From: Candidatus Zixiibacteriota bacterium
Lineage (GTDB): Bacteria > Zixibacteria > MSB-5A5 > RBG-16-43-9
Direction: 5' to 3'
DNA length: 64,000 bases
Assembly (NCBI GenBank): GCA_030692925.1
Contig: JAUYBY010000023.1
Span: forward strand, 22,612-86,611
Part shown: positions 1 through 64,000 of the stretch, piece by piece
How positions within the stretch are numbered: the stretch's first letter is position 1
Layout of the letters: the number at the start of each line of letters is the position of its first letter
The notes under the pieces: generated by a model
Database searches by the model: none
What the model saw: the letters and a program-made list of their open reading frames with translations, nothing else
What the model was told of the DNA's origin: nothing
Made by a program: the position numbers and the translations under genes

Positions 1-408
1 GAGGGTTACTGCCCAACCCATCGCCGGATTTTACCTGAGGATATCCTGAAAAGGAAAGCCCTATATCCTAAAGCGGAGGTGATAGTCCATCCCGAATGTA
101 TTCCTGAGGTTATCGCTATGGCGGATAAGGTCCTCTCCACTACCGGCATCTGCAAATATGCTAAAGAATCCAACTCCGAGGAGTTCATAATAGGAACAGA
201 GATAGGGATTTTGCACAAGCTGAGAAAGGAAAATCCAGAGAAAAGATTTTACCCAGCCTCAGAATTAGCTGATTGCCCGAATATGAAGCTGAATAACCTG
301 GAGAAGATTTTATGGTCCCTGCAGGACTTAGTATATAAAGTAGAAGTTCCAGAAGAGATCGCGAGAAGGGCTAAAAGGTCGATCGACCGGATGTTAGAGA
401 TTGTTTAA
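1..408 (+). CDS. nadA: Quinolinate synthase NadA, C-terminal part (5' end lies outside the window)
   Basis: The frame is open from nt 1 (EGYCPTHRRILPED...VIVHPECIPEV...). The cysteine/histidine motifs and the VHPEC region are typical of NadA. ORF-track entry 79..408 is its internal-Met version. Confidence 0.75.
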   Translation, partial: EGYCPTHRRILPEDILKRKALYPKAEVIVHPECIPEVIAMADKVLSTTGICKYAKESNSEEFIIGTEIGILHKLRKENPEKRFYPASELADCPNMKLNNLEKILWSLQDLVYKVEVPEEIARRAKRSIDRMLEIV

Positions 409-592
409 ATAGAGGAAATAGGTTCCTGAAGAATTGAAAAGGATTGTCGGGCAGGGGTGCCCGACCTACGAGAGAATAGCACCTTTTATCACGTAGGCGG
501 GGCTCCCAGCCCCGTGAAACAAGTCTTTCTGAGTTTTGCTAAAACCTTTCAAAAGAGAGTGGAGTTAGTCTCCACCTTTTTAGTTTTAGGAT

Positions 593-1435
593 TTGACTAT
601 GCCAGAACTGCCTGAAGTTGAAACGGTTGTCCGCGGGTTAAGGAAAACGGTTTTAGGCAAAAAAATTAAAAGCCTGAAAATTTATCCTTCCAGAGTTCTG
701 CACAGTTCCCCCGCATTCTTAAAGAAGAATTTGATCCACCAAAGGATTCAAGAGATAAGCCGAAGGGGAAAAAATATAATCATCAAATTGTCCAGTGGTG
801 ATCTACTGGTGATTCACTTAGGCATGACCGGAAATCTGTTTTATCTGAATAGACCGGCTTTTATGGGCAAGCATGACCATATAGACTTGGAATTCTCTGA
901 CAGAACTTACCTGAGATATAGCGATATCAGAAAATTCGGCAAATTCAAGCTGGTAAAGTCGTCTCAATCTGCCAAGGAGGAGGTTCTAAAAAAGTTAGGA
1001 CCAGAACCATTAGAGATATCCAGAGATGATTTTGTCCAGCTTTTGCAGAAAAAAAAGGGAAGGATTAAATCGGTTCTTTTGAATCAGTCTATTATCGCCG
1101 GGATTGGAAATATCTATGCGGACGAGGCTTTGTTCGAGGCTAAGATCCATCCTCTGCAGAAGGTGTCTGATATCAGTCGGAATGGGTTAATAAAACTACA
1201 TCAGGCGATTCAGAAGATCTTAAGAAAAGCTATAAAAGCTGGCGGTTCCTCAGTTGACAACTATCGAGATGTGAACGGGGAAAGCGGGTTTTTCCAATTC
1301 TATCACAAGGTCTACGGCAGAGAAGGAGAACCCTGTAAAAGATGCGGCACCAAAATCAAAAGGATAATCATAAACCAGCGCTCAACTCATTTTTGTCCCC
1401 AATGTCAGAAAAAAAGTAGGGGTTCCAAAATTTGA
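593..1435 (+). CDS. mutM: Formamidopyrimidine-DNA glycosylase (Fpg/MutM)
   Basis: N-terminal PELPEVE catalytic motif, H2TH region and C-terminal CxxC...CxxC zinc finger; about 280 aa. Confidence 0.9.
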   Translation: MTMPELPEVETVVRGLRKTVLGKKIKSLKIYPSRVLHSSPAFLKKNLIHQRIQEISRRGKNIIIKLSSGDLLVIHLGMTGNLFYLNRPAFMGKHDHIDLEFSDRTYLRYSDIRKFGKFKLVKSSQSAKEEVLKKLGPEPLEISRDDFVQLLQKKKGRIKSVLLNQSIIAGIGNIYADEALFEAKIHPLQKVSDISRNGLIKLHQAIQKILRKAIKAGGSSVDNYRDVNGESGFFQFYHKVYGREGEPCKRCGTKIKRIIINQRSTHFCPQCQKKSRGSKI

Positions 1436-1586
1436 GCCCCTACCTATGTCCAAATAAAAAAGGAGTACAAAAATAAATGGAGGTCTAAAGACCTCCGCTG
1501 CAAAAATAAAAACAAAATAGACCCGGGTTGTGGTTCTTCCTGAATGACAACCTGGGTCTATTAACTATTAAGCTCTTAAAAACTTC

Positions 1587-2354
1587 TTACACCTCTTCTT
1601 TCTCCAAAAAGAGGTTCCTCATCAGCTCGTCGATCTTCTCGATGCGGAAGGGCTTGGATAAATATCCGTCCGCGCCCTCGTTTAAGGCTTTGTCCTCCGG
1701 GTAGGCGTTGGAGTATCCGGTGATCATTATCACCGGAGTTTTAAGGTTCTTCTCCTTAATCCTCTTTATCAGGGTTATCCCATCCATATGGGGCATCTTG
1801 ATATCGGTGATGATCAGATCAAAAGGCTGCTCCTGCAAAATCTGCCAGGCTTTTTCACCATCCTCAGCCGCAAAAGGAAGATAATCCAGAGAGGAAAGGG
1901 TGTCGATGAGCATATTCCTCAGAATCTCGTCATCATCTATCACCAGGATCCTTTTAAGAGCAGACCTTTTTTCAGGCTCCGGTCTTTTGTGTCCCATAAG
2001 ATTCTGGATTGCCTCCTCGATCTTTCCAATGCGGAAGGGCTTTGCCAGAAAGCCGTCTGCTCCTTTCTGCAGCGCCTGTTCCATAGTGTAATTGAAATTG
2101 TAGCCGGTAATAAGCAGGACTGGCAGGGATGGGTTTTTTGCCTTAATCGATTCCAGAAGAGAAAAGCCGTTCATCCTGGGAAGCTTGATGTCAGCTATTA
2201 CCAGATCCATCTTCTGCTGGTCTAAAAGGGTCAAAGCCTCTTCTCCGTCCTTGGCTCCGAAGGTGTTGTAACCCAGGGCGGATAAAGTGTCGATCATCAG
2301 CTGACGAACCTTCTCCTCGTCATCCACGATCAAAACCTTCGTCCCTTGTTTCAT
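1587..2354 (-). CDS. Response regulator with two tandem receiver (REC) domains and no output domain
   Basis: Two repeats of LIVDD...D...MP..GF/DG...K....P..ITGY, the CheY-like receiver signature. Confidence 0.8.
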   Translation of the reverse strand: MKQGTKVLIVDDEEKVRQLMIDTLSALGYNTFGAKDGEEALTLLDQQKMDLVIADIKLPRMNGFSLLESIKAKNPSLPVLLITGYNFNYTMEQALQKGADGFLAKPFRIGKIEEAIQNLMGHKRPEPEKRSALKRILVIDDDEILRNMLIDTLSSLDYLPFAAEDGEKAWQILQEQPFDLIITDIKMPHMDGITLIKRIKEKNLKTPVIMITGYSNAYPEDKALNEGADGYLSKPFRIEKIDELMRNLFLEKEEV

Positions 2355-2448
2355 ATGGACCTCGAGTTTGTGGGTGTGAACTTAAGTCTCCATATCTTTT
2401 TATCGTATTTTTTTGAGATTACTTGAGGAGATACAGAAAAAAACTGAT

Positions 2449-2503
2449 TGTGGTTGCCCAATTTATTGGGCTTATTTTAAGCTCGATAAATCGAGCAACT
2501 ACA
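2449..2503. repeat. REP-like palindromic doublet (TGTGGTTG-CCCAATttATTGGG ... GCTCGATaaATCGAGC-AACTACA)
   Basis: Same unit family as at 15412-15466, 15653-15706, 25805-25945 and 26385-26520; conserved GTAG/CTAC ends. Confidence 0.7.
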
Positions 2504-2655
2504 GGCAGCCTCCAATTTCACGGGCTTCCAAAAAATGCAAAGGAAAAGTCGGGCAGGGTGCCTGACCTATGAAGAGTCATTATTTCACATCAGAGATACT
2601 ATTTGGAGCTATGGGGAACTGACACCTCGTCCTCACAGGAGTGAGGACGCTACAA

Positions 2656-4032
2656 TCATCTGGAACGGATAAGGTTCAAAACCTCAGATTTCTTTTGCTC
2701 TAATAACTCTTTTGTATTTGCCTCTAAGTTAAGTCTAAGCAGAGGCTCGGTGTTGGAGGGCCTTAGGTTGAACCACCAGTCAGGATATTCTATGGTTATA
2801 CCGTCCAGGTGGTCGATTTTAGCGTTCTTATACTGGGATTCGATTGCCTCGAGCTTCTTCGGGACATTTTCTACCCGGGAGTTTATCTCTCCAGTCCTGA
2901 AATAATGATCGATAGAACTTACCAGTTGAGAAAGCGGCTTATCCTCTTCGGAGAGAAGCTCTAAACAGACCGAAAGGGCGATCATTCCGGAATCAGCAAA
3001 ATAGTTTTTACGGAAATAGAAATGGCCAGAATGTTCGCCGCCGAAAGTTGCATTATATTTTTTCATCAGGGGTTTGATGAGTGCGTGTCCCACTGGCGTG
3101 CGGATGGGTATCCCTCCGTTTTGCTGAATGACCTCACGAACAGTCCTGGAACAGGGAACATTGTATAATATGGTTGCGCCTTTTTCCTTTTGAAGAAGCC
3201 TCTTAGCCACCAGGGCAGCAACCATATCTCCACCCAGGGTTACTCCCTTCTCGTCTACCAAAAACATCCGGTCCGCATCACCATCAAAAGCAACACCGAA
3301 ATCCGCTTTCTCCTCTAAAATCTTTTTCCTCAAAGGGACCATATTCTCCGGAATCATAGGATTGGGCACGTGGTTAGGGAAAGAGCCGTCCAGTTCAAAG
3401 AACATCGGAATCAGCTTGCAGGGAAGATGGGAGAAAAAATCAGGCAGGACCTTTCCGGCGATTCCGTTCCCGGCATCGGCTACTATTTTAAAGGGCTTGA
3501 TTTTCTGCGGTTCGATAAAAGATAAAAGGTGCTGTATGTAATCGGGCTGGATATCCTGATTTCTGACCTCACCTTTTTTCTCCGGGTTTGAAAAATCTCT
3601 TTTAAGTATGATTTCCTTGATCTGCTCAATCCCCTCTTTGCCACTTAAAGGGACAGCCTCCTCCTTGCACATCTTTATCCCGTTATATTCCGGCGGATTG
3701 TGCGAGGCGGTAATCATTGCTCCGAAATCGTATCCGAATCTGCCAACCGTAAAGTACAGAGCATCAGAAGTGCACAAGCCTATATCTATCGCATCTGCGC
3801 CTGCCTCGGTAATCCCGCGGGCAAGGCTTTTGAACAAGGCATTTGAGGAGAGCCGCATATCCCGACCTATGACCACCATTCTGGGATTAAGATATCGAAC
3901 AAACGCCTTGCCTATAAGGTAAGCCACATCGTTGTTCAGTTCATTAGGATATATACCCCTTATATCGTAAGCCTTAAAGATTGAGAGGTTTATTTTGAAG
4001 TTTTCTTTTTCCATTATCTGCTCCAGTTTCAA
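2656..4032 (-). CDS. Phosphomannomutase/phosphoglucomutase (AlgC/ManB-like, alpha-D-phosphohexomutase)
   Basis: FKAYDIRG N-terminus, TASHNPPEYNGIK active-site serine loop and four-domain length. Confidence 0.85.
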   Translation of the reverse strand: MKLEQIMEKENFKINLSIFKAYDIRGIYPNELNNDVAYLIGKAFVRYLNPRMVVIGRDMRLSSNALFKSLARGITEAGADAIDIGLCTSDALYFTVGRFGYDFGAMITASHNPPEYNGIKMCKEEAVPLSGKEGIEQIKEIILKRDFSNPEKKGEVRNQDIQPDYIQHLLSFIEPQKIKPFKIVADAGNGIAGKVLPDFFSHLPCKLIPMFFELDGSFPNHVPNPMIPENMVPLRKKILEEKADFGVAFDGDADRMFLVDEKGVTLGGDMVAALVAKRLLQKEKGATILYNVPCSRTVREVIQQNGGIPIRTPVGHALIKPLMKKYNATFGGEHSGHFYFRKNYFADSGMIALSVCLELLSEEDKPLSQLVSSIDHYFRTGEINSRVENVPKKLEAIESQYKNAKIDHLDGITIEYPDWWFNLRPSNTEPLLRLNLEANTKELLEQKKSEVLNLIRSR

Positions 4033-4207
4033 ACAACTATAAGGAAAAAAGTCGCCCTTGTCAAATCTTTCTTTTTAATAGTCTTTGGAGTGCATCCTTT
4101 GGCGGAATGCACTCCAAAAAGCCGTAGCGTTGCCAATCTTTTGGCAAGGTAAAGAGGTATCCATCCGGTCCGGAGACGAAAAAAAGTCTTTTCTCAAGAT
4201 TTTTTGC

Positions 4208-4254
4208 TTGACAAATCCTTGTTCTGCCGATAAAATATGTGAAAGTATTCACAA
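4208..4254 (+). promoter_or_regulatory. Sigma70-like promoter (TTGACA-17-TAAAAT) followed directly by a Rex operator (ATGTGAAAGTATTCACAA)
   Basis: TTGACA at 4208-4213, 17-nt spacer, TAAAAT at 4231-4236. An 18-bp inverted repeat TGTGAA-N6-TTCACA at 4237-4254 matches the Rex box consensus TTGTGAAnnnnTTCACAA. The rex ATG lies 5 nt downstream. Confidence 0.7.
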
Positions 4255-4258
4255 CGCT

Positions 4259-4897
4259 ATGCGAAAAATCTCGGAATCCACAATCCACAGGCTGTCGCTT
4301 TATTACCGCACTCTGGTTAGTCTACAGAGAGAAAGGTATATCACCGTTTCCTCCAGAGAGCTGGCTAAAAGGGATAAGCTCACCCCAGCCCAGGTGAGGA
4401 AAGACCTCTCCTTTTTCGGGAGCTTTGGCACAAGGGGATTAGGATACCCGGTGAACGAGCTTAAAGATAAGATCGCCTCTATTCTGGGATTGAACCGGAC
4501 CTGGAATGTGGCTCTGGTGGGGGTGGGAAACGTGGGTTCAGCTTTGGTCTCCTACAAGGAATTTCCCAGGCAGGGGTTTGTCATAAAGAAAATATTCGAC
4601 AACGACCAGAGGAAAATCGGAAAAAACCACAAGGGGATCCTGGTCTCAGACGTAAGGAATCTGGCTAAAGAACTGAAGGAGGACAGAATTGAGATCGTGG
4701 TCCTGGCTGTTCCGGCTTCTGCCGCCCAGAGCGTGGTGGATGAGGTAGTATCAGCCGGAGTTCATACTATTCTTAACTTCGCTCCGACCAACCTCAAGGT
4801 CCCGGACAACGTAGTTCTGCGCACGGTCAATATGGCAATGGAGTTAGAGCATCTCTCCTTTGCCCTTTCCAACCGGGGGAAAATAAAAGAGCTATAA
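4259..4897 (+). CDS. rex: Redox-sensing transcriptional repressor Rex
   Basis: N-terminal winged-helix region (TIHRLSLYYRTL...) and a CoA-binding/Rossmann domain (ALVGVGNVGSAL...). Start placed at the internal Met because ORF-track start 4085 overlaps the gene's own promoter and operator. Confidence 0.85.
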   Translation: MRKISESTIHRLSLYYRTLVSLQRERYITVSSRELAKRDKLTPAQVRKDLSFFGSFGTRGLGYPVNELKDKIASILGLNRTWNVALVGVGNVGSALVSYKEFPRQGFVIKKIFDNDQRKIGKNHKGILVSDVRNLAKELKEDRIEIVVLAVPASAAQSVVDEVVSAGVHTILNFAPTNLKVPDNVVLRTVNMAMELEHLSFALSNRGKIKEL

Positions 4898-6121
4898 CTT
4901 CTTTATCCCCGGTATCAAAAACCCGGTTAATCCACCCAGGGCAACTAAAACTCCACTTAAGAATACAATCATCTGGACGTGTAAAAGCCCTCCCATAACT
5001 CCTACCAAAGCTAAAGAGATCGGTCTTAAGCCTCCGCTAATTGTTCCAAGAGTGCCGAAGACCCGGCCTTGTTTCTCGTGTGGTATTTTGGACTGAAACA
5101 CGACCGGGACTAAGATGTTGGCAAAGGAGAACCCAAACCCGCACCCGCCCAGAAGAAAGATCGAGGTCCAGAAGGATTCCGAGACCCCGAACAGGGCTAA
5201 AAAGGACCCAGCTACAACTATTCCTATCATTATAAAGGTTCCTTTTCTTCTAACTCCGCCAATCATCCCGAGGAAAAGGCTGCCCAGAACCATTCCTACA
5301 GAGATGCTTGAGCCAAGCACCCCGAATCCCTCTGCTCCCATCTTCAATATCTTCTTAACCATCAACGGGATTAAAACCCCTACCGGAGCCACGAAGAAAT
5401 TCAGCACGGAGAATAAAACCACAAGCCCCAGTATCCCTGACTCTTTACGGATGAAATTCAGACCATCCATAAGCTCCTGCAGGAATCTTTTTCTTTCCTC
5501 TGAAGGAAAAACCTGCTCAACTTTGACTCTCACCAGGAATATGGCGATAACCGAGACGAAAAAGCTTAAAGCGTCCAAAATCATTACTGTTCCAGTTCCA
5601 AATAAGGCTACCAGTGCTCCCCCTAAAGCGGGCCCGATAATCCCGCTCAAGTTACTGCTCATCTGAGAGATCGAATTAGCCCGGACTAACTGCTCCTTAT
5701 TTACTATCACCGGTAGGAATGAGGCTAAGGCGGGGTTAAAGAAGGTTGACATAGATGAAAGGAAGGCTGCGATTACAAATATGTGCCAGACCTGAAGTTG
5801 ATTCAAAAAGTAAAGCACTCCAGGTACAGTGATCAGCACCCCACGCCCCAGGTCCATCAGGATCAAAAGCCTCCTTTTATCCACCCGGTCAACGTATGTT
5901 CCAGCAAAAGGTCCCAGGATGATGGCAGGCAGGGAAGAGCAGATAGCCACAGTAGCCATAGCGGCAGTGGAGCCGGTTTTTTCCAGGACCCACCACATCA
6001 GGGCTATTATATACAAGAAATCGCCGACCACTGAGATAGTCTGGCCTATCCAGATTGAAAAGAAATTCAGATTCCGAAAAATCGAACCATAGCCCCGGTT
6101 TTTTTCCTGCAAACTTTCCAT
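4892..6121 (-). CDS. MFS transporter (EntS/macrolide-efflux-like)
   Basis: About 12 predicted TM helices, G-rich MFS motifs, 409 aa. Confidence 0.75.
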   Translation of the reverse strand: MESLQEKNRGYGSIFRNLNFFSIWIGQTISVVGDFLYIIALMWWVLEKTGSTAAMATVAICSSLPAIILGPFAGTYVDRVDKRRLLILMDLGRGVLITVPGVLYFLNQLQVWHIFVIAAFLSSMSTFFNPALASFLPVIVNKEQLVRANSISQMSSNLSGIIGPALGGALVALFGTGTVMILDALSFFVSVIAIFLVRVKVEQVFPSEERKRFLQELMDGLNFIRKESGILGLVVLFSVLNFFVAPVGVLIPLMVKKILKMGAEGFGVLGSSISVGMVLGSLFLGMIGGVRRKGTFIMIGIVVAGSFLALFGVSESFWTSIFLLGGCGFGFSFANILVPVVFQSKIPHEKQGRVFGTLGTISGGLRPISLALVGVMGGLLHVQMIVFLSGVLVALGGLTGFLIPGIKKL

Positions 6122-7219
6122 TTATCTATTATCAATTCTCAGTTTAAAAATATTTTCTCCGGTTTTCAAATCGAAGAATAAAGCTTTATCCAAATTGAAA
6201 GATAATTCTGAGAAAATCCCGAGATGAAGGTTTTCATAAAATCTTTCCCTGGTCACTAATTTCTGGTCTCCGGCTTTAAAATAAAGGAAAGCCTCAGCGC
6301 CGACAGGCTCGATCTGCTCTAACTCAAATTTCAGATTCTGGCTTTTTCCAGCAATCCGGACATCTTCAGGTCTTATTCCCAGGCAGATTTCCCTGCCGGC
6401 GTACGCTTTCAAATCCTCCTCAAATTTCCCAGGGAGAGAGAGTCTACTCCTGTCCCCAAAGGTAAATTCCAAAGAAGAGGTTAGAATACCTTTAAGCAGA
6501 TTCATTGAAGGCGTTCCTATGAAGGAAGCAACAAAGATATTAGAAGGTGAACTGTACAACTCAAAAGGTGCTCCGATCTGCTGAATAGTGCCTTCCTTCA
6601 AAACCAGGCACCTATCACCCAGGGTCATAGCCTCTAACTGGTCATGGGTCACATATACGACAGAGGTCTTTAAGCTTTTGTGAAGTTTTAAAAGCTCCCC
6701 TCTCATCTGGACCCTGAGAAGAGCATCTAAATTGGACAAGGGTTCATCAAAAAGAAAAAGTTTTGGTTTTCTGACTATTGCCCTGCCTAAAGCCACCCTT
6801 TGTCTTTCCCCTCCAGAAAGAGCTTTGGGTTTTCTCCGAAGTAGCCCACCCAATCCCAGAATGTCGGCAGTCTCACAGACCCTTAGTCTGATTTCCTCTT
6901 TTGAATATCCTCTGAGTTTCAAGGGAAAAGCAAGGTTCTCAAAAACTGTGAAATGAGGGTACAGGGCATAGTTCTGGAAAACCATAGCCACATCCCTTTG
7001 TTTAGCTGGGAAGTGGTTGATCAGAATTCCATCTAAATAAATCTCTCCTGTGGAAACCTCCTCCAATCCTGCTATCATTCTCAAAATGGTGCTTTTGCCG
7101 CAGCCAGACGGACCTACCAGCACGAAAAACTCGCCTTCTTCCACCTCGAAGCTGATATCCTTCAAGACCTGATTTTTGTCAAAATACTTGTTTACTTTAC
7201 TGAGCTGGAGTTTAGCCAT
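6122..7219 (-). CDS. ABC transporter ATP-binding protein, MalK/UgpC family with C-terminal TOBE-like domain
   Basis: Walker A GPSGCGKST, signature LSGGERQRV, Walker B LFDEPLSNLD, about 120 aa C-terminal regulatory domain. No cognate permease in the window. Confidence 0.85.
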   Translation of the reverse strand: MAKLQLSKVNKYFDKNQVLKDISFEVEEGEFFVLVGPSGCGKSTILRMIAGLEEVSTGEIYLDGILINHFPAKQRDVAMVFQNYALYPHFTVFENLAFPLKLRGYSKEEIRLRVCETADILGLGGLLRRKPKALSGGERQRVALGRAIVRKPKLFLFDEPLSNLDALLRVQMRGELLKLHKSLKTSVVYVTHDQLEAMTLGDRCLVLKEGTIQQIGAPFELYSSPSNIFVASFIGTPSMNLLKGILTSSLEFTFGDRSRLSLPGKFEEDLKAYAGREICLGIRPEDVRIAGKSQNLKFELEQIEPVGAEAFLYFKAGDQKLVTRERFYENLHLGIFSELSFNLDKALFFDLKTGENIFKLRIDNR

Positions 7220-7368
7220 AGTTAAAAAGAATTTGATTTATTATATATTTTGATCTTCAGATTGGCAAGGTATTAAAAAGGATTTTCTTAAAAATTTAGT
7301 TATTTGACTTTTTCTTCATCTTGTATCTGAAATTACATTTTTTTCTATGGAAAAGTTCTAAGATTTGC

Positions 7369-7397
7369 TTGACAAGTGATTTGGAAGCCTTATAATG
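7369..7397 (+). promoter_or_regulatory. Consensus sigma70 promoter TTGACA-17-TATAAT
   Basis: TTGACA at 7369-7374 and TATAAT at 7392-7397, upstream of the 7434 CDS. Confidence 0.65.
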
Positions 7398-7433
7398 AAA
7401 TTGAAAAACTAAGGAAAAATCTCTTGGGTTTTT

Positions 7434-9185
7434 ATGAGTAATTTAAGGTCCTTGTCAAAAATTACCTTAATCCTATTGTTGTTAGGGTCTGGATGTGCCG
7501 TTAATCATTCCCTCTCTAAAAAGGGATTGACCCGAGAACAGAAAACCACCTTAAACTATCTAAAAAAAGCTGGTGCAACTAAGGCTGAATTGGATACTCT
7601 ATCTATTCTTTTAAAAGCTGATACTTCTCCAGCAAAAATTCAGAAAAAAATTGATCTTATTATCCGAAGAAGCCTATCCCGGCTTTCTTTAGAACAAAAA
7701 GCAGTTTATTATTCTCTAAGAGAAGAGGAGCGTCTGGAATATCTGGCGGCTCCTGATAAAGAGAGATGGATAAAAAAAAGAGAAGATAGGTCAGTTAAAA
7801 AACTGTGCAGCACCAGGGAAGGAAAAACCCAGTATTATGCACTAAAAAACCTTCTTTCAAAAGAGGATCTGAAGGATTTTGTCAAAAAGGATTCTACTGA
7901 GAGGGTCGAGTGGCTCAAGAGCTTCTGGGCTAAAAGTGACCCTACTCCTACTACAGAAAGAAATGAATGGGAGGAGGAGTTTAACCGGAGAGTAAGGCAC
8001 GCTTTAGAAAATTTTCATTCTACTTTTGGACAAAAACCCTGGGATGATCGGGGCGATGTCTACATTAAACTGGGACCGCCGGATGAACGAAGATTATCAG
8101 TAGAAAATCCTTCGAAGTTTAGGATTGAGAGGATAGGAGATTCAGTCTATGATACCGAACGCGAGTATTATAAAACTGCAGGAGAGACCTGGTATTACGT
8201 AATAGAAGGAAAAGACGTTTACCTCCAATTTGAGGATCTCGTTGTCGGTTATTTAACCCTTGTCCCTTATAGGTCAGGAGACATTCGGGATCTTGATTAC
8301 ATGTCTAACTTTCTTGCTCAGAATGGCGAGCTGGGGTTAAGTAAAGCGGTATACCATCACGATTACGGTGGCGAGCCTTTAGATTTTGCCTGGGAGATTA
8401 TCAAATTCCGGAGTCTGAATAATGTTTATGAAGTCCTGGTCAATGTAGGAATACCGACTGGCAAGTTAGAAAAAGACTCATCGGGCCTGGTCCATTACAA
8501 CCAACAGATTGCTATTAGGGATGAAAAAGGCAAATTTATTTACTGTGATTCTGTCAGGGTCTGTCAAAGAGTGCCTGATTTTAAAAATCAACTTCTTATC
8601 GATCAGAGAGGATTTCTTTTAACCCCTGGGACATATAGCGTGGCTCTTGAGGTAAGAGATCCAGGAAGTAAAAGGATTGGCTTATATGAAGATGAACTTT
8701 TCTTGCCTGGTTATGTTTCCCCGGATTCATTGCATCAGCCAAACTTAGAGCTCAGCCGGGCTATTCTGGCATCGGAGGCAAAAGAAGCGCAACCAGATGA
8801 GGAGGAAAGTAAATTCTTTTTAAATGGATACCTGATTATTCCAAATCCAAGCCATATCTTTTTGGTGGAACAGGAGCCAAAAATTAAAGCCTATTTTGAA
8901 ATCTACAATCTTTTACCTAAAGATGATTCATTAAGGTTCGCAACCATTTCCCAGATAATAAAATATGTCAGTAAAGATTCAGCAGTGGTAAGTTCTGATA
9001 CAACAGTAACAATCCATCCAGGATTTGTTCCAGGAACTGTTGCCTATCAGATTATACCCTTAATAAATTCTCCCGGGCTTTATCTGGAACCAGGTGATTA
9101 CCTCTGGAGAATCGATGTAATTGACCTTAATCTTCCCAATAAGATTGAAAGCATAGTCAACAAATTGAAAATCGTGAAAGATTAA
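7434..9185 (+). CDS. GWxTD-domain lipoprotein
   Basis: Signal peptide with lipobox LLGSGC. The motif KPWDDRGDVYIKLGPPDE matches the GWxTD-domain signature (GWxTDRG..yI.yGpPD). Confidence 0.6.
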   Translation: MSNLRSLSKITLILLLLGSGCAVNHSLSKKGLTREQKTTLNYLKKAGATKAELDTLSILLKADTSPAKIQKKIDLIIRRSLSRLSLEQKAVYYSLREEERLEYLAAPDKERWIKKREDRSVKKLCSTREGKTQYYALKNLLSKEDLKDFVKKDSTERVEWLKSFWAKSDPTPTTERNEWEEEFNRRVRHALENFHSTFGQKPWDDRGDVYIKLGPPDERRLSVENPSKFRIERIGDSVYDTEREYYKTAGETWYYVIEGKDVYLQFEDLVVGYLTLVPYRSGDIRDLDYMSNFLAQNGELGLSKAVYHHDYGGEPLDFAWEIIKFRSLNNVYEVLVNVGIPTGKLEKDSSGLVHYNQQIAIRDEKGKFIYCDSVRVCQRVPDFKNQLLIDQRGFLLTPGTYSVALEVRDPGSKRIGLYEDELFLPGYVSPDSLHQPNLELSRAILASEAKEAQPDEEESKFFLNGYLIIPNPSHIFLVEQEPKIKAYFEIYNLLPKDDSLRFATISQIIKYVSKDSAVVSSDTTVTIHPGFVPGTVAYQIIPLINSPGLYLEPGDYLWRIDVIDLNLPNKIESIVNKLKIVKD

Positions 9186-9355
9186 ACAGGTGGATTTGAG
9201 GCATTTTCTAACTTTTGTCCAAATTCTACCGGATTTATCCAATAAAACAAAATGTTCATTTTTCTATATCTTGTATCCGAAACAGAATATTTTACAATAT
9301 ATTGAGGCAGGGGTCATATTTTTTAAAAAAATTTTAAGGGGTTTCAAGATTTTGC

Positions 9356-9383
9356 TTGACAAGAGATTATGCAGGGTTAGATT
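9356..9383 (+). promoter_or_regulatory. Putative promoter (TTGACA-16/17-TAGATT) for the small ORF below
   Basis: The box gATTTtGCTTGACAAG is also found at the 7369 promoter. A leader of about 185 nt would follow. Confidence 0.35.
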
Positions 9384-9574
9384 AATAGTTGAGGAGAGGG
9401 ATGTAATTAGCTGGGTAATTTAGTATTAGAATTACTCCTCACAAGCACTTGCTTTTTGAAAAGGGATATTTGAAGGTAAGATAAGTTTAGCAGATTAATT
9501 GATGTTTTGAAAAGGCGCAGGAATTTTTTTATCTGTGAATGTTCATTTTTTGAACATAAGGAGGAGGTGATTCT

Positions 9575-9655
9575 ATGGAGCTGAAAGAATTAATCCTGGA
9601 GGTGGAGGAGTTAGAGGAGAAGATTGCTCCTTTAGCATCTAACGACGGACAGTAG
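9575..9655 (+). CDS. Candidate small protein, 26 aa (MELKELILEVEELEEKIAPLASNDGQ)
   Basis: Strong SD AGGAGGAGGTGA 5 nt before ATG. A perfect inverted repeat ATGTTCA-N5-TGAACAT sits just upstream of the SD, and an intrinsic terminator lies downstream. Absent from the ORF track because it is under 60 aa. Confidence 0.3.
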   Translation: MELKELILEVEELEEKIAPLASNDGQ

Positions 9656-9706
9656 TAACCTGTTTTAGTTATTTCCTTAAAACGACAAGTAGCACCTCCT
9701 ATAGGA

Positions 9707-9740
9707 AGACCACCCTGCTCCTGGGTGGTCTTTTCTTTTT
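9707..9740 (+). terminator. Intrinsic terminator (AGACCACCC-tgctcct-GGGTGGTCT + T-run)
   Basis: 9-bp GC stem followed by TTTTCTTTTTCTTTC. Confidence 0.6.
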
Positions 9741-9744
9741 CTTT

Positions 9745-12700
9745 CTAGGCTGAACTCGTCATCTCCTGGGCAAGTTTTTTTATGTCGGTGAGGAGATCAA
9801 GCTTTTCTTTTTCGTCAAGGTAGCTTTGTTTTAACTCCGGGTCATCTATATTCTGGCTCAAGGCTTTTATGAGTTTGCCAGCCTTTTCATATTCCTTATA
9901 AGCATTTTCAAGGTCATTTTTCAAAAAGCTGAGTTTTCCTCTGAGGAAATAAATTCTCCAGATAATCTCAAGCCGGTTGAGCCTTAATGCCTTCTCTAAA
10001 GCCACCTCTGAATATTCTAAAGCCTGATTTAGATTCCCTTGTTTAAACTCCTTGCGGAGGAGCATATAATAATATTCGGACTCAATTAAAGGCATACTAT
10101 TCTGATCAATGATCTTTTTAGCATTTTCCAGATAGCTTTCAAGCATCCGGTTCTGGCTTGAATCCAAATAAGCCCAGGCAAGATCTAAACTTAAGCTGAG
10201 CTTATCCTCCAACGAGTTCAGCTTCTCAGCCAGGGCGATCGAATTTTCCAGCAGCTTCAAGGCTTCAGCGGTCTTTTTGTTTTTTCTTAAGAGTATTCCC
10301 TTTAAGCGACCAACTGCTATTTGGGTCCTTTTATCATCTATCGCCCTTGATATCTCCAGAGCTTCTTCCAAAAACCGATTCGCATCTTCTGAACGGTTCA
10401 ACAGAAAGAACAACCTTCCCAGAGAGAGCAGAACTGAAACTTTCAATTCTTTATCCTTTATTTCGTCGGAAATATCTAGAGCTTCTTTCAATTGAGTTAA
10501 TGCACCCTGATAGGAACCAGTTTCCAGGTCTATATTAGCCAGACTTTTTAATAAATAGCCGACCGGCTGCTGGAAGCCTATGTCCCGGGCTATTTCTAAT
10601 CCCCGTCTGGCATAATTTGTAGCTTTCTGGTAATCTCCTAATTTAAAGTAAGATTCGCTAAGATTTACCATATTTATAGATATTTCCTTTTTGTTTTCAG
10701 TCTCCTGGTTCAGCTTTAAAGATTCAAGGTAATATGGGATAGCCAGAGAATAAAATCCTGAGAAATACTCGACCAACCCCAGGTTGTTCAGAGACTGTGC
10801 GATCTTCTCCTTATTCTGTAGCTCTTTTCTTATCTCCAGAGATTCAGTATAATATCTTCTGGCTTCAGAATATTGATGCAAAGAAAGATAAATTGAACCG
10901 ATGTTATTCAAGGTGGAGGCTATATGATACTTATCACCCAGAGATTTTTGTATTTTCAATGCTTCCGCAAATACCTCTAATGCTTTTTGATATTGGGAAT
11001 CGATCCAATAGATATTGCCTAAATTATTCAGGGTGTGTGATACCTCTTTATTGTCCTTTAATTCCTGGAAAATCTTTTTGGCTCTTAATAGAGCATCCAA
11101 TCCTTTAGGGTAATCATGTTTTAACCTAAAAAGATCTCCCAAATCCTTATAGGTCTCAGCGATTAGTCTCTGGTTTTCTGAAAATTCAACTATCTTCAGG
11201 ATCTCCTCATAGTCTTTTTGAGCCTGGTTTAACTCTCCGATACTCTTCAAAAGATCGCCCCTTTGCATCAGAGCCTGAGCAATTTTTTCTGATTTCTCCC
11301 TTTCATCAGAGAGTTTTTCAGCGGCCGCCAAGGCTTTTTCAAGATATTTTAAAGCCTGAGGAAAGTCCAGATCCTTCTGATTTTTGATGGCACAGATAAG
11401 GGAGTAATCATAAGCTTTAAAGTAATCATCGCTGGAGATGAAATGAGAAGCGATCTCTTCGGTCTCGATTTCCTCTCCCCTGGATTTTCGTCCCTCCAGA
11501 AAATATGCCAGTTTACGATGGAGAGCTTCCTTGTCTCCTACGAAGTTCTTGTAGGTTAAAGACTGGAGCGTGGGGGTGGCGAAAGCATATGTCAGGGAGT
11601 TAAGTCTTTTCTGAGCCTGAATCAAAATTCGGTCTTTCAAAAGGATGAAGAGAGATTCGAATGTTTTGTCCTCTTCATATCCTGTCAGGAATTTTATAGA
11701 GTTCAGGTCAAACTCCATACCGATAACTGAAGTTAGATTGAGAAAATTCAAGATTTCCTCAGGATATTTTCTGAGATTCCCCAGGATCGTCTTTTCGATA
11801 GTGTCAGGGATATTGATCCCTTTTAGAAGCTGTTCTTCAAATCTAAAGAAGCTTTTTTCAACATACAGGGCTTTCTTTTCAAACAGATACTTCAAAATTT
11901 CCAAAGCAAAAAGTGGAACCCCGGAGGAATTCTGGTAAATGAAATCAAGCAAAGTATCAGGGACAGTTTTCTGTCCTAACTTCTGAGACAGGAGCTTACC
12001 CAGGTCCTGCATCGTAAGAGAGGGTAATCTCAGAAGGTGGAACTGGTTTGAACCAGTCAGGCAGTTGATCAAAGATTTAAGCTTACCCTTTGGGTCTAAA
12101 TTGGCTTCTTGTAGGGTTCCACATAAGAAGAGCTTAGATTTATCCAGGACTTTAGTCAGTTCCTCCAACAAAACCAGACTTCCTTCTCCCATATGGTGAA
12201 GGTCCTCAAAAGCTAAAACAAAAGGATAAAGATTAGAAGCCTCAAGTATGAAAGAAGAGAGTTTTTCCAGTTCTGAACTGGCCTGACTTTCTTTTTCATA
12301 ACCTTGGTTTAAGAAAGATTTAAAAATCTCTTCATATCTTTCGCCAAATGAGGGATGAAGCTTTTCAAAAAAGGGCCAGATTCGGCTGAAAAGCTCTCTT
12401 ACGGGCTGGAGAGGGTGGGTCTCATCCTTGAGGCAATCTATCTGAACAAAAAGAATCCCTTCAAGCTGGGCTTCCCTTTTTAGGTATTTAAGAAGAGTGG
12501 ATTTACCTATTCCCATCTCTCCCTCGATCAGAAATAACCTTCCTCCCCGGGTAAGTGATTCATCCAGCTCTTTTTTCAGTGCCTCATATTCTTTCTCCCG
12601 GTCGAGGATCTTACCACCGTAGATTCTGTTTAAATAGGAAGTCTTCTCAGACCCCCAGGCTGGAAAAGGAGTAATATCCGAAAGAGCCTCTTTTAGCTCT

Positions 12701-13473
12701 GATATATCCTGAAAGCGATCCTCAGGTTTTTTTTCAAGCAGTTTCAGAACCAGTGAGTCCAGACCCTGCGGCAATTCAGGTCTTAAGACAGACGGAGGAG
12801 GGGCGATTTTCTCCAGATGGTCAGACCTCAAAATCAAAGGATCCTCAGAGGAAAAAGGGACATTTGAGGTCAGAAGCTCAAACAAGATTATCCCCAGAGA
12901 ATAAAGATCTGTCTGCGGGTCGATTTTTTGACCGAGAAAAACCTCTGGAGCCATATATTCAAGTGTCCCTGCAGTGCTGGAAGAAGCTTGAGAGAAGGTT
13001 TTGCGTGCTAATCCGAAGTCCAGGAGTTTTACGGAGAAGATGTTACCGGTTAACTTGAAATTGGAGGGTTTAAGGTCAGCATGCACAAGATCCTGAGAGT
13101 GAAGGTACTCCAGTATGTCGCAGATCTGCCAAACGACCTGGTAAAACCTGTTTAAATCTGGCCGGGCAACTTCTGGAGTGAGCTCTTCTCCCTGCACCAT
13201 CTCCATAGTGTAGAAGGCGCTTTTGTCAAGAGTATACCCAAAATCATAGACCTCCACTATGCCGGGGTGAGACAGCTCTGAGGTCAGCCTGAATTCCTGC
13301 TTGAAATTCTCCAGGCTGTCTTCTTTCTGCTCTTCTTGGGCAGAATGGAGCTTCAGGGCAACAGTTTTTCCCTCCCACAAGTCTATAACCTCTAAGACCT
13401 TTCCCAAGCCACCCTGGCCAATTTCCTTTATGACTTGATAGCGTGGAGTAATGAACTCTTTTTCGGTTGACAT
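9745..13473 (-). CDS. Ser/Thr protein kinase - STAND/AAA NTPase - TPR-repeat protein (1242 aa)
   Basis: Kinase motifs HADLKPSNF, DFGLAR and APE; Walker A GEMGIGKST; about 500 aa of C-terminal TPR repeats. Confidence 0.85.
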   Translation of the reverse strand: MSTEKEFITPRYQVIKEIGQGGLGKVLEVIDLWEGKTVALKLHSAQEEQKEDSLENFKQEFRLTSELSHPGIVEVYDFGYTLDKSAFYTMEMVQGEELTPEVARPDLNRFYQVVWQICDILEYLHSQDLVHADLKPSNFKLTGNIFSVKLLDFGLARKTFSQASSSTAGTLEYMAPEVFLGQKIDPQTDLYSLGIILFELLTSNVPFSSEDPLILRSDHLEKIAPPPSVLRPELPQGLDSLVLKLLEKKPEDRFQDISELKEALSDITPFPAWGSEKTSYLNRIYGGKILDREKEYEALKKELDESLTRGGRLFLIEGEMGIGKSTLLKYLKREAQLEGILFVQIDCLKDETHPLQPVRELFSRIWPFFEKLHPSFGERYEEIFKSFLNQGYEKESQASSELEKLSSFILEASNLYPFVLAFEDLHHMGEGSLVLLEELTKVLDKSKLFLCGTLQEANLDPKGKLKSLINCLTGSNQFHLLRLPSLTMQDLGKLLSQKLGQKTVPDTLLDFIYQNSSGVPLFALEILKYLFEKKALYVEKSFFRFEEQLLKGINIPDTIEKTILGNLRKYPEEILNFLNLTSVIGMEFDLNSIKFLTGYEEDKTFESLFILLKDRILIQAQKRLNSLTYAFATPTLQSLTYKNFVGDKEALHRKLAYFLEGRKSRGEEIETEEIASHFISSDDYFKAYDYSLICAIKNQKDLDFPQALKYLEKALAAAEKLSDEREKSEKIAQALMQRGDLLKSIGELNQAQKDYEEILKIVEFSENQRLIAETYKDLGDLFRLKHDYPKGLDALLRAKKIFQELKDNKEVSHTLNNLGNIYWIDSQYQKALEVFAEALKIQKSLGDKYHIASTLNNIGSIYLSLHQYSEARRYYTESLEIRKELQNKEKIAQSLNNLGLVEYFSGFYSLAIPYYLESLKLNQETENKKEISINMVNLSESYFKLGDYQKATNYARRGLEIARDIGFQQPVGYLLKSLANIDLETGSYQGALTQLKEALDISDEIKDKELKVSVLLSLGRLFFLLNRSEDANRFLEEALEISRAIDDKRTQIAVGRLKGILLRKNKKTAEALKLLENSIALAEKLNSLEDKLSLSLDLAWAYLDSSQNRMLESYLENAKKIIDQNSMPLIESEYYYMLLRKEFKQGNLNQALEYSEVALEKALRLNRLEIIWRIYFLRGKLSFLKNDLENAYKEYEKAGKLIKALSQNIDDPELKQSYLDEKEKLDLLTDIKKLAQEMTSSA

Positions 13474-13552
13474 AACTTCAGAATATTTTTTTAAAGAGAG
13501 GAGAGGGAGAATTTCAAATTTCTAAAAAAAAGGTCTCAACGTCAGTAACAAT

Positions 13553-15265
13553 TTAAGAGGAGCTTAAAGGGAAGCTGAGCAGGAAGGAGGTACCTTTTCC
13601 TAACTCGCTTTCCACCTTTATTTCCCCTTTATGGTTTCTTATGATCTTCTGACAGGTCACCAGCCCCAGTCCATGACCCTCTTTCTTGGTGGTGAAATGC
13701 GGCTCAAAGATCTTACTTAAGTTTTCCGCAGGGATCCCTGTCCCGTTATCCTCTATTTTCACCCAGACTTTTTTCTCTTCAGGCCTGTATTCACTGGAGA
13801 TCCAAATCTCCCCTTTTCCGTCTGGCCTTTCCTTTATAGATTCAGCCGCATTGTTAAACAGGTTTAAAAAAACCTGCTGGATTTGACCTGCATCTAATTC
13901 CAGCATAGGTAACTCCGGGTCAAAGTTGGTGTTGAACTTTATCTGGGAGAACTTAGTCTGCGGTTTTAAGGAGAAGAGCAGGTCCTCGATCAGGTTTTTC
14001 AGGTCATATTTCTCCACTTTAGTCTCCAGCCTGGAGAAATCCATCAGCCCATCGGTGAAGCGTTTCATAGTGTTGACGCTTTCCAGGATAGCCCTGGCAT
14101 TGGAGGAGACTTTTTCAAGCTCACCTTTTTTCAAGTGTAAAGGTAAGAGCTCAGCGTTGTTCAGGATTATGGTAAGGTAGTTATTTAACTCATGCCCTAT
14201 GGAAGCTGACATCTCCCCGGCAGCCACCAGTTTCTCAGACTGGATAAGCCTTTTTTCCAGAAGCACCTTATCGGTGATGTCCTCCACTACCAGGATCAAG
14301 CCCATTATTCTGTTCTCCACGTTTTCCAAAGGGCTTACCTTTACAGATAAGACTAATTCTTCATCTTTAAACTTATGAAAAGATTTTGCCTCCTCATAAG
14401 GCTGGCCAGTATATAGCACCTGATAGCAGATCTTTTTCCACTTGTTCTTCTCCTCCTCTGGAACCAAGTCTAAAATGGAGATCTGGTTGAAGGAAAGATC
14501 TGAAAGATCCTCTCTCCAGCCGGCTTTCTTGAAAATCTCCCTGGAAGCCTGGTTGGCTATGGTGATCCAGAGGTTGTTGTCCACCACCAGCAGCCCAATC
14601 GGGGTGCGGCTGACCACGTTTTCGTTGTATATTTTCAGGGCTAAAAGGTTCTCGTATAATTTGGCATTCTCAATGGCAATGGCAGCCTGTCCGGCAAAAA
14701 GCTCAAAAACATAAAGGTCGCTCTGCAAAAATACGTTGTTTTTAGAGGAGTTGTCCAGATACAAAATCCCGATGATCTTCTCCTTACTTTTCAGGGGAAC
14801 GCACATTATCGATTTTAACTTGAGTTCCAGGATGCTTTTTTGTTTGGAGAACCTCTCATCTTTTAAGGCATCGCTGGTATAGATCGATTCGCCAGTTGTT
14901 GCCACCTTATTGGCAATCGACATACTTATCCTGAAGTCCTCTTTGCTCAAAGATTCGTTGGTTATATTATGCGCGGTCTTGAACTGCAGCTCTCCTTTAT
15001 CATCTAAGAGCATCAGGAAACCTCTTTCCGCCCTTAAAAGAGAGACTGCCTTTTTCATCACGGTCTGCAGGATGTCATCCAGCACCAGAGAGGAGTTAAT
15101 CGCCTGACTGACCTCTAAGAGGGCTTCTAAATCGTCATTTTTAAATTTTCCAGTAGTGTTATTTTGTAAACGGGGGTGTGCGGTCTGGACTTTCTGAAAG
15201 AGGCTTTCCATTTCCTCCAAGGCAGTTTTGTCCTTTTTGTTAACCCCTGAATTGTTCATTCCCAT
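13553..15265 (-). CDS. Sensor histidine kinase with GAF and PAS domains
   Basis: GAF region, PAS region, HisKA H-box (SIGHELNNYL) and HATPase_c N/G boxes (NLFNNAAESI, GTGIPAE, GHGLGL). Confidence 0.85.
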   Translation of the reverse strand: MGMNNSGVNKKDKTALEEMESLFQKVQTAHPRLQNNTTGKFKNDDLEALLEVSQAINSSLVLDDILQTVMKKAVSLLRAERGFLMLLDDKGELQFKTAHNITNESLSKEDFRISMSIANKVATTGESIYTSDALKDERFSKQKSILELKLKSIMCVPLKSKEKIIGILYLDNSSKNNVFLQSDLYVFELFAGQAAIAIENAKLYENLLALKIYNENVVSRTPIGLLVVDNNLWITIANQASREIFKKAGWREDLSDLSFNQISILDLVPEEEKNKWKKICYQVLYTGQPYEEAKSFHKFKDEELVLSVKVSPLENVENRIMGLILVVEDITDKVLLEKRLIQSEKLVAAGEMSASIGHELNNYLTIILNNAELLPLHLKKGELEKVSSNARAILESVNTMKRFTDGLMDFSRLETKVEKYDLKNLIEDLLFSLKPQTKFSQIKFNTNFDPELPMLELDAGQIQQVFLNLFNNAAESIKERPDGKGEIWISSEYRPEEKKVWVKIEDNGTGIPAENLSKIFEPHFTTKKEGHGLGLVTCQKIIRNHKGEIKVESELGKGTSFLLSFPLSSS

Positions 15266-15403
15266 CCTCCACAGGAGAAGAGTTTAAAAGATAAAGATTC
15301 ATTTCTTTTTATCGGCAGATTGGGCATTTTTATAATGATAGAATGAAGAGAAAAAAACTGTAGCGTTGCCTCTTTCAGGGAGAGGGAATAAAAACACAAA
15401 AAA

Positions 15404-15710
15404 TGGTAAGTTGTAGTTGCCCAATTTATTGGGCATGTTTTTAGCTCGATAAATCGAGCAACTACATCTGAGGCAATGTAAAGTGGAACAGACATCTTGT
15501 CTGTTCTTTGAAGTCAGATAGGGATGTCGGCCCATCATTAGGGGAGGGTCGTCCTCACGGGAGTGAGGACGCTATAGCTTTGAAGTCTGCCAGATGGGTT
15601 CGGGAATTCCAATTCCCGAACCAACCTCAAAAATCACAAACGGATGGTAAGTTGTAGTTGCCCAATTTATTGGGCATGTTTTTAGCTCGATAAATCGAGC
15701 AACTACCCGT
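15404..15710. repeat. Composite (BIME-like) REP cluster: two 75-bp direct copies of the TGTAGTTG-CCCAAT../GCTCGATAAATCGAGC-AACTACA doublet flanking three other hairpins
   Basis: Doublets at 15412-15466 and 15653-15706; hairpins GTCGTCCTCACgggaGTGAGGACGC and GTTCGGGAATTccAATTCCCGAAC lie between them. Confidence 0.75.
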
Positions 15711-15732
15711 GCTGGGGGTGGAGTTAAACTCC

Positions 15733-16422
15733 CTACGCGGGTCTCCGTGTACTGAAGTAATCTTTCAATGCCTGGCGATGGGACTGAAATGCGATATTTT
15801 GAGGGATGCTTTTCGCAGGGAAAAACTTTACTTCTGAGGCATCATCCCCGGGTAAGGGTTCTCCGCTTACGATTTCTCCCAGATAAACTATGAGGATTGC
15901 ACGGGTGCGCGGGTCATCTGAACCTGAATAGACCCTGAATAAACCGGTCAACTTTATTTCTAAATTGGTCTCTTCTTTTACCTCCCTCACTGCACAATGT
16001 TCTGGAGATTCTCCATATTCTATAAAGCCGGCTGGCAGGCACCAGTCACCTTTATAAGGGTTATATTTTCTTCTGACCAAAACGATTTGACCTTCTTTTT
16101 CGATGATGACTCCTGCAGCAGGAGTTGGATTTCGGTATAAAACAAATCCACACACCGGACAGACCTTTCTCAAATTGTGGTCTATCCTTTTTTTGATTAA
16201 CTCCGCACTACAACGCGGGCAATATCTAAAATCTTCATCTTTTCTCAGATATTTGAAATAAAGATCATCCTCTTGTTCTTCTTCTTTTTTAGAAAACTTA
16301 GCTTTTCTTTTATAGACCTTCCCGCTTTCCTTTACCCGGGTCACAGGGGAAATAGACCAGGTTCTTCTGGTCTTGGGCTTTTTGATGGTCAATTTATCTT
16401 GAGAGGACTTTCTATAACCCAT
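15733..16422 (-). CDS. NUDIX hydrolase with NudC-type zinc ribbon and a very basic N-terminal tail
   Basis: CPRC-x15-CPVC zinc ribbon before the Nudix box GESPEHCAVREVKEETNL; Lys/Arg-rich first 60 aa. Start codon abuts the upstream stop (TAAATG), indicating translational coupling. Confidence 0.7.
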   Translation of the reverse strand: MGYRKSSQDKLTIKKPKTRRTWSISPVTRVKESGKVYKRKAKFSKKEEEQEDDLYFKYLRKDEDFRYCPRCSAELIKKRIDHNLRKVCPVCGFVLYRNPTPAAGVIIEKEGQIVLVRRKYNPYKGDWCLPAGFIEYGESPEHCAVREVKEETNLEIKLTGLFRVYSGSDDPRTRAILIVYLGEIVSGEPLPGDDASEVKFFPAKSIPQNIAFQSHRQALKDYFSTRRPA

Positions 16423-18639
16423 TTATAAAACCTTCAATATCACAATCGTGAAATCATCATACAAAGAGATGCCGTGCGCGAAGTTCTCGACTTCCCCGAC
16501 GATAAGCTCCTTCAGCTCTTCGCAGGAAAGTTTCCTGTTTTCCAAAAGCAGCTCCAAGAGCCGGTCTTCTCCGAACATCTCCTGTTTCTCATTGAAGTTC
16601 TCGGTTAGCCCATCCGAATAAAAGAAGACCAGGTCCTCAGATTCAAAAAGAATTTCCTCCATCTGGTAGGTTGCCTCAGGAAAGGGTCCCAGGATAAGCC
16701 CTCCTGTTTTGAGAAATTCCACCTTTTGGTCTTTGCGAATGACTATGGGATAGTTGTGCCCGGCATTGCAATAGGAAAGTTTTCGGGTATGAGGATTGAA
16801 CTCGCCGTAAAACATCGTTGCGAACCTGCCGTCGGAGACCGAAGAGGAGATGAGCTGATTTATGTTGGAAATAGTTTCAGAAGGCTCGAATTTATTTTTC
16901 ATCATCGCCCTTAAGGAGGCGTGTAAAAGCGATACCATCAAGGCGGCAGGGACACCTTTGCCCGAGGCATCAGCTATGGCAACCCCTAAGGAACCATCAG
17001 ACCTCTCTAAAAAGTCATAATAATCCCCTCCGACCTGATGGGCAGGCTGGGTATAAGCGGAAAGCTCAAAAGCTTTTCCTTTAGGAAAAGCCTTAGGCAA
17101 AAGCCCGAGCTGGATTTGCTTTGCTACCAGAAGCTCCTCCTCTATCTTTTGTTTTTCTAAAGACTCCTGATAGAGCTGGGCATTTTTATAGGCGACAACG
17201 AACTGGTTAGCCAGAACCTTTAAAAGGGTCAAATCCTCATAGGTATATTTTAGACCGGTGATTTTTTTGGTCAGACCGAAAAACCCGATGAACTCCTCAG
17301 AGCTATAAATTGGAACTATGAGAAAAACATCTGAGTCAGACAGGGTTTTAAAAAGGGGAGTATCTTTTTCAAAGCTCAGCTCATCTAAAAAAAATGGCCG
17401 GTCCTTTAATCTAAGCTCCTGGATCAAATGGTCATCTTCCGGGAAGGAAAGGTTTTTATCTTCTGAAAAAAGAGAAAATCTTCCATTTTTTGCATCGCAC
17501 AGGCAGAGGTAAACCTCCTCCACTAACATCTCCTTTTTCAAGGCCTCAAAGATTGTGCGGTTAAGCTCATCCAGATTCAGGATGGAGATTATCTTACGGC
17601 TGAACATCTCCATCATTATGCGGTAATCAGCTTTGTCCTTTAATAATAACCTTTTCACTAACTCATCTATCCATCCCATAATTGGCTGGAAAAGGAATAT
17701 GGCCAATATGAGGTAACCTATCTCTAAGATTGGCACCCTGCGGCCTAAAAGGGTCTGCATCAGATTACTCAACTGAGTAATCAAAAGAAAATAGATACCC
17801 AGAAGAAGGGCAGAGGTCAGGGAATAGACCAGACTCTGTCTTACCAGGGTCCTGATATCCAGAAAGCGATAGCGGATGATTGACCAGGCAATTGAGCCGC
17901 TCCCTATCAGAAGGGCTCCTATGGTTAAAGCATACCTCAGGCTGTCCGGAATCTTCAAGCTGGTCAAGGCAGGCAAGATAAAGGCGACCGCATAAAGTCC
18001 AGCAGCAGATCTAATACCCCAGGTAACCAGTTGAGCCTGAGTTTTCAAGCGGCTCTGAGTCAGTTTTCTGGTTCCCTGGTAAAGGAAGAGAACCGCCAGG
18101 AAAAGATAGGTTAAGTTTATGATCGAAAAAAACTGTAGATGAAACCTGTAGATTACCTCCACCGAAAGAGAAAGGAATTTGAGAACGAAAGTTACCGGTT
18201 GGAGAATAAAACCTCCCAGTCCGGATACATTTTCCAGGGAGGAGAGATTGATGAGATTGCGTGGCTGGTACAGAAATAAAACCAGGAGGAGGCGAAAGAT
18301 ATGAGGCGTGAAAATCAGTATCTTGGCCCGTAGGTGTTTTTTCAAAAAAAGATTTTCCACTGGAAAAACCAGGGAGAAAAGCAGAAGCTGGGGGAAGAAA
18401 AGCTCCCACAAGAAAAAGATATTGGTGTAGAAAACTGAAGTGGTAGATGCCAGCCCGCCAGCTTTAAGAATGGTTCCGAAGGCGGCAAAGATAGGGCCTG
18501 AGCCGGCAAAGAAAAGCATCAGGCTGGTTATCCGGTTTAGCCTGCCCCGGTAATCCTCGGAGAGGATAGTAATCCCTAAAAAGAAAAGGACTATGCCGCA
18601 GACCAGATAGACTGAAGCTACTAAAGTAAGAAGACCCAC
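16423..18639 (-). CDS. Membrane-anchored PP2C (SpoIIE/RsbU-type) phosphatase with GAF-like linker
   Basis: About 8 N-terminal TM helices and a C-terminal PPM domain (HQVGGDYYDF..., GVAIADASGKG..., FYSDGLTE). Confidence 0.8.
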   Translation of the reverse strand: MGLLTLVASVYLVCGIVLFFLGITILSEDYRGRLNRITSLMLFFAGSGPIFAAFGTILKAGGLASTTSVFYTNIFFLWELFFPQLLLFSLVFPVENLFLKKHLRAKILIFTPHIFRLLLVLFLYQPRNLINLSSLENVSGLGGFILQPVTFVLKFLSLSVEVIYRFHLQFFSIINLTYLFLAVLFLYQGTRKLTQSRLKTQAQLVTWGIRSAAGLYAVAFILPALTSLKIPDSLRYALTIGALLIGSGSIAWSIIRYRFLDIRTLVRQSLVYSLTSALLLGIYFLLITQLSNLMQTLLGRRVPILEIGYLILAIFLFQPIMGWIDELVKRLLLKDKADYRIMMEMFSRKIISILNLDELNRTIFEALKKEMLVEEVYLCLCDAKNGRFSLFSEDKNLSFPEDDHLIQELRLKDRPFFLDELSFEKDTPLFKTLSDSDVFLIVPIYSSEEFIGFFGLTKKITGLKYTYEDLTLLKVLANQFVVAYKNAQLYQESLEKQKIEEELLVAKQIQLGLLPKAFPKGKAFELSAYTQPAHQVGGDYYDFLERSDGSLGVAIADASGKGVPAALMVSLLHASLRAMMKNKFEPSETISNINQLISSSVSDGRFATMFYGEFNPHTRKLSYCNAGHNYPIVIRKDQKVEFLKTGGLILGPFPEATYQMEEILFESEDLVFFYSDGLTENFNEKQEMFGEDRLLELLLENRKLSCEELKELIVGEVENFAHGISLYDDFTIVILKVL

Positions 18640-18647
18640 TTTATATC

Positions 18648-19082
18648 TTATTCCTTATTCTTCAAATATTTGGTGAGACGAACTATGGTCCCGCCTTCAG
18701 GCTTGAAGATAAAATCGACTTTGTCCATCAGAGACCGGACGATGAAAATCCCCCTTCCAACTTCTTTCAGGAGGTTTTCTTCAGTTATAGGGCAGGGGAG
18801 AGAGTTAAGGTCAAACCCTTTCCCTTCGTCCTCGACCTCTATGCAGATACAGGACTTATCGCAAATGAGCCGAAGGGTGACTTTTTTTTCGGGATCCTTT
18901 TTGTTTCCGTGCACTATGGCGTTATTGACCGCTTCGGTCACTGAAATCGCCAGATCGGCCAGCTGGTTTTTGTCCAGTTTTAATTTTCTTAATTTGCCCT
19001 CTACGAAATCATCCACTTTAGCTAAATAAAGCTGGGAGCTGGGGATAATTATCTGGTTTTTCCTGCGGATTACCTTAGTCAT
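18648..19082 (-). CDS. RsbW/SpoIIAB-like anti-sigma factor / serine kinase (GHKL ATPase)
   Basis: HATPase_c fold motifs (EAVNNAIVHG, DEGKGF, GRGIFI); 144 aa. Confidence 0.8.
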   Translation of the reverse strand: MTKVIRRKNQIIIPSSQLYLAKVDDFVEGKLRKLKLDKNQLADLAISVTEAVNNAIVHGNKKDPEKKVTLRLICDKSCICIEVEDEGKGFDLNSLPCPITEENLLKEVGRGIFIVRSLMDKVDFIFKPEGGTIVRLTKYLKNKE

Positions 19083-19159
19083 TTTCTTAAATAAAAAAAG
19101 GTAGGTTGATCGACCTACCTTTAGATCTGCATTAAGTTCTTTCCAAAATAAAAGAGAGT

Positions 19160-19498
19160 TTAATTGAAGCTTCCCACTGCCTGATCAACTGATTCAAAGG
19201 TCTCAAACACGGTTATGAGCTTGGTGATGGTTAAGAGGCTCTGGATTTTTTCGGTCACATTAGCCAGTTTCAGCTCTCCGCCATTATTCCGCATGGTGGT
19301 CAGTCCGGAGATCAATATGCCCAGGCCAGTGCTGTTCATCCAATCTACTTTAGCCAGGTCGATTACAACCTTCTTTTTTCCTTGACTTATAAACTCGTGC
19401 AGCTTGTCGTGCAAAAGGGTTGCATCCGGGCCTCCCATGATCTTTCCTTTGGGTTCTAAAATCACTATCCCTTTATCTTCACGCGTAGTCAATTTCAT
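19160..19498 (-). CDS. STAS-domain anti-sigma-factor antagonist (RsbV/SpoIIAA-like)
   Basis: 112 aa with the conserved phosphorylatable MNSTGLG region. Confidence 0.85.
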   Translation of the reverse strand: MKLTTREDKGIVILEPKGKIMGGPDATLLHDKLHEFISQGKKKVVIDLAKVDWMNSTGLGILISGLTTMRNNGGELKLANVTEKIQSLLTITKLITVFETFESVDQAVGSFN

Positions 19499-19553
19499 CT
19501 TCTCCTCCTAAATTTTTTTTACGCAGAAAGAGATATAGAGTTTCAGGCCAGAT

Positions 19554-19985
19554 TCATTTAAAGAGTGCCTTGATCTTTCCCCAGGTGGTGAGATTAAGCA
19601 CTCCCATGGTGGTTAAGTTTATATCCTTTACAAAGTTGCCAGCTTTAACCTCGAAAGGCAGAGTAACTCCATACCCCTTGACTTCTAAGGTTATATAGTC
19701 ACCTTGTTCCCATCCATCCTTTTCCGAAGTGGAGGGGTCATCAGCAGGAATTAAGAGAGAATATACTCCGTTTTTAACTAGAGCCTCAGGCTTAGTTGCA
19801 ACCCCTGGGATGGAAGCCATTACCCTGCAATCGTCTGGCACCGGATTTCCTCTGTAGGTTACTTTACCTGTAAGTTGACAAACTGTATTCCCGGATTGCC
19901 CTATAGCCTCAATACTCAAAGCCAGACAGAAGAGTATAAAACAACCTTTCCAGCTTAATCTCAAAATCTTTATTACCCCTCTCAT
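19554..19985 (-). CDS. Secreted hypothetical protein (signal peptide; possible CarboxypepD_reg-like beta-sandwich)
   Basis: N-terminal signal peptide; no confident family assignment. Confidence 0.4.
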   Translation of the reverse strand: MRGVIKILRLSWKGCFILFCLALSIEAIGQSGNTVCQLTGKVTYRGNPVPDDCRVMASIPGVATKPEALVKNGVYSLLIPADDPSTSEKDGWEQGDYITLEVKGYGVTLPFEVKAGNFVKDINLTTMGVLNLTTWGKIKALFK

Positions 19986-20007
19986 AAAAGTCCTCTAATC
20001 TCTGTTT

Positions 20008-20035
20008 ATTATAGAAATTATCGAAGGTTTGTCAA
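20008..20035 (-). promoter_or_regulatory. Minus-strand promoter TTGACA-16-TATAAT for the 19985 gene
   Basis: Reverse complement reads cccTTGACAaaccttcgataatttcTATAATaaacagagattagaggacttttATG. Confidence 0.55.
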
Positions 20036-20334
20036 GGGAAATTAACAGATTTTTGGAAAAAATGCTTCTTCACCAGACCATTGACCAAAATGAATTTTGA
20101 CCACGAAAACCTTTCTTTTCTGACCTTTTACTGACTTATTTGTTTTCATATATCAAACCGCAAATAATGTTCCCGATATTAACTCCTTGAAAATCAAATA
20201 ATTAACTTCAGAGAATTTCTTAAAACTTGTATGGCGTTTGAACAAATCTCAAAATATTATCCTTTTTAATGAAAATTCTAGAGTTTGTTACTTCAAAATC
20301 GATTTATACGATAGAAAAAAAGTCAAACATCGGC

Positions 20335-21144
20335 TTAAGTTTTTTTGGTAGAAATCCTCTGGTAGAAATTCCAGAGCTTGAAGTAATTATTAGGTCCTAA
20401 AATAGTCTTGAGAAAACTTAGGAAATTGTCCCTTAGTTTTTTTTTCAGATAGAGCTTTTTATGCTGATTCACTATGGAGACAAAATAAGAGAATGAGTCA
20501 CCAAATCGAAAAGAAATTCTCTTAAGCTCAAGAAGGTTAGTATAAATGTCATTCAAACCAAATCTGGAAGTGCAGATTCCTTTGTAGCCAAGCTCCCTGG
20601 CGATCTCTTTTACCTTTGGACTGTGATATCCACCAGGCAGACTCAAAAGATCGATTTTCTTCACGGTGATTTCCTCCAGCATTTTTTTTGATTCCTGAAG
20701 CTCCAGCTTCAATTCATTCTCATTCAGAGTCGACAGAAATTGATGAGTTTTGCCGTGCGTGCCGAACTCCATTCCTTCCTGGCTCATCCTGAGAATCTGA
20801 GATTTACTCAGATGACCGGGTTTCTCAATAAAATCGCTGGTCAAAAAGAAGATTGCTTTGTAGTCGAATTTGTTAAGCAGGGGAAAAGCTATGGTATAAT
20901 CGGTCTGGTTTCCGTCATCGAAGGAGATTATCAAATTCTTTTCCGGGAGAGAGGATTTATTCTTAGACGATTCCAATAACTGGCTCACTGAAATGGTGCT
21001 CCATCCACTGGAATGAAGATACTCTAATTGTTTTGCGAATTCTTCCTCCTTTAGAAGATAAACCTTATCTTCTGGGCTGTACTTTGACAGGTCATCTTCC
21101 TTAGATAAGATTCCGTGATAAAGAAGGATTAGCATTTTGTTCAA
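20335..21144 (-). CDS. Polysaccharide deacetylase (NodB-homology, PgaB/IcaB-like)
   Basis: FDDGNQTDY, THGKTHQFL and LLYHGI motifs; TTG or ATG start. Confidence 0.85.
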   Translation of the reverse strand: MNKMLILLYHGILSKEDDLSKYSPEDKVYLLKEEEFAKQLEYLHSSGWSTISVSQLLESSKNKSSLPEKNLIISFDDGNQTDYTIAFPLLNKFDYKAIFFLTSDFIEKPGHLSKSQILRMSQEGMEFGTHGKTHQFLSTLNENELKLELQESKKMLEEITVKKIDLLSLPGGYHSPKVKEIARELGYKGICTSRFGLNDIYTNLLELKRISFRFGDSFSYFVSIVNQHKKLYLKKKLRDNFLSFLKTILGPNNYFKLWNFYQRISTKKT

Positions 21145-21169
21145 GACTCTCCTCTTTACTAAAACTTTT

Positions 21170-21232
21170 GTGCGTGCCAGATCCCCTGACCTGGCATGCT
21201 TCCGGTCGGGTCAGGGGACCCGACCACCACAT
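21170..21232. repeat. About 65-bp double-hairpin element C (GCCAGATCCCCTGACCTGG...CGGGTCAGGGGACCCGACCACCACA), copy 1
   Basis: A second copy (about 80% identical) is at 46912-46977. Both copies are flanked by diverged duplications of adjacent gene termini. Confidence 0.7.
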
Positions 21233-21322
21233 CAACCTTATCTTCAGAGTTTATCTTTGAAAGATTCTCTTCCCTGGATAAGAGACGGTGATAAAGAAGA
21301 ATCAAGGTTTTGTTCAAATTTT

Positions 21323-22471
21323 TTACCTCTTGGATGGCTCCCAGATTATTTCTCTTTTTCCTGAGATAAATTTAACCCAGGCAAAAAGCAGGGCAAAGTT
21401 GATCAGATAAAAATAAAATATCGACTCGAAATAAGAAAAAATTCCTGCTGATTTTTTGTTATTCAAAAAAAGCCAGTGAATCAGAGCAATCAGAACAGTC
21501 AAAAGCTCAAATAGAAAAGTGAGTCTGAAAATCAGATGAGTGTGCAGCAGAAAAATACTGGTCAGGAACAAAAGCAAGAGCAAGAAAGGGGTAAGCCATC
21601 TCAACAGTTTATGGCTCAAAAGCTCCAGGCTGAAAATACCATACTTAAAGGGATTCAATAAAGAAAGCTCCGAGAAAAAGACCTCCAAGCCTCCTAAGGT
21701 GGTTCTTCGTCTTCTCCGGAACTCCTCTTTGAAATCAGTGACTTTAGTGACAAAGGCAGTTGCCTCAGGCTCTGAGACCACCCTTTTTCTTTTTTTCACA
21801 ACCTGAAGCGGAAGATAAAAATCGTCTATAAGATCGTTCGGTATCTCGTTTACAAGCTCTCTTCTGATGGCATAAAGGCACCCACTCACCCCGGTCAGGT
21901 TTCCGCTTTGACTTTCCAGCCTTCTTAATTTCATCTCCAGGCCAACATAAAGCCCTTCCCCGGATTCAGACTTTTCTGAAAAAGCAGAGATGCTCCGGTC
22001 TTCTCCGCTTACGCAGCCCACATCCGGATCAGCGAAATTTCTGGCTATGTTTCTCAAAGAGTTTTCGCTCAAAAAGGTAGAGGCATCTGTGAAAAAGACC
22101 AGCTCGGTCTGAACATCTTTCAAAGCCAGATTTAAAGCCCTGGTCTTTCCTCCCCTTTTTCCCGGTCTGATAAGTTTGACTCCCTGGTTCACAAATGATT
22201 GTGCGATCTCTTCAGTTCTGTCTGTGGATGAGTCAGAGATGACTATTATCCTTAATTTTTCCTGAGGATAATTAAGCCTGAGGCAATTCTCCAGCTTACC
22301 TCTGATCACCTTCTCACCATTATATACCGGGATAAGAAGAGTAGCTCCAGGAAGGTATTCTCCCTTTTGAACTGGGTTGGATCTGAGAAAAGATATGATT
22401 TTCAGGAGAAGAAAATATCCCGAATAGGTATAAAACAGCAGAAATAGTAAAATGATGAAAAAAATAATCAT
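21323..22471 (-). CDS. Family-2 glycosyltransferase, membrane-integrated (PgaC/NodC-like)
   Basis: N-terminal TM, GT-A motifs (VISDSSTDRT, FFTDAS), C-terminal TM helices with LRW motif. Confidence 0.8.
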   Translation of the reverse strand: MIIFFIILLFLLFYTYSGYFLLLKIISFLRSNPVQKGEYLPGATLLIPVYNGEKVIRGKLENCLRLNYPQEKLRIIVISDSSTDRTEEIAQSFVNQGVKLIRPGKRGGKTRALNLALKDVQTELVFFTDASTFLSENSLRNIARNFADPDVGCVSGEDRSISAFSEKSESGEGLYVGLEMKLRRLESQSGNLTGVSGCLYAIRRELVNEIPNDLIDDFYLPLQVVKKRKRVVSEPEATAFVTKVTDFKEEFRRRRRTTLGGLEVFFSELSLLNPFKYGIFSLELLSHKLLRWLTPFLLLLLFLTSIFLLHTHLIFRLTFLFELLTVLIALIHWLFLNNKKSAGIFSYFESIFYFYLINFALLFAWVKFISGKREIIWEPSKR

Positions 22472-23334
22472 CTCAGTATCTGAGAATAAAGCTCCTCGTA
22501 GTTTTTTACCATCGATTCCTTGGAGAATTTCTCCATAACCCTTTTCCTGCCCTCCTCTCCCATCTTTTTTCTTAACTTTTCATCTTTTAGAAGCTGTATT
22601 ATAGTCTCTGCCAACTTCTCCGGCTCGGCAGAAGGGACGAGAAAGCCAGTTTTACCTTCCAGAACCAGCTCCGGATTTCCGCCCACCCTGGTGGCAATTA
22701 CCGGCTTGCCAGAAGCCATCGCTTCCAAGATCGAGATAGAACAACCTTCCAGACGGGAGGATAAGATGAAGACATCCATAAGGTTTAAAAGAGAAGGGAT
22801 GTCATCCCGATGTCCTAAGAGCAAGACCTTGTCCTCCAGTTCCAGTTCAGCCCTGAGTTTAAGCAAATTAGTCTTAAGTTCACCCTCTCCGATTATCAAG
22901 AGCTTAGCCTGAGGAAAAAAAGGGGAGACCTTAGAAAAAGATAGAATCAGAGTGTAATGGTCTTTAACTTCTCTCAGGTTACCTACATTTCCCAGTATAA
23001 GATCTTCCTTTAAGAGGTTTAACTCTTTTCTGAGCTTCTCCTGGTCAAACTTTTTTTCGAATTTGCTGGTGTCGATCCCGTTATAAATAAGCTTGATTTT
23101 TTGAGGGAGCAGTTTCAAGTCTTCTTTAAGCAGATTCTGTATATCTTTGGAGACTGCCACGATCTTCTGGACGTGGCTGATCAGAACCTTATAAGAAAGC
23201 CTCCTGGTCCACTTCCCGAAGATATAATAACGGTTGTGAACTGTGGCGAGCATCGGCATAAAGATAGCCTGAGGTGAACCTGTTAGGTAGAGTTCGGGAG
23301 GCATCATAAACCCAGATATCTGCTGCTGGAACAC
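22468..23334 (-). CDS. Family-1 (GT4) glycosyltransferase lacking about 100 aa of the N-terminal domain
   Basis: C-terminal GT-B domain with EGCSISILEAMASGKPVIAT. The N-terminal Rossmann half is incomplete, and the gene overlaps the upstream ORF by 146 nt. Confidence 0.65.
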   Translation of the reverse strand: MFQQQISGFMMPPELYLTGSPQAIFMPMLATVHNRYYIFGKWTRRLSYKVLISHVQKIVAVSKDIQNLLKEDLKLLPQKIKLIYNGIDTSKFEKKFDQEKLRKELNLLKEDLILGNVGNLREVKDHYTLILSFSKVSPFFPQAKLLIIGEGELKTNLLKLRAELELEDKVLLLGHRDDIPSLLNLMDVFILSSRLEGCSISILEAMASGKPVIATRVGGNPELVLEGKTGFLVPSAEPEKLAETIIQLLKDEKLRKKMGEEGRKRVMEKFSKESMVKNYEELYSQILR

Positions 23335-23749
23335 CTATCCTGACCAGCCCTGAGATAATGGAATTTATCGGCTCGATAATCGAATCGATCAAATTGCCTG
23401 AAGGATAATAAGTTTCAGTGCAATTGAAATTGACCCGGATGGCGATTTTGTCCCCGGAGTTGTAAGAGCTCATTATCCTCTGCCAGGCAGAAACTGCATC
23501 CGAAAGTCCGGTAAGCTCACACACTCCTCTATCCGCCATCGTGTCCACTAAATTCTGGTTGACATAATCACCATAATAGCCGCTGGCAAAATCCCAGTTG
23601 GTGGCGTTCGGGTTATGAATCTGGACCACCCGGGTCGCGGGTATATTCTTAATCAAGCTTTTTGACTCTCCTTTCAGAGCTTCAGGTAAAAAGATTATCC
23701 CTCCTCCCATGCCTAATCCGATATTTTTGAGAAAATCTCTTCTGCGCAT
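23189..23749 (-). CDS. Hypothetical Tat-signal protein whose 3' end overlaps the GT1 gene
   Basis: MRRRDFLKNIGLG twin-arginine motif; the C-terminal 25 aa look like read-through noise. Confidence 0.4.
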   Translation of the reverse strand: MRRRDFLKNIGLGMGGGIIFLPEALKGESKSLIKNIPATRVVQIHNPNATNWDFASGYYGDYVNQNLVDTMADRGVCELTGLSDAVSAWQRIMSSYNSGDKIAIRVNFNCTETYYPSGNLIDSIIEPINSIISGLVRIGVPAADIWVYDASRTLPNRFTSGYLYADARHSSQPLLYLREVDQEAFL

Positions 23750-23870
23750 ATTTTCCTCCGAATATTCGATTATTTACAATATAAACGGAAAGGGTTAAAA
23801 TCCAAAGAATTTTAATCCCCTTATCTTTTAAACGTAACTTTAGCGAAATTTTATTTGAGCCCCGAAATTA

Positions 23871-24806
23871 TCAGGAGTTCAATCCAGCATACCAGTCCAG
23901 GGTTATCTTCAAGCCTTCTTCAAATCCGGTTTTTACCTGGTAGTCCAAAAGCTTTTTGGCTTTGTTGATATCACCCAACGAGTGCCGGACATCTCCCGGC
24001 TTAGGATCGGAATAGACCGGCTCAACTTTCTTCCCGCTCAAGCGCACCAGGTTGTTCCAGAGCTGGTTTAAAGTGTGTCTCTGGTTGCAGGCGATATTGA
24101 TGCTTTCCCCGGCAACAGAAGAGGCTTTACAGGCGCTCAGGTTGGCATCCACTACATTTTCCACATAGGTAAAATCCCTGGATTGCTCACCATCCCCGAA
24201 GATACTGGGCTTATTTGCTTTCAAAAGAGCCATTATAAACCTGGGGATTACCCCGGCATATTCTGAGTTCGGGTTCTGCCTTGGACCAAACACGTTAAAA
24301 TACCTTAAAGAAACAGTTTCCAGTCCATAAACCTTGTAGAATACCTGACAGTATTCCTCTCCGGCCAATTTGCTGATAGCGTAGGGAGAGATCGGGTTCG
24401 GGCACATAGTTTCGACTTTAGGCAAAGTGGGGGTATCTCCATAAACTGAAGAAGAAGAAGCATAGATAAATCTTTTTACCTGGTGGATTTTGGCAGCTTC
24501 CAGAAGGTTTAAGGTCCCGTTTATATTGACCTCATTGGTAGTCAAAGGGTTTTTTATAGATCTCTGAACTGAGGTCAGGGCTGCCTGATGCAGGATGAAG
24601 TCAACCCCTTCTACTGTTTTGATGACTGTCCAGAAATCTCTGATGTCTCCTTCCACCAGCTCGATCTTATCCAGGAGATTTTTTAGATTTTCCCTTCTGC
24701 CAGAGGAGAAATTATCCAATACCCTGACTTTTTCTCCTGCCTGGACTAATTTCTCAACTATATGGGAGCCGATAAAACCAGCTCCACCAGTGACTAAATA
24801 TAACAT
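23871..24806 (-). CDS. NAD-dependent UDP-sugar 4-epimerase (WbpP/Gne-like SDR)
   Basis: GGAGFIGSH, YASSSSVYG and YAISK catalytic motifs. Confidence 0.85.
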   Translation of the reverse strand: MLYLVTGGAGFIGSHIVEKLVQAGEKVRVLDNFSSGRRENLKNLLDKIELVEGDIRDFWTVIKTVEGVDFILHQAALTSVQRSIKNPLTTNEVNINGTLNLLEAAKIHQVKRFIYASSSSVYGDTPTLPKVETMCPNPISPYAISKLAGEEYCQVFYKVYGLETVSLRYFNVFGPRQNPNSEYAGVIPRFIMALLKANKPSIFGDGEQSRDFTYVENVVDANLSACKASSVAGESINIACNQRHTLNQLWNNLVRLSGKKVEPVYSDPKPGDVRHSLGDINKAKKLLDYQVKTGFEEGLKITLDWYAGLNS

Positions 24807-24807
24807 A

Positions 24808-25803
24808 TCAATTCAGGTTAAGTTTCTTCTTAACCAGCTCCACTGTGTTCTGGTCTTCTGCCTGTTCTAACCTTTTTAAAGCCTCATCTCTTTCGAGATA
24901 ACCTTCCCTTACCAGTTTGGCTAACTCGAAGGCATAGGGATGGAAACCGAACCTTTGCTTATGCACCAAATTAGCAAACGAGTTCAAAAGGCAGTTAGTC
25001 GAGTTCGAGTCGGTATCAACTGGCATATTCCAGCCGAGCTTTTCGATCTTTTTGAATATTTTCTTCTCATCGTATTCCAGAAAAGCTAAAGGGCTGATAT
25101 TATAAGGAAAATCCTCTTTTTGCTCGAAATGTTTCTCCTCTAAAAAATAAGGATTGATCTTTTCACCGGCGATCCTGAAAAGCGGCTCTTTGATGGCATT
25201 CTGCATCCCCTTCAGCATTGAGGGGTTGTTCTTGAAAATGGAGGCGGATATCGGTGCCTGACCCGGTGACCAGCCATAGGTTATAAAAGGTATCTTCTTT
25301 TCTAAAGCCAGTCGCAAAGTGGTGGATTTGACAATCCCCATACAGGAAGTGCAGATGGTGCTTGCCCGGTCTAAGGTTTTGCGGGAGAAGATATCTTCTT
25401 GGGTGCCGGTCAAAAATATTTTCTTTAAAAGGGTGAAATCCGGCTTGAAAAATATATGGTCTACTCCTAAATTTTCCACAACTTGACGGATATTCTTAAA
25501 AGCCTGTTCTGATAAAAAACCGTTGTCAAAGGTCAAAGCTAAGATTTTAAGGTCATATTCTTCTTTCAAGAGACTGAGGGCATAAGTGCTGTCTTTTCCC
25601 CCGGAATAAGCCATCAAAGCATCGTAGGAACTGGAGTTTTTGAATCTATCCAGAAGCTCCTGGAACTTCTGCAGGTATTTTACCTTCTCCTTTTCCAGAT
25701 ATTCTTTTCCCTTGAACTCCTGGCAGAAATTACACACCCCTTTTGAATCAAAACTTATGCCAGGAAAGGTCTCTGGTAGCACGCAGTTGGTACAGATTTT
25801 CAT
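24808..25803 (-). CDS. N-acetyl sugar amidotransferase (PP-loop ATPase of LPS/O-antigen clusters, WbuX-like)
   Basis: N-terminal CxxC...CxxC ribbon, SGGKDS PP-loop; 331 aa. Confidence 0.7.
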   Translation of the reverse strand: MKICTNCVLPETFPGISFDSKGVCNFCQEFKGKEYLEKEKVKYLQKFQELLDRFKNSSSYDALMAYSGGKDSTYALSLLKEEYDLKILALTFDNGFLSEQAFKNIRQVVENLGVDHIFFKPDFTLLKKIFLTGTQEDIFSRKTLDRASTICTSCMGIVKSTTLRLALEKKIPFITYGWSPGQAPISASIFKNNPSMLKGMQNAIKEPLFRIAGEKINPYFLEEKHFEQKEDFPYNISPLAFLEYDEKKIFKKIEKLGWNMPVDTDSNSTNCLLNSFANLVHKQRFGFHPYAFELAKLVREGYLERDEALKRLEQAEDQNTVELVKKKLNLN

Positions 25804-25804
25804 A

Positions 25805-26520
25805 GGTGTTTTTCAGTAGTCGCCCAATTCATTGAGCTTTTTTTATGCCTGATAAATCAGGCAACTACATACTCGATAGATCGAGCAACTACAGTTACAT
25901 ATTGTAGTTGCCCAATTCATTGGGCAATATTTTCTTCCAAACAATCCATAGACTATGATTCATAAAACTGACTGAATTTTATCTTCTCTTTCAACGGATT
26001 ATTTATAATATATTCCCTGATTTTAAGCAACGCTTTCTCGTTTCGAATTACATGTTCATAATAATTAGGTTGCCATAATCTTATTCCGGCTTCTTTACTG
26101 GTCAAAGACTTGAATCTTCTTACTATCTCGCCTAAACCGAGTTTAGATTCCTGCAATATAATAATCATATGTATATGTAAAGGTAATATAGAATAATAAT
26201 CAATATTAATGCCCTCGATTCCTTTTAACTCGTCTAAGGCAGTGCGAATTTCCCTGCTGAACTCTTCTAAATAAGGGCGTTGATAACTTGAACAAATGGT
26301 AACAAAATAGTAACCGTTTTGAGAGTAATCATAATGTTTTAATCTTATATTTTTTATCGACCTCATGATTTAACCCTTGCGGTATCCTACTTGTTGTGCT
26401 TTTTGCTCGATGAATCGAGCAACTACAGTCACATATTGTAGTTGCCCAATTCATTGGGCATCTTTTATACCTGATAAATCAGGCAACTACAGGCTCGATG
26501 AATCGAGCAACTACAATTCC
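25805..26520. mobile_element. RAYT (REP-associated tyrosine transposase) locus: IS200/IS605-like Y1 transposase gene flanked on both sides by REP arrays
   Basis: REP units on both flanks share CAACTACA-gtYacatat-TGTAGTTG inverted heads: left flank 25821-25926, right flank 26405-26515. Confidence 0.75.
25953..26366 (-). CDS. tnpA: IS200/IS605-family Y1 (HuH) transposase, RAYT type
   Basis: HuH motif LHIHMII and the C-terminal LWQPNYYEHVIRNE motif (catalytic Tyr); 137 aa. Confidence 0.8.
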   Translation of the reverse strand: MRSIKNIRLKHYDYSQNGYYFVTICSSYQRPYLEEFSREIRTALDELKGIEGINIDYYSILPLHIHMIIILQESKLGLGEIVRRFKSLTSKEAGIRLWQPNYYEHVIRNEKALLKIREYIINNPLKEKIKFSQFYES

Positions 26521-27486
26521 TCAGAGGAGATTCGGAGCGTTCTGGTTCAGATGAATCGAGGCTTTCCTTTTCTGGTCAAAATCCCGATAGGCTCTTATTA
26601 TCTGTTCCTCTGAAAGGTTTAATACCTGACTTACCTTTGAAAGAGGGATTTTGTTCTCCTGAGCATACAAGAGTAAGTCCAACAGGTCATAAGGCATACA
26701 GAAGAAAAACTCCTGATCTGATACTACTGCAGAGAAGGTGTCCGGGCTGGGAACTCGCTTGATTATCTCCTCCGGGATGTCCAGAAATTTAGCTAGCTGG
26801 TATACCTGAGTCTTATAAAGATGAGCAATCGGCTCCAGATCAACTCCTCCATCCCCAAATTTCACGTAAAAACCCTGAGCATATTCACTTAAATTAGTGG
26901 TGCCGATGACCATATAGTTATATTTTTCAGCATAATAATAAAGCTGGATCATCCGGCTTCTCTGTTTCATATCCGTTGCTGCCACAATCCCCAAAAGCCC
27001 TTCTTTGGAAAGGCGAAAACTTTTCTCCTCTCCTTTGGGACTGATCATCTTCAAGCTGAAATAATTAATCCGGTCCCTTTCTAATAAGTCCTGGGGAAGC
27101 CCAATTTTTATTTTATAGGAACTGTCATAAGCGGGGGAAATCTTTTTAATTACCTCGTCTCTCTTTTTATAACATCCCAGACTTTCCATGGCTTGGGTCA
27201 GGTCGACTTTTTCGGTTCTTATGCCCAGTTTCTTAGCTAAAAGCTCTCCATAGGTTAAGCTTATCGGATTCGATTCTTTTTCCGGCAAAAAGACACCTAA
27301 AACCTTATCCTTGCCCAAAGCCCTGACCGATAAAGCAGCAGTTAGAGCTGAGTCTATGCCTCCGCTTATTCCCACCACCGCACCCTCTCTTCTGAAATGC
27401 GTAAAAACCTGTTCTTTTATGAATTCACAAATCCTTTCGCATTCTTTCTCAGAATTTATATCCAGGATATTTTTGTGAAAGTCCAT
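26521..27486 (-). CDS. nadE: NH3-dependent NAD+ synthetase NadE
   Basis: PP-loop GISGGIDSAL, and VIGTTNLSEYAQGFYVKFGDGGVDLEPIAHLYKTQVYQLAKFL matches the NadE core. Confidence 0.75.
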   Translation of the reverse strand: MDFHKNILDINSEKECERICEFIKEQVFTHFRREGAVVGISGGIDSALTAALSVRALGKDKVLGVFLPEKESNPISLTYGELLAKKLGIRTEKVDLTQAMESLGCYKKRDEVIKKISPAYDSSYKIKIGLPQDLLERDRINYFSLKMISPKGEEKSFRLSKEGLLGIVAATDMKQRSRMIQLYYYAEKYNYMVIGTTNLSEYAQGFYVKFGDGGVDLEPIAHLYKTQVYQLAKFLDIPEEIIKRVPSPDTFSAVVSDQEFFFCMPYDLLDLLLYAQENKIPLSKVSQVLNLSEEQIIRAYRDFDQKRKASIHLNQNAPNLL

Positions 27487-27497
27487 TTTCTTCTCTC

Positions 27498-29066
27498 CTA
27501 TCCTACGGATCCGTTTTTCTCGGATTTTAAACCGACTTTTCTTATTTTCCCTGATTCGGTCTTGGGCAGGGTCTCAACTAATTCCAGGTATTTGGGTACC
27601 ATAAAGTCCTCTAAATTTTTTTGACAATACCTCAGAATGTCATTTTCCGAAAGGATTATTCCTTCTTTCAAAACCACAAAGGCTTTGATCGCTTGTCCTA
27701 AAATCTCATCTGGCACTCCCACGACTGCTGCTTCTAATACGCCTTCAAGATTATATAAAACATTCTCGATTTCCTTGGGGCTTACCTTTTCTCCCCGGCA
27801 TTTTATTATGTCATCTTTTCTTCCTACGAAATACAAAAATCCTTCTTCATCCATCCTGAATAAATCTCCAGTATATAAAACCCTTTCCCAAGGCAGGGGA
27901 CCCGGTTTTAAAACCTTGGCGGTTTCCTCTGGGAGTTCCCAGTAACCAAGCATCACGTTTGAGCCCCGGACAACAAGCTCCCCAACTTCTCCGGGTGAAA
28001 CTCTTTGTCCATCCTCATTAACTATATAAACTTCCTCATTTGGCATACCCTTTCCGATTGAGTTAGGCCTTCTGTCAAGCTCTTCTGGAGGAAGAAAGGA
28101 CACCCTTTTGCATTCGGTCAAACCGTACATTGAATACAATTTTGCTTTTGGAAAGGTCTCCCTGATTTTCTTTATGAAGGCAACAGGTAAAGCTGCAGCG
28201 GTGTTGGTGATATATCTTAAGGAATCGAAATTCTGTTTTTTCAAGTCTTCTAATTGAAGCAATATGGCGAAAATGGTGGGGACTCCTGGAAATCCGGTTA
28301 CCTTTTCCTTTAGCATCAGATCAACAATCACATAAGGATATAAGAAACTTTTTTCCAAAATTACTCTTCCGCCTATTTTGAAACCCATTAGAATTTGATA
28401 AAGCCCATAGTCAAAAGATAAAGGTAAGACGTTGAGGATGACATCATCACTGGTATTCTCCAGATATTGAGTAATAGAGTTTGACGCGGAGACCATATTC
28501 AGATGAGATAGCATCACCCCTTTGGGGTTTCCGGTCGTGCCGGATGTATAGATTATGCTTGCCAGGTCCAGATCGATATTTTTGTTCCGAAGTGGATTGT
28601 CAGGATAGGAGCCTAAAACCTTGTCAAAGTAAGAGACCCTTTTGTCAGGGAAGAACATTTTTACTTCAGATTCCTGCTTGCCTGCAAGTATGACAGACTT
28701 GACTGAGGGCGCTTTCTGCAAAACCTCCTGGATGAGATCCAGTTTATCAGAACCGGTGATTAAAGCTTTGACCCGGCAGTTATTTAAGATATAGGCAAGC
28801 TTATCTTTCTTAGTGGTCGGGTTGATAACCACGAAAACCGCATTTGCTTTTAAAATTCCGAAAATGGATAAAACCGCCTCGACTGAGTTCTCCAAGAAAA
28901 TCGCAACCCGGTCGCCCCTTTCCACTCCAGAATCTTTTAGGCCACTGGCTAACCTATTGGCAGAGCTATTGATCTGCTGATAGGTCAGCCTTTCGCCCTG
29001 ACAGACTAAGGCGATCTTGTCAGGAAATTTTTCAGCACTTTTTTCAAGGAAATGATTTAAAAGCAT
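27498..29066 (-). CDS. AMP-dependent synthetase/ligase (acyl- or aminoacyl-AMP ligase)
   Basis: YTSGTTGNPKGVMLSH (A3), TGD (A8) and GRxDD motifs. Confidence 0.85.
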   Translation of the reverse strand: MLLNHFLEKSAEKFPDKIALVCQGERLTYQQINSSANRLASGLKDSGVERGDRVAIFLENSVEAVLSIFGILKANAVFVVINPTTKKDKLAYILNNCRVKALITGSDKLDLIQEVLQKAPSVKSVILAGKQESEVKMFFPDKRVSYFDKVLGSYPDNPLRNKNIDLDLASIIYTSGTTGNPKGVMLSHLNMVSASNSITQYLENTSDDVILNVLPLSFDYGLYQILMGFKIGGRVILEKSFLYPYVIVDLMLKEKVTGFPGVPTIFAILLQLEDLKKQNFDSLRYITNTAAALPVAFIKKIRETFPKAKLYSMYGLTECKRVSFLPPEELDRRPNSIGKGMPNEEVYIVNEDGQRVSPGEVGELVVRGSNVMLGYWELPEETAKVLKPGPLPWERVLYTGDLFRMDEEGFLYFVGRKDDIIKCRGEKVSPKEIENVLYNLEGVLEAAVVGVPDEILGQAIKAFVVLKEGIILSENDILRYCQKNLEDFMVPKYLELVETLPKTESGKIRKVGLKSEKNGSVG

Positions 29067-29096
29067 AATGAAATCTTCTTTTCGGGATTAAATCTA

Positions 29097-29342
29097 TTAT
29101 CCCTGCTTTCTCTGGATATAGGTTATCAGATTCTGTATGGAATCCAGATTCTCCGGGACAAGCTCCTCATCCTCCACCTTGATCTTGTAGGTCTCCTCGA
29201 TGAAATTGACCAGCTCTAAAACCCCGGTGGAATCTATTATCCCGTTCTGCAGAAACGACTCGTCTTCTTTTATAGCCCGGTTCTTGTCCCCCAGGAGGAA
29301 GTTGTTCTGGATAAAAGTCCTAAGTTTTTCCTCCATAACCAT
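29097..29342 (-). CDS. Acyl carrier protein
   Basis: 81 aa with DSTGVLELV phosphopantetheine-attachment serine; sits directly upstream of the ligase. Confidence 0.75.
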   Translation of the reverse strand: MVMEEKLRTFIQNNFLLGDKNRAIKEDESFLQNGIIDSTGVLELVNFIEETYKIKVEDEELVPENLDSIQNLITYIQRKQG

Positions 29343-29446
29343 TTTCTCTCCTTAGTTTGCTTAAAATAAAAATCAGGAACTCTTACTATTTCTTGATACC
29401 TATAGTTACCTTTAGCTTATCGGAACTATTATTTACTGGTTTAACT

Positions 29447-29475
29447 TATATACAGTAGAAGATTGAATTTGTCAA
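29447..29475 (-). promoter_or_regulatory. Minus-strand promoter TTGACA-17-TATATA for the ACP-ligase operon
   Basis: Reverse complement reads TTGACAaattcaatcttctactgTATATA. Confidence 0.4.
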
Positions 29476-29606
29476 GATTTTTAAGCAGGGTTTTTGAAGG
29501 AGATTGAGTGTAAAGCCTTAGCTTTACCTCTTTAAGGATGCTATTGAAAGTTTATCTCAAAAGGAACAGGTGTCGAAAGGTAACTCCTTACACCACCGTA
29601 ATCTAT

Positions 29607-30389
29607 CTATTCTCCTTCACCCGGAGTAAATTCGATTACCTTGCTGCCAATTTGTGTGGTAATAAAAAGCCTATAAGTGTAATTCTCCGGTTTTATAACA
29701 ACTTCTTGTCGGTTGTATCCATAGGGGTCATATATAATTAGGGGAAGAGGAAAATATACATAACCGTTTACACTTTCACCTGGAAAAACTGTATTTCGTC
29801 GTAAAATCCCAGAATTTACACTACTCTGAAATATATCATATAAAATAGCAGTGTTTATCATTGAACTCTTTGCTCTAGTCTCAATAATATCTACTTTAGC
29901 ATCTCTATCATTTACAATCCACTTATCTCCTTTTTGGTTTGTTATTGTAGTTGGCTGGGTGGACATTGCTTTCAACGTACCACCTATTGCCTGTGCTATT
30001 AGGCTTACTGTTTTTTCATTTTTAATGTGTGCTAGGATTTTTGTTGGTGATTCAGGAGCAATATTATCAAAAGACTTTTCATCTGCTTGAATGCTCGGAA
30101 TGTTGAGCTTCACTGCTTTTAAGGGTTCAAAAAGGTATGGTGTATGAGAATTATTTTTATAGAGTAACCATAACCTCATATATTCTGTGCCGGCCAACTT
30201 AGTCGGTTCCAATAAAACTATGATGAATGAACTATCTGTGTTCACTGCCCCGATAGGGAGACCATTTCTGTAAAAAGACATTACTTCAGAATTTTGAGTG
30301 GGCAAATAAATTACTGGTGGTTTTGTACTGGCACAATTACAAAGTATCAAAGTTGTCAGAACCAAGATCAATAAATCTATTCGTCTCAT
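29607..30389 (-). CDS. Hypothetical lipoprotein
   Basis: Signal peptide with LILCNCAS lipobox; no recognisable domain. Confidence 0.45.
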   Translation of the reverse strand: MRRIDLLILVLTTLILCNCASTKPPVIYLPTQNSEVMSFYRNGLPIGAVNTDSSFIIVLLEPTKLAGTEYMRLWLLYKNNSHTPYLFEPLKAVKLNIPSIQADEKSFDNIAPESPTKILAHIKNEKTVSLIAQAIGGTLKAMSTQPTTITNQKGDKWIVNDRDAKVDIIETRAKSSMINTAILYDIFQSSVNSGILRRNTVFPGESVNGYVYFPLPLIIYDPYGYNRQEVVIKPENYTYRLFITTQIGSKVIEFTPGEGE

Positions 30390-30575
30390 ATCCTATCTCC
30401 TTATTTGTTTTAAATGTATCGTAAATCCATTACAGCCCTAATAAAAGGTTGCCACATAATGCAGCAAGGCATACAGCGACGCTTTAATTACATTATCAAA
30501 ATCGTTTCTAAGATTAAATTAGAAGATATTTTAAGTCTGTCAAGAGAAAAGTAATTCTTTTTAAAATCAGCACTA

Positions 30576-30666
30576 CCTAAATTTCTCTTGACTTGGCCCT
30601 TAAATTATTACTAAATATAATTCCTGAATGTAGTTGCAACAGGGCGTCCAATTGGACACCCCTACG
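30576..30666 (+). repeat. 91-bp direct repeat, copy 1 (promoter-like TTGACT..TAAATA plus REPIN-like GTAG-palindrome-CTAC)
   Basis: About 92% identical to 31698-31788. The central palindrome GGCGTCCAATTGGACACC is inverted relative to copy 2. Confidence 0.8.
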
Positions 30667-30763
30667 TGGACTGGACAAATCGTCATTCTGTTACCTCCTG
30701 ACACCAACATTAGAAACCTCGTGTATTACCCTCAAACAAGTTTGTGGGTGCCACCTTGCCGCA

Positions 30764-31495
30764 TCATTTCTTCACGGCGACAATGACAGTATCGCTTCCA
30801 CATAAAACCTCTTTGGAGAGATACATCTTGAAAATATTCAGGTAATGCTTTTCATCTGGTTTTCCCTGATACAGTTTCCTGTAGGTCAAAAGATAACGCA
30901 GAAAAATATAAGGATAGATAAAAGGATAAAGAATTAAACTGCCTGTGCGCAGGCGGTAGGTGGTAAGGGTCTGGATCTCGAAACCAGCAAATCTGAGAAA
31001 TGTTTCCAGGCGGTGAAAAGGGATTAGGTTAATGTGTTCCATATAGATATTGGGCAAATCCTCTCTTAACGGGCGCGGGGGGTTATCGTAAACTCCGGTT
31101 AGAAAATATAAAAAACGGCTTTCCAAAGAGGAGATATTCGGGGTGGTCAGAAAAAGTCTGCCGCCCTTTTTTAAAATCCTGAAACATTCCCGAAAGAATA
31201 AAAATTGATTCTCGATATGTTCTATTCCTTCGATGGATACGATGTAATCAAAACTCTCAGGCCCGAAGGAAAGTTCTTTGGACATATCTAACTTCTGATA
31301 AGAGACCTCGGGGAAAAGATGAAGAGATTCGTCGATTTCAGCGGCAATCGTTTCAAAGCCAGATTCTTTTGCCTGTAGGGCAAAATATCCGGGACCTGAG
31401 GGGATATCTAACAAACGCCCGGGTGGATTTGGTTTTAACAGCTTCCAGATCAAATCGTGCAAGTAGGGGTTATGTTTTGGTGGAATTTCCTGCAT
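30764..31495 (-). CDS. Class I SAM-dependent methyltransferase
   Basis: Motif I LLDIPSGPGYFA and motif post-II ILKKGGRLFLTTPN. Confidence 0.8.
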   Translation of the reverse strand: MQEIPPKHNPYLHDLIWKLLKPNPPGRLLDIPSGPGYFALQAKESGFETIAAEIDESLHLFPEVSYQKLDMSKELSFGPESFDYIVSIEGIEHIENQFLFFRECFRILKKGGRLFLTTPNISSLESRFLYFLTGVYDNPPRPLREDLPNIYMEHINLIPFHRLETFLRFAGFEIQTLTTYRLRTGSLILYPFIYPYIFLRYLLTYRKLYQGKPDEKHYLNIFKMYLSKEVLCGSDTVIVAVKK

Positions 31496-31697
31496 CTTAT
31501 CCTCTGAAAAGGCTCAGCAAGGTAAGCGACCGAAGCCTGGTTGGCTTATTCTCAATAGCTCCACAAAACCGGGCCAATAAGAAAAGAATCAGTTATTTTA
31601 AATTTGTCAACTAAAAAAACGCATTCTGATAACCTCACCCTATTCCCCTTCCTATAGCAGAGGAGTCTATCTAAGTAGAAAGGAGGAGGAGTAATTG

Positions 31698-31788
31698 CCT
31701 AAATTTCTCTTGACTTAGCCTTTAAATTATTGCTAAATATAATTCCTGAATATAGTTGCGACAGGGTGTCCAATTGGACGCCCCTACG
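31698..31788 (+). repeat. 91-bp direct repeat, copy 2, followed by two more REP units (31815-31868)
   Basis: See copy 1. The downstream units are GTTCGATgaATCGAAC-CCCTACG and TGTAGGGG-CTTGATttATCAAACC. Confidence 0.8.
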
Positions 31789-31886
31789 CGGGTTCTGAAT
31801 CTTAACCGGTCTGGGTTCGATGAATCGAACCCCTACGAATGAATGTAGGGGCTTGATTTATCAAACCCTGCAAAAGCGAAGGGATT

Positions 31887-34202
31887 ATGGCTGGGGAATA
31901 CCCAAGTTTCAGAAAAGATTTAATCATAAGCCAGCAGGAATATGAGGGGAAGACCTACTACGTTATCAAAGACCCGATTACCAGGAAATTCTTCCGAGTA
32001 AAAGAGCCGGAATATTTTATCACCCAAAATTTGGATGGGACAAAATCTAATCAAGAAATAATCCAGGAATTTGAAAGAAAGTTCCAGGTCAAGCTGGACC
32101 TGACGACTCTGGAGAGTTTCCTCAACCGGTTGGAGAAATTAGGTTTTTTAGAAGGTGAAATCTCACAGAGGGAGCTTTCCAAATTACAGTATGAAGCTGA
32201 AAAGAAAAAAAGTCTGCTCAAGAAAATCCTCTTCATAAAAATAAAAGCTTTTGACCCGGATAAATTCTTAGATAGGCTACTGAAAAAATTCAGGTTTGTC
32301 TATACAAAGGGTTTTTTGCTTTTCTCCTTGGCCGTAATTTTTCTGGCTCTTGTCGTCACCATCTCAAACTGGGAGGATGCTGGATACAGCTTCAAGAAAC
32401 TGTTTGCTTTGACCACTATTGTCAAGCTCTGGCTGGCTATTTTTTTAATTGCCTTGGTGCACGAGTTGGGGCATGCTTTAACCTGCAAATATTTTGGAGG
32501 TGAAGTGCGCGAGATGGGGTTTTTGCTCATTTATTTTCAGCCTGCTTTTTTCACCAACGTCTCAGATGCCTGGATGTTCAAGGAGAAAAGGAAAAAACTA
32601 TTAGTCTCCTGGGCAGGGATATATATCCATCTTTTCCTTTGGGCTTGCGTCACACTTTTGTGGAGGATTACCGATTTAGAGACTCAGCTTAACTCCTTTC
32701 TCTTTGTGGTTATGGTAGCTTCCGGGGTTTTAATCCTCTTCAATTTCAACCCCCTGATAAAATTGGATGGATATTACCTGTTATCCGACTGGCTGGAAAT
32801 ACCGAATTTGCGAAAGAAAGCTTTTGGCTATTTAGGCTCTATTGTCAAGAACAAAATTCTCAGGGTCAGGGAGAAAATCCCTGAAGTCACTGCCCGGGAT
32901 AAAAAGATTTTTCCCTTGTACGGCACCCTGTCCATATTTTATTCTTTTGTCCTCATCCTTTATTTTTTCCTGAAGGTGGGTAATTTTCTGATATCCCGGT
33001 ATCAGGGTTTCGGATTTGCCTTGTTTTTGGTAATCCTTTATTTTATCTTTCAACAGCCGTTAAAAATTCTTTTGGCTGGCGGTTTTCATTTTTTCTTAAT
33101 CAAAAAAGAAGGACTTATGAAGCCGAAGAAGATCTTCATCTATGGCGGAGTAATCATCTTAATCCTGATTTTATTATTTATTGTCAAACTGGATTTGAAG
33201 ATCAGCCAGGAGTGCGAATTCGCCGCCATGGAGAGGTATTCCATTGTTAACAGTCCCTCTGCGGGGTTCATTGAGGAACAGCTTTATCAAGAGGATAAAG
33301 AAGAGAAAAGGCAGATGAATGTCTTGAGACTGATCTCCTCCACCTACGGGATAGCGAATTTGGAACCAATGGTAAAGGAGGGGCAAAGGGTTAAAAAGGG
33401 ACAGGTTATAGTTCGCGTGTTTTCCAATCAATATATCAATGAACTGGAGGAGAACGAGGCAGCCATAAGAAAGGAAAAGGCTAATCTGGAACTTCTGGAA
33501 AAAGGAGCCAGGCCTGAGGAGATAGCCCAGGCTAAAGAACAGGTGAGAAAAGCAGAAGCTAAACTTGAGTCAAACGAGAATGAACTTAAGAGGCTTAAAG
33601 AGCTTTTTTCCCGGAACCTGATCTCCAAGGAGGAGCTGGAGAAAAAGGAATCCGAACATACGGTCCTGGCCGCAGAGCTGGGGATTGCCCAGAACAATCT
33701 GAAGATACTTCTGAGAGGTGCAAAAAAAGAAGAGATCGACATGTCTAGGGCTGAGATCAGCCGGCTGGAGGCTAAAGCGAAATTCTATAAAGATCAAATC
33801 GCTAGTTCGGATTTCAAATCACCCATCTCCGGGATCGTCACCTCGGTGCAGCCGGAAGGGAATCTCTTGAGCATCGCCAATTACGATACCATAAGGGTCT
33901 TGATGCCGGTATCAGAAAAAGATCTGGACGTCATAAAATCAGGCCAGAAGGTCAAAGCTAAGGTAAGAAGCTTTTCCTGGAAAACTTTCTACGGGGTGGT
34001 AACCAGGATCGCCTATCAGGCAGAACAACATAAATCCCGCCAGGTTTTCCTGGTCACCAGCAGAATAGATAACTCCGAGCTACTTTTGAAACCCGGTATG
34101 ACCGGGCAGGCAAAAATCTACTGCGGAAAAAGAAGCATCGCCTACCTTCTTCTGCGCCGGATAATTAGCTGGATCAGGGTAGAGGTCTGGTCCTGGTTTT
34201 GA
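31887..34202 (+). CDS. Tripartite protein: PqqD-like RiPP recognition element (RRE) + peptidase M50 (site-2-protease-like, HELGH) + HlyD-family periplasmic adaptor
   Basis: aa 20-95 match PqqD (FITQNLDGTKSNQEIIQEF...LESFLNRLEKLGFL versus PqqD [18 protein letters not shown]...VVEFL). TM helices carry HELGH. The C-terminal 340 aa contain a coiled coil, a lipoyl-like region (GQVIVRV, SPISGIV) and a beta-barrel (KPGMTGQAKI). Confidence 0.7.
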   Translation: MAGEYPSFRKDLIISQQEYEGKTYYVIKDPITRKFFRVKEPEYFITQNLDGTKSNQEIIQEFERKFQVKLDLTTLESFLNRLEKLGFLEGEISQRELSKLQYEAEKKKSLLKKILFIKIKAFDPDKFLDRLLKKFRFVYTKGFLLFSLAVIFLALVVTISNWEDAGYSFKKLFALTTIVKLWLAIFLIALVHELGHALTCKYFGGEVREMGFLLIYFQPAFFTNVSDAWMFKEKRKKLLVSWAGIYIHLFLWACVTLLWRITDLETQLNSFLFVVMVASGVLILFNFNPLIKLDGYYLLSDWLEIPNLRKKAFGYLGSIVKNKILRVREKIPEVTARDKKIFPLYGTLSIFYSFVLILYFFLKVGNFLISRYQGFGFALFLVILYFIFQQPLKILLAGGFHFFLIKKEGLMKPKKIFIYGGVIILILILLFIVKLDLKISQECEFAAMERYSIVNSPSAGFIEEQLYQEDKEEKRQMNVLRLISSTYGIANLEPMVKEGQRVKKGQVIVRVFSNQYINELEENEAAIRKEKANLELLEKGARPEEIAQAKEQVRKAEAKLESNENELKRLKELFSRNLISKEELEKKESEHTVLAAELGIAQNNLKILLRGAKKEEIDMSRAEISRLEAKAKFYKDQIASSDFKSPISGIVTSVQPEGNLLSIANYDTIRVLMPVSEKDLDVIKSGQKVKAKVRSFSWKTFYGVVTRIAYQAEQHKSRQVFLVTSRIDNSELLLKPGMTGQAKIYCGKRSIAYLLLRRIISWIRVEVWSWF

Positions 34203-34221
34203 TTTTTTTAAAAAAAAGTCC

Positions 34222-34249
34222 TTGACAAAGGGGAACTTGCCAATATATT
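34222..34249 (+). promoter_or_regulatory. Promoter TTGACA-16-TATATT
   Basis: Sequence tccTTGACAaaggggaacttgccaaTATATTaag, downstream of the M50-HlyD stop. Confidence 0.5.
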
Positions 34250-34459
34250 AAGTTAATTTACCGTAGGAGACAACAAAAGGGTAAGCAATACCTCAAATAT
34301 AAATAAATCAACTAAATGTCAAAATATATCTATAAGTACGAGATAATCAATAACAACTGGAATAGGCCCCCTCCGTAAAAAAATCATGCTGGAGAGTTTT
34401 CATTATTTTTTGTTGAAAGATAGACCATAAAAACTTTAACTTAAGAAAGGAAAAAGAAA

Positions 34460-35020
34460 ATGTCAAAATACAAACTCTTCGGGATGAGCTTACTGCTTAT
34501 CCTGGGAATAATCCTCTTAAGCTCCTGCGCCAAGCCTCCGGACAAGGAGATGCAGGCAGCCAGAGATGCGGTTTCAGCTGCTATGAATGCGGAAGCCAAT
34601 ATGTACGTGCCCGATCTTTTCACTTCTGCCCAGGATTCTTTAAACCAGGCAGAGGCCTTCGTGTCTGAGAAGAAATATGGAGATGCCAAAAGGTTAGCCC
34701 TGTTTGCCAAGAGCTGGGCTGATTCTGCAGCGGCTATGGCCGAAACCAAGAAAGAGGAGATGAAAGCCTCCGCCGAGAATGCCATAAAAGAAGCCACTGC
34801 CAAAGTTGATTCCATGAAAAAGATGAAGGTTCCTGCTAAGATGAAGAAAGAAATGGATAAAATGATGAAGATGTGCGAGGACACTCTATCTGAGGCGAAA
34901 AAGGCCCTGGAGGCGGGGAATTATAAACAGGTACTGGATAAGGCTAACGAGACCATCAACAATGCAAATAAGGCCGAGGCGAGCATGGCAAAGAAAACAG
35001 CAGGAACGAAAAAGAAATAA
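34460..35020 (+). CDS. Lipoprotein, DUF4398-like coiled-coil
   Basis: LLSSC lipobox; Ala/Lys/Glu-rich helical protein. Confidence 0.5.
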   Translation: MSKYKLFGMSLLLILGIILLSSCAKPPDKEMQAARDAVSAAMNAEANMYVPDLFTSAQDSLNQAEAFVSEKKYGDAKRLALFAKSWADSAAAMAETKKEEMKASAENAIKEATAKVDSMKKMKVPAKMKKEMDKMMKMCEDTLSEAKKALEAGNYKQVLDKANETINNANKAEASMAKKTAGTKKK

Positions 35021-35154
35021 AATCTTTTTCATTCTAAATTTACGGAGACAAGAAAATGCCTAAAGCAAAAAAGAAAAAAGGCGGTTGCAAAACCAAGAAG
35101 CCCTGCTAAGATTTAAAGACAAAAATAGTTTAGAGAAAAAGGGCTTATTTTTTA

Positions 35155-35191
35155 AAAATCAGTCCCGCTTAAAGCGGGACTGATTTTTTTT
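35155..35191 (+). terminator. Intrinsic terminator (AATCAGTCCCGC-ttaa-GCGGGACTGATT + TTTTTTTT)
   Basis: 12-bp perfect stem followed by a T8 run. Confidence 0.8.
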
Positions 35192-35272
35192 ACACAGATA
35201 AATTTTATTATTGCATTTTAAAAAGGAATAGCTCATATTAAAAAACCGTTTTAAGTTAAAAGGAGGTGGAAG

Positions 35273-35845
35273 ATGTTCATAATGCCCAAACAGGTTTTCC
35301 TCACCAAGGGGGTAGGAAAACATATGGAGAAGCTTTCCAGTTTTGAGTTGGCTTTAAGGAATGCCGGGATCGCTCGCTTTAATATCGTAAGCGTCTCCTC
35401 CATTTTTCCGCCGGAGTGTAAATTAATCACCAGAGCGCAAGGGATGAAAAAACTGCAGGATGGCCAGATAATCTTCTGCGTGATGAGCCGTAACTCGACC
35501 AACGAGCCCAACCGTCTGATCTCTGCCTCGGTGGGACTGGCTATACCCAAGGAGAAGAAATATTACGGGTTCCTTTCCGAGCACTCGGCTTATGGCCAGA
35601 CCGAGAAAAAAGCTGGAGACTATTCTGAGGATTTAGCCGCCTCTATGCTAGCCACCACCCTGGGTTTGGATTTTGACGTGGACAAAAACTATGACATGAG
35701 AAAAGAGATCTGGAAGATCTCAGGCAAAATAGTCCGCACCATGAGTAGCACCCAGTCCGCAGAAGGGGATAAAAATGGCCTCTGGACTACGGTGATAGCC
35801 GCGGCTATCTTCATCACCCAGGCCGAGCCTAAAAAACCGGCCTGA
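35273..35845 (+). CDS. pdaD: Pyruvoyl-dependent arginine decarboxylase
   Basis: LTKGVGKH...LSSFELAL..AGIARFNIVSVSSIFPP matches the PdaD family, including the SS self-cleavage site. Confidence 0.85.
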   Translation: MFIMPKQVFLTKGVGKHMEKLSSFELALRNAGIARFNIVSVSSIFPPECKLITRAQGMKKLQDGQIIFCVMSRNSTNEPNRLISASVGLAIPKEKKYYGFLSEHSAYGQTEKKAGDYSEDLAASMLATTLGLDFDVDKNYDMRKEIWKISGKIVRTMSSTQSAEGDKNGLWTTVIAAAIFITQAEPKKPA

Positions 35846-35873
35846 GAAGAATCTTTAAGGAGGTATTTTTGAG

Positions 35874-36908
35874 ATGGACGAATTTTTGAAAAATCCTACC
35901 CGTCCCTTAGAAATCGAGAATATAAAGGATGTAGCTCAGCTTTTAGAAAAGATGAGCGGGATATCTTTTCAGGGAAGAAATCTGTCCACGGCTCTGAGCG
36001 TGTGGAAAGAAATGCTCAAAAAGAATGTAGTCATCTTCTTAGGCTTGTCCGGAGCGATGATCCCCGGGGGTTTGAGGAAGATACTGGTCTACCTGATAAA
36101 AAATCGACTGATCGACTGTCTGGTCTCCACCGGAGCTAATCTTTTTCACGATCTGCACGAGAGTCTGGGAAAATACCATTACCTGGGGGATCATCTGACG
36201 AGCGATCTGAAATTAAGAAAAGCAGGTATCGATAGGATCTATGATACCTTTGCCTCAGAAGAGGAGTTCAGGGAAACAGACGAATATATCAAGGAGTTTG
36301 CCCGCTCATTTTTCGATCTGGAGAAAAGTTATTCCACCCGGGAGTTTTTCTATTCTTTAGGAAAAGTGTTATCCCGGATGAAGAAAAAAGAGGGAATGAT
36401 CAGTTCAGCCTATGCTTCCGGCATCCCGATCTTCTGCCCGGCAATAGGAGACTCCTCTTACGGGATCGCCCTGGTTGAGCTGGGCAGAAAAACTGGCAAA
36501 AGGTTCCAATTTGACGTTATCCAGGATGCAGAAGAGATCTCCAATTTAGTCCTCTGGGCTAAATCCACCGGAGTCATCTACGTAGGAGGTGGAACCCCCA
36601 AGAATTTTATCCAGCAGGCTGAGGTCATTGCCTCCCTCCAGAGAGAAGGCAATAAATGCGGGCATGAATATGCCATTCAGATAGTGGTTGACTCTCCGCA
36701 CTGGGGAGGGCTTTCCGGATGCACTTTCTCTGAGGCACAGTCCTGGGGGAAAATCCACCCTAAGGCAAAAACGGTCACGGTCCATTCGGATGCCACTATA
36801 GCTCTCCCGTTTTTGGTAGGGGCACTCTCACAAGGGTCCAGGGGTTTAATCCGCAAAAGAAAAAAACCAGAGTTCAAGTTCGGAAAAGAACTTTTGATGA
36901 AAAGGTAA
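35874..36908 (+). CDS. Deoxyhypusine-synthase-family protein (DHS-like; possible homospermidine/aminobutyl transferase)
   Basis: 344 aa; DHS-like NAD-binding regions (LVSTGANLFHD, GGGTPKNF). Confidence 0.65.
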   Translation: MDEFLKNPTRPLEIENIKDVAQLLEKMSGISFQGRNLSTALSVWKEMLKKNVVIFLGLSGAMIPGGLRKILVYLIKNRLIDCLVSTGANLFHDLHESLGKYHYLGDHLTSDLKLRKAGIDRIYDTFASEEEFRETDEYIKEFARSFFDLEKSYSTREFFYSLGKVLSRMKKKEGMISSAYASGIPIFCPAIGDSSYGIALVELGRKTGKRFQFDVIQDAEEISNLVLWAKSTGVIYVGGGTPKNFIQQAEVIASLQREGNKCGHEYAIQIVVDSPHWGGLSGCTFSEAQSWGKIHPKAKTVTVHSDATIALPFLVGALSQGSRGLIRKRKKPEFKFGKELLMKR

Positions 36909-36913
36909 AAGAA

Positions 36914-37831
36914 TTGTTAGACAGAAAGCTTTTTCTTCCCAATAATTTCTTAGGCATTCTTCAGCCCTTCTCAACTTACAAAAAATCTAAGTTCGTCATC
37001 CTTCCAGTTCCTTACGAGCAGACCACCACCTACAAGGCTGGAACCAAAGAAGGACCCCAGGCAATTATCACAGCCTCTAAACAGGTCGAGCTTTTCGATG
37101 AGGAGCTAAAAACAGAAGCTTATAAGGCCGGAATCTATACCACGGAGGAGTTAGAGCCCACCTCTAAGGGGCCTGAAAAGATGATAGAAAGAATCTATCG
37201 ACTAAGTCGGGAGCTCCTTAAAGACGGGAAAGTGATTGTGACGTTAGGCGGGGAGCATACTATCTCCGTCGGCATGATAAAAGCCTATAAAGAAAAATAT
37301 AAAGATCTTTCAGTCCTGCAGCTGGATGCTCATGCGGACTTAAGACAGAGTTTTCAGGGGAGCAAGTTCAGCCATGCCTGCACTATGAGAAGAGTAAGGG
37401 AGTTCGCACCCGCAGTACAGGTGGGAATAAGGAACTTAAGTTTAGAGGAGCATAACTGGGTCAAGAAAAATAAGATCCACCTTTTCTATGCTAGGGAAAA
37501 AGATAAAAACTCGGTTGACAAGATCATAGATTCCCTTTCGGATAACGTTTATTTGACCTTTGACCTGGATTTCCTGGATCCCTCGATTATGCCTTCTGTG
37601 GGGACTCCGGAGCCGGGAGGTTACTTGTGGTATGAAACTCTGGATTTTCTCAAGACTTTATCTCAGAGGAAAAAGATAGTCGGATTCGACATAGTTGAGC
37701 TCTGTCCCCAGCCCGGAAATATAGCCCCGGACTTTCTGGCAGCTAAGCTGATTTATAAGCTTATCGGATATATAATAACGCAAGATGGAAAAAGGAAGAT
37801 GGAAAAAGGAAAAATAAAGAGAAAAAAATGA
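36914..37831 (+). CDS. speB: Agmatinase / ureohydrolase (arginase family)
   Basis: Mn-binding motifs GGEHTIS, DAHADLR and DLDFLDPS. Confidence 0.85.
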   Translation: MLDRKLFLPNNFLGILQPFSTYKKSKFVILPVPYEQTTTYKAGTKEGPQAIITASKQVELFDEELKTEAYKAGIYTTEELEPTSKGPEKMIERIYRLSRELLKDGKVIVTLGGEHTISVGMIKAYKEKYKDLSVLQLDAHADLRQSFQGSKFSHACTMRRVREFAPAVQVGIRNLSLEEHNWVKKNKIHLFYAREKDKNSVDKIIDSLSDNVYLTFDLDFLDPSIMPSVGTPEPGGYLWYETLDFLKTLSQRKKIVGFDIVELCPQPGNIAPDFLAAKLIYKLIGYIITQDGKRKMEKGKIKRKK

Positions 37832-38564
37832 AATGGTGGGAGAAATTTTTCGACGAATATTATCCAGAGGTCTATTCTCACTTAGAGGATTTGACTTCCA
37901 GGGAAGTCGATGGGGTGGTAAAGGTTTTAGGACTTAAGCCAAAAAAGAAGATTTTAGACTTATGTTGCGGATACGGCAGGCATTGTCTGGAGCTTGCCCG
38001 CAGAGGGTTCAGAGTCACCGGTTATGATTTTTCCTCCTATTTCATAGAGAGAGCCAGAAAAGAGGCAGACTCCTTGAAGCTTAAGGCGAAGTTTATTCGA
38101 GGGGATATGAGGAAGCTTCCTTTCAAATCGGAATTCGATGCGGTCATAAATATGTATACTTCTTTTGGTTATTTTCAGAATGAAAAAGAAGATTTACAGG
38201 TTCTGAAAGGGATAAATAAAGCCTTAAAAGAGGAGGTATATTCCTTCTGGATACCATCAATCGAGAATTTGTGTTAAAAAGTCTTCAGAGGAGAAGATGG
38301 TATCCCAGGAAGGGCTTTTTTGCTTTAGAGGAAATCATCTTCGATCCTTTTACCAGCCGGATGGAAAATACCCGCACTTTAGTTTTCGAAAACCAGCCCA
38401 AAAGGGAATATTTTTTCTCAGTCCGTCTTTACACTCTCACCGAGATGATCTCGAACTTGAAGAAAACAGGTTTTACAACTGAACAGATTTTCGGGGACTT
38501 CGATCTGACAGAATACTCCTTGCAGAGTCCCCGCATGATAATCCTTGCCAAGAAGGTAAGTTAA
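37828..38564 (+). pseudogene. Class I SAM methyltransferase interrupted by a -1 frameshift in an A4 run near 38228-38231
   Basis: ORFs 37828..38277 and 38271..38564 are the two halves. Frame +2 continues ...SLKRGGIFLLDTINREFVLKSLQRRRWY, and inserting one A in TTAAAAG restores a single 245-aa ORF. Confidence 0.7.
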
Positions 38565-38611
38565 AAGGTATTTTCTCACCAATTGTTTCTTCAATTTGAC
38601 GTTTTTAATTA

Positions 38612-41600
38612 TTGGATTTCAAGAAAAGAGATCAGATGATGTCTACCTCAACGCTTTTGGATCTGGCAAACAGGTCTGATGGTTTTTCGATCCTGAGCGA
38701 GAAGATTGCAGAAGGGAAAAAGCGTATAGTTTTATCCGGGCTGATCGGGTCAGGGAAATCTTTTCTTTTAGCTCACCTGAAGGAGAAACTTCAGGTTCCG
38801 ATTCTGGTCCTGACCTATCATCCGGATGAGGCTACAAAGCTTTTTGAGGACCTGCAATCCTTCTTGGGAGAAAATGAGGTTTCGTTTTTCCCCTCAAGGG
38901 AGATTCTGCCCTATGAGCTGGAAGTCCCTTACTCTGAGGTACTGGGTGCCAGGCTCTCCTGCTTATATGATCTTTTGTTCCAGAGAAAAAAGGTGGTGGT
39001 GACCCATATCCGGGCAATTCTGGAAAAGACCATCCCTCCGGCTGAGCTGAAAAGTAAAATCATCCAACTGAAGGTCGGACAGGAGCTGGAGATAGACGAT
39101 CTGGTGCAGAGTATTTTAGGCTTGGGCTTCAAAAGAACCCCCCAGGTAGAAGAGGTGGGCACTTATAGCCAGAGAGGAGGGATTTTAGACCTTTTCCCTT
39201 ATACTTCAGAGAATCCTCTAAGGATAGAGTTCTTCGGCAATCAAATCGAATCGATAAGGGAGTTTTCGGTTTTTAACCAGAGGACTATCACCAAAAAAGA
39301 TGAGGTTATAATCTTACCTAAAAGGGAGTTTCATCTAAGGGACGAAGAGCTGGAAAAATACCTAAGAGGGCTGGAGGATAAGGAAGCTCAAAACTTAAGG
39401 AATAGGATTAACCTCTATCAGGAGATCCCGGGTTTAGAATGGATGGCACCCCTTTTCAGACTTCCTCAGGGTGAGCTGCTCGATTACCTACCAGAAGAAA
39501 CTCTCTGTTTTTTGGATGAGCCGGAGTTAATCCAAAGGAAAATAGGGCAGATCTGGGAAGAAGCAGAAGAAAGGTATCAGGAGGCAGACTCAAAAGGGGA
39601 ATTGGTTCCGAAACCGGGTGCTTTTCTGAGAGGAGTAACTTCATTTGAAAACCGGATAAAGAAGTTCCAGCATCTGGAAAATCATTACTTGAAAAAGGAG
39701 AATCTGGATTTCGATTTTGGGATGACTGAACCGGAAAGTCTGATCTCAGATTTTAGCCGGTTGAAGAAGACTTTAGAAAAAGAGGAGAATAGAGGAAGAA
39801 GAATCTATATAACCTGTGAGAATTCAGGTCAGAGGGAAAGATTAGAAGAGCTTATGGAAAAGGATGCAGAAAAGGTCATCTTCTTGTTACTTAACTTGAG
39901 CTCAGGTTTTGTCTTCCCGGAACTGGATTTAGCAGTCCTTCCAGAACATCAGCTTTTCAGGCGCTATTTCAGAAGAAGAAAGAAAAGAAGATTTAAAGAA
40001 GGTCTGCCGCTTTCAGCTTATACCAGCCTTTCTTCAGGTGATTTTGTTGTGCATATCGATTTCGGCATAGGGAAGTATGCCGGGCTGGAGACTCTTTCAA
40101 TAGATGAAAAGAAGAGAGATTGCCTGCTTCTTTTATATAAGGACGGAGATAAGCTATATGTCCCGGTGGAGGAATTTAACCGGATCCAGAAATATATTGG
40201 AAAAGATGGTGAGCCGAACCTTTCTAAATTAGGCTCGCCTTCCTGGGAGAAGACCAAAGAAAAGACCAAGCAAGCCCTGAAAGAAATGGCAGAAGAGCTT
40301 ATCCAGCTTTATGCAGAGAGGAAAGCAAAACCAGGATATTCTTTTTCACCTGACACCTCCTGGCAGAAAGAGTTAGAATCGTCCTTCATCTACGAGGAGA
40401 CCCCTGACCAGATAGAGGCTATAGAAGCTATCAAGAAAGATATGGAAAAACCTGTGCCTATGGATCGTCTGGTGTGTGGAGATGTAGGTTATGGGAAGAC
40501 TGAAGTTGCCTTAAGAGCAGCATTCAAATGCGTGATGGACGGGAAACAGGCAGCAGTGCTTGTTCCCACCACGATTTTAGCTCAACAGCACCATACCACT
40601 TTCACCGAGAGGTTAAAAGATTACCCGGTTCAAATTGAAGTCTTATCCCGTTTTAAGTCGCCTAAAGAGCAAAAAGAGATAATCGAATTGGTTGAAAAGG
40701 GGAAAATCGACATTGTCGTTGGTACACACCGGCTCCTGCAAAAAGACATCCAGTTTAAAGATTTGGGACTCCTGATAATCGATGAAGAGCAAAGGTTCGG
40801 AGTTGCCCATAAAGAGAAGCTCAAAAAGTTTAAGAAATCAGTAGATGTCTTGACCCTGACAGCCACTCCTATTCCCCGGACTTTGCAGCTTTCCTTATTA
40901 GGGGCTAAAGATATGTCCATAATCAACACGCCGCCCAAGGACAGACTGCCGATCCAGACCCAGATTTCTCCTTTTGACAAGGAGTTGATAGCAGAGGCGA
41001 TCTTAAGGGAGGCTGATCGGGGCGGGCAGGTCTATTTTGTGCATAATCGGGTTGAGTCGATCAATTCCATTTATAATTTATTAAGAAAACTACTTCCTGA
41101 TCTTAGGCTGGCAGTAGCCCATGGCCAGATGGAGGAAAAGGTCTTGGAGAAGATCATGTTGCAATTTTTGGAGGGGAAATACGATTGTCTACTCTGCACC
41201 AATATCATCGAGTCCGGCCTGGATCTGCCCAATGTCAATACGATCCTGATCAACCGGGCTGATAGATTCGGATTGGCTGAACTTTACCAGTTAAAAGGAA
41301 GAGTAGGCAGGTCCAACCGTAAAGCTTATGCTTATCTTTTAGTCCCGGATTTCGGGGACCTGACCCCCCAAGCCCGGAAAAGACTTTCTGCTATTCAGCA
41401 GTATACCCAGTTAGGCTCAGGCTTCTATTTAGCTTTAAGAGACCTGGAGATCAGAGGAGCAGGAAACATTTTAGGTCCCCAGCAGCACGGTTTCATAGAG
41501 GAGATCGGTTTTGACCTGTACTGCCAGCTTTTAGAAGAGGCGGTAAGGGAGATAAAAGGAGAAGAAATCAAGAAAGTCAAAGCGACGAAATTAGAGATAG

Positions 41601-42010
41601 ATTTAGATCTTTTCATTCCCCAGCAGTATATAGAAGATAGCCAGCAGAGGATGGAGATCTATAAAAAGCTCTCAGAGGTCAAAAGGAACGAGGATATCGA
41701 GGAGTTGAAGATAGAACTTAGGGACAGGTTCGGGTCTATGCCTAGAGAAGCAGAAGAGCTTCTGGAGGTATCGGAGATTAAACTCTTATGTCAGGCAAAG
41801 GAGATCTCCAAGCTTACCTTGAGAGGGGATCGGTTGAAGATAGAATTCGATCAAAGCAAAAAGGTGGGGAAAGAAGAGATCAGGAAATACCGGGAAGGAC
41901 TTACTTACCCGATGGAGTTTTTCGCGGATGAGAATTTGAAAATGGAACTATCTTTAAATTCGACCGAAAATCGCCTGGAGCAGACAAAAAAGGTCTTGCA
42001 AAAATTATAG
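38612..42010 (+). CDS. mfd: Transcription-repair coupling factor Mfd
   Basis: 1132 aa; UvrB-homology N-terminus, RNAP-interaction domain, SF2 helicase motifs (GDVGYGKTEVA, DEEQRFG) and TRCF C-terminal domain. Confidence 0.95.
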   Translation: MDFKKRDQMMSTSTLLDLANRSDGFSILSEKIAEGKKRIVLSGLIGSGKSFLLAHLKEKLQVPILVLTYHPDEATKLFEDLQSFLGENEVSFFPSREILPYELEVPYSEVLGARLSCLYDLLFQRKKVVVTHIRAILEKTIPPAELKSKIIQLKVGQELEIDDLVQSILGLGFKRTPQVEEVGTYSQRGGILDLFPYTSENPLRIEFFGNQIESIREFSVFNQRTITKKDEVIILPKREFHLRDEELEKYLRGLEDKEAQNLRNRINLYQEIPGLEWMAPLFRLPQGELLDYLPEETLCFLDEPELIQRKIGQIWEEAEERYQEADSKGELVPKPGAFLRGVTSFENRIKKFQHLENHYLKKENLDFDFGMTEPESLISDFSRLKKTLEKEENRGRRIYITCENSGQRERLEELMEKDAEKVIFLLLNLSSGFVFPELDLAVLPEHQLFRRYFRRRKKRRFKEGLPLSAYTSLSSGDFVVHIDFGIGKYAGLETLSIDEKKRDCLLLLYKDGDKLYVPVEEFNRIQKYIGKDGEPNLSKLGSPSWEKTKEKTKQALKEMAEELIQLYAERKAKPGYSFSPDTSWQKELESSFIYEETPDQIEAIEAIKKDMEKPVPMDRLVCGDVGYGKTEVALRAAFKCVMDGKQAAVLVPTTILAQQHHTTFTERLKDYPVQIEVLSRFKSPKEQKEIIELVEKGKIDIVVGTHRLLQKDIQFKDLGLLIIDEEQRFGVAHKEKLKKFKKSVDVLTLTATPIPRTLQLSLLGAKDMSIINTPPKDRLPIQTQISPFDKELIAEAILREADRGGQVYFVHNRVESINSIYNLLRKLLPDLRLAVAHGQMEEKVLEKIMLQFLEGKYDCLLCTNIIESGLDLPNVNTILINRADRFGLAELYQLKGRVGRSNRKAYAYLLVPDFGDLTPQARKRLSAIQQYTQLGSGFYLALRDLEIRGAGNILGPQQHGFIEEIGFDLYCQLLEEAVREIKGEEIKKVKATKLEIDLDLFIPQQYIEDSQQRMEIYKKLSEVKRNEDIEELKIELRDRFGSMPREAEELLEVSEIKLLCQAKEISKLTLRGDRLKIEFDQSKKVGKEEIRKYREGLTYPMEFFADENLKMELSLNSTENRLEQTKKVLQKL

Positions 42011-42067
42011 AATAATTTATATTAACGGTTTAAATGAATCGAACTTAACCCTAATAAGGAGGAATCG

Positions 42068-43822
42068 GTGAGAAAGAGAATTGCAATATTAGCCCTGGTG
42101 GTACTTGGGCTGGTCTCTGGGAGCGGTTGTGAATCAAAACAAGACCAGATGGTGGCACAGGTGGGAAAGGATAAAATCACCGTGGGAAGGGTAGCCAATG
42201 ATTTTGTGGCTATGAAAAAGGGGTCGCAGATACAGTTAGAGTCGAATCTCCCCCTGCTGGAACAGGTAAAGCAATTTGTGGACCAGGAGATCGACGGAAA
42301 ACTTCAGATTCAGGCAGCTTATGAAAAAGGTTTTGATAAGGACCCTCAGATAATAAGCCGACTGGATCAGGAAAAGGATAAGCTTCTGTTAAATCAACTT
42401 TTCCAGAAAGAGGTTTTAAGCAAAGCCAAGGTCACGGATAAAGACGTTGAGGATTTCTACAAGAAATTAGGGGAGAGGATCAAAGTAAGACACATTCTGG
42501 TCAAGACAAAAAAAGAGGCTGACCAGATTTACCAGACCCTTAAAGGCGGGGCAAATTTCGACTCCTTAGCCAAGGAGAAATCTATTGATCCAGGCACCAA
42601 AGAAAAGGGTGGTGACCTGGGTTTTATCACCTGGAACGCCTTACTCGGTTTAGGTCCATTTAAAGAGGCGGCTTTCAAGTTAAAACCCAATGAGATTTCC
42701 CATCCGGTCAAGACCATTGCCGGATGGCACGTGATAAAATTAGAGGAGAGAAAAAAAGAGGAGCAAAAACCGTTTGCCGAGGAAAAGGACCGGTTGAAAA
42801 TGAGCCTGCAGATGATGAGGCAGCAGGAGGCAGCCTTAACCTATGTCTACGATCTAATGGAGAAGTCAGATCTTCAGATGGTCAGCCCGACTTTAAAGAA
42901 GTTAGAGGAAAAAGCCAGGGAGTTAGCTGCCAAAGATACCCTGCAGACACAACCTCAGATGGCAAATATCGACCCCGGTCAGCTCACAGAAGAGGAGAGG
43001 TCTTTGCCGGTTCTGAAGTATAAAGGTGGAGTGCTGAAAGTGGATGATTTTCTCCAGTTCTATAATCGTCTGCCTTATTACCAGAGGCCGCCTCTGACGG
43101 ATGAGGATAATCTGAAAAACATGGTTTTCAATTATCTTCTCGCTCAGGAGTTTTTGAAAAAGGAAGCCTTGAAGAAAGGGATAGATAAAAGCAAAGAATA
43201 CAAAGACAGGTTGAATCAAATAAAAGAAGGGGCGATGGCGGATAAATTCAGGAAAGAGGTGATCTGGGAAGACTTAACTGTGGATTCAACTGAGATAGAA
43301 CTTTTCTATGAAAGGAATAAAGATAAATTTATCGCTCCGGCTCAGGCGCACGTCCTGGAGATTATGGTCAAAACCGAAGAGGAGGCTCAAAAGATGTTAA
43401 AACAGCTTCGGGCAGGAGCCGATTTTAAAAAGCTGGCCCAGGAGAATACAATCCGGACCTATGCCAAGAAAAACGGTGGCGACCTCGGATTTATTGCTAA
43501 AAGCAACTACCCGGAGCTTTTCGACGCAGCATTCCAGCTCAAGAAGGGACAGCTTGGTGGTCCGATTCATCTGCTGCAAAGTCCGGTGGGTGAAGGTTAT
43601 TCGGTCATAAAGCTGGTGGAGAAAACTGAACAGAGACAGAAAACCCTAAAGGAAATAGAGCCGGATATGCAGAGTGGTGCCACCTACGAGAAGAGAAATG
43701 CTGTGTATCAACAGTGGTTAGCTCAAGCCCGGGCAAAAACCCAGATCAAAATCGACCAGAGCGGGCTTCAGGCTGTAGTTAAGATGGTGGAAAAGGAGCT
43801 TCCTGAGGAGAAAAAGGGATGA
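42068..43822 (+). CDS. Periplasmic chaperone / peptidyl-prolyl isomerase with two parvulin domains (PpiD/SurA-like)
   Basis: Signal peptide; rotamase motifs VRHILVKTKKEAD and AHVLEIMVKTEEEAQ. Confidence 0.75.
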   Translation: MRKRIAILALVVLGLVSGSGCESKQDQMVAQVGKDKITVGRVANDFVAMKKGSQIQLESNLPLLEQVKQFVDQEIDGKLQIQAAYEKGFDKDPQIISRLDQEKDKLLLNQLFQKEVLSKAKVTDKDVEDFYKKLGERIKVRHILVKTKKEADQIYQTLKGGANFDSLAKEKSIDPGTKEKGGDLGFITWNALLGLGPFKEAAFKLKPNEISHPVKTIAGWHVIKLEERKKEEQKPFAEEKDRLKMSLQMMRQQEAALTYVYDLMEKSDLQMVSPTLKKLEEKARELAAKDTLQTQPQMANIDPGQLTEEERSLPVLKYKGGVLKVDDFLQFYNRLPYYQRPPLTDEDNLKNMVFNYLLAQEFLKKEALKKGIDKSKEYKDRLNQIKEGAMADKFRKEVIWEDLTVDSTEIELFYERNKDKFIAPAQAHVLEIMVKTEEEAQKMLKQLRAGADFKKLAQENTIRTYAKKNGGDLGFIAKSNYPELFDAAFQLKKGQLGGPIHLLQSPVGEGYSVIKLVEKTEQRQKTLKEIEPDMQSGATYEKRNAVYQQWLAQARAKTQIKIDQSGLQAVVKMVEKELPEEKKG

Positions 43823-44667
43823 GAACTTACCTTCTACTGATATTCTCCGTCTGGCTCTTGAGCATTCCCGGATGCAAGAGCTCAAACCGGGTTCAAGCAG
43901 GGAAAGTTCTGGCTAAAGTGAACGGAGAGGAGTTAACTGAGGAGGAGATGAGAGCTGAGCTTTCCTTAGCCTATGGAGACAGCATCCTTCCTGGAGCTAA
44001 GCTGGACTACTTGAATCGCTGGATTGATAATCAGCTTTTATATGAGGAGGCAAAAAGAAAAGGACTGGAGAAACTTCCCCAGGTGAAGATGAGGGCCAGG
44101 CAGGCAGCCAGGGACATAACGGTCTTAAGCTTGTTAAATGATCAGATAGCAAAAAATATTCAGGTCTCCGAGGATGAGGCCAGAAGGTTTTATGTTCAGA
44201 ATAAAGATTTTTTCAAAAGGGAGCAAGAGGAAGTCAGGGCCAGCCATATCCTTTTCTCCAGCCAGGCTCAGGCGGATTCAGCTTCTGCCCGTTTGAAAAA
44301 AGGTGAGGATTTCAAGCTTTTAGCCCGGGAATTGTCCTTAGACTTACTCACCAGAAATACCGGGGGAGATATCGGTTATTTCAGTCTCTCCAATACGGAC
44401 CCGGTCGTAGCCAGGGTCGCTTCTGGCCTTCAAACCGGGATGGTCTCCCCACCTTTCAAGACCGCAATGGGCTACCACATCCTGAAGGTCACAGACAGAA
44501 AACCGAAGGGAAGCATCCGGGATTTCAAGGAGGTCAAAGCAACCCTGATGAACCAGCTGCTTCAGGAGAAAAGAAACCAGGCAATCTCCAGCCTGTTGGG
44601 GGAATTGAAGAAAAAAGCAAAGATAGAGAAATTCGGGTGGGCAACAGATTCCCAGGTCACCCGGTAG
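43819..44667 (+). CDS. Parvulin-type PPIase (PrsA/SurA-like), single rotamase domain
   Basis: ASHILFSSQAQADSA...GGDIGYF...MGYHILKV. Confidence 0.7.
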   Translation: MRTYLLLIFSVWLLSIPGCKSSNRVQAGKVLAKVNGEELTEEEMRAELSLAYGDSILPGAKLDYLNRWIDNQLLYEEAKRKGLEKLPQVKMRARQAARDITVLSLLNDQIAKNIQVSEDEARRFYVQNKDFFKREQEEVRASHILFSSQAQADSASARLKKGEDFKLLARELSLDLLTRNTGGDIGYFSLSNTDPVVARVASGLQTGMVSPPFKTAMGYHILKVTDRKPKGSIRDFKEVKATLMNQLLQEKRNQAISSLLGELKKKAKIEKFGWATDSQVTR

Positions 44668-44682
44668 GAGCTCTCAAAAAAA

Positions 44683-45972
44683 ATGAAGATAATAAAGAGT
44701 CTCTTTTTCCTTGGCTTGTTCCTGCTTTCGTTCCCCCTGCCTGTTCTGGCTCAGGATACTTTAGATTATGTTGTGGCTGTAGTGGGGAAAGAGATCATCT
44801 TAAATTCAGAACTTAAGCTTCAATTGGAAATCTATCTGACCCAGACCGGTCAGAAGATCAGCTCTGCGCAGGAATTAGACCAACTGAAAAAAAGTCTGCT
44901 GGACCAGATGATAAACGACCGGCTTCTTCTGATCCAGGCGCAAAAGGATACGCTTTTGAAAGTTAGCGATAAGGAGATAGATCAGACCCTGGAAAGCCAG
45001 TTAAGCAAGATCAAAAGCCAGTTCCCCAATGAGGAAGCCTTCCAGAGGGAGCTGAAAGCTGAGGGGCTTACCGAAGCCGAATTCAGAAGAACGTATCGGG
45101 GGCAATTCCAGGAGCAGCTTTTAAGGGACAAGCTGATCTCGTCCAGGCTATCCAAGGTGAATATCTCCTCACGCGAGGTCAAGGAATTCTACGATATCTT
45201 TAAGGACAGTCTGCCTGAACAGTCAGAGTCTGCCAAATTGAGCCAGATTTTTTTGAAAATAGAGCCCAGTCAGAATACCAAAGATTCCCTGAAGAGTTTT
45301 GCCCAGACTCTTGCACAAAAGGCTAAAGAGGGGGAGGATTTTTCTGAGCTGGCAAGAAAATACTCTGAAGATCCTAGCTCTAAAGAGGGTGGGGATTTAG
45401 GTTTTCTGAAAAAAGGGGAAATACTGCCGGAATTTGAGGAGAAGGCGTTTTCCTTAAATCCGGGCGAGATAAGCGATGTGGTGCAGACACCTCTGGGTTT
45501 TCACATAATCAAGTTAGATGAAAAAAAGGATGACCAGATACATGTTCATCATATCCTGATCAAAATCCAGCCCTCCCCGGCTGATTCGTCCCGGGTTTTG
45601 AGTCTGGCTGATTCCTTATATCAGGGACTTAAAAACAGGGCCGATTTTGTCCAGATGGTCAAAGATTATTCTCAGGATGAGGACTCCAAGAAAAAAGGAG
45701 GAGAACTGGACTGGTTACCTTTGGCCCAGCTCCCTCCAGAGTTAAAGGATAAGATCTCCCAGGCAGAGATCGGTCAGATAATCCCCCCTGTCACTGCCGA
45801 GGACGGCGTGTATGTCCTCAAGGTGCTGGACAAGAAAAAGCAGAGGAAGTTGAGCCTGGAGGAGGACTACGATACTATCAAGGAGATGGCCAAGAGAAAA
45901 AAGGCAAGCAATGAGATTATGAAATGGATAGATACTCTTAAAGAGAGGACTTACGTGGAGGTGAGGATATAA
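44683..45972 (+). CDS. SurA-like chaperone with two parvulin domains
   Basis: N-terminal SurA_N-like region; rotamase motifs SQIFLKIEPS and HHILIKIQPS. Confidence 0.75.
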   Translation: MKIIKSLFFLGLFLLSFPLPVLAQDTLDYVVAVVGKEIILNSELKLQLEIYLTQTGQKISSAQELDQLKKSLLDQMINDRLLLIQAQKDTLLKVSDKEIDQTLESQLSKIKSQFPNEEAFQRELKAEGLTEAEFRRTYRGQFQEQLLRDKLISSRLSKVNISSREVKEFYDIFKDSLPEQSESAKLSQIFLKIEPSQNTKDSLKSFAQTLAQKAKEGEDFSELARKYSEDPSSKEGGDLGFLKKGEILPEFEEKAFSLNPGEISDVVQTPLGFHIIKLDEKKDDQIHVHHILIKIQPSPADSSRVLSLADSLYQGLKNRADFVQMVKDYSQDEDSKKKGGELDWLPLAQLPPELKDKISQAEIGQIIPPVTAEDGVYVLKVLDKKKQRKLSLEEDYDTIKEMAKRKKASNEIMKWIDTLKERTYVEVRI

Positions 45973-45979
45973 ATTAAAC

Positions 45980-46255
45980 TTGCGTATAGACCAGTTTCTT
46001 TCTGAAGCCCGGCTGATAAAGAGAAGAACTCAGGCGAAATTAGCCTGCGATAAGGGTCTTGTTTTTTTGGACGGGATTAAGGCTAAGCCGGGAAAAGAGG
46101 TTAAACCCGGGCAGAGGATAGTTCTGAACCTAACTCAGAGAAAGATTGAACTGGAGATCTTAAAGCTTCCCTCAAAGAACTTGAGAAAAGAGGAGGCAAA
46201 AGAACTATACCGGGTAATATCAGAGGAAATAAAAAAGGAAAATCTTTTCGAATAG
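45980..46255 (+). CDS. S4-domain RNA-binding protein (Hsp15/YabO-like)
   Basis: MRIDQFLSEARLIKRRTQA...DGIKAKPG S4 fold; same mfd-neighbour position as B. subtilis yabO. Confidence 0.7.
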   Translation: MRIDQFLSEARLIKRRTQAKLACDKGLVFLDGIKAKPGKEVKPGQRIVLNLTQRKIELEILKLPSKNLRKEEAKELYRVISEEIKKENLFE

Positions 46256-46341
46256 AAAAGGAGCCTATTTTTGGTAACCGTAGAAATAAAGACTAAAGAG
46301 TAACGCAACCTGAAGGTTGTGGCTACCCTTTCAAAATCAGT

Positions 46342-46376
46342 AAACCCACGTTGCCCTCAACGTGGGTTTATTCTTT
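46342..46376 (+). terminator. Intrinsic terminator (AAACCCACGTTG-ccctc-AACGTGGGTTT + ATTCTTT)
   Basis: 11-bp stem with a U-rich tail after the S4 gene. Confidence 0.7.
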
Positions 46377-46502
46377 AAAATATGGTAAATTAAAAAGTAT
46401 AGATAGAACATCTGTCCTTTTTTATTGAGGAAAACTATTCTCCAGCCGATAATAGTATTAAATTAAGTTTTACTCGATCATTTTGGGAGGGATGGGCAGT
46501 AT

Positions 46503-46883
46503 ATGAGCCATGGTTTTAAAAACAAGAAAGTTCTGATCGTAGAAGATAATCCCAATATGTCCAGTCTTCTGGCGGATATCCTGTTGCAATGTTTTGACCT
46601 CAAGAGTGAAAAAGCAAAAGATGGACAGGAGGCTTTAGATATTTTAAAAGACGAGGCCTTTGACCTGGTGATAACTGATTTGATGATGCCTAAGATAGAT
46701 GGGAAAGAACTCTTAAAGACTGTGAAGCAGAATTTCCCTAAACTTCCAGTGGTTCTTATAACCGGCTACGAAGCAGAATTTAATCCGGAAGAGGAACCCA
46801 GACCTGACGGATTTCTGCTGAAGCCTTTCAAAGTGCAGCAGATTGAGGAGCTTCTAAGGAATCTCCAAAATCCTAAAAGATAG
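46503..46883 (+). CDS. Single-domain CheY-like response regulator
   Basis: VLIVEDNPNM...DLMMPKIDG...KLPVVLITGY. Confidence 0.8.
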   Translation: MSHGFKNKKVLIVEDNPNMSSLLADILLQCFDLKSEKAKDGQEALDILKDEAFDLVITDLMMPKIDGKELLKTVKQNFPKLPVVLITGYEAEFNPEEEPRPDGFLLKPFKVQQIEELLRNLQNPKR

Positions 46884-46911
46884 TTTACTTCAAATCCTCT
46901 AAGATTTTCCG

Positions 46912-46977
46912 GTGCTTGCCAGGTCCCTTGACCTGGTTCGCCATTGGCGAATCGGGTCGGGGGACCTGACGACCACA
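46912..46977. repeat. Double-hairpin element C, copy 2
   Basis: GCCAGGTCCCTTGACCTGG...CGGGTCGGGGGACCTGACGACCACA; flanked by two 45-bp copies (84% identical) of the response-regulator 3' end. Confidence 0.7.
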
Positions 46978-47039
46978 TAAAATTGACGAGCTTCTGAAAA
47001 ATCTTCAAAATCCTAAAAGATAGTAGAATAAGAAATGTT

Positions 47040-47320
47040 TGAAAGGTCTATTTCGCAGGGCTGTTCCGCCTGAAGCATTGTATGTGTGAGTTCTTCGTAT
47101 TCCCCTCCCTTGATGGCCGTTAAAAGCTTTACGGCTCGTAGAGGAGGGGTAAGGGGAGGGTGAATTGTCTTTTTTTGTCTTCCCCCTCACCCTCTCCCAC
47201 AAGCCGATAAAAGCATTACGGTGGCTGCGCCCTTCGCTCCTCGTAGAGGGAAGAGGGAAACTATTTTGTGAGTCCGGCACCTGTGCCCGACTTTTCCCTC
47301 TTTAATTCTTGAGAGATGTC
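47040..47320. repeat. Cluster of GC-rich hairpin repeats (two about 60-nt units CCCCTCCC..GCCGtTAAAAGCtTTACGG..CTCGTAGAGG..GGGGAGGG, plus GTCCGGCACCTGTGCCCGAC)
   Basis: ORF 47005..47280 lies entirely within these repeats and is probably spurious. Confidence 0.6.
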
Positions 47321-47321
47321 C

Positions 47322-47780
47322 TTACTTTAAATCCTCCAAAATCTTTAAAAGCTCGCTGTTTTCCCTCTGCTGGGGGATATCATAAACCTGAACGTACCGA
47401 ACAGTCCCTTCTTTATCTATTATGACCGTTGCCCGGTTGGTTATCCCCAGATCGGAAAGATATAAGCCGTACTTGGAGGCAACTGCTCCTTTTGGGTGAA
47501 AATCAGATAAAAGAGGATATTTGATCTGAAGCTTTTCCGCAAAGGCTTTGTGGGACCAGATATTGTCAACGCTGATTCCAAAGACCTGGGCATTCAGATT
47601 CTCAAATCTTTTCAGGTCGTTGACAAAACAGGTATTCTCCTTTGAACAGACCGGGCTGAAATCCGCCACATAAAAGGCTAAGACGATATTTTTACCTTTG
47701 AAATCTGATAACTTGTATTCCTTATCATCATGCCCCTTCAACATAAAATCCGGAGCTTTCTCACCTGGTTTTATGGGCAT
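47322..47780 (-). CDS. Peroxiredoxin (AhpC/TSA family, Bcp/PrxQ-like)
   Basis: [13 protein letters not shown] peroxidatic-Cys motif; 152 aa. Confidence 0.85.
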
Positions 47781-47883
47781 TTTTCCCTCCTTTAAATTTT
47801 CTTAGGAGTGCACAATTCTACCGATCCTGGTTCACTCCATTTAGGGCATCCAGAGACTGAGATGTTCTGTCATCTAATAGAGT

Positions 47884-48117
47884 TCACATTTTCTCTAATT
47901 GCTCGCTAAATTGCTCAGGAGTCATCTCGATTTCCCGAAGGATTTCACGAATCAATGGTCGGGCAAAGTCCCTTCCTGGATGATTAGGCACCGTGGTAGT
48001 TCTTCCATCAGGGTGACGAAAGAACACATGACTTCCCTTCTGCCGCACGGCCTTAAAGCCTAAGCTGAGTAGCAGCTTTTCCATTGTTTTGAAGTCCGTA
48101 ATCGGGAGGCGGCTCAT
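47884..48117 (-). CDS. hicA: Type II toxin HicA (YcfA-like mRNA interferase)
   Basis: KGSHVFFRHPDGRTTTVPNHPGRD matches the HicA signature; 4-nt overlap with the upstream hicB. Confidence 0.8.
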   Translation of the reverse strand: MSRLPITDFKTMEKLLLSLGFKAVRQKGSHVFFRHPDGRTTTVPNHPGRDFARPLIREILREIEMTPEQFSEQLEKM

Positions 48118-48332
48118 ATAACCACCTCAATCTGCTGAAGACCTATAAAGTGCGGTAAGTCTTCTACTGGGCCTTCATACTCTTCAAGACATAATTCCAA
48201 AACTTCTTTGAGATTTTTCTGGAGTTCGTCCAGAGTCGCACCCTGGGTATGGGCCCCGGGGATGCCGGGAACAATTCCTACGTAAAGTTTAGTCTCAGGA
48301 TCCCATTCTACATAGGCGGTAAAGGTTTTCAT
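48114..48332 (-). CDS. hicB: Antitoxin HicB (UPF0150)
   Basis: 72 aa; YVGIVPGIPGAHTQGATLDEL motif. Confidence 0.75.
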   Translation of the reverse strand: MKTFTAYVEWDPETKLYVGIVPGIPGAHTQGATLDELQKNLKEVLELCLEEYEGPVEDLPHFIGLQQIEVVI

Positions 48333-48344
48333 CGTTCACCTCCT

Positions 48345-48848
48345 TTAAATATCCGGGAAAAATCTGGCATCCTGCCAGTAAGCCTCTTTGAGATATTGCT
48401 GCTGGGTAATCAGCGCTTTAAGATGCTCCTGTTCCCATTGCACTAAATAGGAGAAAAGGTTTTTGACCTCCTCATCTCTGCTTTCTTCTGCAGATTTTCG
48501 ATAAAATTCGATTGAATTTTTCTCTAAAAGCGCTCCGATGGATAAGGCTGACATCTCGAAGTGCATATCCTTGATTCTTTTTTTGAAATCCTCAGAGAAG
48601 ATCGGGCTGGGGCTTTCGGATTTGAAGAACTCTACCTTTTTATCCTTGAACTCTATCCCTCCGGTTTTTCTCACTTTCTCGTACTGCCCCTTTAAAATCT
48701 GATAATGCTTCTTCTCATCCTCTGCCAGAGAAGAAAATACCTCTTTCCCTTTCTTATCTATCGTTTTCTCTGAAGCTAATTTGTAGAAATGATACCCGTC
48801 TATTTCCACCTGCATGGCATTGGAGAGTATGTCTAATAGTTTTTCCAT
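48345..48848 (-). CDS. Rubrerythrin/ferritin-like di-iron protein (no rubredoxin domain)
   Basis: Four ExxH-like helices (EIDGYHFY, EDEKKHYQ, EKNSIEFY, EQEHLK). Confidence 0.6.
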   Translation of the reverse strand: MEKLLDILSNAMQVEIDGYHFYKLASEKTIDKKGKEVFSSLAEDEKKHYQILKGQYEKVRKTGGIEFKDKKVEFFKSESPSPIFSEDFKKRIKDMHFEMSALSIGALLEKNSIEFYRKSAEESRDEEVKNLFSYLVQWEQEHLKALITQQQYLKEAYWQDARFFPDI

Positions 48849-48861
48849 TATTGCTCCTTTT

Positions 48862-50511
48862 CTAAGTTAGCCCGGTTATATTACCATCCTTGTCTAAGTC
48901 GAAATTGAAAGCAGCCGGATTGGTGGGGAGTCCTGGCATAGTCATTATATCGCCGGCTAAGGCATAAAGGTAACCCGCACCGGTTGCAGGTCTCAAATCC
49001 TCAATGGGAAGACGAAAATTCTCTGGTCTTCCTTTGAGCTTGGGGTCATGGGAAAAAGAGTAAGGGGTCTTGGCTATGCACATTGGTAAAAAATCTAATC
49101 CCCAGGATTTGAAAAGGTCGATCTTTTTTTCAGCTAAGGGGAAGTAGAGCACCTCGCCTGCCCCGTAGATTTTTTTGGCAATGGTTTCGATTTTTTCCTT
49201 TATCCCTCCACCTTCGTACAGGAAATTAAAACAGCATCCCCTTTGGCATAATTTTACAGCCTTTTCAGCTAATTCTGTTCCGCCCTCTCCGCCTTTGTCA
49301 AATATCTCTGCCACTGCTACGTCATCTGCTCCTGCCTGGATTGATTTTTCTTTTAAGAGCGAAAGCTCGGCTTCGCTGTCCTCAGGAAAACGGTTTATAG
49401 CCACCAGAACCGGAAGTCCGAAAAGTTTAAGATTCTGTATATGCTTTTGCAGATTTCCGCACCCTTTTTCCAGTATTTCGAGGTTCTCCTGATCAATTGC
49501 TTTCTTATCATAGATGCCTATCCCGTGCATCATCAGGCTTTTCACCGTTGCAACCAGAACTGCTAAATCAGGAGTAAGGCCGCTTTCGCGGCATTTTATG
49601 TCCATCAGTTTTTCTGCTCCGCAGTCAGCACCAAAACCTGATTCAGTCACCACGTAGTCTGAAAGCTTTAAAGATATAAGGTCAGCTATAACAGAGGAGT
49701 TACCGTGAGATATATTGGCAAAAGGACCAGTATGGATAAAGGCAGGGGTTCCCTCAGAAGTCTGAACCAAATTCGGATTAAAAGCCTTTTTTAAAACCGC
49801 AGCCATAGCGCCGGAGGATTTCAAATCCTGAGCAGTTATCATTTTCTTATTCTGGTCTATTCCCACAGTTATCCTGGAAAGCCTTTTTTTCAAATCCTCC
49901 AGATCAACTGACAAGGACAGGATCGACATAACCTCACTGGCAGGGGTGATATCAAAATAAGATTCTCTGGGAATTCCATCAGCTTTACCGCCTAAGCCAA
50001 TGATGATATGCCTTAAAGCCCGATCGTTAATATCCACAACCCTGGGCCAGAAAATCTCAGATATGTTCAGGCATAATTTATTTCCTTTTTGCAGATGAGT
50101 ATCCAGAATAGCGGAGAGGAGGTTATGTGCATAACCAACTGCGTGGAAATCACCGGAAAAGTGAAGATTTATCTCCTCCTTAGGAAGAACCTGAGCTTTT
50201 CCGCCTCCGGTAGCTCCGCCCTTTAGGCCGAATAGTGGTCCCATAGATGGCTGCCTCAGAGTGCAGATAGTTTTTTTACCGATTCTATTCAATGCTTGAG
50301 AGAGACCGATAGCAGTAACTGTTTTCCCTTCTCCAGCCGGGGTAGGGGTGATAGCCGTGACGAAAATATACTTACCGTTTTTTCTTTCTTTTAATCTGTC
50401 TAAGACCTTGAAAGACACTTTGGCAATATACTTACCGTCCAGCTCTAACTCATCCTCTTTTAAGCCGAGCTCTTCAGCTATCTCTAAAATCGGCCTTAAC
50501 TTCTCAGACAT
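48862..50511 (-). CDS. fhs: Formate--tetrahydrofolate ligase
   Basis: ITPTPAGEGKTVTAIGL P-loop and full-length homology. Start moved to Met18 (MSEKLRPILEIA) of ORF 48862..50562 to remove a 50-nt overlap with nadE. Confidence 0.9.
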   Translation of the reverse strand: MSEKLRPILEIAEELGLKEDELELDGKYIAKVSFKVLDRLKERKNGKYIFVTAITPTPAGEGKTVTAIGLSQALNRIGKKTICTLRQPSMGPLFGLKGGATGGGKAQVLPKEEINLHFSGDFHAVGYAHNLLSAILDTHLQKGNKLCLNISEIFWPRVVDINDRALRHIIIGLGGKADGIPRESYFDITPASEVMSILSLSVDLEDLKKRLSRITVGIDQNKKMITAQDLKSSGAMAAVLKKAFNPNLVQTSEGTPAFIHTGPFANISHGNSSVIADLISLKLSDYVVTESGFGADCGAEKLMDIKCRESGLTPDLAVLVATVKSLMMHGIGIYDKKAIDQENLEILEKGCGNLQKHIQNLKLFGLPVLVAINRFPEDSEAELSLLKEKSIQAGADDVAVAEIFDKGGEGGTELAEKAVKLCQRGCCFNFLYEGGGIKEKIETIAKKIYGAGEVLYFPLAEKKIDLFKSWGLDFLPMCIAKTPYSFSHDPKLKGRPENFRLPIEDLRPATGAGYLYALAGDIMTMPGLPTNPAAFNFDLDKDGNITGLT

Positions 50512-50512
50512 C

Positions 50513-52246
50513 TTAGAACTCTTTATATTTATTGGTGATTGGTAATCTGCGATCTTTTCCAAAGGCTCTGGCAGTTATCTTTATGCCAGGGGGCGCCTGT
50601 CTTCTTTTATATTCGCTTCTGTCCACCATCTGCATAACTTTGATTATCGTGTCCTCATCAAAACCTAAATCCTTTATCTCTTTGAACCCCTTGTCTTCCT
50701 CCACATAATATTTTAAAATCGGGTCTAAAACCGGGTAAGGAGGAAGAGTGTCAGAATCCTTTTGCCCGGGCTTAAGCTCGGCAGTAGGCTCCCTTTTCAA
50801 AATATCTTCAGGGATAAGCTCTTTTTTCTCTAAAAAATTTCTGTATCCGGCTAACTTATAAACTAAAGTCTTGGGAATATCTTTTAACACCACGAAGCCG
50901 CCAACCATGTCTCCATACAGAGTAGAATATCCTGCAGCTAATTCGCTTTTATTTCCGGTAGTCAGTACCAGCCAGCCGAATTTGTTAGAAAGAGCCATTA
51001 GAAGATTCCCTCTTATCCTTGCCTGGAGGTTTTCCTCAGTTACGTCCGGCTTTCTACCTTTAAATTCTGAAGACAAAGTCAAGATATAGGTCTCCAGAAT
51101 TTTCTGGATAGAAAGATCGATAAACTTCATCCCTAAATTCCGGGCTAATTTTTTAGCATCCTCGAAACTTCTTTTTGAGGTAAACTCAGATGGCATAAAA
51201 ACTGAGATCACATTTTCACTGCCCAGGGCATCTCTGGCAATGACTGCTACTAACGCGGAATCTATCCCTCCGCTTAAACCCAGAACCGCCTTCCTAAATC
51301 CGTTTTTACTCAGATAATCTTTTGTTCCCAGGACCAATGCCTGATAGACTTCAGCCAGAGGTGACAAGGGTTCTGGATTTATCCTTTTTATCTTTGGTTT
51401 TCTTCTCTTAAGAATTCTTTTTGTGACGATTATTCTGTTGACGATTTCAGATTTGAGTTTCTCTTTTTCCGTTCTCCACTTTGGGTCATGCAACCTTGCC
51501 CTGAAAACCTCATCCAAGTCCAGGTCTGCTATTATGAAATCCTCTTCAAACTGTTTGCCACGGTATAAAGTTTTACCTTCAGGGTCAAAGATCATCCCCA
51601 TTCCATCAAAGACCAGCTCATCCTGTCCGCCAACCAGGTTATTATACAAAATGAAAACCCGGTTATCGCTCGCCCGGGTGGAAAGCATCTTCTCTCTTTC
51701 TTTCCACTTATCCATATGATAGGGTGAAGCGTTGATATTCACTATCAGTTCAGCTTCGCCGATTAAAGCCTGAGCTTTTGCCGGACCTTCTGGATACCAG
51801 ATATCCTCGCAGACATTAACCCCAAAGACAAAATCGCCTATCTGATAAACAGAGAATTTCTCCCCTGGCTGGAAATAGCGATATTCGTCAAACACCCCAT
51901 AATTGGGCAGGTTGCTTTTATAATAAACGTCCACCAGTTTCCTATTATGAATTACGGCTGCCGCATTGTATACCTCTCCGTTTTTATCCACAAATCCGAC
52001 AATCACAGTCAGACCGCCAGTCTTCGGGATTATCTTCTTTAAAGCTTTGATATTGTCTTCAATGAATTGTGGTTTGAGCAGCAAGTCCTCAGGCGGATAG
52101 CCGGTAATGGAAAGCTCCGGAAAGCATACCAGCTCCACCCCCATCTTCTTGGCTTTGTCCAGATACTGGATTATCTTTCTGGTATTCCCCTCTAAATCCC
52201 CTACGGTGCAGTTTATCTGCGCCATCCCTACCCTTAAAGAACGCAT
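50513..52246 (-). CDS. nadE: Glutamine-dependent NAD+ synthetase (nitrilase + NAD-synthase domains)
   Basis: CN-hydrolase domain (CFPELSITGY, E-K-C triad) plus PP-loop GLSGGIDSALVA. Confidence 0.9.
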   Translation of the reverse strand: MRSLRVGMAQINCTVGDLEGNTRKIIQYLDKAKKMGVELVCFPELSITGYPPEDLLLKPQFIEDNIKALKKIIPKTGGLTVIVGFVDKNGEVYNAAAVIHNRKLVDVYYKSNLPNYGVFDEYRYFQPGEKFSVYQIGDFVFGVNVCEDIWYPEGPAKAQALIGEAELIVNINASPYHMDKWKEREKMLSTRASDNRVFILYNNLVGGQDELVFDGMGMIFDPEGKTLYRGKQFEEDFIIADLDLDEVFRARLHDPKWRTEKEKLKSEIVNRIIVTKRILKRRKPKIKRINPEPLSPLAEVYQALVLGTKDYLSKNGFRKAVLGLSGGIDSALVAVIARDALGSENVISVFMPSEFTSKRSFEDAKKLARNLGMKFIDLSIQKILETYILTLSSEFKGRKPDVTEENLQARIRGNLLMALSNKFGWLVLTTGNKSELAAGYSTLYGDMVGGFVVLKDIPKTLVYKLAGYRNFLEKKELIPEDILKREPTAELKPGQKDSDTLPPYPVLDPILKYYVEEDKGFKEIKDLGFDEDTIIKVMQMVDRSEYKRRQAPPGIKITARAFGKDRRLPITNKYKEF

Positions 52247-52340
52247 TTCTTCTCCCCGGATTTAATCCTTTGACGGTTCTATATATGGCTTATAATAGTT
52301 TTTCAGTGCCTTTTTGTCAACGGTTTATTGGGAAGATCTT

Positions 52341-52612
52341 TTGTAGGGGAGGGGCTTGTCCCCTCCCGTCTCACATACCCACGGGCGACCACGAGGGTCG
52401 CCCCTACGTTCTCCCTCTTCTTGCAAAATACAAGGGTAAGGGTGAGGTTCTAAGGTAAAGTCGAGTCTTATAAAGGAGGCGCCGATATTTTTAATGGGTG
52501 GGGACAGCTTGTAGGGACAGGGCTTGTCCCTGTCCGATTGAAAAACAACGGACGGCCACACGGTTCGATAAACTCACCGTCCTGAGAAGTGTAGAAGGAA
52601 GGGTCGCGCTAC
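52341..52612. repeat. Cluster of GC-rich GTAG-headed palindromes (TGTAGGG-GAGGGGcttgtCCCCTCCC; GGGCGACCacgaGGGTCGCCC-CTACG; TGTAGGGACAGGGcttgtCCCTGTCC)
   Basis: ORFs 52270..52458 and 52325..52561 lie inside the repeats and are probably spurious. Confidence 0.65.
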
Positions 52613-52618
52613 GATTTA

Positions 52619-53398
52619 TCAAACTGAATCTTTGGGTTCCTCGACTTGCGGATTCAAAGGTGCTTCATATTCCTCTAAGGTTAAGAATCCGTATTTTAGC
52701 ATCCGGTTTAAGATTATCTTTCTTCTTCTTTCAAATCTTCGGGCATCTGAGGTAGGCGGGTATTTCCGAGGGAAAGGTAAAGAGGTAGCCATCCTTATCG
52801 CCTCATCTGGCGTAAGGTCTGATGATGATTTTCCAAAATAGTATCTGGAAGCCGCCTCGCAGCCGTAGATTCCGTCTCCCCATTCGACTAAATTCAAATA
52901 AAGTTCAAAGATTCTTCTTTTGCTGAGTGCCTTTTCCAGACGGAAGGCGATTAAGATTTCCTTCAATTTTCTAAAAGGATTCTTGGAAGGTGAAAGGTAG
53001 AGGTTTTTAGCTAATTGCTGGGTAATGGTGGATGCGCCCCTGGAGAATCCTTTCTTTTTCCAGTCGATCTTTAAGGATTCTTTCATCTCCTGCAGATCTA
53101 TTCCGCTGTGAGTGAAGAAATTTATGTCCTCACTTACTAAAATAGCTTTTTTTAGATACAGAGAAACCTGGCTATAAGGCACCCAGATGCGATATTCCCT
53201 GGGTTTTTTGCCTTCTCTCTCATATTCTTTGTTCCTTATCTGGATTAAGGAAGTGGTCTCGGGATTTTCTTTTTGAAGATATTTTACATCTGGCAAGGTT
53301 AGATACTCCATAAGAAATATAAGAACAAAAATTAAAAGCAAAGCTGAAAAGATATATCGCCATTTGAATTTTTTTGGTTTTGGAAAGCTCATTATCAA
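52619..53398 (-). CDS. mtgA: Monofunctional biosynthetic peptidoglycan transglycosylase (GT51)
   Basis: N-terminal TM; EDINFFTHSGID, GASTITQQLAKNLYLS and RKxxE motifs. Confidence 0.85.
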   Translation of the reverse strand: MIMSFPKPKKFKWRYIFSALLLIFVLIFLMEYLTLPDVKYLQKENPETTSLIQIRNKEYEREGKKPREYRIWVPYSQVSLYLKKAILVSEDINFFTHSGIDLQEMKESLKIDWKKKGFSRGASTITQQLAKNLYLSPSKNPFRKLKEILIAFRLEKALSKRRIFELYLNLVEWGDGIYGCEAASRYYFGKSSSDLTPDEAIRMATSLPFPRKYPPTSDARRFERRRKIILNRMLKYGFLTLEEYEAPLNPQVEEPKDSV

Positions 53399-53402
53399 CG
53401 CT

Positions 53403-53427
53403 GGGCTTGATAAATCAAGCCCCTACA
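53403..53427. repeat. Single REP unit GGGCTTGATAAATCAAGCCC-CTACA
   Basis: Same palindrome-plus-CTACA design as the other REPs. Confidence 0.6.
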
Positions 53428-53548
53428 AATGTGGTCGTCGGATTAAAGCTCTTTGTTGGTGTCCTCACCAACAAAGATACTCCATTGGTCAGGAGACCAA
53501 CGGAGAGCAAGTGGGGCGCATTGGAATACGCCCCCACCTGAACGGTAA

Positions 53549-54808
53549 TTATCTGCGAGCGTTAGGTCCTCCATATAATCCGGGATCGCTGATGCTTCCA
53601 TCCGGGTCAGTTAAAAGAGGATTACCTTTATCGATCAAAGGTGAATTTGACTTTAGGTGAAAATCTGTCTGGCTTTCAAAAAGAGGGTCAACAGATAGGT
53701 TTCCGTTTTGCTCTGTCTGGTCTGGTATATCTTTGTAATTGCCCGCGCTGTTGTTCCAGACGTCATTGTAGGTTACTGGAAAGTTTGGATTTATATCAGT
53801 TGCCCAGACTCCAACGCAGGGGCAGACCCATTCTTTTCTCCAGCCGTTTTCAGTGATTATGTTGTTCGTGCAGACCCCTTTGCATTCTGCGCTCCAGACT
53901 GCAAATCCGCAGTTACCGTTTCTGGTGATGATATTATTCGAAGCATCCATATAAGAGGTTCCAGTAGCAATAATTCCCCAGCCCAGATTTTCGTGCACCA
54001 GATTGTTTCTCACCACTGCCCTTGAGTTGCCGAAAGTTCCGATTCCCTTCCAGTAGCCGGAGATCTCGTTGCGGTACAGTGTCGCAGTTGCATCCCAGGT
54101 TATCCCGATTCCGGCACCCCTGCCGTCGCAGATGACGTTATCCGCGATATAGGCAGTTGCTCCCCGATATAATGCCACACCATCCCAGCCGTTGTTCTGA
54201 ATCCGGTTATTCAAAATAGATATTTCCGAATTCTCTCTTCCGAATACGCCGCCTATCCCGACCACAACATTCTCGAGTCGATGAATGTTATCTGATATCT
54301 CCACGTCTTCAACTGTAACAGTGCTGAATTTAGTAACAATCCCAGCATCGGTGGCATTCCCATCAACGTCTCTTTTTCCTCCGGTTATCTTAAGCCTGGT
54401 GATAAGGGAATTTCGGCTATTTTCAAATAAAACTCCATATCCAGCTTTAGTGACCAGAGTGGTTGCATCTTTTCCACTGCCGATTATGCTCAGCCCTTTA
54501 TTCTCGACCAAAAAGCCCCGGGTGGCATTCACTCTGGTCTTATGCTCCTGGCAATTACCGCACAATTCCTCGATGTATTCTTGCGGTTTTGCCTCATAAG
54601 TTCCCTGAAAGATAAAAATTGTATCCCCATCTTTTGCCTGATCAAATGCATTCTGCAAATCCCTGAGCGGCTCCTGCTTTGACCCGACTCCGACTTTCTT
54701 ATCTTTAAGGTCATCCACAAACCAGATTCTATTGATCTGATCAGGTGAATTTGAGTTTAGGATTACAAGTAAAATTAAAATTATGAATAATTGAAACAGA
54801 TTTCTCAT
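53549..54808 (-). CDS. Secreted right-handed parallel beta-helix repeat protein (pectate-lyase/NosD-like fold)
   Basis: Signal peptide; many N/G-rich about 22-aa PbH1-like repeats (NNxIxxN, GxG). Confidence 0.6.
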   Translation of the reverse strand: MRNLFQLFIILILLVILNSNSPDQINRIWFVDDLKDKKVGVGSKQEPLRDLQNAFDQAKDGDTIFIFQGTYEAKPQEYIEELCGNCQEHKTRVNATRGFLVENKGLSIIGSGKDATTLVTKAGYGVLFENSRNSLITRLKITGGKRDVDGNATDAGIVTKFSTVTVEDVEISDNIHRLENVVVGIGGVFGRENSEISILNNRIQNNGWDGVALYRGATAYIADNVICDGRGAGIGITWDATATLYRNEISGYWKGIGTFGNSRAVVRNNLVHENLGWGIIATGTSYMDASNNIITRNGNCGFAVWSAECKGVCTNNIITENGWRKEWVCPCVGVWATDINPNFPVTYNDVWNNSAGNYKDIPDQTEQNGNLSVDPLFESQTDFHLKSNSPLIDKGNPLLTDPDGSISDPGLYGGPNARR

Positions 54809-54859
54809 ATTCTCGATCCTTTTTTATTTTTGAAAAGCTACAAGCTACCTGCTACCAGC

Positions 54860-55852
54860 TTATTTAGTCACTTCCAGAATCCTTTTAATTACCTTTTCAT
54901 CTTTTGGCAGTAGATCAACCGAAGGCAGCCTTTTGACTAACTCTTTCCAGATCGGCTCTTTTTCAAAGATTTCCTTAAAAATGGGGAGAGATTCTTTTAC
55001 TCGCCCGTTGTTTACCAGAGCAGTTGCTTCCCAGAATTTAAGCTCGATACTTTCCGGATATAATCTTTTTGCCTCAGCATATTCTTTCAACGCAGTCTTG
55101 AGGTCTTTCTTTTCCAGAGCCAGGTCACCCAAGTCTGAATGATGATATGCTTCTGCTATCTTTACCAACCTTCTTAGCTCCTTTAAAGGCTCAGGATTAT
55201 CCTCCACTCTTAAATCCAGGACCTTGTCCTGCCAGGGCTTCCCAGTCGATTTTCCTTTGACGATCAAAATCGCCGCAGACTGCTTTCCTCTTATGTCTCC
55301 GCCTTGTGCCTGAGCAGCATCTAAGGCTGCAAGCATCCTTTCAGTTAAACTCCCTTTGGTATTCTCAAAGGCTTTAGCCATAGCAGGCCAGACTTTGTCA
55401 TTCAGCATCAGATTTGCCTGAACCGAATAATTTTTTCCGGTGATGTGTCCCGCAGCCGGTATGCATTTATCACCGGTATGAGCTGCCACGTTTCCAGACG
55501 CATCAATCATCGCCACCTGGCGAACGGCATTATTCTTATCTCCGGCAAGCAGAGCTTTCAGGGCATCCTGGGCAGTTCTGCCAGCCCTCATCAAATCTAA
55601 TCCTAAAGGACCGTAGGTTACATCCACTAAAGACTGGGTTGCCACCGCACCCACTCCTGCCTCAGCCCAGGGGACAACTGGTCCTACTGAGAAATAATGA
55701 GATTGGACCGCAACCCCCATCTCGCCGGTTACACTATCTCGTGCAACGATAGAATAAGTGTGGCAGGGATAAGATTTAAGTTCCTGGGAGTTCGAAAGAG
55801 TAGCGCACAGAAGCAAAATTAAAGCTGTCAAGACAACTTTGTTGTAATTCAT
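54860..55852 (-). CDS. Secreted DUF1028-family (Ntn-hydrolase-like) protein with C-terminal TPR region
   Basis: TYSIVARDSVTGEMGVAVQSHYFSVG...AGVGAVATQS resembles DUF1028; TPR-like helices at the C-terminus. Confidence 0.5.
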   Translation of the reverse strand: MNYNKVVLTALILLLCATLSNSQELKSYPCHTYSIVARDSVTGEMGVAVQSHYFSVGPVVPWAEAGVGAVATQSLVDVTYGPLGLDLMRAGRTAQDALKALLAGDKNNAVRQVAMIDASGNVAAHTGDKCIPAAGHITGKNYSVQANLMLNDKVWPAMAKAFENTKGSLTERMLAALDAAQAQGGDIRGKQSAAILIVKGKSTGKPWQDKVLDLRVEDNPEPLKELRRLVKIAEAYHHSDLGDLALEKKDLKTALKEYAEAKRLYPESIELKFWEATALVNNGRVKESLPIFKEIFEKEPIWKELVKRLPSVDLLPKDEKVIKRILEVTK

Positions 55853-55949
55853 CTTTCCCTCCCTGAAAAAAGGTTTTTATGTGAGGATATGTTATTGTTT
55901 CTAAAAGGGATTGTCAAGATAAAGTTGAGTTGAGAAATTGGTGAACCTT

Positions 55950-56200
55950 ACGAGTTATTGCGAGCCCAGTTGGGCGAAGCAATCCGTTTACTCTGAAGGG
56001 ATTGCCGCGTCGTCCTACAGACTCCTCGCAATGACAGACTATGAGAGGCAATTAGCGTTAGCCCCACATTGCCCGCAACATGGGTCAGTCTTCTCGGAAT
56101 GTGGAAAAGCACCCTGTGTCATTCTGAGTTCCGCCGAAGGCGGAACGAAGAATCTCCTTCTTTCGCTGTAGATTCTTCGCTTCGTTCAGAATGACAGGTA
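55950..56200. repeat. Hairpin-rich intergenic block (TGTCATTCTGAG-TTCCGCCgaaGGCGGAA-CGAAGAATC ... GATTCTTCGCTTCGTTCAGAATGACA)
   Basis: Nested inverted repeats; ORFs 56085..56423 and 56119..56316 overlap them and are doubtful. Confidence 0.5.
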
Positions 56201-56315
56201 TGGAATCTTTTCCATTTGACAATCTGGTTCGCCAGGCGTTTATTATCTCTGTTGTAAAGTAAGATGAAGGGTAATTTAGTCGATAAAATAAAAGAGATAT
56301 AATCGAGGAAAGACA

Positions 56316-57269
56316 ATGTTCAAAAATTTCGCAATTACCGGCGTGGCAGGGTATGTAGCGCCGAGGCATCTTAAGGCGATAAAGGAAACAGGCAACAGAT
56401 TGGTCGCAGCAGTTGATCCGCATGATTCGGTGGGTCTTTTAGATAGCTATTTTGAAGACGTGCGTTTCTTCACCGAGTTCGAGAGGTTTGACCGGCATAT
56501 TGAAAAGCTTCGCCGGCAGGGTGAGGACCAGCGTGTACATTACGTCAGCATCTGCTCTCCTAATTATCTGCACGATGCTCACTGCCGTTTTGCTCTACGA
56601 GTCGGTGCGGATGTTATCTGCGAAAAACCGGTGGTCTTAAACCCCTGGAATATCGATGCTCTGCAGGAGTTAGAAAAGGAGAGCGGAAAAAAGATTTTCA
56701 CGGTTCTGCAGTTGCGGGTACACCCTTCTCTGATTGCACTTAAAGAGAAATTACAAAAAGAAAAGTCAAGTTTCAAAAAAGAGATTATCCTTACATATGT
56801 TACTTCCCGTGGTCTTTGGTATCTGGTCTCCTGGAAAGGCCAGGCGGAGAAATCCGGCGGCTTAGCCACAAATATCGGAATTCATTTCTTTGACCTTTTG
56901 CTCTGGCTATTTGGAAAAGTAGAAGGTTTTGAGGTCCATCTTGCCACACCGACCAGAACTGCAGGCTATATGGAGCTTGAAAATGCCAGGGTGAAATGGT
57001 TTTTGTCAATCGAGAAAACAGACCTGCCGGAAGAGTGTAAAAGCAAAGGCAAAGTAACATTCCGCTCAATCACTATCGACGGGCAGGAAGTCGAATTCTC
57101 AGAAGGGTTCACCGATCTGCACACTATCGTTTATCGGGAGACCCTGGCAGGCAGAGGATTCGGCCTGGCAGATGCCAGACCCTCTGTGGTCCTGGCTCAT
57201 GATATAAGAAATGCCGAGATAATCGGGGTTAATGAGAATTCGCATCCGTTGGTGAAAAATCTTAAGTAA
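56316..57269 (+). CDS. Gfo/Idh/MocA-family NAD(P)-dependent oxidoreductase
   Basis: N-terminal Rossmann motif FAITGVAGYVAPRHL and the EKP motif (ICEKPVV). Confidence 0.85.
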   Translation: MFKNFAITGVAGYVAPRHLKAIKETGNRLVAAVDPHDSVGLLDSYFEDVRFFTEFERFDRHIEKLRRQGEDQRVHYVSICSPNYLHDAHCRFALRVGADVICEKPVVLNPWNIDALQELEKESGKKIFTVLQLRVHPSLIALKEKLQKEKSSFKKEIILTYVTSRGLWYLVSWKGQAEKSGGLATNIGIHFFDLLLWLFGKVEGFEVHLATPTRTAGYMELENARVKWFLSIEKTDLPEECKSKGKVTFRSITIDGQEVEFSEGFTDLHTIVYRETLAGRGFGLADARPSVVLAHDIRNAEIIGVNENSHPLVKNLK

Positions 57270-57382
57270 CTTTTCCTCTAAGTAGTTAACTACAAGTTTT
57301 GGAGTATAAAGGTATAGTTTATTATCAAGTTACATAGCCGAGACATGACTTTTAAGAATGTTTTTTTAAAATACAAGTTGGC

Positions 57383-57721
57383 TTTTAATATGTATATATA
57401 CATATTAAAATAGTACATCCATTATACACGATAACATATTAAGCTATTATAGAACAATGAATTAGAATGCTATTATCATAAAATATGGAGCATATTATGT
57501 AGTATATATACTACATAATATGCATAAGATATTTGCGTGTAAAAAAAAATTAAGCAAAAGTTGAAGATTTCTCTTGACAATTTGACTATAATGTATATAT
57601 ACATTATAGTCTTTATCTAATACGGAATCAACTGATCTACTAAGGTGTTAAAACTTAATAACTTAGTCCGGATAACTTAACATAAATGATGGCTTTTATT
57701 ATTGTATATATACAATAATAA
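57383..57721. promoter_or_regulatory. Array of four perfect 26-32-bp palindromes sharing the core GTATATATAC, at 57383-57410, 57491-57522, 57584-57611 and 57696-57721
   Basis: Centres are 110, 91 and 111 bp apart. Palindrome 3 forms the 17-nt spacer of a TTGACT-17-TATAGT promoter (57582-57610), and palindrome 4 lies 20 nt before the AbiEi-like start. Confidence 0.7.
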
Positions 57722-57741
57722 GAAACTTTTACTCCTAATTA

Positions 57742-58628
57742 TGCCACGTATTAAGAAAGAAGATATCTTAAAAATCGCTAAGAACGATATAATAGAATTA
57801 CTTGATAATCTACCTTCTAAAATCCTGAAATATTCTGATCTCGAGAACATTCTATTAATAAACAGAAAAAATTGGCGTGTTACTACTACTACCACCGTCA
57901 ATGAATTCATTTCTTTTCTATTAGACCAAACAAAACTTAAGGAAGCAAAATTTAATTTTCCTTATCGTCCTGAACTAAGGTATATCTGGGGTGAAGTATC
58001 TAATTACGAATTAATTATGTCATTGAGGCCTGACTCCTATTTTACACACTATACTGCTATGTATTTGCATGAAATTACAGAGCAAATTCCAAATACCTTT
58101 TACTTAAATTATGAGCAATCTCCCAAGCGGAAGCATAAAGAGAACTTGGAACAAGATCGAATCGATTCTGCCTTCAAACGTCCAGTTAGGTCATCGAAAA
58201 ACATTGCATTCTACAACAATTTTAAAATATGCCTGCTGAATGGTATGTATACCGGCAAGCTGGGAGTAGTTGAAATTCTTGGGTTACAACGAGAGAAAAT
58301 TCGAGTCACAAATATAGAGAGAACACTTATAGATATTACTGTTAGGCCTGAGTACTCTGGAGGTGTTTTTGAGGTTTTAAAGGCTTTTCAGTTTGCCCAT
58401 GATAACGTATCGATAAACAAGCTGACCGCCATGTTTAAAAAACTGGATTATACTTATCCTTATCACCAAGCTATTGGATTCTATCTTGAGAAGGCAGGCG
58501 TTTATAATCAATCCCAAGTAGATTTACTATGCAAGTTTGATTTTGAGTTCGACTTTTATCTTACTCACCAAATGAAAGAAACCGATTATTCCAAAAAGTG
58601 GCGACTATACTACCCCAAGGGCCTCTAA
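57742..58628 (+). CDS. AbiEi-family (type IV TA / abortive-infection antitoxin-like) transcriptional regulator
   Basis: Start taken at MPRIKKEDIL, the internal Met of ORF 57702..58628. SYFTHYTAMYLHEITEQIP resembles the AbiEi_4 motif (S.ESAL..HGL..Q). The AT content is far higher than in neighbouring genes. Confidence 0.5.
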
Positions 58629-59486
58629 TTCTTTACATTTGTTTGCTACATAATCAAAATAAAAATCGAAATCTCTTAACTCTGTACTTGTTTTAACAGT
58701 ATCTTTTACGGCAGGAAAATCTGAACGATGAAATTCTTTATAGTTTTGTATGTTACCAATAAATTGTAGTGGAACCTTTTTGGCTGTAAATATATTCTTT
58801 AAGAGTTCAGTATTCTCACTCGTTGTGAGATCAATTCCGAAATGTTCAATAGTAATATAGATATCAAAGAAATCCCTTGCCCTTGCTGATCTTGATGGTT
58901 CTGTAACTATGTCAGCGTATTCTGGCATTTGCTGGCAGATAGCTCTCAGCTTTTCTATGACGATCATTTCAGGGGTATAAACATAAATAGTATATCCATC
59001 AATCTCATGCTTCTGTTTTGGGATGCAATACTCAAATTTACTGATATCGATCTTAATTTTTCTTTTTTGTTTATTGCCAACCACTAAAGCATTGCGTCGT
59101 AAAGAATCGATTTTATCAGACAGTCGGGCATAGTCTCCTGACTCTATAATTTTGAACTCAACCTGATATCCTCCCCAAAAACCAGCCATTTCTGGACTGA
59201 TCTTTTCTGGTTTTTCGACAAGGGTAACATCGAAAACCTCGTAGCCTTCTGCTTTAAATGTTTCTTTCAGAATCTTTTGAATTTTGGATTCAATAATAGG
59301 GAGGTCTTCTTGCCTAAACTCTTTCTCAATTGAAAAGTCGAGATCAACTGAGGCGCGGTGTTCGATCTGGTGAATTATATCAAGAGCATTCCCACCCTTC
59401 AAAACCAGCATATCCATTAGGTAGTCATCAGAAAACATAGCGATTATAACAAGCCTTTTGATTTTTCGGAGAAATTCAGTATCCAA
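58605..59486 (-). CDS. AbiEii/AbiGii-family nucleotidyltransferase toxin (DUF1814)
   Basis: LKGGNALDIIHQIEHRASVDLDFS matches the LxGGTAL...R.SxDIDF NTase motif; convergent with the AbiEi-like gene, overlapping it by 24 nt. Confidence 0.75.
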   Translation of the reverse strand: MDTEFLRKIKRLVIIAMFSDDYLMDMLVLKGGNALDIIHQIEHRASVDLDFSIEKEFRQEDLPIIESKIQKILKETFKAEGYEVFDVTLVEKPEKISPEMAGFWGGYQVEFKIIESGDYARLSDKIDSLRRNALVVGNKQKRKIKIDISKFEYCIPKQKHEIDGYTIYVYTPEMIVIEKLRAICQQMPEYADIVTEPSRSARARDFFDIYITIEHFGIDLTTSENTELLKNIFTAKKVPLQFIGNIQNYKEFHRSDFPAVKDTVKTSTELRDFDFYFDYVANKCKELEALGVV

Positions 59487-59573
59487 AGGTTATCCTTTTG
59501 ATTGCTTTTTCTTCAGACCTGAAAGGAGTATCACGGATTCTACTCGGGAGATTAAAAATAACATTCAAAAAAC

Positions 59574-59956
59574 TGGAGGCGGTGGGAATCGAACCCACGT
59601 CCGAAGATAAGAACTAAAGGACTTCTACAGGCTTAGCTTAGTCTTTTTTCCTTCCCGCTTTTGGCAGGAGGGACTTTCGCTCCAGGAAAGACCGACAAGC
59701 AGGTCTAACCCAGAACTATCCCGGTTTTGTTTCGCCCTCTTCCCCCAGGAGATAGAAGAAGGCTATCCTGTTTTTCTCGACGCCTTAGCCCAAACCAACA
59801 GGCAGGCTCAGGTAAGACGAGCTACCTTTTATTAGGCAGCCAATGCATACGAGTATTCGTTTGCATTTAGATTTGTTCCCAATGGATTAACGAGGTTACT
59901 GGGTACCTCGGCCTGCTTTCCTTTACCCTTGATCCCCGTCGAAACCGATCGCCCCC
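59574..59956 (-). ncRNA. ssrA: tmRNA (ssrA), tag peptide (A)ANEYSYALAA
   Basis: 5' end GGGGGCGAUCGGUUUCGACGGGGAUCAAGGG and 3' end GGACGUGGGUUCGAUUCCCACCGCCUCCA (tRNA-Ala-like T-arm and acceptor). Tag ORF GCAAACGAAUACUCGUAUGCAUUGGCUGCCUAAUAA. CCA is not encoded. Confidence 0.9.
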
Positions 59957-60037
59957 AAGAAAGTGGCTTAAGTCCTAATAAAATATACGTATAAATATGA
60001 GAAATTCAACAGAAATTTTGGGTAACCGAGAAAAAGG

Positions 60038-60065
60038 TTGACAAAAATATAGGCAATTGTAAATT
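60038..60065 (+). promoter_or_regulatory. Putative promoter TTGACA-16-TAAATT for the M16 peptidase operon
   Basis: Sequence ggTTGACAaaaatataggcaattgTAAATTgg. Confidence 0.4.
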
Positions 60066-60125
60066 GGATACCTTAGTGTAAGGTGAAAACAAGTTTATAA
60101 CTGTACATCTAATCAAGGAGAGGAT

Positions 60126-61466
60126 ATGAGCAAAAAACAAAGTTTCAAGGTAAATATGTTTTCTTCTCTGCTCCTGGTTTTAATTCCCCTTTTTTCTCTT
60201 CTGGCTCAAGAACTCAAACTGGACATAAAGAAAAATGTCCTGGATAACGGGCTGACCATTTTGACCTGCGAGGATAAATCCGCACCCACGGTTTCCTATA
60301 TGACCTTTATAAATGCTGGCTCCCGTGAGGAAAAGCCAGGAATTACTGGATTAGCTCACATCTTCGAGCATATGATGTTCCGGGGAACCAAAGAATACCC
60401 GGACTTTGATAAGGCGATAACCTCATTCGGAGCGCAGACCAATGCCTCAACTGGTGAGGATTACACCTCTTATTTTGTGAATGTGAAGAAGGATTATCTG
60501 GAAAAGATAATCCCGATCGAGGCAGATAGGGTGAGAAATTTAGTCTTTACTAATGAGGCTTTCCGAATGGAGATGGGTCCGGTTAAGGAAGAAAGGAGAA
60601 GGGGTGTGGTGGATGATCCGGATGGTTTTATCTGGGACGAGCTGGTCCAGACCGCTTACCAGGTGCATCCTTATCACCATCCGGTAATAGGTTTTGAAGA
60701 GGACCTGGAGAAAAATATCCAGGTTCAGGATGGACTGGATTTCAAGAGGAATTTCTATTCTCCTGGATATACCACCATCGTCTTAACCGGCAATTTCGAT
60801 ACTCCGAAGGCATTGGAGTTGATAAAAAAGTATTACGGGGACTGGCAAAAGACCCCTCCGCCTGATCTCAACATACCGGCTGAGCCAAAGCAGACCAAGG
60901 AGAGGGTGAAAAATTACGTGTGGAAGGATTCTGAGATCTCTCCCAAGCTTTTAATCGCTTTTCACGGGCCCAATTTTGAGATAAAAGATGACGATTTTTG
61001 CGCGCTGGAGCTTGCAGCCCGGATTCTGTTTATGTCCTCAGGTAGGCTCACTAAAAAGCTCTACAATGACCTGCAACTGGTTGAATATATCTCCGGCGGA
61101 ATGGGGGATAGAAAGGACCCGGGGCTTTTCGAGATCAGCACGTCTTTAAAAAGGGGAAAATCGATAGATGAGGCGAAACCCCTGATCTTAGAGGAGCTGG
61201 AAAAACTGAAAAATGAGCCGGTCTCGGAAAGAGAGCTGGAAAAAGCCAAAAACTCCGTAAAGGCTGAGATGATCTACCGGATGGATAACCCGCTCTCGGT
61301 TGCTTATACAATCGGGCATTTTCAGACAGCAGGTGGCGATTACAATCTGCTTTTCGAGATTCAGAAGAAATACTCGGAAGTGACTCCGGAGATGATTCAA
61401 CAGGTGGCAAGGAAATATTTCAATCCTGAGAACAGGACTGTGCTTACCTTATTACCCAAGAAGTAG
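60126..61466 (+). CDS. M16-family zinc peptidase (active subunit, HxxEH)
   Basis: Signal peptide and HIFEHMMFRGT inverted zinc-binding motif. Confidence 0.85.
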   Translation: MSKKQSFKVNMFSSLLLVLIPLFSLLAQELKLDIKKNVLDNGLTILTCEDKSAPTVSYMTFINAGSREEKPGITGLAHIFEHMMFRGTKEYPDFDKAITSFGAQTNASTGEDYTSYFVNVKKDYLEKIIPIEADRVRNLVFTNEAFRMEMGPVKEERRRGVVDDPDGFIWDELVQTAYQVHPYHHPVIGFEEDLEKNIQVQDGLDFKRNFYSPGYTTIVLTGNFDTPKALELIKKYYGDWQKTPPPDLNIPAEPKQTKERVKNYVWKDSEISPKLLIAFHGPNFEIKDDDFCALELAARILFMSSGRLTKKLYNDLQLVEYISGGMGDRKDPGLFEISTSLKRGKSIDEAKPLILEELEKLKNEPVSERELEKAKNSVKAEMIYRMDNPLSVAYTIGHFQTAGGDYNLLFEIQKKYSEVTPEMIQQVARKYFNPENRTVLTLLPKK

Positions 61467-61500
61467 CTTAACTTTCTCAAAAAATAGATGGAGGAAAAAG

Positions 61501-63000
61501 ATGAGAAATACAGGTTTGAAAATCATACTCTTAAGTTTGATCTGTCTTTTACTGGTTTTTTCAGTTGATTGCAGCAAAACCCAGAAGCTCAAGATCATTC
61601 AGGTGAAGAAGACCGAGATACCGGTGGTCAATTTCCGGGTGATGATTTTCTCCGGCTCGGCTGATGACCAGAAAGGGAAAGAAGGTTTAGCTTATTTTGC
61701 TTCTTCTATGTTGAAAAAAGGTACCCAGTCTTATTCCCGGGAACAGTTAGAAGAGCTTTTGGATTTCCTGAGTGCCAGGATAGACATAAGCGTGGACAAA
61801 CAGGTTATTGTGGTGAGCGGAACGACCCTGAAGGAAAATTTAGACAAATTTTACCCGCTCTTCTCTGAGGTCATTTTGAAACCCTCTTTTCCACAGGAGG
61901 AAATAGAAAAACAGAAGAAAGAGCAGGAAGATGGGGTCAATATGCTTCTGCAGGATGATGGGGAATTAGTAAAGGAGTGCCTGCAGGATTATATCTACAA
62001 AGACCATCCTTACGGACACCCGGTGGTGGGAGGTCTATCCTCCATAAAAAGTTTCACCAGGCAGGACGTTCAGGATTTCTATAACACTCATTTTGTCAAG
62101 GATAATCTGGTCATAGGCTTAGCCGGGGATATTGATGAAAACTTAGTGGAAAAGGTAAGAAAAGACTTCTCCGCTTTAAAAGAAGGGAAAGTGGTTCATC
62201 CGGAGGGAACTGTTCAACCGCTCAAGGGGAGGAAACTTCTTTTAGTTGAAAAAGAAGGCAGAGGTCAAACCCAGTTTTGTTTTGGTCATCCGGTTAGTTT
62301 CACGCGAAAAGATGAAAAAATGTTTTTCCCTTTGTATGTGGCAAATACCTACTTTGGCAAGCACAGGGAATCTTTCGGGGTTTTGTTTCAGACTGTCCGA
62401 ACCGAGCACGGGCTTAGCTACGGAGCTTACAGCTATATCGAGTATTTCAGGCAGGCAGGCTGGTCCAATTTAGCCTCGCCCAATATTCCGCGCAGGGAAC
62501 AGTACTTCAGCATCTGGACTTATCCTAAAAGCATCAATGGCAAATTCACTATGAAACTGGTCTTGAAAGATTTGACTGATTTAGTTGAAAACGGAGTTCC
62601 CAAAGAGGAGTTGGAAAGATACAAGAATTTCGAGATCAACCATTTCCCTTTTGAGATTCAGACACCCCAGAGGAAATTAGGGCTCCTTTTGGATGAGGAG
62701 TTTTATGGTAATTATGGTTTTGTGGACAACTTCGAAAAAAACGTTAAAGGGGTAAGCTCAGACCAGGTTAATTCAGACCTTAAGAAGTATATTTTTCCGG
62801 ATGACATTGCGATAGTGGCAATAGTCAGCAATGCCGATGATTTCAAAAAAGAGCTTTTCTCAGATCAAACTGTGATAGAATACCCCTCAGGCGTAGATGG
62901 TGCATCTTTAAAAGAAGGGGACGATAAGGTCAAAGCTTTTGATCTTAAAATCAAGCCCGAGGATGTATCTGTGGTTAAAGTTTCAGAGCTTTTTAAATAG
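61501..63000 (+). CDS. M16-family peptidase, non-catalytic partner subunit
   Basis: M16 fold without HxxEH; paired with the upstream gene. Confidence 0.75.
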   Translation: MRNTGLKIILLSLICLLLVFSVDCSKTQKLKIIQVKKTEIPVVNFRVMIFSGSADDQKGKEGLAYFASSMLKKGTQSYSREQLEELLDFLSARIDISVDKQVIVVSGTTLKENLDKFYPLFSEVILKPSFPQEEIEKQKKEQEDGVNMLLQDDGELVKECLQDYIYKDHPYGHPVVGGLSSIKSFTRQDVQDFYNTHFVKDNLVIGLAGDIDENLVEKVRKDFSALKEGKVVHPEGTVQPLKGRKLLLVEKEGRGQTQFCFGHPVSFTRKDEKMFFPLYVANTYFGKHRESFGVLFQTVRTEHGLSYGAYSYIEYFRQAGWSNLASPNIPRREQYFSIWTYPKSINGKFTMKLVLKDLTDLVENGVPKEELERYKNFEINHFPFEIQTPQRKLGLLLDEEFYGNYGFVDNFEKNVKGVSSDQVNSDLKKYIFPDDIAIVAIVSNADDFKKELFSDQTVIEYPSGVDGASLKEGDDKVKAFDLKIKPEDVSVVKVSELFK

Positions 63001-63010
63001 ACTTCTATGT

Positions 63011-63040
63011 TGGGATAGGGGTTGTATTCCTATCCCTTTT
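63011..63040 (+). terminator. Intrinsic terminator (GGGATAGG-ggttgtatt-CCTATCCC + TTTTCTCTT)
   Basis: 8-bp stem with a U-rich tail right after the M16 operon. Confidence 0.7.
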
Positions 63041-63211
63041 CTCTTACGGGCAGCCCCGCATATTGCGGGACGCCTATGGGTTCAAAGGGTGTTGATTTTG
63101 CGTCCTAGAAACGGATCCGTAGGATAGGTCGGGCACCCTTGCTCGTCTAATTTCTCGAAGAAATCTCTTGACAAAAAGAGGTAGGAAATAGAATAGTATA
63201 GGAAATAAACT

Positions 63212-63263
63212 CGCGTAGCAGAGGTTTTAAACCTCTGCCGAGCCCTAAAGGCTCGGCTACGCG
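63212..63263 (+). repeat. REPIN-like element: 8-bp outer stem CGCGTAGC/GCTACGCG enclosing two hairpins (CAGAGGttttaaaCCTCTG; GCCGAGCCctaaaGGCTCGGC), followed by GTTTTC
   Basis: GTAG/CTAC heads as in the other REPs. It sits between two copies of cTTGACAA-N15-gaaaTAGAATrag (63168-63197 and 63271-63300). Confidence 0.55.
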
Positions 63264-63295
63264 TGTTTTCTTGACAATTATATATGAGAAATAGA

Positions 63296-64000
63296 ATGAG
63301 AGATATTTTGGATAAAAAAGAACTAAAAGAACTTACCATTCCCCAGATGCTCAGAAGAAGCGCCAGGCTTTTCTCTGATTCTATTGCTTTATCTGCCTGG
63401 AAGGACGTGAAATATTATTCCATTACCTATGAAGAGCTTGAAAATAAGGTAGGATTTTTTGCCAGGGGTTTGAACTCCTCAGGTATTAGGAAAAACGATA
63501 AGGTAGGGCTTCTTTCCGAAAATCGGCCTGAATGGGGGATAGCTTATCTGGGGATTTTAAGCTCAGGCGGAATTATAGTTCCTTTAGACCCACTGCTTAG
63601 GTGTTCGGAAATAGAAGTTCTGATCCGGGATTCAGGGATGAAGGGTCTGGTAACCTCAGCTAAATTTATAACTGATATATTTGAAATAAAAAAGAAGATA
63701 CCGGGGCTTGATTTTCTTATCTGTATGGATGAAAATAAAGGGGATGGCATATTATCTTTTTCAGAGATTTTGGATAAAGGTAAAGAGAATAAGACTGAAT
63801 TGCCCGGAGCTGTTCCTGATGATACCGCGGTTATCATCTATACCTCTGGCACAACTGGCAAGTCCAAAGGTGTGTTGCTCTCTCATAAGAATATTATGTC
63901 CGATATCTGGGGAACAAAAGAGGCTTTAAAACTTTATCCAGAAGATGTTTTCCTCTCACTCCTTCCCTTGCATCATACCTTTGAATGCACAGCCGGATTT
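63296..64000 (+). CDS. Long-chain-fatty-acid--CoA ligase (AMP-binding), 3' end outside the window
   Basis: Reads MRDILDKKELKELTIPQMLRRSARLF...IIYTSGTTGKSKGVLLSH. Absent from the ORF track because no stop codon falls inside the window. Confidence 0.8.
   Translation, partial: MRDILDKKELKELTIPQMLRRSARLFSDSIALSAWKDVKYYSITYEELENKVGFFARGLNSSGIRKNDKVGLLSENRPEWGIAYLGILSSGGIIVPLDPLLRCSEIEVLIRDSGMKGLVTSAKFITDIFEIKKKIPGLDFLICMDENKGDGILSFSEILDKGKENKTELPGAVPDDTAVIIYTSGTTGKSKGVLLSHKNIMSDIWGTKEALKLYPEDVFLSLLPLHHTFECTAGF

Follow-up and report, generated by a model that had tools for sequence, protein, structure and literature searches.

We analysed a 64,000-nt stretch of DNA, referred to below as the window, from a metagenome-assembled genome (MAG) of Candidatus Zixiibacteriota bacterium (GCA_030692925.1, contig JAUYBY010000023.1, positions 22,612-86,611 of the forward strand). 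Between the start codon of a gene for a WbuX-like N-acetyl-sugar amidotransferase and the stop codon of a nadE-like gene, encoding an NAD synthase-like protein of the PRK00876 subfamily, lies an insert which contains a RAYT gene, eight REP units and short spacers, and nothing else (Table 1). An AMP-ligase gene and an ACP gene precede the nadE-like gene on the same strand. The host operon is a Zixibacteria polysaccharide operon in which the REP array has enlarged a spacer of 37-38 nt to 717 nt: in relatives the two flanking genes stand as little as 37-38 nt apart, and the RAYT locus thus splits the operon, as the first-pass annotation of this DNA had proposed. The host had also been thought to belong to a candidate phylum, and the label of the identical protein, like those of the closest relatives, reads Zixibacteria. 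An Rfam scan of the whole window returned tmRNA only, and the REPs are covered by no known RNA family.

Table 1 Features of the RAYT locus and of related repeats, in window coordinates (the strand of a REP is the one that reads 5'-GTAG-hairpin).
Feature	Position	Strand	Remarks
REP doublet A	2449-2503	-	Intergenic; one head GTGG, other end CTAC; CTCGAT hairpin first
REP doublet B	15412-15466	-	Intergenic; ssDNA fold -14.4 kcal/mol, z -7.0
REP doublet C	15653-15706	-	Intergenic; 241 nt from doublet B
WbuX-like N-acetyl-sugar amidotransferase gene	24808-25803	-	Downstream host gene
Whole insert	25804-26520	-	717 nt; WbuX-like start codon (25803) to nadE-like stop codon (26521)
REP R1	25816-25837	+	Degenerate (GTAGTCGCCCAATTCATTGAGC; CGACTAC, one stem mismatch)
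REP R2	25847-25869	-	CCTGAT stem; doublet with R1
REP R3	25871-25893	-	CTCGAT stem, one mismatch
Left head-to-head junction	25886-25910		CAACTACA-gttacatat-TGTAGTTG
REP R4	25903-25926	+	CCCAAT stem; 3'-side end of RAYT-containing doublet; ssDNA fold -8.0 kcal/mol, z -3.9
RAYT-containing REP doublet	25903-26427	-	525 nt
RAYT / TnpA_REP-type Y1 HUH gene	25953-26366	-	137 aa; HUH H64/H66, catalytic Tyr Y119, then N123
REP R5	26405-26427	-	CTCGAT stem; 5'-side end of RAYT-containing doublet; ssDNA fold -7.9 kcal/mol, z -4.3
Right head-to-head junction	26420-26444		CAACTACA-gtcacatat-TGTAGTTG
REP R6	26437-26460	+	CCCAAT stem
REP R7	26469-26491	-	CCTGAT stem; doublet with R6
REP R8	26493-26515	-	CTCGAT stem; 5 nt after nadE-like stop codon
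NAD synthase-like (nadE-like) gene	26521-27486	-	Upstream host gene; PRK00876 subfamily
AMP-ligase gene	27498-29066	-	Precedes nadE-like gene
ACP gene	29097-29342	-	Precedes AMP-ligase and nadE-like genes

The RAYT gene is the only one of its kind in the 64-kb window. Both the HUH motif LHIHMII (H64-I-H66) and the block WQPNYYEHVIRNE, on which its original identification was based, are present in the protein, and the Pfam model Y1_Tnp (PF01797), which had been suggested as a check, matched residues 17-122 with 29.7 bits, above its gathering cutoff of 23. The identification as RAYT-type was upheld by the comparison of families: REP_Tyr_transpos (NF047646) was by far the best NCBIfam family at 71.5 bits, a score under its equivalog cutoff of 80, and transpos_IS200 (NF033573) reached 24.5 bits vs a cutoff of 55. 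The top PDB match was E. coli TnpA_REP (4ER8, E = 1e-8), in which H59/H61, Y115 and N119 pair with H64/H66, Y119 and N123 of our protein and with which the WQPNYYEHVIRNE...YIINNP block also aligns. W98, Q99 and R108 align with W94, Q95 and R104, the residues of the E. coli enzyme which contact GTAG (PMC6006769; for the residue roles see also PMC3479197). H64, H66, Y119, N123, W98 and R108 were invariant in 34 homologues and Q99 was kept in at least 90% of them. Judged by its sequence, the protein is a member of a short (~137 aa) clade without the C-terminal extension that E. coli TnpA_REP has. Many homologues are called 'RayT' by JGI; the NCBI label for the protein from the window is 'transposase'.

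REP units beside the RAYT gene and elsewhere

The REP units are 22-24 nt long and consist of a 5'-GTAG, 2 nt (TT), a stem of 7-8 bp and a 2-nt loop. The stem has three variants in this genome (CTCGAT, CCTGAT and CCCAAT). The claim that all are palindromes of about 22 bp with a common tail, (G)CAACTACA, holds exactly for seven units, the unit at 25816 being degenerate. This degenerate unit (R1) ends 12 nt from the ATG of the WbuX-like gene.

The two flanks of the RAYT gene had been taken to be mirror images of each other, which we found to be wrong: they are direct repeats, with the same order and orientation of units, and it is the single units which occur both ways. One repeat spans 55 nt at 95% identity (25872-25926 vs 26406-26460) and another 81 nt at 88% identity (25816-25896 vs 26438-26518). 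The head-to-head junction CAACTACA-gtYacatat-TGTAGTTG does lie on both flanks, as first described. On the minus strand the RAYT-containing doublet reads TGTAGTTG-CTCGAT hairpin, 37 nt, RAYT, 26 nt, CCCAAT hairpin-CAACTACA, and its core from hairpin to hairpin is 511 nt long (25910-26420). Under the published rule for REPs flanking such genes (PMC6006769), a GT[AG]G lies 0-2 nt away on the 5' side of a stem, the stem is fully paired over 7 bp or more, the loop measures 2-5 nt and the REPs are in inverted orientation; the RAYT gene has a GTAG-TT-hairpin 37 nt upstream and a hairpin-AA-CTAC 26 nt downstream.

The palindromes are not unique to this locus, in line with what had been expected of a REP family. 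Three further doublets of ~55 nt were found in two other intergenic regions of the window (doublets A, B and C, Table 1), each with its two REPs inverted, as in REPINs, around a spacer of 9-11 nt; many of the matches from metagenomes are likewise pairs. As single-stranded DNA, doublet B is predicted to adopt a three-way structure in which an outer 6-bp GTAGTT/AACTAC stem closes two hairpins, and not one long hairpin. The sequence GCAACTACA occurs 12 times in the window vs 0.14 times expected from shuffles, a count of 12 being reached in 0 of 100 shuffles. REP density was 5.2/kb beside RAYTs, 0.21/kb further off and 0.03/kb in shuffled sequence. RAYT genes were absent from 118 of 120 REP-bearing metagenome stretches (212 units), and a RAYT of the window's family was present in one only.

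We also searched the window and 80 homologue loci with a pattern that fixes only the frame of the repeat (GC...AT..AT...GC RR CTAC); since no pairing is required by this pattern, the count of covarying stems is independent of any pairing requirement. The free inner triplets were fully complementary at 201 of the 216 sites found, in 10 different combinations, the chance rate of complementarity being 1/64. One REP frame recurs at 47 of the 80 homologue loci in many phyla, and homologues with the same frame and compensatory stem changes come from at least 14 phylum-level groups. As the inner stem varies by compensatory changes and the GTAG tail and loop are fixed, it is predicted that the protein reads the shape, the tail and the loop.

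The neighbouring genes of the window recur at none of the 80 homologue loci, and other Zixibacteria carry their RAYTs at non-syntenic loci; one paralogue, 71-74% identical, has two ABC permease genes as its neighbours, within a different operon. It should be noted that at 16 homologue loci the proximal REPs are reversed (hairpin-CTAC, gene, GTAG-hairpin), so the RAYT gene is not always inside a doublet. We found no relatives in the viral contigs searched and only one plasmid match, 33% identical, and therefore no evidence of carriage between phyla by phages or plasmids.

The same site in related contigs

At least 8 related contigs, whose nadE is 85-97% identical at the nucleotide level, cover the same site, and in these it is 37-253 nt long and has no RAYT. 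The shortest forms are 37 nt with a decayed REP (contigs L088 and L089) and 38 nt with one REP (L081 and L082). In L085, L087 and L214-L216 the site is 153-154 nt long and an outer doublet encloses a different REP family; the window has no copy of this second family (GTAGCGCGACCC...), which sits within the L085-type alleles. L083 and L084 carry a REP array of 253 nt without a RAYT gene. R1 is common to the window and the L085-type alleles, and R8 is the sole unit common to most of the related alleles, being degenerate in L087 and a remnant without GTAG in L088 and L089. Together these alleles form a natural series at one orthologous site, from a decayed REP through a single REP, a doublet and an array without a RAYT to an array that carries one.

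Among the related contigs recovered, the RAYT unit was found only in the lineage of the window and in one other haplotype, a 1.1-kb metagenome contig (L086). The core unit differs between the two at 3 of 511 positions (0.6%), vs 21 of 435 (4.8%, 18 synonymous codons) in nadE and 9 of 55 downstream (Fisher p = 3e-5). The core is ~8 times less diverged than the adjacent nadE, and identity falls from 99.4% in the core to 82-95% beyond the hairpin feet on both sides. These comparisons are good evidence that the gain or exchange of the RAYT unit is a much later event than the divergence of the genes on either side, and they place the borders of the unit at the hairpin feet. Because close relatives keep an empty site, the RAYT appears to be a recent arrival that came as a single discrete unit. 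In the protein database there was no RAYT at 75-98% identity to that of the window; nadE has ~30 relatives at 92-100%. The first-pass annotation had called the transposase domesticated, a description not borne out by a gene which is present in some close relatives and absent from others.

Whether the unit moves by itself is a different matter, for which the data give a weak hint at most: a move to a new site was unseen, because both of the RAYT-bearing haplotypes, the only two, share one site. A family member 58% identical to the window RAYT (P0104) was found at one locus on 24 contigs, with the same context in 10 of 10 places, from many samples, among the matches listed.

A REPtron and the alternatives

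We are confident that the locus is a REPtron, that is, a RAYT (TnpA_REP; class-2 Y1 HUH nuclease) with its cognate REPs. If it works like E. coli TnpA_REP, the protein most likely binds the hairpin and GTAG on single-stranded DNA, cleaves and rejoins this DNA by means of Y119 and an HUH-bound metal, and thereby disperses ~55-nt REP doublets into intergenic DNA. The system itself is an ordinary and well-described one, and it had been met outside the Proteobacteria before, with reports of GTAG REPs and of tnpA_REP-like genes from many phyla (PMC3733652, PMC6006769).

A scan of the insert for promoters gave no signal above chance, and no terminator was found on its sense strand. The upstream neighbour was co-directional with the RAYT in 34 of 34 homologue loci tested. 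With no promoter detected for the gene itself, and a host gene running in the same direction upstream of it, consensus scans and gene orientation make read-through from the host operon its probable mode of expression. The REPs were also considered as intrinsic terminators of the operon, which was ruled out, the terminator-like matches being on the antisense strand only.

How the present arrangement came about can be explained in more than one way. It is possible, although we consider it rather doubtful, that the ancestor already had a RAYT at this site and that the relatives lost it when the flanking direct repeats of 55-81 nt recombined, in which case the low divergence between haplotypes would be due to homologous recombination between strains, ending in the REP arrays, and no activity of the RAYT would be needed. 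The direct repetition of the flanks is as this explanation demands, and the array of L083 and L084 equals that of L086 minus exactly one 534-nt period, as would be given by repeat-mediated deletion. L086 is also a mosaic, with a nadE like those of the window and L085 and an array like that of L083, and the spacers flanking the unit are alike within each haplotype, which fits gene conversion. However, the most distant relatives (L088 and L089 at 85% and L081 at 90% nucleotide identity) hold only 37-38 nt and 0-1 REP, which makes the absence of the RAYT ancestral by parsimony. The L085-type alleles have another REP family in place of the gene, something that simple deletion does not explain, and both ends of the recombination would need to fall at the hairpin feet.

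An unlikely, more far-reaching explanation is that the 525-bp unit is an autonomous, non-domesticated minimal transposon: its RAYT would have cut and ligated single strands at the hairpin feet and so inserted the unit into a REP site already present, the 55-nt doublets being MITE-like derivatives of it by internal deletion. The dispersed doublets do have the two ends of the gene-bearing unit in the same order. The drop in identity between haplotypes at the hairpin feet on both sides, the lack of a RAYT at the same site in the related contigs, the non-syntenic RAYT loci of other Zixibacteria and the paralogue between two ABC permease genes can all be read in its favour. On the other hand, no second site was seen for the two RAYT-bearing haplotypes, the unit is single-copy in 64 kb, and the 24 contigs with the family member all have it at one locus. 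The 9-nt spacers flanking the unit are specific to each haplotype and alike within it, which is not expected of Y1 'peel and paste' without target duplication, and the 16 homologue loci with proximal REPs facing the opposite way also count against it. We regard a transposon smaller than IS200, consisting of a RAYT within a doublet and targeting resident REP sites inside operons, as a speculative reading of this locus; if true, it would mean that a REPtron of the short-RAYT clade moves as a unit, in contrast to the present picture of immobile REPtrons and domesticated RAYTs.

It is improbable, though compatible with the locus being a REPtron, that the hairpin arrays serve the host in controlling the operon, as RNA stabilisers, terminators or protein-binding sites, and that the RAYT is a passenger. 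Covariation of the stems would fit RNA structure too, and both REPs and RAYTs stand downstream of co-directional genes, here as in an earlier survey (PMC3733652). Where REP-poor alleles have a GAGGA Shine-Dalgarno sequence in front of the WbuX-like gene, the window has the array instead. However, strains whose flanking genes are 85-97% identical have anything from 0-1 to 8 REPs, no particular array being conserved, the sense strand has no terminator with a T-run, and the invariant GTAG tail, together with the conserved GTAG-contacting residues, ties the repeats to the protein.

That the gene belongs to an ordinary insertion sequence of the IS200/IS605 family (TnpA_IS200) and is not a RAYT is very improbable, as the Pfam Y1_Tnp match and the plain NCBI label 'transposase' are set against the NCBIfam scores and the alignment with E. 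coli TnpA_REP given above, against GTAG REPs that also stand gene-free elsewhere in the window and in 118 of the 120 metagenome stretches, and against the absence of a TnpB gene and of a second copy in the window.

Comparison with known systems

The locus resembles IS200/IS608 in having a small Y1 HUH transposase, subterminal hairpins which in that family are recognised on single-stranded DNA, and no terminal inverted repeats of the DDE type. IS200 is ~0.7 kb long, and the 525-bp unit would be near it in size. The ends differ, those of IS200/IS608 being same-strand LE and RE hairpins, whereas the unit described here ends in inverted copies of a dispersed REP; multiple identical copies of the RAYT are also lacking in the 64-kb window, unlike in IS200/IS608.

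The E. coli K-12 REPtron (4ER8) has the same Y1 HUH core, with the HUH, Tyr, Asn and GTAG-contacting W/Q/R residues aligned, a GTAG at the 5' foot of its hairpins, as here, and REPs in both orientations around the gene which also occur at other extragenic sites, in our case as three doublets within the 64 kb analysed. However, E. coli TnpA_REP has 165 aa vs 137 aa here (~29 aa shorter), and the C-terminal extension missing from our protein carries E161, which helps to hold GTAG. The REPs of the window are short perfect hairpins (7-8-bp stem, 2-nt loop) without the bulge needed by E. coli TnpA_REP. The E. coli RAYT is fixed, whereas that of the window is polymorphic among close strains.

As in the RAYT-REPIN system of P. 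fluorescens (Bertels & Rainey; PMC3116915, PMC5581495), the repeats are mainly doublets of inverted REPs with a short spacer, which flank the RAYT and far outnumber RAYT genes. The REPIN of P. fluorescens forms one long hairpin, whereas the doublet of the window has two different stems and a predicted three-way structure as single-stranded DNA. Vertical inheritance at a stable, fixed position, as described for Groups 2 and 3 (Bertels et al. 2017), was not seen at this locus.

By their description, subclasses 2.4 and 2.7 of TnpA_Y1 (Quentin et al. 2018, PMC6006769) are similar to the RAYT of the window in lacking a C-terminal extension, in having canonical GT[AG]G REPs and in their patchy distribution across many phyla, which was read as horizontal transfer. 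The distance from HUH to Tyr is 55 aa in our protein vs a median of 88 for subclass 2.4. The same study described REPs as species-specific, whereas here one frame is found at 47 of 80 homologue loci.

The repeats also share the features of the GTAG REP superfamily (Di Nocera et al. 2013, PMC3733652), namely a short stem-loop tagged with GTAG, units often paired in opposite orientation, a location mostly downstream of genes and between co-directional or convergent ORFs, and an association with RAYTs. That survey covered 24 GTAG families from Proteobacteria, Cyanobacteria, Chloroflexi and the PVC group, and the Zixibacteria and most of the candidate phyla found here lie outside it. The short-RAYT clade is very common in uncultured phyla, and the present locus adds an example from the Zixibacteria.

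The RAYT gene and the REP units around it

The 717 nt between the WbuX-like amidotransferase start codon (25803) and the nadE-like stop codon (26521) consist of a REP-associated tyrosine transposase (RAYT) ORF, eight palindromic units and spacers, and nothing else. The first-pass annotation had read the ORF as a Y1 transposase with the HuH motif LHIHMII and as RAYT-type, and both readings held: the protein passed the Pfam Y1_Tnp profile (29.7 bits, cutoff 23), its top NCBIfam model was the REP-associated tyrosine transposase (71.5 bits, slightly below the equivalog cutoff of 80), the NCBIfam IS200 model gave 24.5 bits against a cutoff of 55, and the sole significant PDB match was E. coli TnpA_REP, 4ER8 (E = 1e−8). 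In the 4ER8 alignment H64/H66 correspond to the HUH histidines H59/H61, Y119 to the catalytic Y115 and N123 to N119 (residue roles from PMC3479197), and W98, Q99 and R108 align with E. coli W94, Q95 and R104, which contact GTAG (PMC6006769). Across 34 aligned homologues all of these residues were invariant or close to it. The protein ends approximately 10 residues past helix alpha-D, and the C-terminal extension of the E. coli enzyme, which includes E161, is therefore missing, as it is in subclasses 2.4 and 2.7 (PMC6006769).

Palindromic arrays had been proposed on both flanks of the gene and were found there: each unit has a stem of 7–8 bp, a loop of 2 nt and then (G)CAACTACA, with three stem variants (CTCGAT, CCTGAT and CCCAAT). 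On the GTAG-bearing strand the unit reads 5'-GTAG, TT, GC-NNN-AT, TY, AT-NNN-GC, and the units satisfy the published rule for canonical REPs, namely a loop of 2–5 nt and a stem paired throughout its length (at least 7 bp), with GT[AG]G at 0–2 nt from the stem (PMC6006769). GCAACTACA occurred 12 times in the window, compared to an expectation of 0.14. The proposed junction was also present in both flanks (see table). However, the flanks are not the mirror images they had been taken for but direct repeats of one another (55 nt at 95% identity, 81 nt at 88%).

Nor are the palindromes unique to the RAYT locus, as doublets of these units, ~55 nt long, occur elsewhere in the window. Read in the direction of the neighbouring genes, these dispersed doublets run TGTAGTTG-CTCGAT hairpin, 9–11-nt spacer, CCCAAT hairpin-CAACTACA, and the predicted ssDNA fold has an outer GTAGTT/AACTAC stem closing two hairpins (−14.4 kcal/mol, z = −7). 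The RAYT gene itself sits within a doublet, which on the minus strand reads TGTAGTTG-CTCGAT hairpin, 37 nt, gene, 26 nt, CCCAAT hairpin-CAACTACA.

Positions of the RAYT gene, repeats and other features in the window
Feature	Position	Strand	Description
RAYT ORF	25953..26366	minus	137 aa, with LHIHMII and WQPNYYEHVIRNE
REP doublet containing RAYT	25903-26427		
Junction CAACTACA-gtYacatat-TGTAGTTG	25886-25910 and 26420-26444		one per side of RAYT
REP doublet, ~55 nt	2449-2503		intergenic
REP doublet, ~55 nt	15412-15466		intergenic
REP doublet, ~55 nt	15653-15706		intergenic
Second REP-like family	31812-31836	plus	
Second REP-like family	31845-31869	minus	
Second REP-like family	53404-53426	plus	
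Direct repeat, ~92 nt	30576-30667 and 31698-31789		~90% identity
Methyltransferase ORF	30764..31495	minus	
Third palindrome	2629-2653 and about 15548-15575		CGTCCTCACrGGAGTGAGGACGCTA(C/T)
tmRNA gene	59571-59956	minus	Rfam RF00023, 201 bits

In the second REP-like family GTAG/CTAC directly abuts a GGG...CCC stem (GGGTTCGATGAATCGAACCCCTAC), with one head-to-head pair, and no cognate RAYT for it was found in the 64-kb window. Repeats of this type were also found on the flanks of a RAYT homologue of 213 aa (35% identical) in an Omnitrophica MAG (L063). The ~92-nt repeats, each containing in order a promoter-like TTGACTT...TATAAT, GAATrTAGTTGCrACA, the hairpin GGGyGTCCAATTGGACrCCC and CTACG, bracket the methyltransferase ORF; they lie in a stretch between the ACP gene and a 771-aa HlyD/M50-like gene; this stretch measures 2.5 kb in the window but only ~550 nt in the relative L081. 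Each copy of the third palindrome lies ~80–130 nt from a REP doublet of the first family.

Homologue distribution and the REP frame

A protein identical to the window RAYT, on an 87.8-kb NCBI contig, is labelled Zixibacteria, in agreement with the candidate-phylum host that had been supposed. Homologues numbered more than 4,400, mostly near 137 aa, many of them already named 'RayT' by JGI. On one-genome-per-species contigs they were found in Zixibacteria, Ignavibacteria, Brocadiales/Planctomycetes, WOR-3, Stahlbacteria, Dehalococcoidia and other Chloroflexota, Poribacteria, Omnitrophota, Nitrospirae, several Patescibacteria, Elusimicrobia, Actinomycetota and Clostridia. We looked for a phage or plasmid carrier of the RAYT family and found none.

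The covariation test was made non-circular by a pattern which fixes the frame only (GC...AT..AT...GC RR CTAC). This matched 216 sites in the window and 80 homologue loci, and was present in 47 of the 80. The free inner triplets were perfectly complementary in 201 sites, in 10 complementary combinations (chance rate 1/64), and the loop was AA or GA in 213, so that conservation covers shape, loop and tail but not the inner stem sequence. REP density was 5.2/kb within 350 nt of RAYT genes and 0.21/kb beyond; shuffled sequence gave 0.03/kb. When JGI metagenome contigs were scanned with the GTAG-side REP pattern, at least 120 stretches matched; the 120 stretches listed held 212 REP units in 765 kb and a RAYT of the window family on one stretch only, and among them REPs therefore far outnumber RAYT genes. 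The most REP-rich of the metagenome stretches listed was L143 (Ga0207433_10017731, 4470-5103; 9 pattern matches). Its RAYT is 48% identical, and the 135 aa of the match are spread over 513 nt, suggestive of an insertion within the gene; REPs inserted inside subclass 2.4 genes have been described (PMC6006769).

Alleles at the nadE–WbuX site and age of the RAYT unit

The nadE-like protein has ~30 database relatives at 92–100% identity, and we read the site on the contigs of seven such relatives and on one contig reached via the 99%-identical RAYT P0002. The alleles (with nt identity of nadE to the window) were 37 nt with a REP-like remnant lacking GTAG (L088/L089; 85%), 38 nt with one intact REP (L081/L082; 90%), 153–154 nt with an outer CTCGAT...CCCAAT doublet around a REP doublet of a different family (L085, L214, L215, L216 and L087; 87–97%) and 253 nt with a five-unit REP array and no gene (L083/L084; 91%). 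RAYT was carried by the window and by L086, a metagenome contig (95% over the 435 nt of nadE present on it). As the same two genes are only 37–38 nt apart in the short-allele relatives, the operon is indeed split by RAYT, as first claimed. The site is shortest in the most distant relatives, so the absence of RAYT is likely to be ancestral, by parsimony rather than from a dated tree.

The inner doublet of the 153–154-nt alleles belongs to another GTAG family (GTAGCGCGACCCTTTTAGGGTCGC ... GCGAGGCTAAAAGCCTCGCACTAC), which is absent from the 64-kb window; REP doublets seem to nest within one another's spacers. In short alleles (L081, L088) a Shine-Dalgarno-like GAGGA lies 5–6 nt upstream of the WbuX-like ATG. 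REP-rich alleles have AAAAACACCT in its place (25804-25815 in the window), which may alter translation of the WbuX-like gene.

Between the window and L086, the core from hairpin to hairpin (25910-26420) had 3 mismatches in 511 nt (0.6%), compared to 21 in 435 nt of the adjacent nadE (4.8%, with 18 synonymous codon differences; Fisher's test: p = 3e−5), ~13 differences in 100 nt of the upstream REP array and 9 mismatches in 55 nt downstream. Identity breaks off at the feet of the hairpins, within the GTAG/CTAC tails. The two 9-nt spacers that border the unit resemble each other within a haplotype and differ between haplotypes (atatgtgac and atatgtaac in the window, atattcgga and atattcggc in L086), and L086 minus exactly one 534-nt period is L083. 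From these observations it follows that introduction or exchange of the unit postdates the divergence of the two haplotypes. No RAYT of 75–98% identity to the window protein was found in a collection of 5.8 billion proteins, and close relatives therefore lack an orthologue of intermediate divergence.

Either RAYT-catalysed cutting at the hairpin feet or REP-mediated homologous recombination may have brought about this introduction or exchange. An autonomous nature of the 525-bp unit is improbable. Several observations argue against self-transposition: the unit occupies one site in both carriers, the 64-kb window has a single RAYT copy, the exact protein P0104 (58% identical) was in one constant context on the contigs read, and haplotype-specific duplicated spacers are unexpected from Y1 insertion. 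We consider it very probable that the gene is a RAYT accompanied by cognate REPs and, jointly, that the RAYT unit arrived recently at the nadE–WbuX site.

Placement of RAYT genes and comparison with known systems

At 34 homologue loci (identity of 50% or more, neighbouring genes no more than 600 nt away) the upstream neighbour was always co-directional, and the downstream neighbour in 25. The insert contained neither a promoter match above chance nor a terminator on the sense strand. We infer from sequence that expression of RAYT genes would depend on read-through from host genes. The paralogue P0004/P0005 (71–74% identical) lies between two genes for ABC permeases and has their orientation; this locus was found on four contigs from different samples (L090-L093). 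It is flanked by doublets in direct orientation, both complete in L090 and the downstream one degenerate in L091. Both flanking doublets of L090 have the same 12-nt spacer, so that here too the flanking repeats of one locus resemble each other more closely than they resemble those of other loci. In L090 and numerous further loci (L002-L005, L008, L012, L024, L025, L076 and others) the RAYT stop codon TAG doubles as the last three bases of the GTAG of the REP that follows directly, so that gene and repeat overlap.

The arrangement in the window matches E. coli TnpA_REP with BIMEs (the REPtron) and the RAYT-REPIN systems of Pseudomonas, and both GTAG REPs and tnpA_REP-like genes are already documented beyond the Proteobacteria (PMC3733652, PMC6006769, PMC5581495). 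It differs from the REPtron and RAYT-REPIN systems in that the protein is short and without the C-terminal extension, the REP hairpin is perfect and very short, the two hairpins of the doublet differ from each other and the RAYT gene is polymorphic among close strains. Furthermore, many phyla have its REP frame in common, although REPs are generally described as species-specific.

Follow-up and report, generated by a model that had tools for sequence, protein, structure and literature searches.

The window analysed here is a stretch of 64,000 nucleotides from a member of the Candidatus Zixiibacteriota, in which a gene for a small CheY-like response regulator and a gene for a peroxiredoxin of the AhpC/TSA type converge on a region that contains a hairpin element (hairpin element C, copy 2; Table 1). 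A repeat search detected direct repeats at 46842-46884 and 46982-47024, which are 43 nt long, 88% identical, and located on either side of the very stable hairpin. The initial annotation had described two 45-nt sequences at this locus (46839-46883 and 46979-47023), differing at 7 of 45 positions and encoding QIEELLRNLQNPKR and KIDELLKNLQNPKR, each followed by a stop codon. These positions, differences and translations were reproduced, as were the in-frame TGA (46967-46969) that closes the frame of the downstream copy and the mostly silent or conservative character of the differences, with 4 synonymous and 3 non-synonymous changes in the response-regulator tail.

The repeat itself therefore stands, but its 45-bp extent had to be revised at both ends. 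The first codon (CAG in one copy, AAA in the other) lies outside the repeat, since AAA is the conserved 3' end of the element (CAC-A-T-A-A-A). The true repeat starts with ATTGA at 46842 and 46982 and differs at 5 of 43 positions. At its other end the repeat runs past the stop codon into the end of the peroxiredoxin gene, as a dead copy of the peroxiredoxin 3' end (TTACTTCAAATCCTCTAAGA) was recognised at 46885-46904, within the 28 nt that had been regarded as a spacer. This dead end matches the live end from 47322 onward (TTACTTTAAATCCTCCAAAA) at 17 of 20 positions, with differences that are all synonymous, and both read ..LEDLK* on the minus strand (asterisk, stop). The duplicated unit consequently spans 46842-46904 (approximately 63 bp), of which the gene-attached part represents the last 14 codons of the response regulator. 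The second copy begins at 46982 and is completed by the live peroxiredoxin 3' end at 47322-47341.

Table 1. Position and content of the features at the two loci of hairpin element C in the 64-kb window.
Feature	Position	Strand	Content and basis
CheY-like response-regulator gene, 126 aa	46503-46883	+	ORF; homologs with Pfam PF00072; 283 homologs; syntenic loci
Recombinant tract	46817-46904	+	Response-regulator 3' part and left repeat copy; comparison with related strains
Left copy	46842-46904	+	Live response-regulator tail and stop (46842-46883), 1 nt, dead peroxiredoxin 3' end (46885-46904)
REPIN, hairpin element C copy 2	46905-46981	+	77 nt; fold, family alignment, conserved ends
T-run of copy 2	46905-46908		REPIN layout
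GTGCT of copy 2	46912-46916		REPIN layout
5' REP palindrome of copy 2	46917-46936		REPIN layout
Apical stem-loop of copy 2	46937-46951		REPIN layout
3' REP palindrome of copy 2	46952-46969		REPIN layout
CGACCAC of copy 2	46970-46976		REPIN layout
ATAAA of copy 2	46977-46981		REPIN layout
Right copy	46982-47024	+	Dead response-regulator tail IDELLKNLQNPKR and stop; no ORF owing to TGA at 46967-46969
Other hairpin/repeat elements, ~300 bp	47025-47321		From fossil tail to live peroxiredoxin end
Peroxiredoxin (AhpC/TSA) gene	47322-47780	-	ORF; Pfam on orthologous loci; convergent with response regulator
Copy 1, gene-attached copy	21058-21157	-	5' end and ribosome-binding-site region of polysaccharide-deacetylase-like gene (20335-21144, minus strand)
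REPIN, hairpin element C copy 1	21166-21235	+	Same orientation as copy 2
Copy 1, fossil	21231-21317	-	Deacetylase-like 5' end, TTG start kept, MNKTLILLYHRLLSREENLSKINSEDKV

The hairpin is a REPIN of a family spread through Zixibacteria-type genomes

REPINs consist of two inverted REP units that pair into a single hairpin; they are non-autonomous and are moved in trans by RAYT, a Y1/HUH transposase related to IS200/IS605. Folding of the hairpin yielded -51.7 kcal/mol (z = -8.0), and none of 200 shuffled sequences was as stable. A search pattern was derived from the two copies in the window, which holds no others, and retrieved 57 full copies from 12 stretches in species-representative genomes and 40 in metagenomes, representing 41 groups once orthologous loci were merged. 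The 12 genome stretches all belong to Zixibacteria or to MAGs labelled 'Ignavibacteria'. All copies are located between genes, with several per 8 kb at some loci, and approximately 15 solo 3' units were encountered besides. The initial annotation had located the element at 46912-46977, and the conserved ends of the family (TTTYCWGTGCY...GRNCACATAAA) place its boundaries wider, at 46905-46981.

A doublet of inverted units is common to 43 aligned copies, comprising a 5' unit of the form GTGCY-TGCCAGGTC-CCCT-GACCTGGCA and a 3' unit of the form CCGTCGGGTC-AGGG-GACCCGACGG-GCAC, in each of which the arm is itself palindromic. Because each arm forms its own palindrome and solo units are common, the hairpin is a REP doublet, i.e., a REPIN. 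Judged from its sequence, the element agrees with what can be tested of a REPIN/RAYT system, while its mobility as such is predicted.

Several other identities were considered for the hairpin and rejected. An intrinsic terminator would have its T-run behind the hairpin, and here the conserved T-run precedes it and an A-run follows on the plus strand, which is the reverse order. An integron attC site was rejected as well, because of the sequence and of where the T-run and A-run lie. No parent insertion sequence emerged from L004, where the genes between the separated arms are of the def, yajC, tgt and radA types and do not include a transposase. Rfam at gathering thresholds recognised a tmRNA as the only match in the window and nothing for the hairpin, and a permissive Rfam scan of the region produced only weak, generic matches to microRNA hairpins.

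The same REP units flank a RAYT gene

RAYT genes were found by tblastn with an approximate query modelled on E. coli RayT, followed by confirmation with NCBIfam and Pfam. One RAYT gene per contig was present on four contigs in all, with flanking REP units of the hairpin C family. In L030 the ORF at 649-1203 (184 aa) is enclosed by two copies of the element; it scored 110 bits on NCBIfam NF047646 (REP-associated tyrosine transposase; cut-off 80) and 38 bits on Pfam Y1_Tnp. Its orthologs in L066, L067, and L068 (65-74% identity) have the same REP units on both sides, and the downstream neighbour is a Formyl_trans_N (purN-like) gene in all three. Since the same REP units flank a RAYT on four contigs, these RAYTs and the hairpin C family are predicted to form a pair. 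A cognate RAYT for the family was not found within the window, where the REP units around the RAYT-like gene at 25953-26366 (minus strand) belong to another family. Clustering of 499 ORFs near hairpins recovered orthologous loci only, and no recurrent neighbour gene.

Long flanking repeats are found at about a quarter of the REPIN loci

Copy 1 of the element had been annotated as having the same architecture as copy 2, which the present analysis bears out: repeats at 21058-21144 and 21231-21317 (87 nt, 76% identical) surround a hairpin at approximately 21166-21235, in the same orientation as copy 2. Here the repeated sequence is the 5' end of a minus-strand, deacetylase-like gene (Table 1), and its displaced copy, referred to below as a fossil, abuts the stop codon of a glycosyltransferase gene (21323-22471, minus strand).

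For the family as a whole, 300 nt on each side of the element were compared by local alignment, with pseudo-sites located 700-1500 nt away on the same contigs as controls. Direct repeats with a score of at least 50 flanked 7 of 39 non-redundant REPIN loci versus 0 of 186 pseudo-sites, and at a score of at least 36 the counts were 10 of 39 and 3 of 186, respectively. Roughly 25% of the REPIN loci thus have long flanking repeats, and roughly 75% are devoid of any. All significant cases fall on the diagonal expected for a left copy that ends at the 5' end of the element and a right copy that starts at its 3' end, and in each of them at least one aligned copy lies within 6 nt of the element. The repeats are 45-200 nt long, approximately 63-200 nt in these significant cases, and form a continuum from approximately 93% down to approximately 65% identity, and a classical MITE, with its fixed duplication of 2-10 bp, was rejected on the length and variability of these repeats. 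On inspection, the right-hand junctions displayed no conserved motif and no clear microhomology. Elsewhere in the family the gene ends covered by the repeats include the 3' end of a CapA-like gene in L008, a small ORF in L031 and, in L001, a convergent gene end with the last residues ..AIKFSFKR*; the affected genes are unrelated housekeeping genes.

Empty sites and decaying fossils in related strains

Syntenic contigs were reached via homologs of the response regulator, and their arrangements were compared side by side. L017-19 carry an empty site, with the response-regulator stop, 6 bp, and the peroxiredoxin stop, and L064 carries another, with a gap of 2 bp between the stops and an A-type response-regulator tail (..RNLQNPKK*). 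The left copy in the window has this L064 arrangement (response-regulator stop, tc, peroxiredoxin stop). The ancestral state is therefore a pair of convergent genes with 2-6 bp between their stops, which left no free room for an insert.

L065 is arranged as the window is. L013-16 have a different live tail (..KRIPDFQR*), followed by a shortened peroxiredoxin fossil and the 3' REP unit only, and further on by a partly deleted A-type fossil tail and the peroxiredoxin end; in L013 the right copy is contiguous with that end. In L062 a live A-type tail runs directly into the first approximately 100 nt (as far as the contig end) of the sequence found behind the fossil in the window, L063 has a solo REP unit 26 nt farther downstream, and L020 carries a hairpin element of another kind, accompanied by a short target duplication. 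At the copy 1 locus, the sister strains L034, L035, and L042 have kept the REPIN, and the fossil is shortened by a 57-nt deletion. The dead gene-end copies are non-functional, as they are under deletion in these sister strains and in L013-16.

Protein alignment revealed that the type of response-regulator tail does not track the phylogeny of the gene body, the tails being mosaic among strains. The tail type of the displaced copy, ..RNLQNPKK/R*, serves related strains as the working end of their orthologous gene, also at the hairpin-free empty site of L064. A paralog ending in KIDELLKNLQNPKR, which the initial annotation had proposed to look for, was not matched exactly among the closest 33 of 283 homologs. 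Since its tail type is functional in orthologs, the displaced copy appears to be an old or foreign allele of the response-regulator gene rather than the terminus of a paralog. The earlier reading of a duplicated gene end is thereby retained, but 'local duplication' is probably too simple a term for it, as the copies seem to derive from different haplotypes.

Were the two copies identical at birth?

The main rival to an origin by recombination, and a serious one, is a long target duplication in one step, in which the REPIN entered a widely staggered break, or a template switch during replication recopied 45-200 bp. Both copies would have been identical at birth, the dead halves then decaying neutrally and the live halves being exchanged for other alleles through homologous recombination. 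We consider this explanation possible but doubtful. It accounts exactly for the geometry A-X-element-X-Y opposite an empty site A-X-Y, it predicts the contiguity of the right copy with the peroxiredoxin end as found in L013, and it agrees with the continuum of identities described above. There is also precedent in the 'insertion with long target duplication' of other inserts (PMC2853133) and in tandem REPIN-plus-flank units in P. fluorescens (PMC3116915).

The strongest departure from this expectation was found at L008. The left flank of 225 nt beside the REPIN aligns with L070 over 222 nt at 86% identity, an alignment that continues 21 nt beyond the stop codon. The right flank of 183 nt shares 81% identity with L069, and here the match extends 24 nt beyond the stop of that gene. 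Between the left and right flanks, similarity is confined to 57 nt at 72%. The protein encoded by the fossil tail is approximately 67% identical to the live tail of P0243 and approximately 33% identical to the resident tail, and contains no frameshift. As a duplication cannot yield different, non-homologous post-stop flanks that each match another lineage, the copies at L008 did not arise by target duplication: they are of heterologous origin and come from different lineages. Copy 1 in the window argues in the same direction, since the segment to the left of its REPIN is unrelated to the glycosyltransferase gene end behind the fossil: the 25 nt that separate the REPIN from the live start codon have nothing but the ribosome-binding site AAGAGG in common with that gene end.

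Substitution patterns were evaluated by the Nei-Gojobori method. The repeat pair of copy 1 has 9 synonymous and 12 non-synonymous differences, and the pair of peroxiredoxin tails 4 and 0. Pooling of the pairs gave 17 synonymous and 15 non-synonymous differences and a pN/pS of approximately 0.22, based on only 32 differences, which is lower than the value of approximately 0.55 that we calculated from the same counts for pairs of which one copy had been free of selection since their common origin. Moreover, none of the approximately 10 examples of flanking repeats has identical copies. Transposition of the IS200/IS605 type, from which the RAYTs derive, is not known to make a target duplication.

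The response-regulator gene in the window is itself a recombinant from approximately 46817 onward. Over nt 1-300 it is approximately 99% identical to its counterparts in L064, L013, and L017, and the differences from L013 amount to 1/112, 2/112, and 6/112 along the body and then to 15/45 in the tail. The segment of nt 315-336 (from 46817) contains five changes that are specific to the window (shared with L065) and all synonymous, after which the tail is 16-33% diverged. This mosaic places the start of a recombination tract approximately 25 nt ahead of the repeat, with the tract continuing into the repeat itself. Compared with L013, L017, and L064, the response-regulator gene is 96-97% identical and the peroxiredoxin gene approximately 89-90%; this step in identity across the junction is suggestive, though not decisive, as the neighbouring genes span 88-96%. 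Taken together, the two copies in the window are probably not a simple target-site duplication, and the copies at these loci were probably not identical at birth, at least not always.

Discussion

On balance, and with moderate confidence, we favour the explanation that a recombination tract ending at a REPIN replaced the end of a gene and left the old end behind as a fossil. The donor tract would derive from a diverged strain and consist of the 3' part of the response-regulator gene, its flank and the REPIN. On the left side, homologous recombination would have taken place inside the gene, upstream of approximately 46817, and on the right side the tract would end exactly at the 3' end of the REPIN. 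This end would have been joined out of register, slightly upstream in the homologous sequence of the resident, either illegitimately or by the RAYT. Candidate joiners are a RAYT cutting beside REP hairpins in single-stranded DNA, or the illegitimate joining of an end protected by the hairpin. The resulting overlap would strand the old gene end of the resident as a fossil and leave both neighbouring genes whole. In the surviving arrangement, the left copy provides a live tail for the response regulator together with a dead end of the peroxiredoxin gene; the right copy contains the dead response-regulator tail and leads to the live peroxiredoxin end. The fossil would afterwards decay via mutation and deletion. 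Selection would account for the occurrence of such events at abutting genes, since an insert at a junction of 2-6 bp can persist only where its arrival leaves both gene ends in place. We infer both the chemistry of the joining and a history of this kind for copy 2 in the window.

A wider proposition is put forward tentatively, and we would not rate it as probable: REPIN ends may act as recombination joints between diverged genomes, being cut by RAYT or protected by the hairpin, and joined out of register with a homologous chromosome, so that the tips of neighbouring genes are exchanged between lineages.

Two further points weigh against the recombination-tract explanation. The copies in the window belong to the same tail type and are only 12% apart, as a single duplication in place with subsequent drift and allele replacement would also produce. 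Nor does import alone account for how a REPIN first came to abut a position inside a gene.

A RAYT cut at an alternative site could move the REPIN and its flank as one unit and re-insert it next door, generating a (REP)-X-REPIN-X array of which the copy in the window would be a decayed member. Such tandem copying of REPIN-plus-flank is a third process, which is seen at L027, L029, and L001, where a solo REP unit lies just upstream of the left copy (REP-X-REPIN-X), and tandem clusters of this kind are known from P. fluorescens (PMC3116915). In L001, L004, and L024 the repeats end with ..AAC|TTT on both copies, overlapping the T-run at the 5' end of the element, and the youngest-looking cases, L027 (93%) and L001 (92%), look like tandem REPIN-plus-flank copies rather than imports. 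For the copy in the window we regard this origin as improbable, and tandem copying cannot explain it: its left copy is preceded by response-regulator coding sequence that is intact, conserved and arranged as in the empty sites, and a REP relic was found there in none of the 8 orthologous haplotypes examined, nor upstream of copy 1 or at L008.

We give hardly any credence to a programmed system, be it a silent C-terminus cassette (DGR-like or shufflon-like) or a hairpin acting as a terminator or RNA element; a repeat at a gene 3' end with a hairpin between the copies does resemble the VR-hairpin-TR layout of DGRs, and the response-regulator tails are mosaic among strains, but copy 1 concerns the 5' end of a gene on the opposite strand, the fossils are being deleted in sister strains, Rfam gave no match above threshold, the affected genes are unrelated housekeeping genes, and a DGR in particular was rejected on copy 1 and on 3 of 7 differences at non-A positions of the downstream copy.

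REPINs and RAYT transposases have been described previously (Bertels and Rainey 2011, PMC3116915; Nunvar 2010, PMC2817692). The element in the window shares with the described systems two inverted palindromic units that form one hairpin, a conserved stem with a variable loop, many extragenic copies, solo units as decay products, and a RAYT flanked by the same units, with one RAYT per contig here and the same downstream neighbour on 3 of 4 contigs; tandem REPIN-plus-flank clusters (PMC3116915) are common to both. It differs in its host, which is Zixibacteria rather than mainly Proteobacteria and some cyanobacteria, and in its flanking tetranucleotide, which is GTGC/GCAC instead of GTAG/CTAC. 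It differs further in the diverged repeats of neighbouring gene ends, 45-200 bp long, at about one quarter of the loci. A limited search of the REPIN literature returned no description of long diverged gene-end repeats at REPINs. The REPIN is thus already known as a kind of element, the Zixibacteria family is a new member of it, and the architecture of the flanks is informative and may be new.

A close parallel for these flanks among other inserts is insertion with long target duplication (Nobusato 2000; Furuta 2010, PMC2853133), for which the mechanisms are described as still unknown. In both cases the insert lies between direct repeats that exceed 30 bp, vary in length and correspond to one copy at the empty site (here L017-19 and L064), the repeats often overlap gene 3' ends, and the insert has no transposase. 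The inserts there are restriction-modification units of kilobases with near-identical repeats (44/46, 417/423), whereas here a REPIN of 77 nt is flanked by repeats of 65-93% identity. The near-identity and the same flanks that characterise those insertions are not seen at L008, where the copies stem from different lineages, and copy 2 in the window is at 88%.

Integrative elements that bring a replacement gene end, such as islands at the 3' ends of tRNA and protein genes, are similar in that a new end from the incoming DNA keeps the target gene whole and the old end becomes a diverged direct repeat. Those elements are kilobases long and use an integrase and a fixed core site, in contrast to the REPIN loci, which have no integrase, variable overlap lengths, and 5' or 3' gene ends on either strand. 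Homology-facilitated illegitimate recombination, which was reportedly described in natural transformation by de Vries and Wackernagel in 2002 and by Prudhomme in 2002, combines one homologous anchor with one illegitimate joint and may leave duplications or deletions beside the foreign DNA. The difference is that the joint here is always at the same end of the element, which suggests a step that is specific for the REPIN or the RAYT.

REPINs are regarded as passengers that are inherited almost only vertically, and to our knowledge their insertion and spread have never been directly observed. The family described here provides a natural record of these events, as about one quarter of its copies keep a fossil of the prior state, related strains present empty sites and intermediate states of decay, and the two sides of at least one locus stem from different lineages. 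Comparative genomics could therefore test whether target duplication accompanies the arrival of a REPIN, whether REPINs are located at the ends of recombination tracts, and whether they drive the replacement of gene termini. For annotation, short ORF-like fragments of gene ends beside hairpins in compact genomes are to be read as scars and not as genes. If REPIN ends indeed are recombination joints, REPINs would travel with gene ends from one lineage to another, the old tips would be dated fossils, and REPINs would quite generally give rise to C- and N-terminal mosaicism where genes are tightly packed.

Polymorphism around the response-regulator gene

The C-terminal tail of the response regulator (its last 12-14 residues) is of at least three types, ending in RNLQNPKR, KRIPDFQR or KRLPKF, in the protein alignment of its closest homologs (P0001-P0033, alignment A2), which also contains chimeras that join QIDEVL to RNLQNPKK. 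The distribution of these tail types is discordant with the phylogeny of the remainder of the protein. In L020 and L021, the junction between the response-regulator and peroxiredoxin genes contains a third hairpin family, which also occurs in the window within a 94-nt repeat pair, where an AT-rich, promoter-like stretch (..TTGACTT..) is combined with the hairpin (GTAGTTGCRACAGGGYGTCCAATTGGACRCCCCTACG). In the window, the repeat cluster at this junction includes pyrimidine/purine-rich hairpins (ttcccctccc...ggggaggg; cttccccctcaccctctccc...gagggaagaggg), and sequences resembling these were found in contigs L024, L032, and L049. In the related-strain locus L062, the live response-regulator tail is followed by the start of this same block, for approximately 100 nt up to the contig end. 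The HicA/HicB-like pair of the window recurs in L017-19 but is missing from L013-16 and L020, so that close strains are polymorphic for its insertion or deletion. In L008 and L070, a HicAB pair was also observed 3' of a CapA-like gene.

Positions of repeat elements and genes (window coordinates unless a contig is named)
Feature	Position	Strand	Remarks
Family-A REP doublet, two 63-nt copies	15403-15465; 15644-15706		100% identity
REP clusters beside second RAYT-like gene	25814-25957; 26404-26548		family other than C
Second RAYT-like gene	25953-26366	-	Pfam Y1_Tnp and NF047646 scores
94-nt repeat pair	30576-30669; 31698-31791		91% identical; spacing 1122 bp
Cluster of further repeat elements	47025-47321
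HicA/HicB-like toxin-antitoxin pair	47884-48332	-	between peroxiredoxin and rubrerythrin genes
Perfect AT-rich palindromes (three)	57383-57410; 57490-57523; 57584-57611
tmRNA gene	59571-59956	-	Rfam RF00023, 201 bits
Family C solo 3' REP units	L013-L016 3398-3428; L063 965-991		also L024, L027, L029, L004, L009, L043, L054

Other REP families and window features

For the product of a second gene resembling REP-associated tyrosine transposases (RAYTs), the Pfam Y1_Tnp score was 29.7 bits, above the cut-off of 23, and the NF047646 score was 71.5 bits, short of that model's cut-off of 80. REP clusters lie on either side of this gene, with units GTAGTTGCCCAATTYATTGGGC / GCTCGATRAATCGAGCAACTAC, and further copies of their family occur at 2448, 15411, and 15652. 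The family-A doublets are spaced by 241 bp, and their identity takes in 8 nt of upstream flank; they may represent a recent tandem REPIN-plus-flank event. The three palindromes (example GCATATTATGTAGTATAT/ATATACTACATAATATGC) lie within 230 bp.

Solo REP units of family C

Where 3' REP units of family C stand alone, they often read AAGTTTTCCGTCGGGTCAGGGGACCCGACGGNCAC, and the unit boundary is identical in L013 and L063, with different left contexts. Partial REPIN excision has been described for P. fluorescens, and the solo units could likewise be products of such excision, or singlet insertions.

Follow-up and report, generated by a model that had tools for sequence, protein, structure and literature searches.

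The window analysed here covers 64 kb of a Zixibacteria MAG contig 87.8 kb in length and encodes one REP-associated Y1 tyrosine transposase (RAYT) and numerous short hairpins headed by GTAG (Table 1). A sequence-only reading of this stretch had noted a single RAYT gene, and within the 64 kb this was confirmed, as a RAYT profile run against all ORFs of at least 50 aa matched 25953-26366 only. The protein scored 29.7 bits against Pfam Y1_Tnp (cut-off 23), and its best match among solved structures was E. coli TnpA_REP (4er8, E = 1e-8), with which both the HUH motif (H64-I-H66) and the putative catalytic tyrosine Y119 (REYIINNP) align. With the NCBIfam model REP_Tyr_transpos 71.5 bits were obtained (equivalog cut-off 80) versus 24.5 bits for IS200, and on these scores a reading of the repeats as IS200/IS605 ends was rejected. 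Like IS200/IS605 TnpA, the RAYT is a protein of the Y1/HUH fold (Pfam Y1_Tnp) and presumably recognises hairpins in single-stranded DNA; unlike the genes of those elements, it is flanked by REP arrays and not by one left and one right end. No tnpB was noticed beside it; the Pfam check of its neighbourhood covered the ORFs 24808-25803 and 26521-27486. Close homologues carry the JGI name RayT, and one database entry is 100% identical to the window protein.

Four REPs lie 3′ and four 5′ of the gene, exclusively of the GTAG-TTGC type. They follow the pattern GTAG-TTGC-NNNAT-TY-ATNNN-GCA and occur with three inner-stem variants, CCA, TCG and CTG. Class-1 TTGC, whose REPs flank the gene on both sides, is most probably the cognate family of the window RAYT. 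The position of the RAYT differs from the syntenic site seen in three related loci.

Table 1. The RAYT gene and the GTAG-headed repeats, numbered from the first letter of the window
Feature	Position	Strand	Details
REP	446-469	-	GTAG-GTCGGGCAccccTGCCCGAC; tail-to-tail pair with 493-514
REP	493-514	+	GTAG-GCGGGGCTcccAGCCCCG, read as GTAG-G-CGGGGCTcccAGCCCCG
REPIN, third copy, same type as 15403-15465	2450-2502	.	left head degenerate, GTGG
Degenerate copy of 446 family	2548-2570	-	ATAG-GTCAGGCAcccTGCCCGAC
REP	2628-2653	-	GTAG-CGTCCTCACtcctGTGAGGACG
REPIN, head-to-head, GTAG outside	15403-15465	.	GTAG-TTGCCCAATttATTGGGCA, 8-nt spacer, GCTCGATaaATCGAGCAA-CTAC
Second copy of 2628 family	15550-15575	-	head ATAG
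REPIN, second copy	15644-15706	.	63 nt identical to 15403-15465
REP cluster 3′ of RAYT	25816-25927	.	four class-1 TTGC REPs
Class-1 TTGC REP, degenerate	25816-25839	+	3′ cluster
Class-1 TTGC REP	25845-25868	-	3′ cluster
Class-1 TTGC REP, degenerate	25869-25892	-	3′ cluster
Class-1 TTGC REP	25904-25927	+	3′ cluster
RAYT	25953-26366	-	137 aa; Pfam Y1_Tnp, NCBIfam and 4er8 matches
REP cluster 5′ of RAYT	26403-26514	.	four class-1 TTGC REPs
Class-1 TTGC REP	26403-26426	-	5′ cluster
Class-1 TTGC REP	26438-26461	+	5′ cluster
Class-1 TTGC REP	26467-26490	-	5′ cluster
Class-1 TTGC REP	26491-26514	-	5′ cluster
REP	30642-30665	-	GTAG-GGGTGTCCAatTGGACGCCC; 9-bp stem, one G-T pair, 2-nt loop
Second copy of 30642 family	31764-31787	-	GTAG-GGGCGTCCAatTGGACACCC; body flipped relative to head
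GGG REP dimer, tail-to-tail, heads inside	31813-31868	.	GGGTTCGATgaATCGAACCC-CTAC, spacer gaatgaat, GTAG-GGGCTTGATttATCAAaCCC
Class-2 dimer, head-to-head	52343-52407	.	15-nt spacer between hairpins
Class-2 REP, dimer left arm	52343-52367	+	GTAG-GGGAGGGGcttgtCCCCTCCC
Class-2 REP, dimer right arm	52383-52407	-	GGGCGACCacgagGGTCGCCC-CTAC
Class-2 REP	52511-52535	+	GTAG-GGACAGGGcttgtCCCTGTCC
Class-2 REP remnant, probable	52588-52612	-	head and one arm, GTAG-CGCGACCC; no complementary arm
Single class-1 GGG REP	53403-53426	-	GTAG-GGGCTTGATttATCAAGCCC
Head-to-head dimer, two different abutting hairpins	63215-63260	.	CGCGTAG-CAGAGGTTttaAACCTCTG(C) and (G)CCGAGCCctaaaGGCTCGG-CTACGCG

GTAG-headed hairpins and their families

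Among the maximal perfect hairpins of the window (stem of at least 7 bp, loop of 2-8 nt), 19 have GTAG within 0-3 nt on the 5′ side of the stem versus 1.24 expected from the GTAG frequency, a 15-fold excess, and GTAG ranked first among the 256 tetranucleotides 5′ of stems. The reverse-orientation control, CTAC 5′ of the stem, gave 2. Each of 30 first-order Markov simulations contained 0-2 GTAG-headed hairpins. In a separate count, correctly oriented GTAG was present at 22 of 78 hairpins versus 2 with reversed orientation, and when each distinct stem was taken once, at least 12 GTAG-headed stems were left versus approximately 1 expected. The enrichment and the simulations rule out chance or base composition and bear out the observation of the sequence-only reading that these palindromes carry a GTAG head. 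The position of GTAG is also constant: the offset of the head from the full stem is 0 in every family. All repeat sequences quoted in that reading were found at or close to the positions it gave. Its count of at least five distinct families of one design was reached, with at least eight stem families having a flush GTAG head, but two of the families it listed merge and a third does not fit the design (see below).

The REP units are 24-26 nt long. From the 29 curated elements, 28 are located outside ORFs of at least 90 aa, that is, in 13.4% of the window. The remaining one overlaps solely the 98-aa ORF 53364-53660, which was taken as spurious because of its overlap with the Pfam-supported gene 53549-54808. 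Head-to-head dimers lie at 2450, 15413, 15654, 52343 and 63215, and tail-to-tail dimers are found at 446/493 and 31813/31845. When the window was scanned against Rfam with gathering thresholds, the tmRNA was the only match; the repeats thus correspond to no curated RNA family.

Class-1 TTGC REPs, which form the AT-rich family, consist of GTAG, a 9-bp stem beginning with TTGC and a 2-nt TY loop. The 64 kb contain 17 copies that deviate from the pattern at no more than 2 positions, versus 0.01 expected. Two groups previously listed as separate families (TGTAGTTGCCCAAT.. and ..ATCGAGCAACTACA) belong to a single REPIN as its inverted arms; they have the head and outer stem GTAG-TTGC in common, and the differences in their inner stems are compensated. 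Class-1 GGG REPs, found at 31813-31868 and 53403, have the same geometry, but their stem begins with GGG. Class 2 is composed of GTAG, an 8-bp G-rich stem and a CTYGT loop. The GC-rich block 52341-52612 consists of two head-to-head class-2 dimers, one of which is probably decayed. Both hairpins of 52343-52407 were present in the MFE and the centroid DNA folds. The element at 52588-52612 might be a class-2 remnant, judged by its likeness to the arm 52383-52407. All three class-2 stems of the window recur in metagenome contigs, and the stem of 52511-52535 occurs seven times in metagenome loci.

Four families extend the earlier list: 30642/31764, with the pattern GTAG-GGGYGTCCAatTGGACRCCC, 446/2548, 493 and 2628/15550. 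The elements at 446/493, 2628/15550, 30642/31764 and 63215 are probably further GTAG REPs. Metagenome locus L247, with a RAYT of 70% identity to that of the window, likewise contains the stem and loop of REP 493-514 (GCGGGGCT-ccc). An exact-pattern search for the 2628/15550 and 446 families found no copies in 241 loci. A 3.2-kb Logan contig of this region stops at window position 63130, approximately 85 nt short of the REP dimer at 63215.

The CTCGTAGAGG units at 47135 and 47240 (within 47100-47270), which had been assigned the same design, are a genuine two-copy direct repeat. Because GTAG sits between a C-rich and a G-rich arm and not 5′ of a palindrome, they fall outside the shared design and were dropped from the REP set.

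REP types and RAYT clades in other genomes

The scan of genome collections covered at least 120 loci. TTGC flanks were also found at six RAYTs that are 51-70% identical to that of the window, namely in Poribacteria (L024), Anaerolineae (L078), Doudnabacteria (L099), two loci of Zixibacteria MAG origin (L245, L249) and a metagenome contig (L247). GTAG-GGG class-1 REPs adjoin three RAYTs (L041, L242 and L243), which show 58-68% mutual identity and 36-46% identity to the TTGC clade; this pairing comprises three loci, and in two of these the contig is short and the gene truncated or frameshifted. The Omnitrophota locus L041 contains the stem pair of the window dimer 31813-31868, arrangement included. 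With the partial L041 RAYT as query, only four short proteins were found by homology, and these yielded two further GGG-flanked loci.

The RAYTs associated with class 2 are only 23-33% identical to the TTGC-flanked clade and 28-33% to the window RAYT; their pairing comprises two to three loci in lineages other than Zixibacteria. In locus L153, class-2 REPs are located on both sides of a RAYT that is 100% identical to a Blastocatellia protein. A cttgt-loop REP lies 5′ of the gene, and the 3′ REP ends with CTAC and has the loop acgag, which is the same loop pairing as in window dimer 52343-52407. The L149 RAYT is flanked by class-2 REPs as well, and in L161 such REPs lie in frame within the RAYT coding sequence. 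The sequence-only reading had called for the families to be compared with RAYT paralogues for co-occurrence. In other genomes, the three best-sampled REP types each flank their own RAYT clade.

Class-1 types were counted among 81 GTDB genomes: 44 contained TTG only, 31 GGG only and 5 both, with the qualification that few 8-kb loci were sampled per genome, each picked for containing a match, so that a minority type can escape. The occurrence of TTG and GGG mostly in different genomes is expected under two independent systems. Other Zixibacteria-type loci of 12-18 kb contain several GTAG families and one RAYT only. Closed Poribacteria chromosomes such as OZ242315 contain at least five GTAG families. 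Near-identical REPs of 22-25 nt and RAYTs are common to MAGs with approximately 20 higher-taxon labels in their record titles, including Poribacteria, Omnitrophota, Aminicenantes, Chloroflexi, Nitrospirae, CPR Doudnabacteria and Zixibacteria, and the same 24-nt REP is kept beside RAYTs that have diverged to approximately 50% identity across phyla. This sharing would mean either that whole REPtrons spread between phyla or that REP sequences are under extreme long-term constraint.

One or several REP systems

The GTAG repeats of the window are ordinary REP elements and an instance of a described superfamily. That they are REPs with a GTAG head recognised by a RAYT, as proposed before, is backed by the transposase matches and by the REP flanks here and in other phyla. 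By analogy with other RAYTs, a REP on single-stranded DNA would fold into a hairpin, the RAYT, an HUH/Y1 enzyme, would read this hairpin together with the unpaired 5′ GTAG, and cleavage nearby would allow the element, here mostly an inverted dimer (REPIN/BIME), to be copied around the chromosome. Most probably, the window contains at least three such systems, class 1 TTGC with its own RAYT, class 1 GGG and class 2, the RAYTs of the others being present elsewhere in the genome or having been so formerly. Class-1 GGG is then likely to belong to a related but distinct RAYT clade and class 2 to a distant RAYT type, both encoded outside the window. RAYTs elsewhere in the genome, or lost, are favoured over one RAYT for all families because TTGC, GGG and class 2 each flank their own RAYT clade in other genomes.

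The opposite view, that the window RAYT reads GTAG plus any stable hairpin and so mobilises every family, would account for the flush head common to all of them and for the Zixibacteria-type loci with several families and a single RAYT. The flanks of the gene already tolerate three inner stems, and for a RAYT with perfect-palindrome REPs, changes of the stem sequence affect cleavage mildly (PMC8266576). Yet the eight flanking REPs are all of the TTGC type, GGG and class-2 REPs flank divergent RAYTs of their own, the two class-1 types mostly occupy different genomes, and class 2 departs from class 1 in stem and loop (8 bp/CTYGT versus 9 bp/TY) when a specific loop base is essential in the assayed systems. 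We consider this view quite improbable. Slightly less so, though still unlikely, is the view that the other families are orphans or fossils, spread by RAYTs since lost and remaining as inert or host-used hairpins. Non-TTGC copies are indeed present one to three times per family in the 64 kb, and several are decayed (ATAG heads at 2548 and 15550, the half element at 52588, a mismatch at 31845). That RAYT loci can be lost is documented (PMC3733652), and such loss is reported for many E. coli strains. On the other hand, dimer 52343-52407 is perfect, as are the REPs at 53403 and 31813, and TTGC copies by the RAYT itself are partly decayed too (25816, 25869), so that decay alone does not separate fossils from other REPs.

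A reading of the hairpins as terminators or protein-binding palindromes, with GTAG as a composition effect, can be regarded as refuted. The elements are intergenic and mostly between same-strand genes, and genuine terminator-like hairpins without GTAG do exist in the window, e.g. 9706-9732 and 35154-35188. However, the REP stems have no T-run after them, which rules out intrinsic terminators, GTAG is enriched 15-fold, first in rank and orientation-specific (19-22 versus 2), the elements form inverted dimers, and the same sequences stand beside RAYT genes in many genomes. Beyond the preferred reading of several REP systems with separate RAYTs, it is conceivable, though we would not expect it, that the 3 bp at the stem foot (TTG, GGG etc.) and the loop type are jointly a specificity code of RAYT paralogues and, separately, that REPtrons spread between phyla or REPs are under long-term constraint, or, in a stronger variant, that one RAYT cross-mobilises several GTAG families.

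Comparison with described REP systems

GTAG REPs constitute a superfamily. In the survey by Di Nocera, De Gregorio and Rocco (2013, BMC Genomics 14:522; PMC3733652), repeats with GTAG or CGTC are described from over 80 species in eight phyla, and several species have multiple families with a RAYT locus specific to each; the idea of coexisting GTAG families with RAYT loci of their own has thus already been put forward there. The window repeats resemble the superfamily in the unpaired GTAG at one end, the 6-13-bp stem and the short, often TY loop, in sub-families arising by compensated stem changes, in head-to-head and tail-to-tail dimers, in their intergenic location, in the presence of several families per genome and in a RAYT flanked by its own family. 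This likeness is one of design; the paper distinguishes 24 families. The host here is a Zixibacteria MAG. No relevant paper came up when the literature was searched for RAYT in combination with these candidate phyla.

The RAYTs of E. coli, S. maltophilia and Marinomonas are known to depend on GTAG when they bind and cleave their single-stranded REPs, and for RAYTs with short perfect-palindrome REPs cleavage needs GTAG, an intact stem and a specific loop base (PMC8266576). The S. maltophilia and Marinomonas REPtrons (Corneloup et al., 2021; PMC8266576) are similar to the system described here, with REPs of approximately 23-25 nt, GTAG and a perfect 8-9-bp stem, a 2-5-nt loop and a small RAYT with HUH motif and catalytic tyrosine; with 137 aa, the window RAYT is shorter, and its REP loops have 2 nt (TY) and not 3 nt. 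E. coli TnpA_REP (4er8; Messing et al., 2012, PMC3479197; Ton-Hoang et al., 2012, PMC3333891) likewise has GTAG 5′ of the hairpin, whereas the REPs of E. coli are longer, and their palindromes are imperfect and bulged. A C-terminal extension of approximately 20 residues contacts GTAG in E. coli TnpA_REP (PMC8266576), and the window RAYT is without it.

As in the Pseudomonas REPIN-RAYT systems (Bertels and Rainey, 2011, PMC3116915; Bertels et al., 2017, PMC5581495), an inverted pair of REPs makes up the mobile unit, represented here by identical 63-nt copies, and REPINs flank the RAYT. In those systems several REPIN populations can coexist, each with its own RAYT, as is probable here. Unlike the Pseudomonas elements, the window doublet has arms whose inner stems differ consistently (CCCAAT versus CTCGAT). 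For these unequal arms, the Y and Z REPs of E. coli BIMEs are a closer parallel.

With respect to annotation, approximately 30 intergenic hairpins of the window should be labelled as REPs and not as terminators, small genes or RNA motifs; by extension, the same would apply to many hairpins in Zixibacteria and other uncultured phyla. REPs can also produce spurious ORFs and break assemblies. The cross-genome data are a small natural experiment on RAYT specificity, in which TTGC, GGG and class 2 track different clades. This tracking extends the known picture without overturning it and could guide biochemical work on how RAYTs read their substrates.

GTAG-headed hairpins in the window

All maximal perfect hairpins in the window (GC content approximately 42%) were listed, at a minimum stem length of 7 bp and a loop length of 2-8 nt. 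A correctly oriented head, with GTAG close on the 5′ side of the stem or CTAC close on its 3′ side, was found in 22 of 78 distinct hairpins and the reverse arrangement in two. By a stricter count, which allows at most 3 nt between the end of GTAG and the outermost base pair, there were 19 GTAG-headed hairpins versus 1.24 expected from the tetranucleotide frequency. GTAG ranked first among the 256 tetranucleotides, followed by TGTA, TAGT and CGTA, overlapping words of the same motif, and Markov-simulated windows (n = 30) contained 0-2 GTAG-headed hairpins each. The composition-only test proposed with the sequence-only reading clearly fails to refute the enrichment; its observation of GTAG heads on palindromes across the window therefore stands. 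Two matches are located within genes (4124, 35931), in line with chance expectation.

Tolerating one mismatch or G-T pair, the scan returned 25 elements; hand curation, decayed heads included, gave 29. All but one lie outside all ORFs of at least 90 aa, DNA that accounts for 13.4% of the window. The 29th overlaps only a 98-aa ORF (53364-53660), which was taken as spurious because it overlaps a Pfam-supported gene (53549-54808). The position of GTAG relative to the stem, proposed earlier as a check, proved to be fixed: with full stems drawn, GTAG abuts the stem with zero spacing in every family. These hairpins are REP (short hairpins with a 5′ GTAG head) and REPIN (inverted REP dimers) elements of the GTAG superfamily.

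Class 1 consists of GTAG, a 9-bp stem and a 2-nt loop (24 nt). A degenerate 22-nt pattern covering its TTGC and GGG types matched the window 17 times at up to two mismatches (0.01 expected). The 63-nt REPIN ATGGTAAGTTGTAG...CAACTAC is present in two copies that are 100% identical and in a worn third copy; this one dimer accounts for the first two families listed by the sequence-only reading, one being its left arm and the other its right arm. In the GGGYGTCCAATTGGACRCCC family, the single asymmetric pair faces opposite ways with respect to the GTAG head in the 30642 and 31764 copies (T-G versus C-A), and the near-palindromic body looks flipped relative to that head. Class 2 is built of GTAG, an 8-bp G-rich stem and a 5-nt CTYGT loop (25 nt). 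From its three REPs and the probable half-element, the reported block comprises two head-to-head dimers, the second decayed; MFE and centroid DNA folds both contain both hairpins of the first.

Repeat elements and associated genes in the window
Feature	Position (strand)	Description
Class 1, TTGC type		stems TTGCCCAAT, TTGCTCGAT, TTGCCTGAT; loop TT or TC
Class 1, GGG type	53403, 31813, 31845	stems GGGCTTGAT, GGGTTCGAT
Class 1, GGGYGTCCA	30642-30665, 31764-31787	loop AT
63-nt REPIN	15403-15465, 15644-15706	identical copies
63-nt REPIN	2450-2502	worn copy
RAYT	25953-26366 (-)	137 aa
Reported block	52341-52612	in 372-bp spacer between two minus-strand genes
Glutamine-dependent NAD synthetase	50513-52246 (-)	flanks block
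Monofunctional transglycosylase	52619-53398 (-)	flanks block
Class-2 REPs	52343 (+), 52383 (-), 52511 (+)	
Class-2 half-element, probable	52588-52612	
Other family	446 (-), 493 (+)	tail to tail
Other family	2628 (-), 15550 (-)	
Other family	63215/63237	head-to-head dimer

RAYTs and their flanking REPs

As read earlier, one RAYT (REP-associated Y1 tyrosine transposase) is present in the 64 kb; it is the sole Y1 transposase found in the window. The protein carries an HUH motif (HIH) and a tyrosine in REYIINNP, and its best solved-structure match is E. coli TnpA_REP (4er8, E = 1e-8). This tyrosine aligns with residue 115 of TnpA_REP, which we take to be the catalytic tyrosine of that enzyme. NCBIfam scores were 71.5 bits for REP_Tyr_transpos (under the cut-off of 80) versus 24.5 bits for IS200. 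Eight REPs flank the gene, four per side, and every one belongs to the TTGC type, with three inner-stem variants around an invariant GTAG-TTGC, AT closing pairs and a loop starting with T; as judged from sequence, the RAYT is tolerant of all three variants in its own flanks. Within 24808-27486, the RAYT gene is placed between an NAD-synthase-like and a QueC-like gene, beside glycosyltransferases.

A GTDB scan (one genome per species, 596 Gb) with the pattern GTAGKKGCYYGATTYATCRRGC yielded at least 120 loci; approximately nine chance matches are estimated by arithmetic assuming uniform base composition. MAG labels among the matches listed were Poribacteria, Omnitrophota, Aminicenantes, Dehalococcoidia/Chloroflexi, Nitrospirae, WOR-3, Elusimicrobia, Planctomycetes, Zixibacteria, Doudnabacteria and others. 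Many of the loci listed contain several matches, the 9 bp + 2 nt geometry again predominates among their GTAG hairpins, and most genomes among these matches have several different stems. Poribacteria loci (L037, L077 and L094 of CAXXCS01, and others; closed genomes) hold at least five GTAG-headed families: GCCCGAT-tc, GGAACAACG-at (17 copies, three loci), GCGGGGCA-tct, GTGCGGTT-tcc and GTCGAGAT-tcat.

RAYT homologues with GTAG-TTGC flanks adjoin matches in Poribacteria (L024), Anaerolineae (L078) and Doudnabacteria (L099). In two Zixibacteria MAGs (L245, L249) and a metagenome contig (L247), RAYTs 64-70% identical to that of the window have head-to-head TTGCTCGAT/TTGCCCAAT dimers on both sides and unrelated GTAG families nearby. 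These three genes occupy one conserved position, between carboxyltransferase and biotin carboxylase genes of an acyl-CoA carboxylase/methylmalonyl-CoA cluster. The RAYT of an Omnitrophota locus (L041) is only 41% identical to that of the window; 5′ of it are GTAG-GGGTTCGAT and a GGGCTTGAT/GGGTTCGAT tail-to-tail dimer, the same arrangement as window 31813-31868, and two homologues of this RAYT (L242, L243) have GTAG-GGG REPs just upstream.

For class 2, metagenomes were scanned with the pattern GTAGGGNNNGGGCTTGTCCCNNNCC. Among the matches listed, the 8 bp + 5 nt geometry was seen in 176 of 259 GTAG hairpins; the window stems GGGAGGGG, GGACAGGG and GGGCGACC were all found again in metagenome loci. 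RAYT-like genes occur in three class-2 loci among the matches listed (L153, L149, L161). The L153 gene, whose product matches a Blastocatellia entry at 100% identity, has a class-2 REP with a cttgt loop approximately 20 bp upstream and a downstream REP ending in CTAC with the loop acgag, paired as in window 52343/52383. In L149 the gene lies between class-2 REPs, and in L161 (metagenome contig, 15-614, -) such REPs are inserted in frame within the RAYT gene. Through the latter insertions the encoded protein gains stretches such as GAGTSPSQTDVGAGLVPAQ and GKGAGTSPART, and a tRNA-like sequence lies just upstream of this gene.

Probable assignment of families to RAYTs

By analogy with studied RAYTs, single-stranded DNA would allow the REP hairpin to form, and the stem-loop plus the 5′ GTAG would be recognised by the HUH/Y1 enzyme, which would then cut nearby. 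For RAYTs with short perfect-palindrome REPs, cleavage requires an intact stem, GTAG and a single base in the loop, the stem sequence being of lesser importance (PMC8266576). That one RAYT serves all families of the window is quite improbable in our estimate. TTGC-flanked RAYTs share 47-84% identity; GGG-flanked RAYTs share 58-68% within their group and 36-46% with the TTGC clade, and class-2-flanked RAYTs 23-36% and 23-33%, respectively, the last two groups comprising few loci, some fragmentary. Among 81 GTDB genomes sampled from the matches listed, at loci chosen for containing a match, TTG alone was found in 44, GGG alone in 31 and both in five. Across independent loci REP type goes with RAYT clade, and TTG and GGG occur mostly in separate genomes. 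On this basis we favour as probable that RAYTs located outside the window serve, or once served, the GGG, class-2 and probably other families. Orphaned REPs that have lost their own RAYTs, an explanation overlapping with the favoured one, are unlikely.

The GTAG superfamily was defined with 24 families by Di Nocera et al. 2013 (PMC3733652), whose description includes 6-13 bp stems, TY loops, compensated sub-families, and head-to-head and tail-to-tail dimers, as well as different families coexisting in several species and multi-family species with repeat-specific REPtrons (a RAYT with its own REPs). In the account of Bertels and co-workers (Bertels and Rainey 2011, PMC3116915; Bertels et al. 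2017, PMC5581495), it is the REPIN that replicates as a unit, and RAYTs are domesticated genes present in single copy. Since coexisting families and repeat-specific REPtrons were already described, what is new here is the host and the family members. In a literature library, no relevant paper was found that connects RAYT to Zixibacteria, Poribacteria, Omnitrophica or Aminicenantes. The only novel aspects, mildly so and on modest sampling, are the cross-phylum near-identity of 22-25-nt REPs and an apparent stem-foot and loop code.

Other repeats and neighbouring features

The CTCGTAGAGG units at 47135 and 47240 (within 47095-47265), counted as a further GTAG family by the sequence-only reading, are a real two-copy direct repeat, the 10-mer occurring twice versus 0.08 expected. 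The GTAG-palindrome design did not hold for them: the unit order is C-rich arm, small hairpin GGCCGT..ACGGC, CTCGTAGAG, G-rich arm, and they were excluded from the REPs because GTAG lies between the C-rich and G-rich arms and not before a palindrome. A 91-aa ORF over these repeats (47005-47280, -) is probably spurious.

Intergenic DNA at 57383-57721, upstream of ORF 57702-58628 (+), contains four perfect palindromes (26-34 bp; for example TTTTAATATGTATatATACATATTAAAA and GCATATTATGTAGTATatATACTACATAATATGC), each with TGTATATATACA at its centre, at intervals of approximately 100 bp. A GTAG head with a hairpin behind it flanks none of the four, which are therefore not REPs; an operator array and an origin-like region are both possible identities.

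A full-length tmRNA gene is located at 59571-59956 (-; Rfam RF00023, 201 bits). A Logan contig (L001, SRR13727536) from a separate short-read assembly of this organism corresponds to window 59901-63130. It ends within a degenerate GTAG element (63119-63147), with the REP dimer at 63215 following approximately 85 nt later, which is consistent with assemblies breaking at these repeats.
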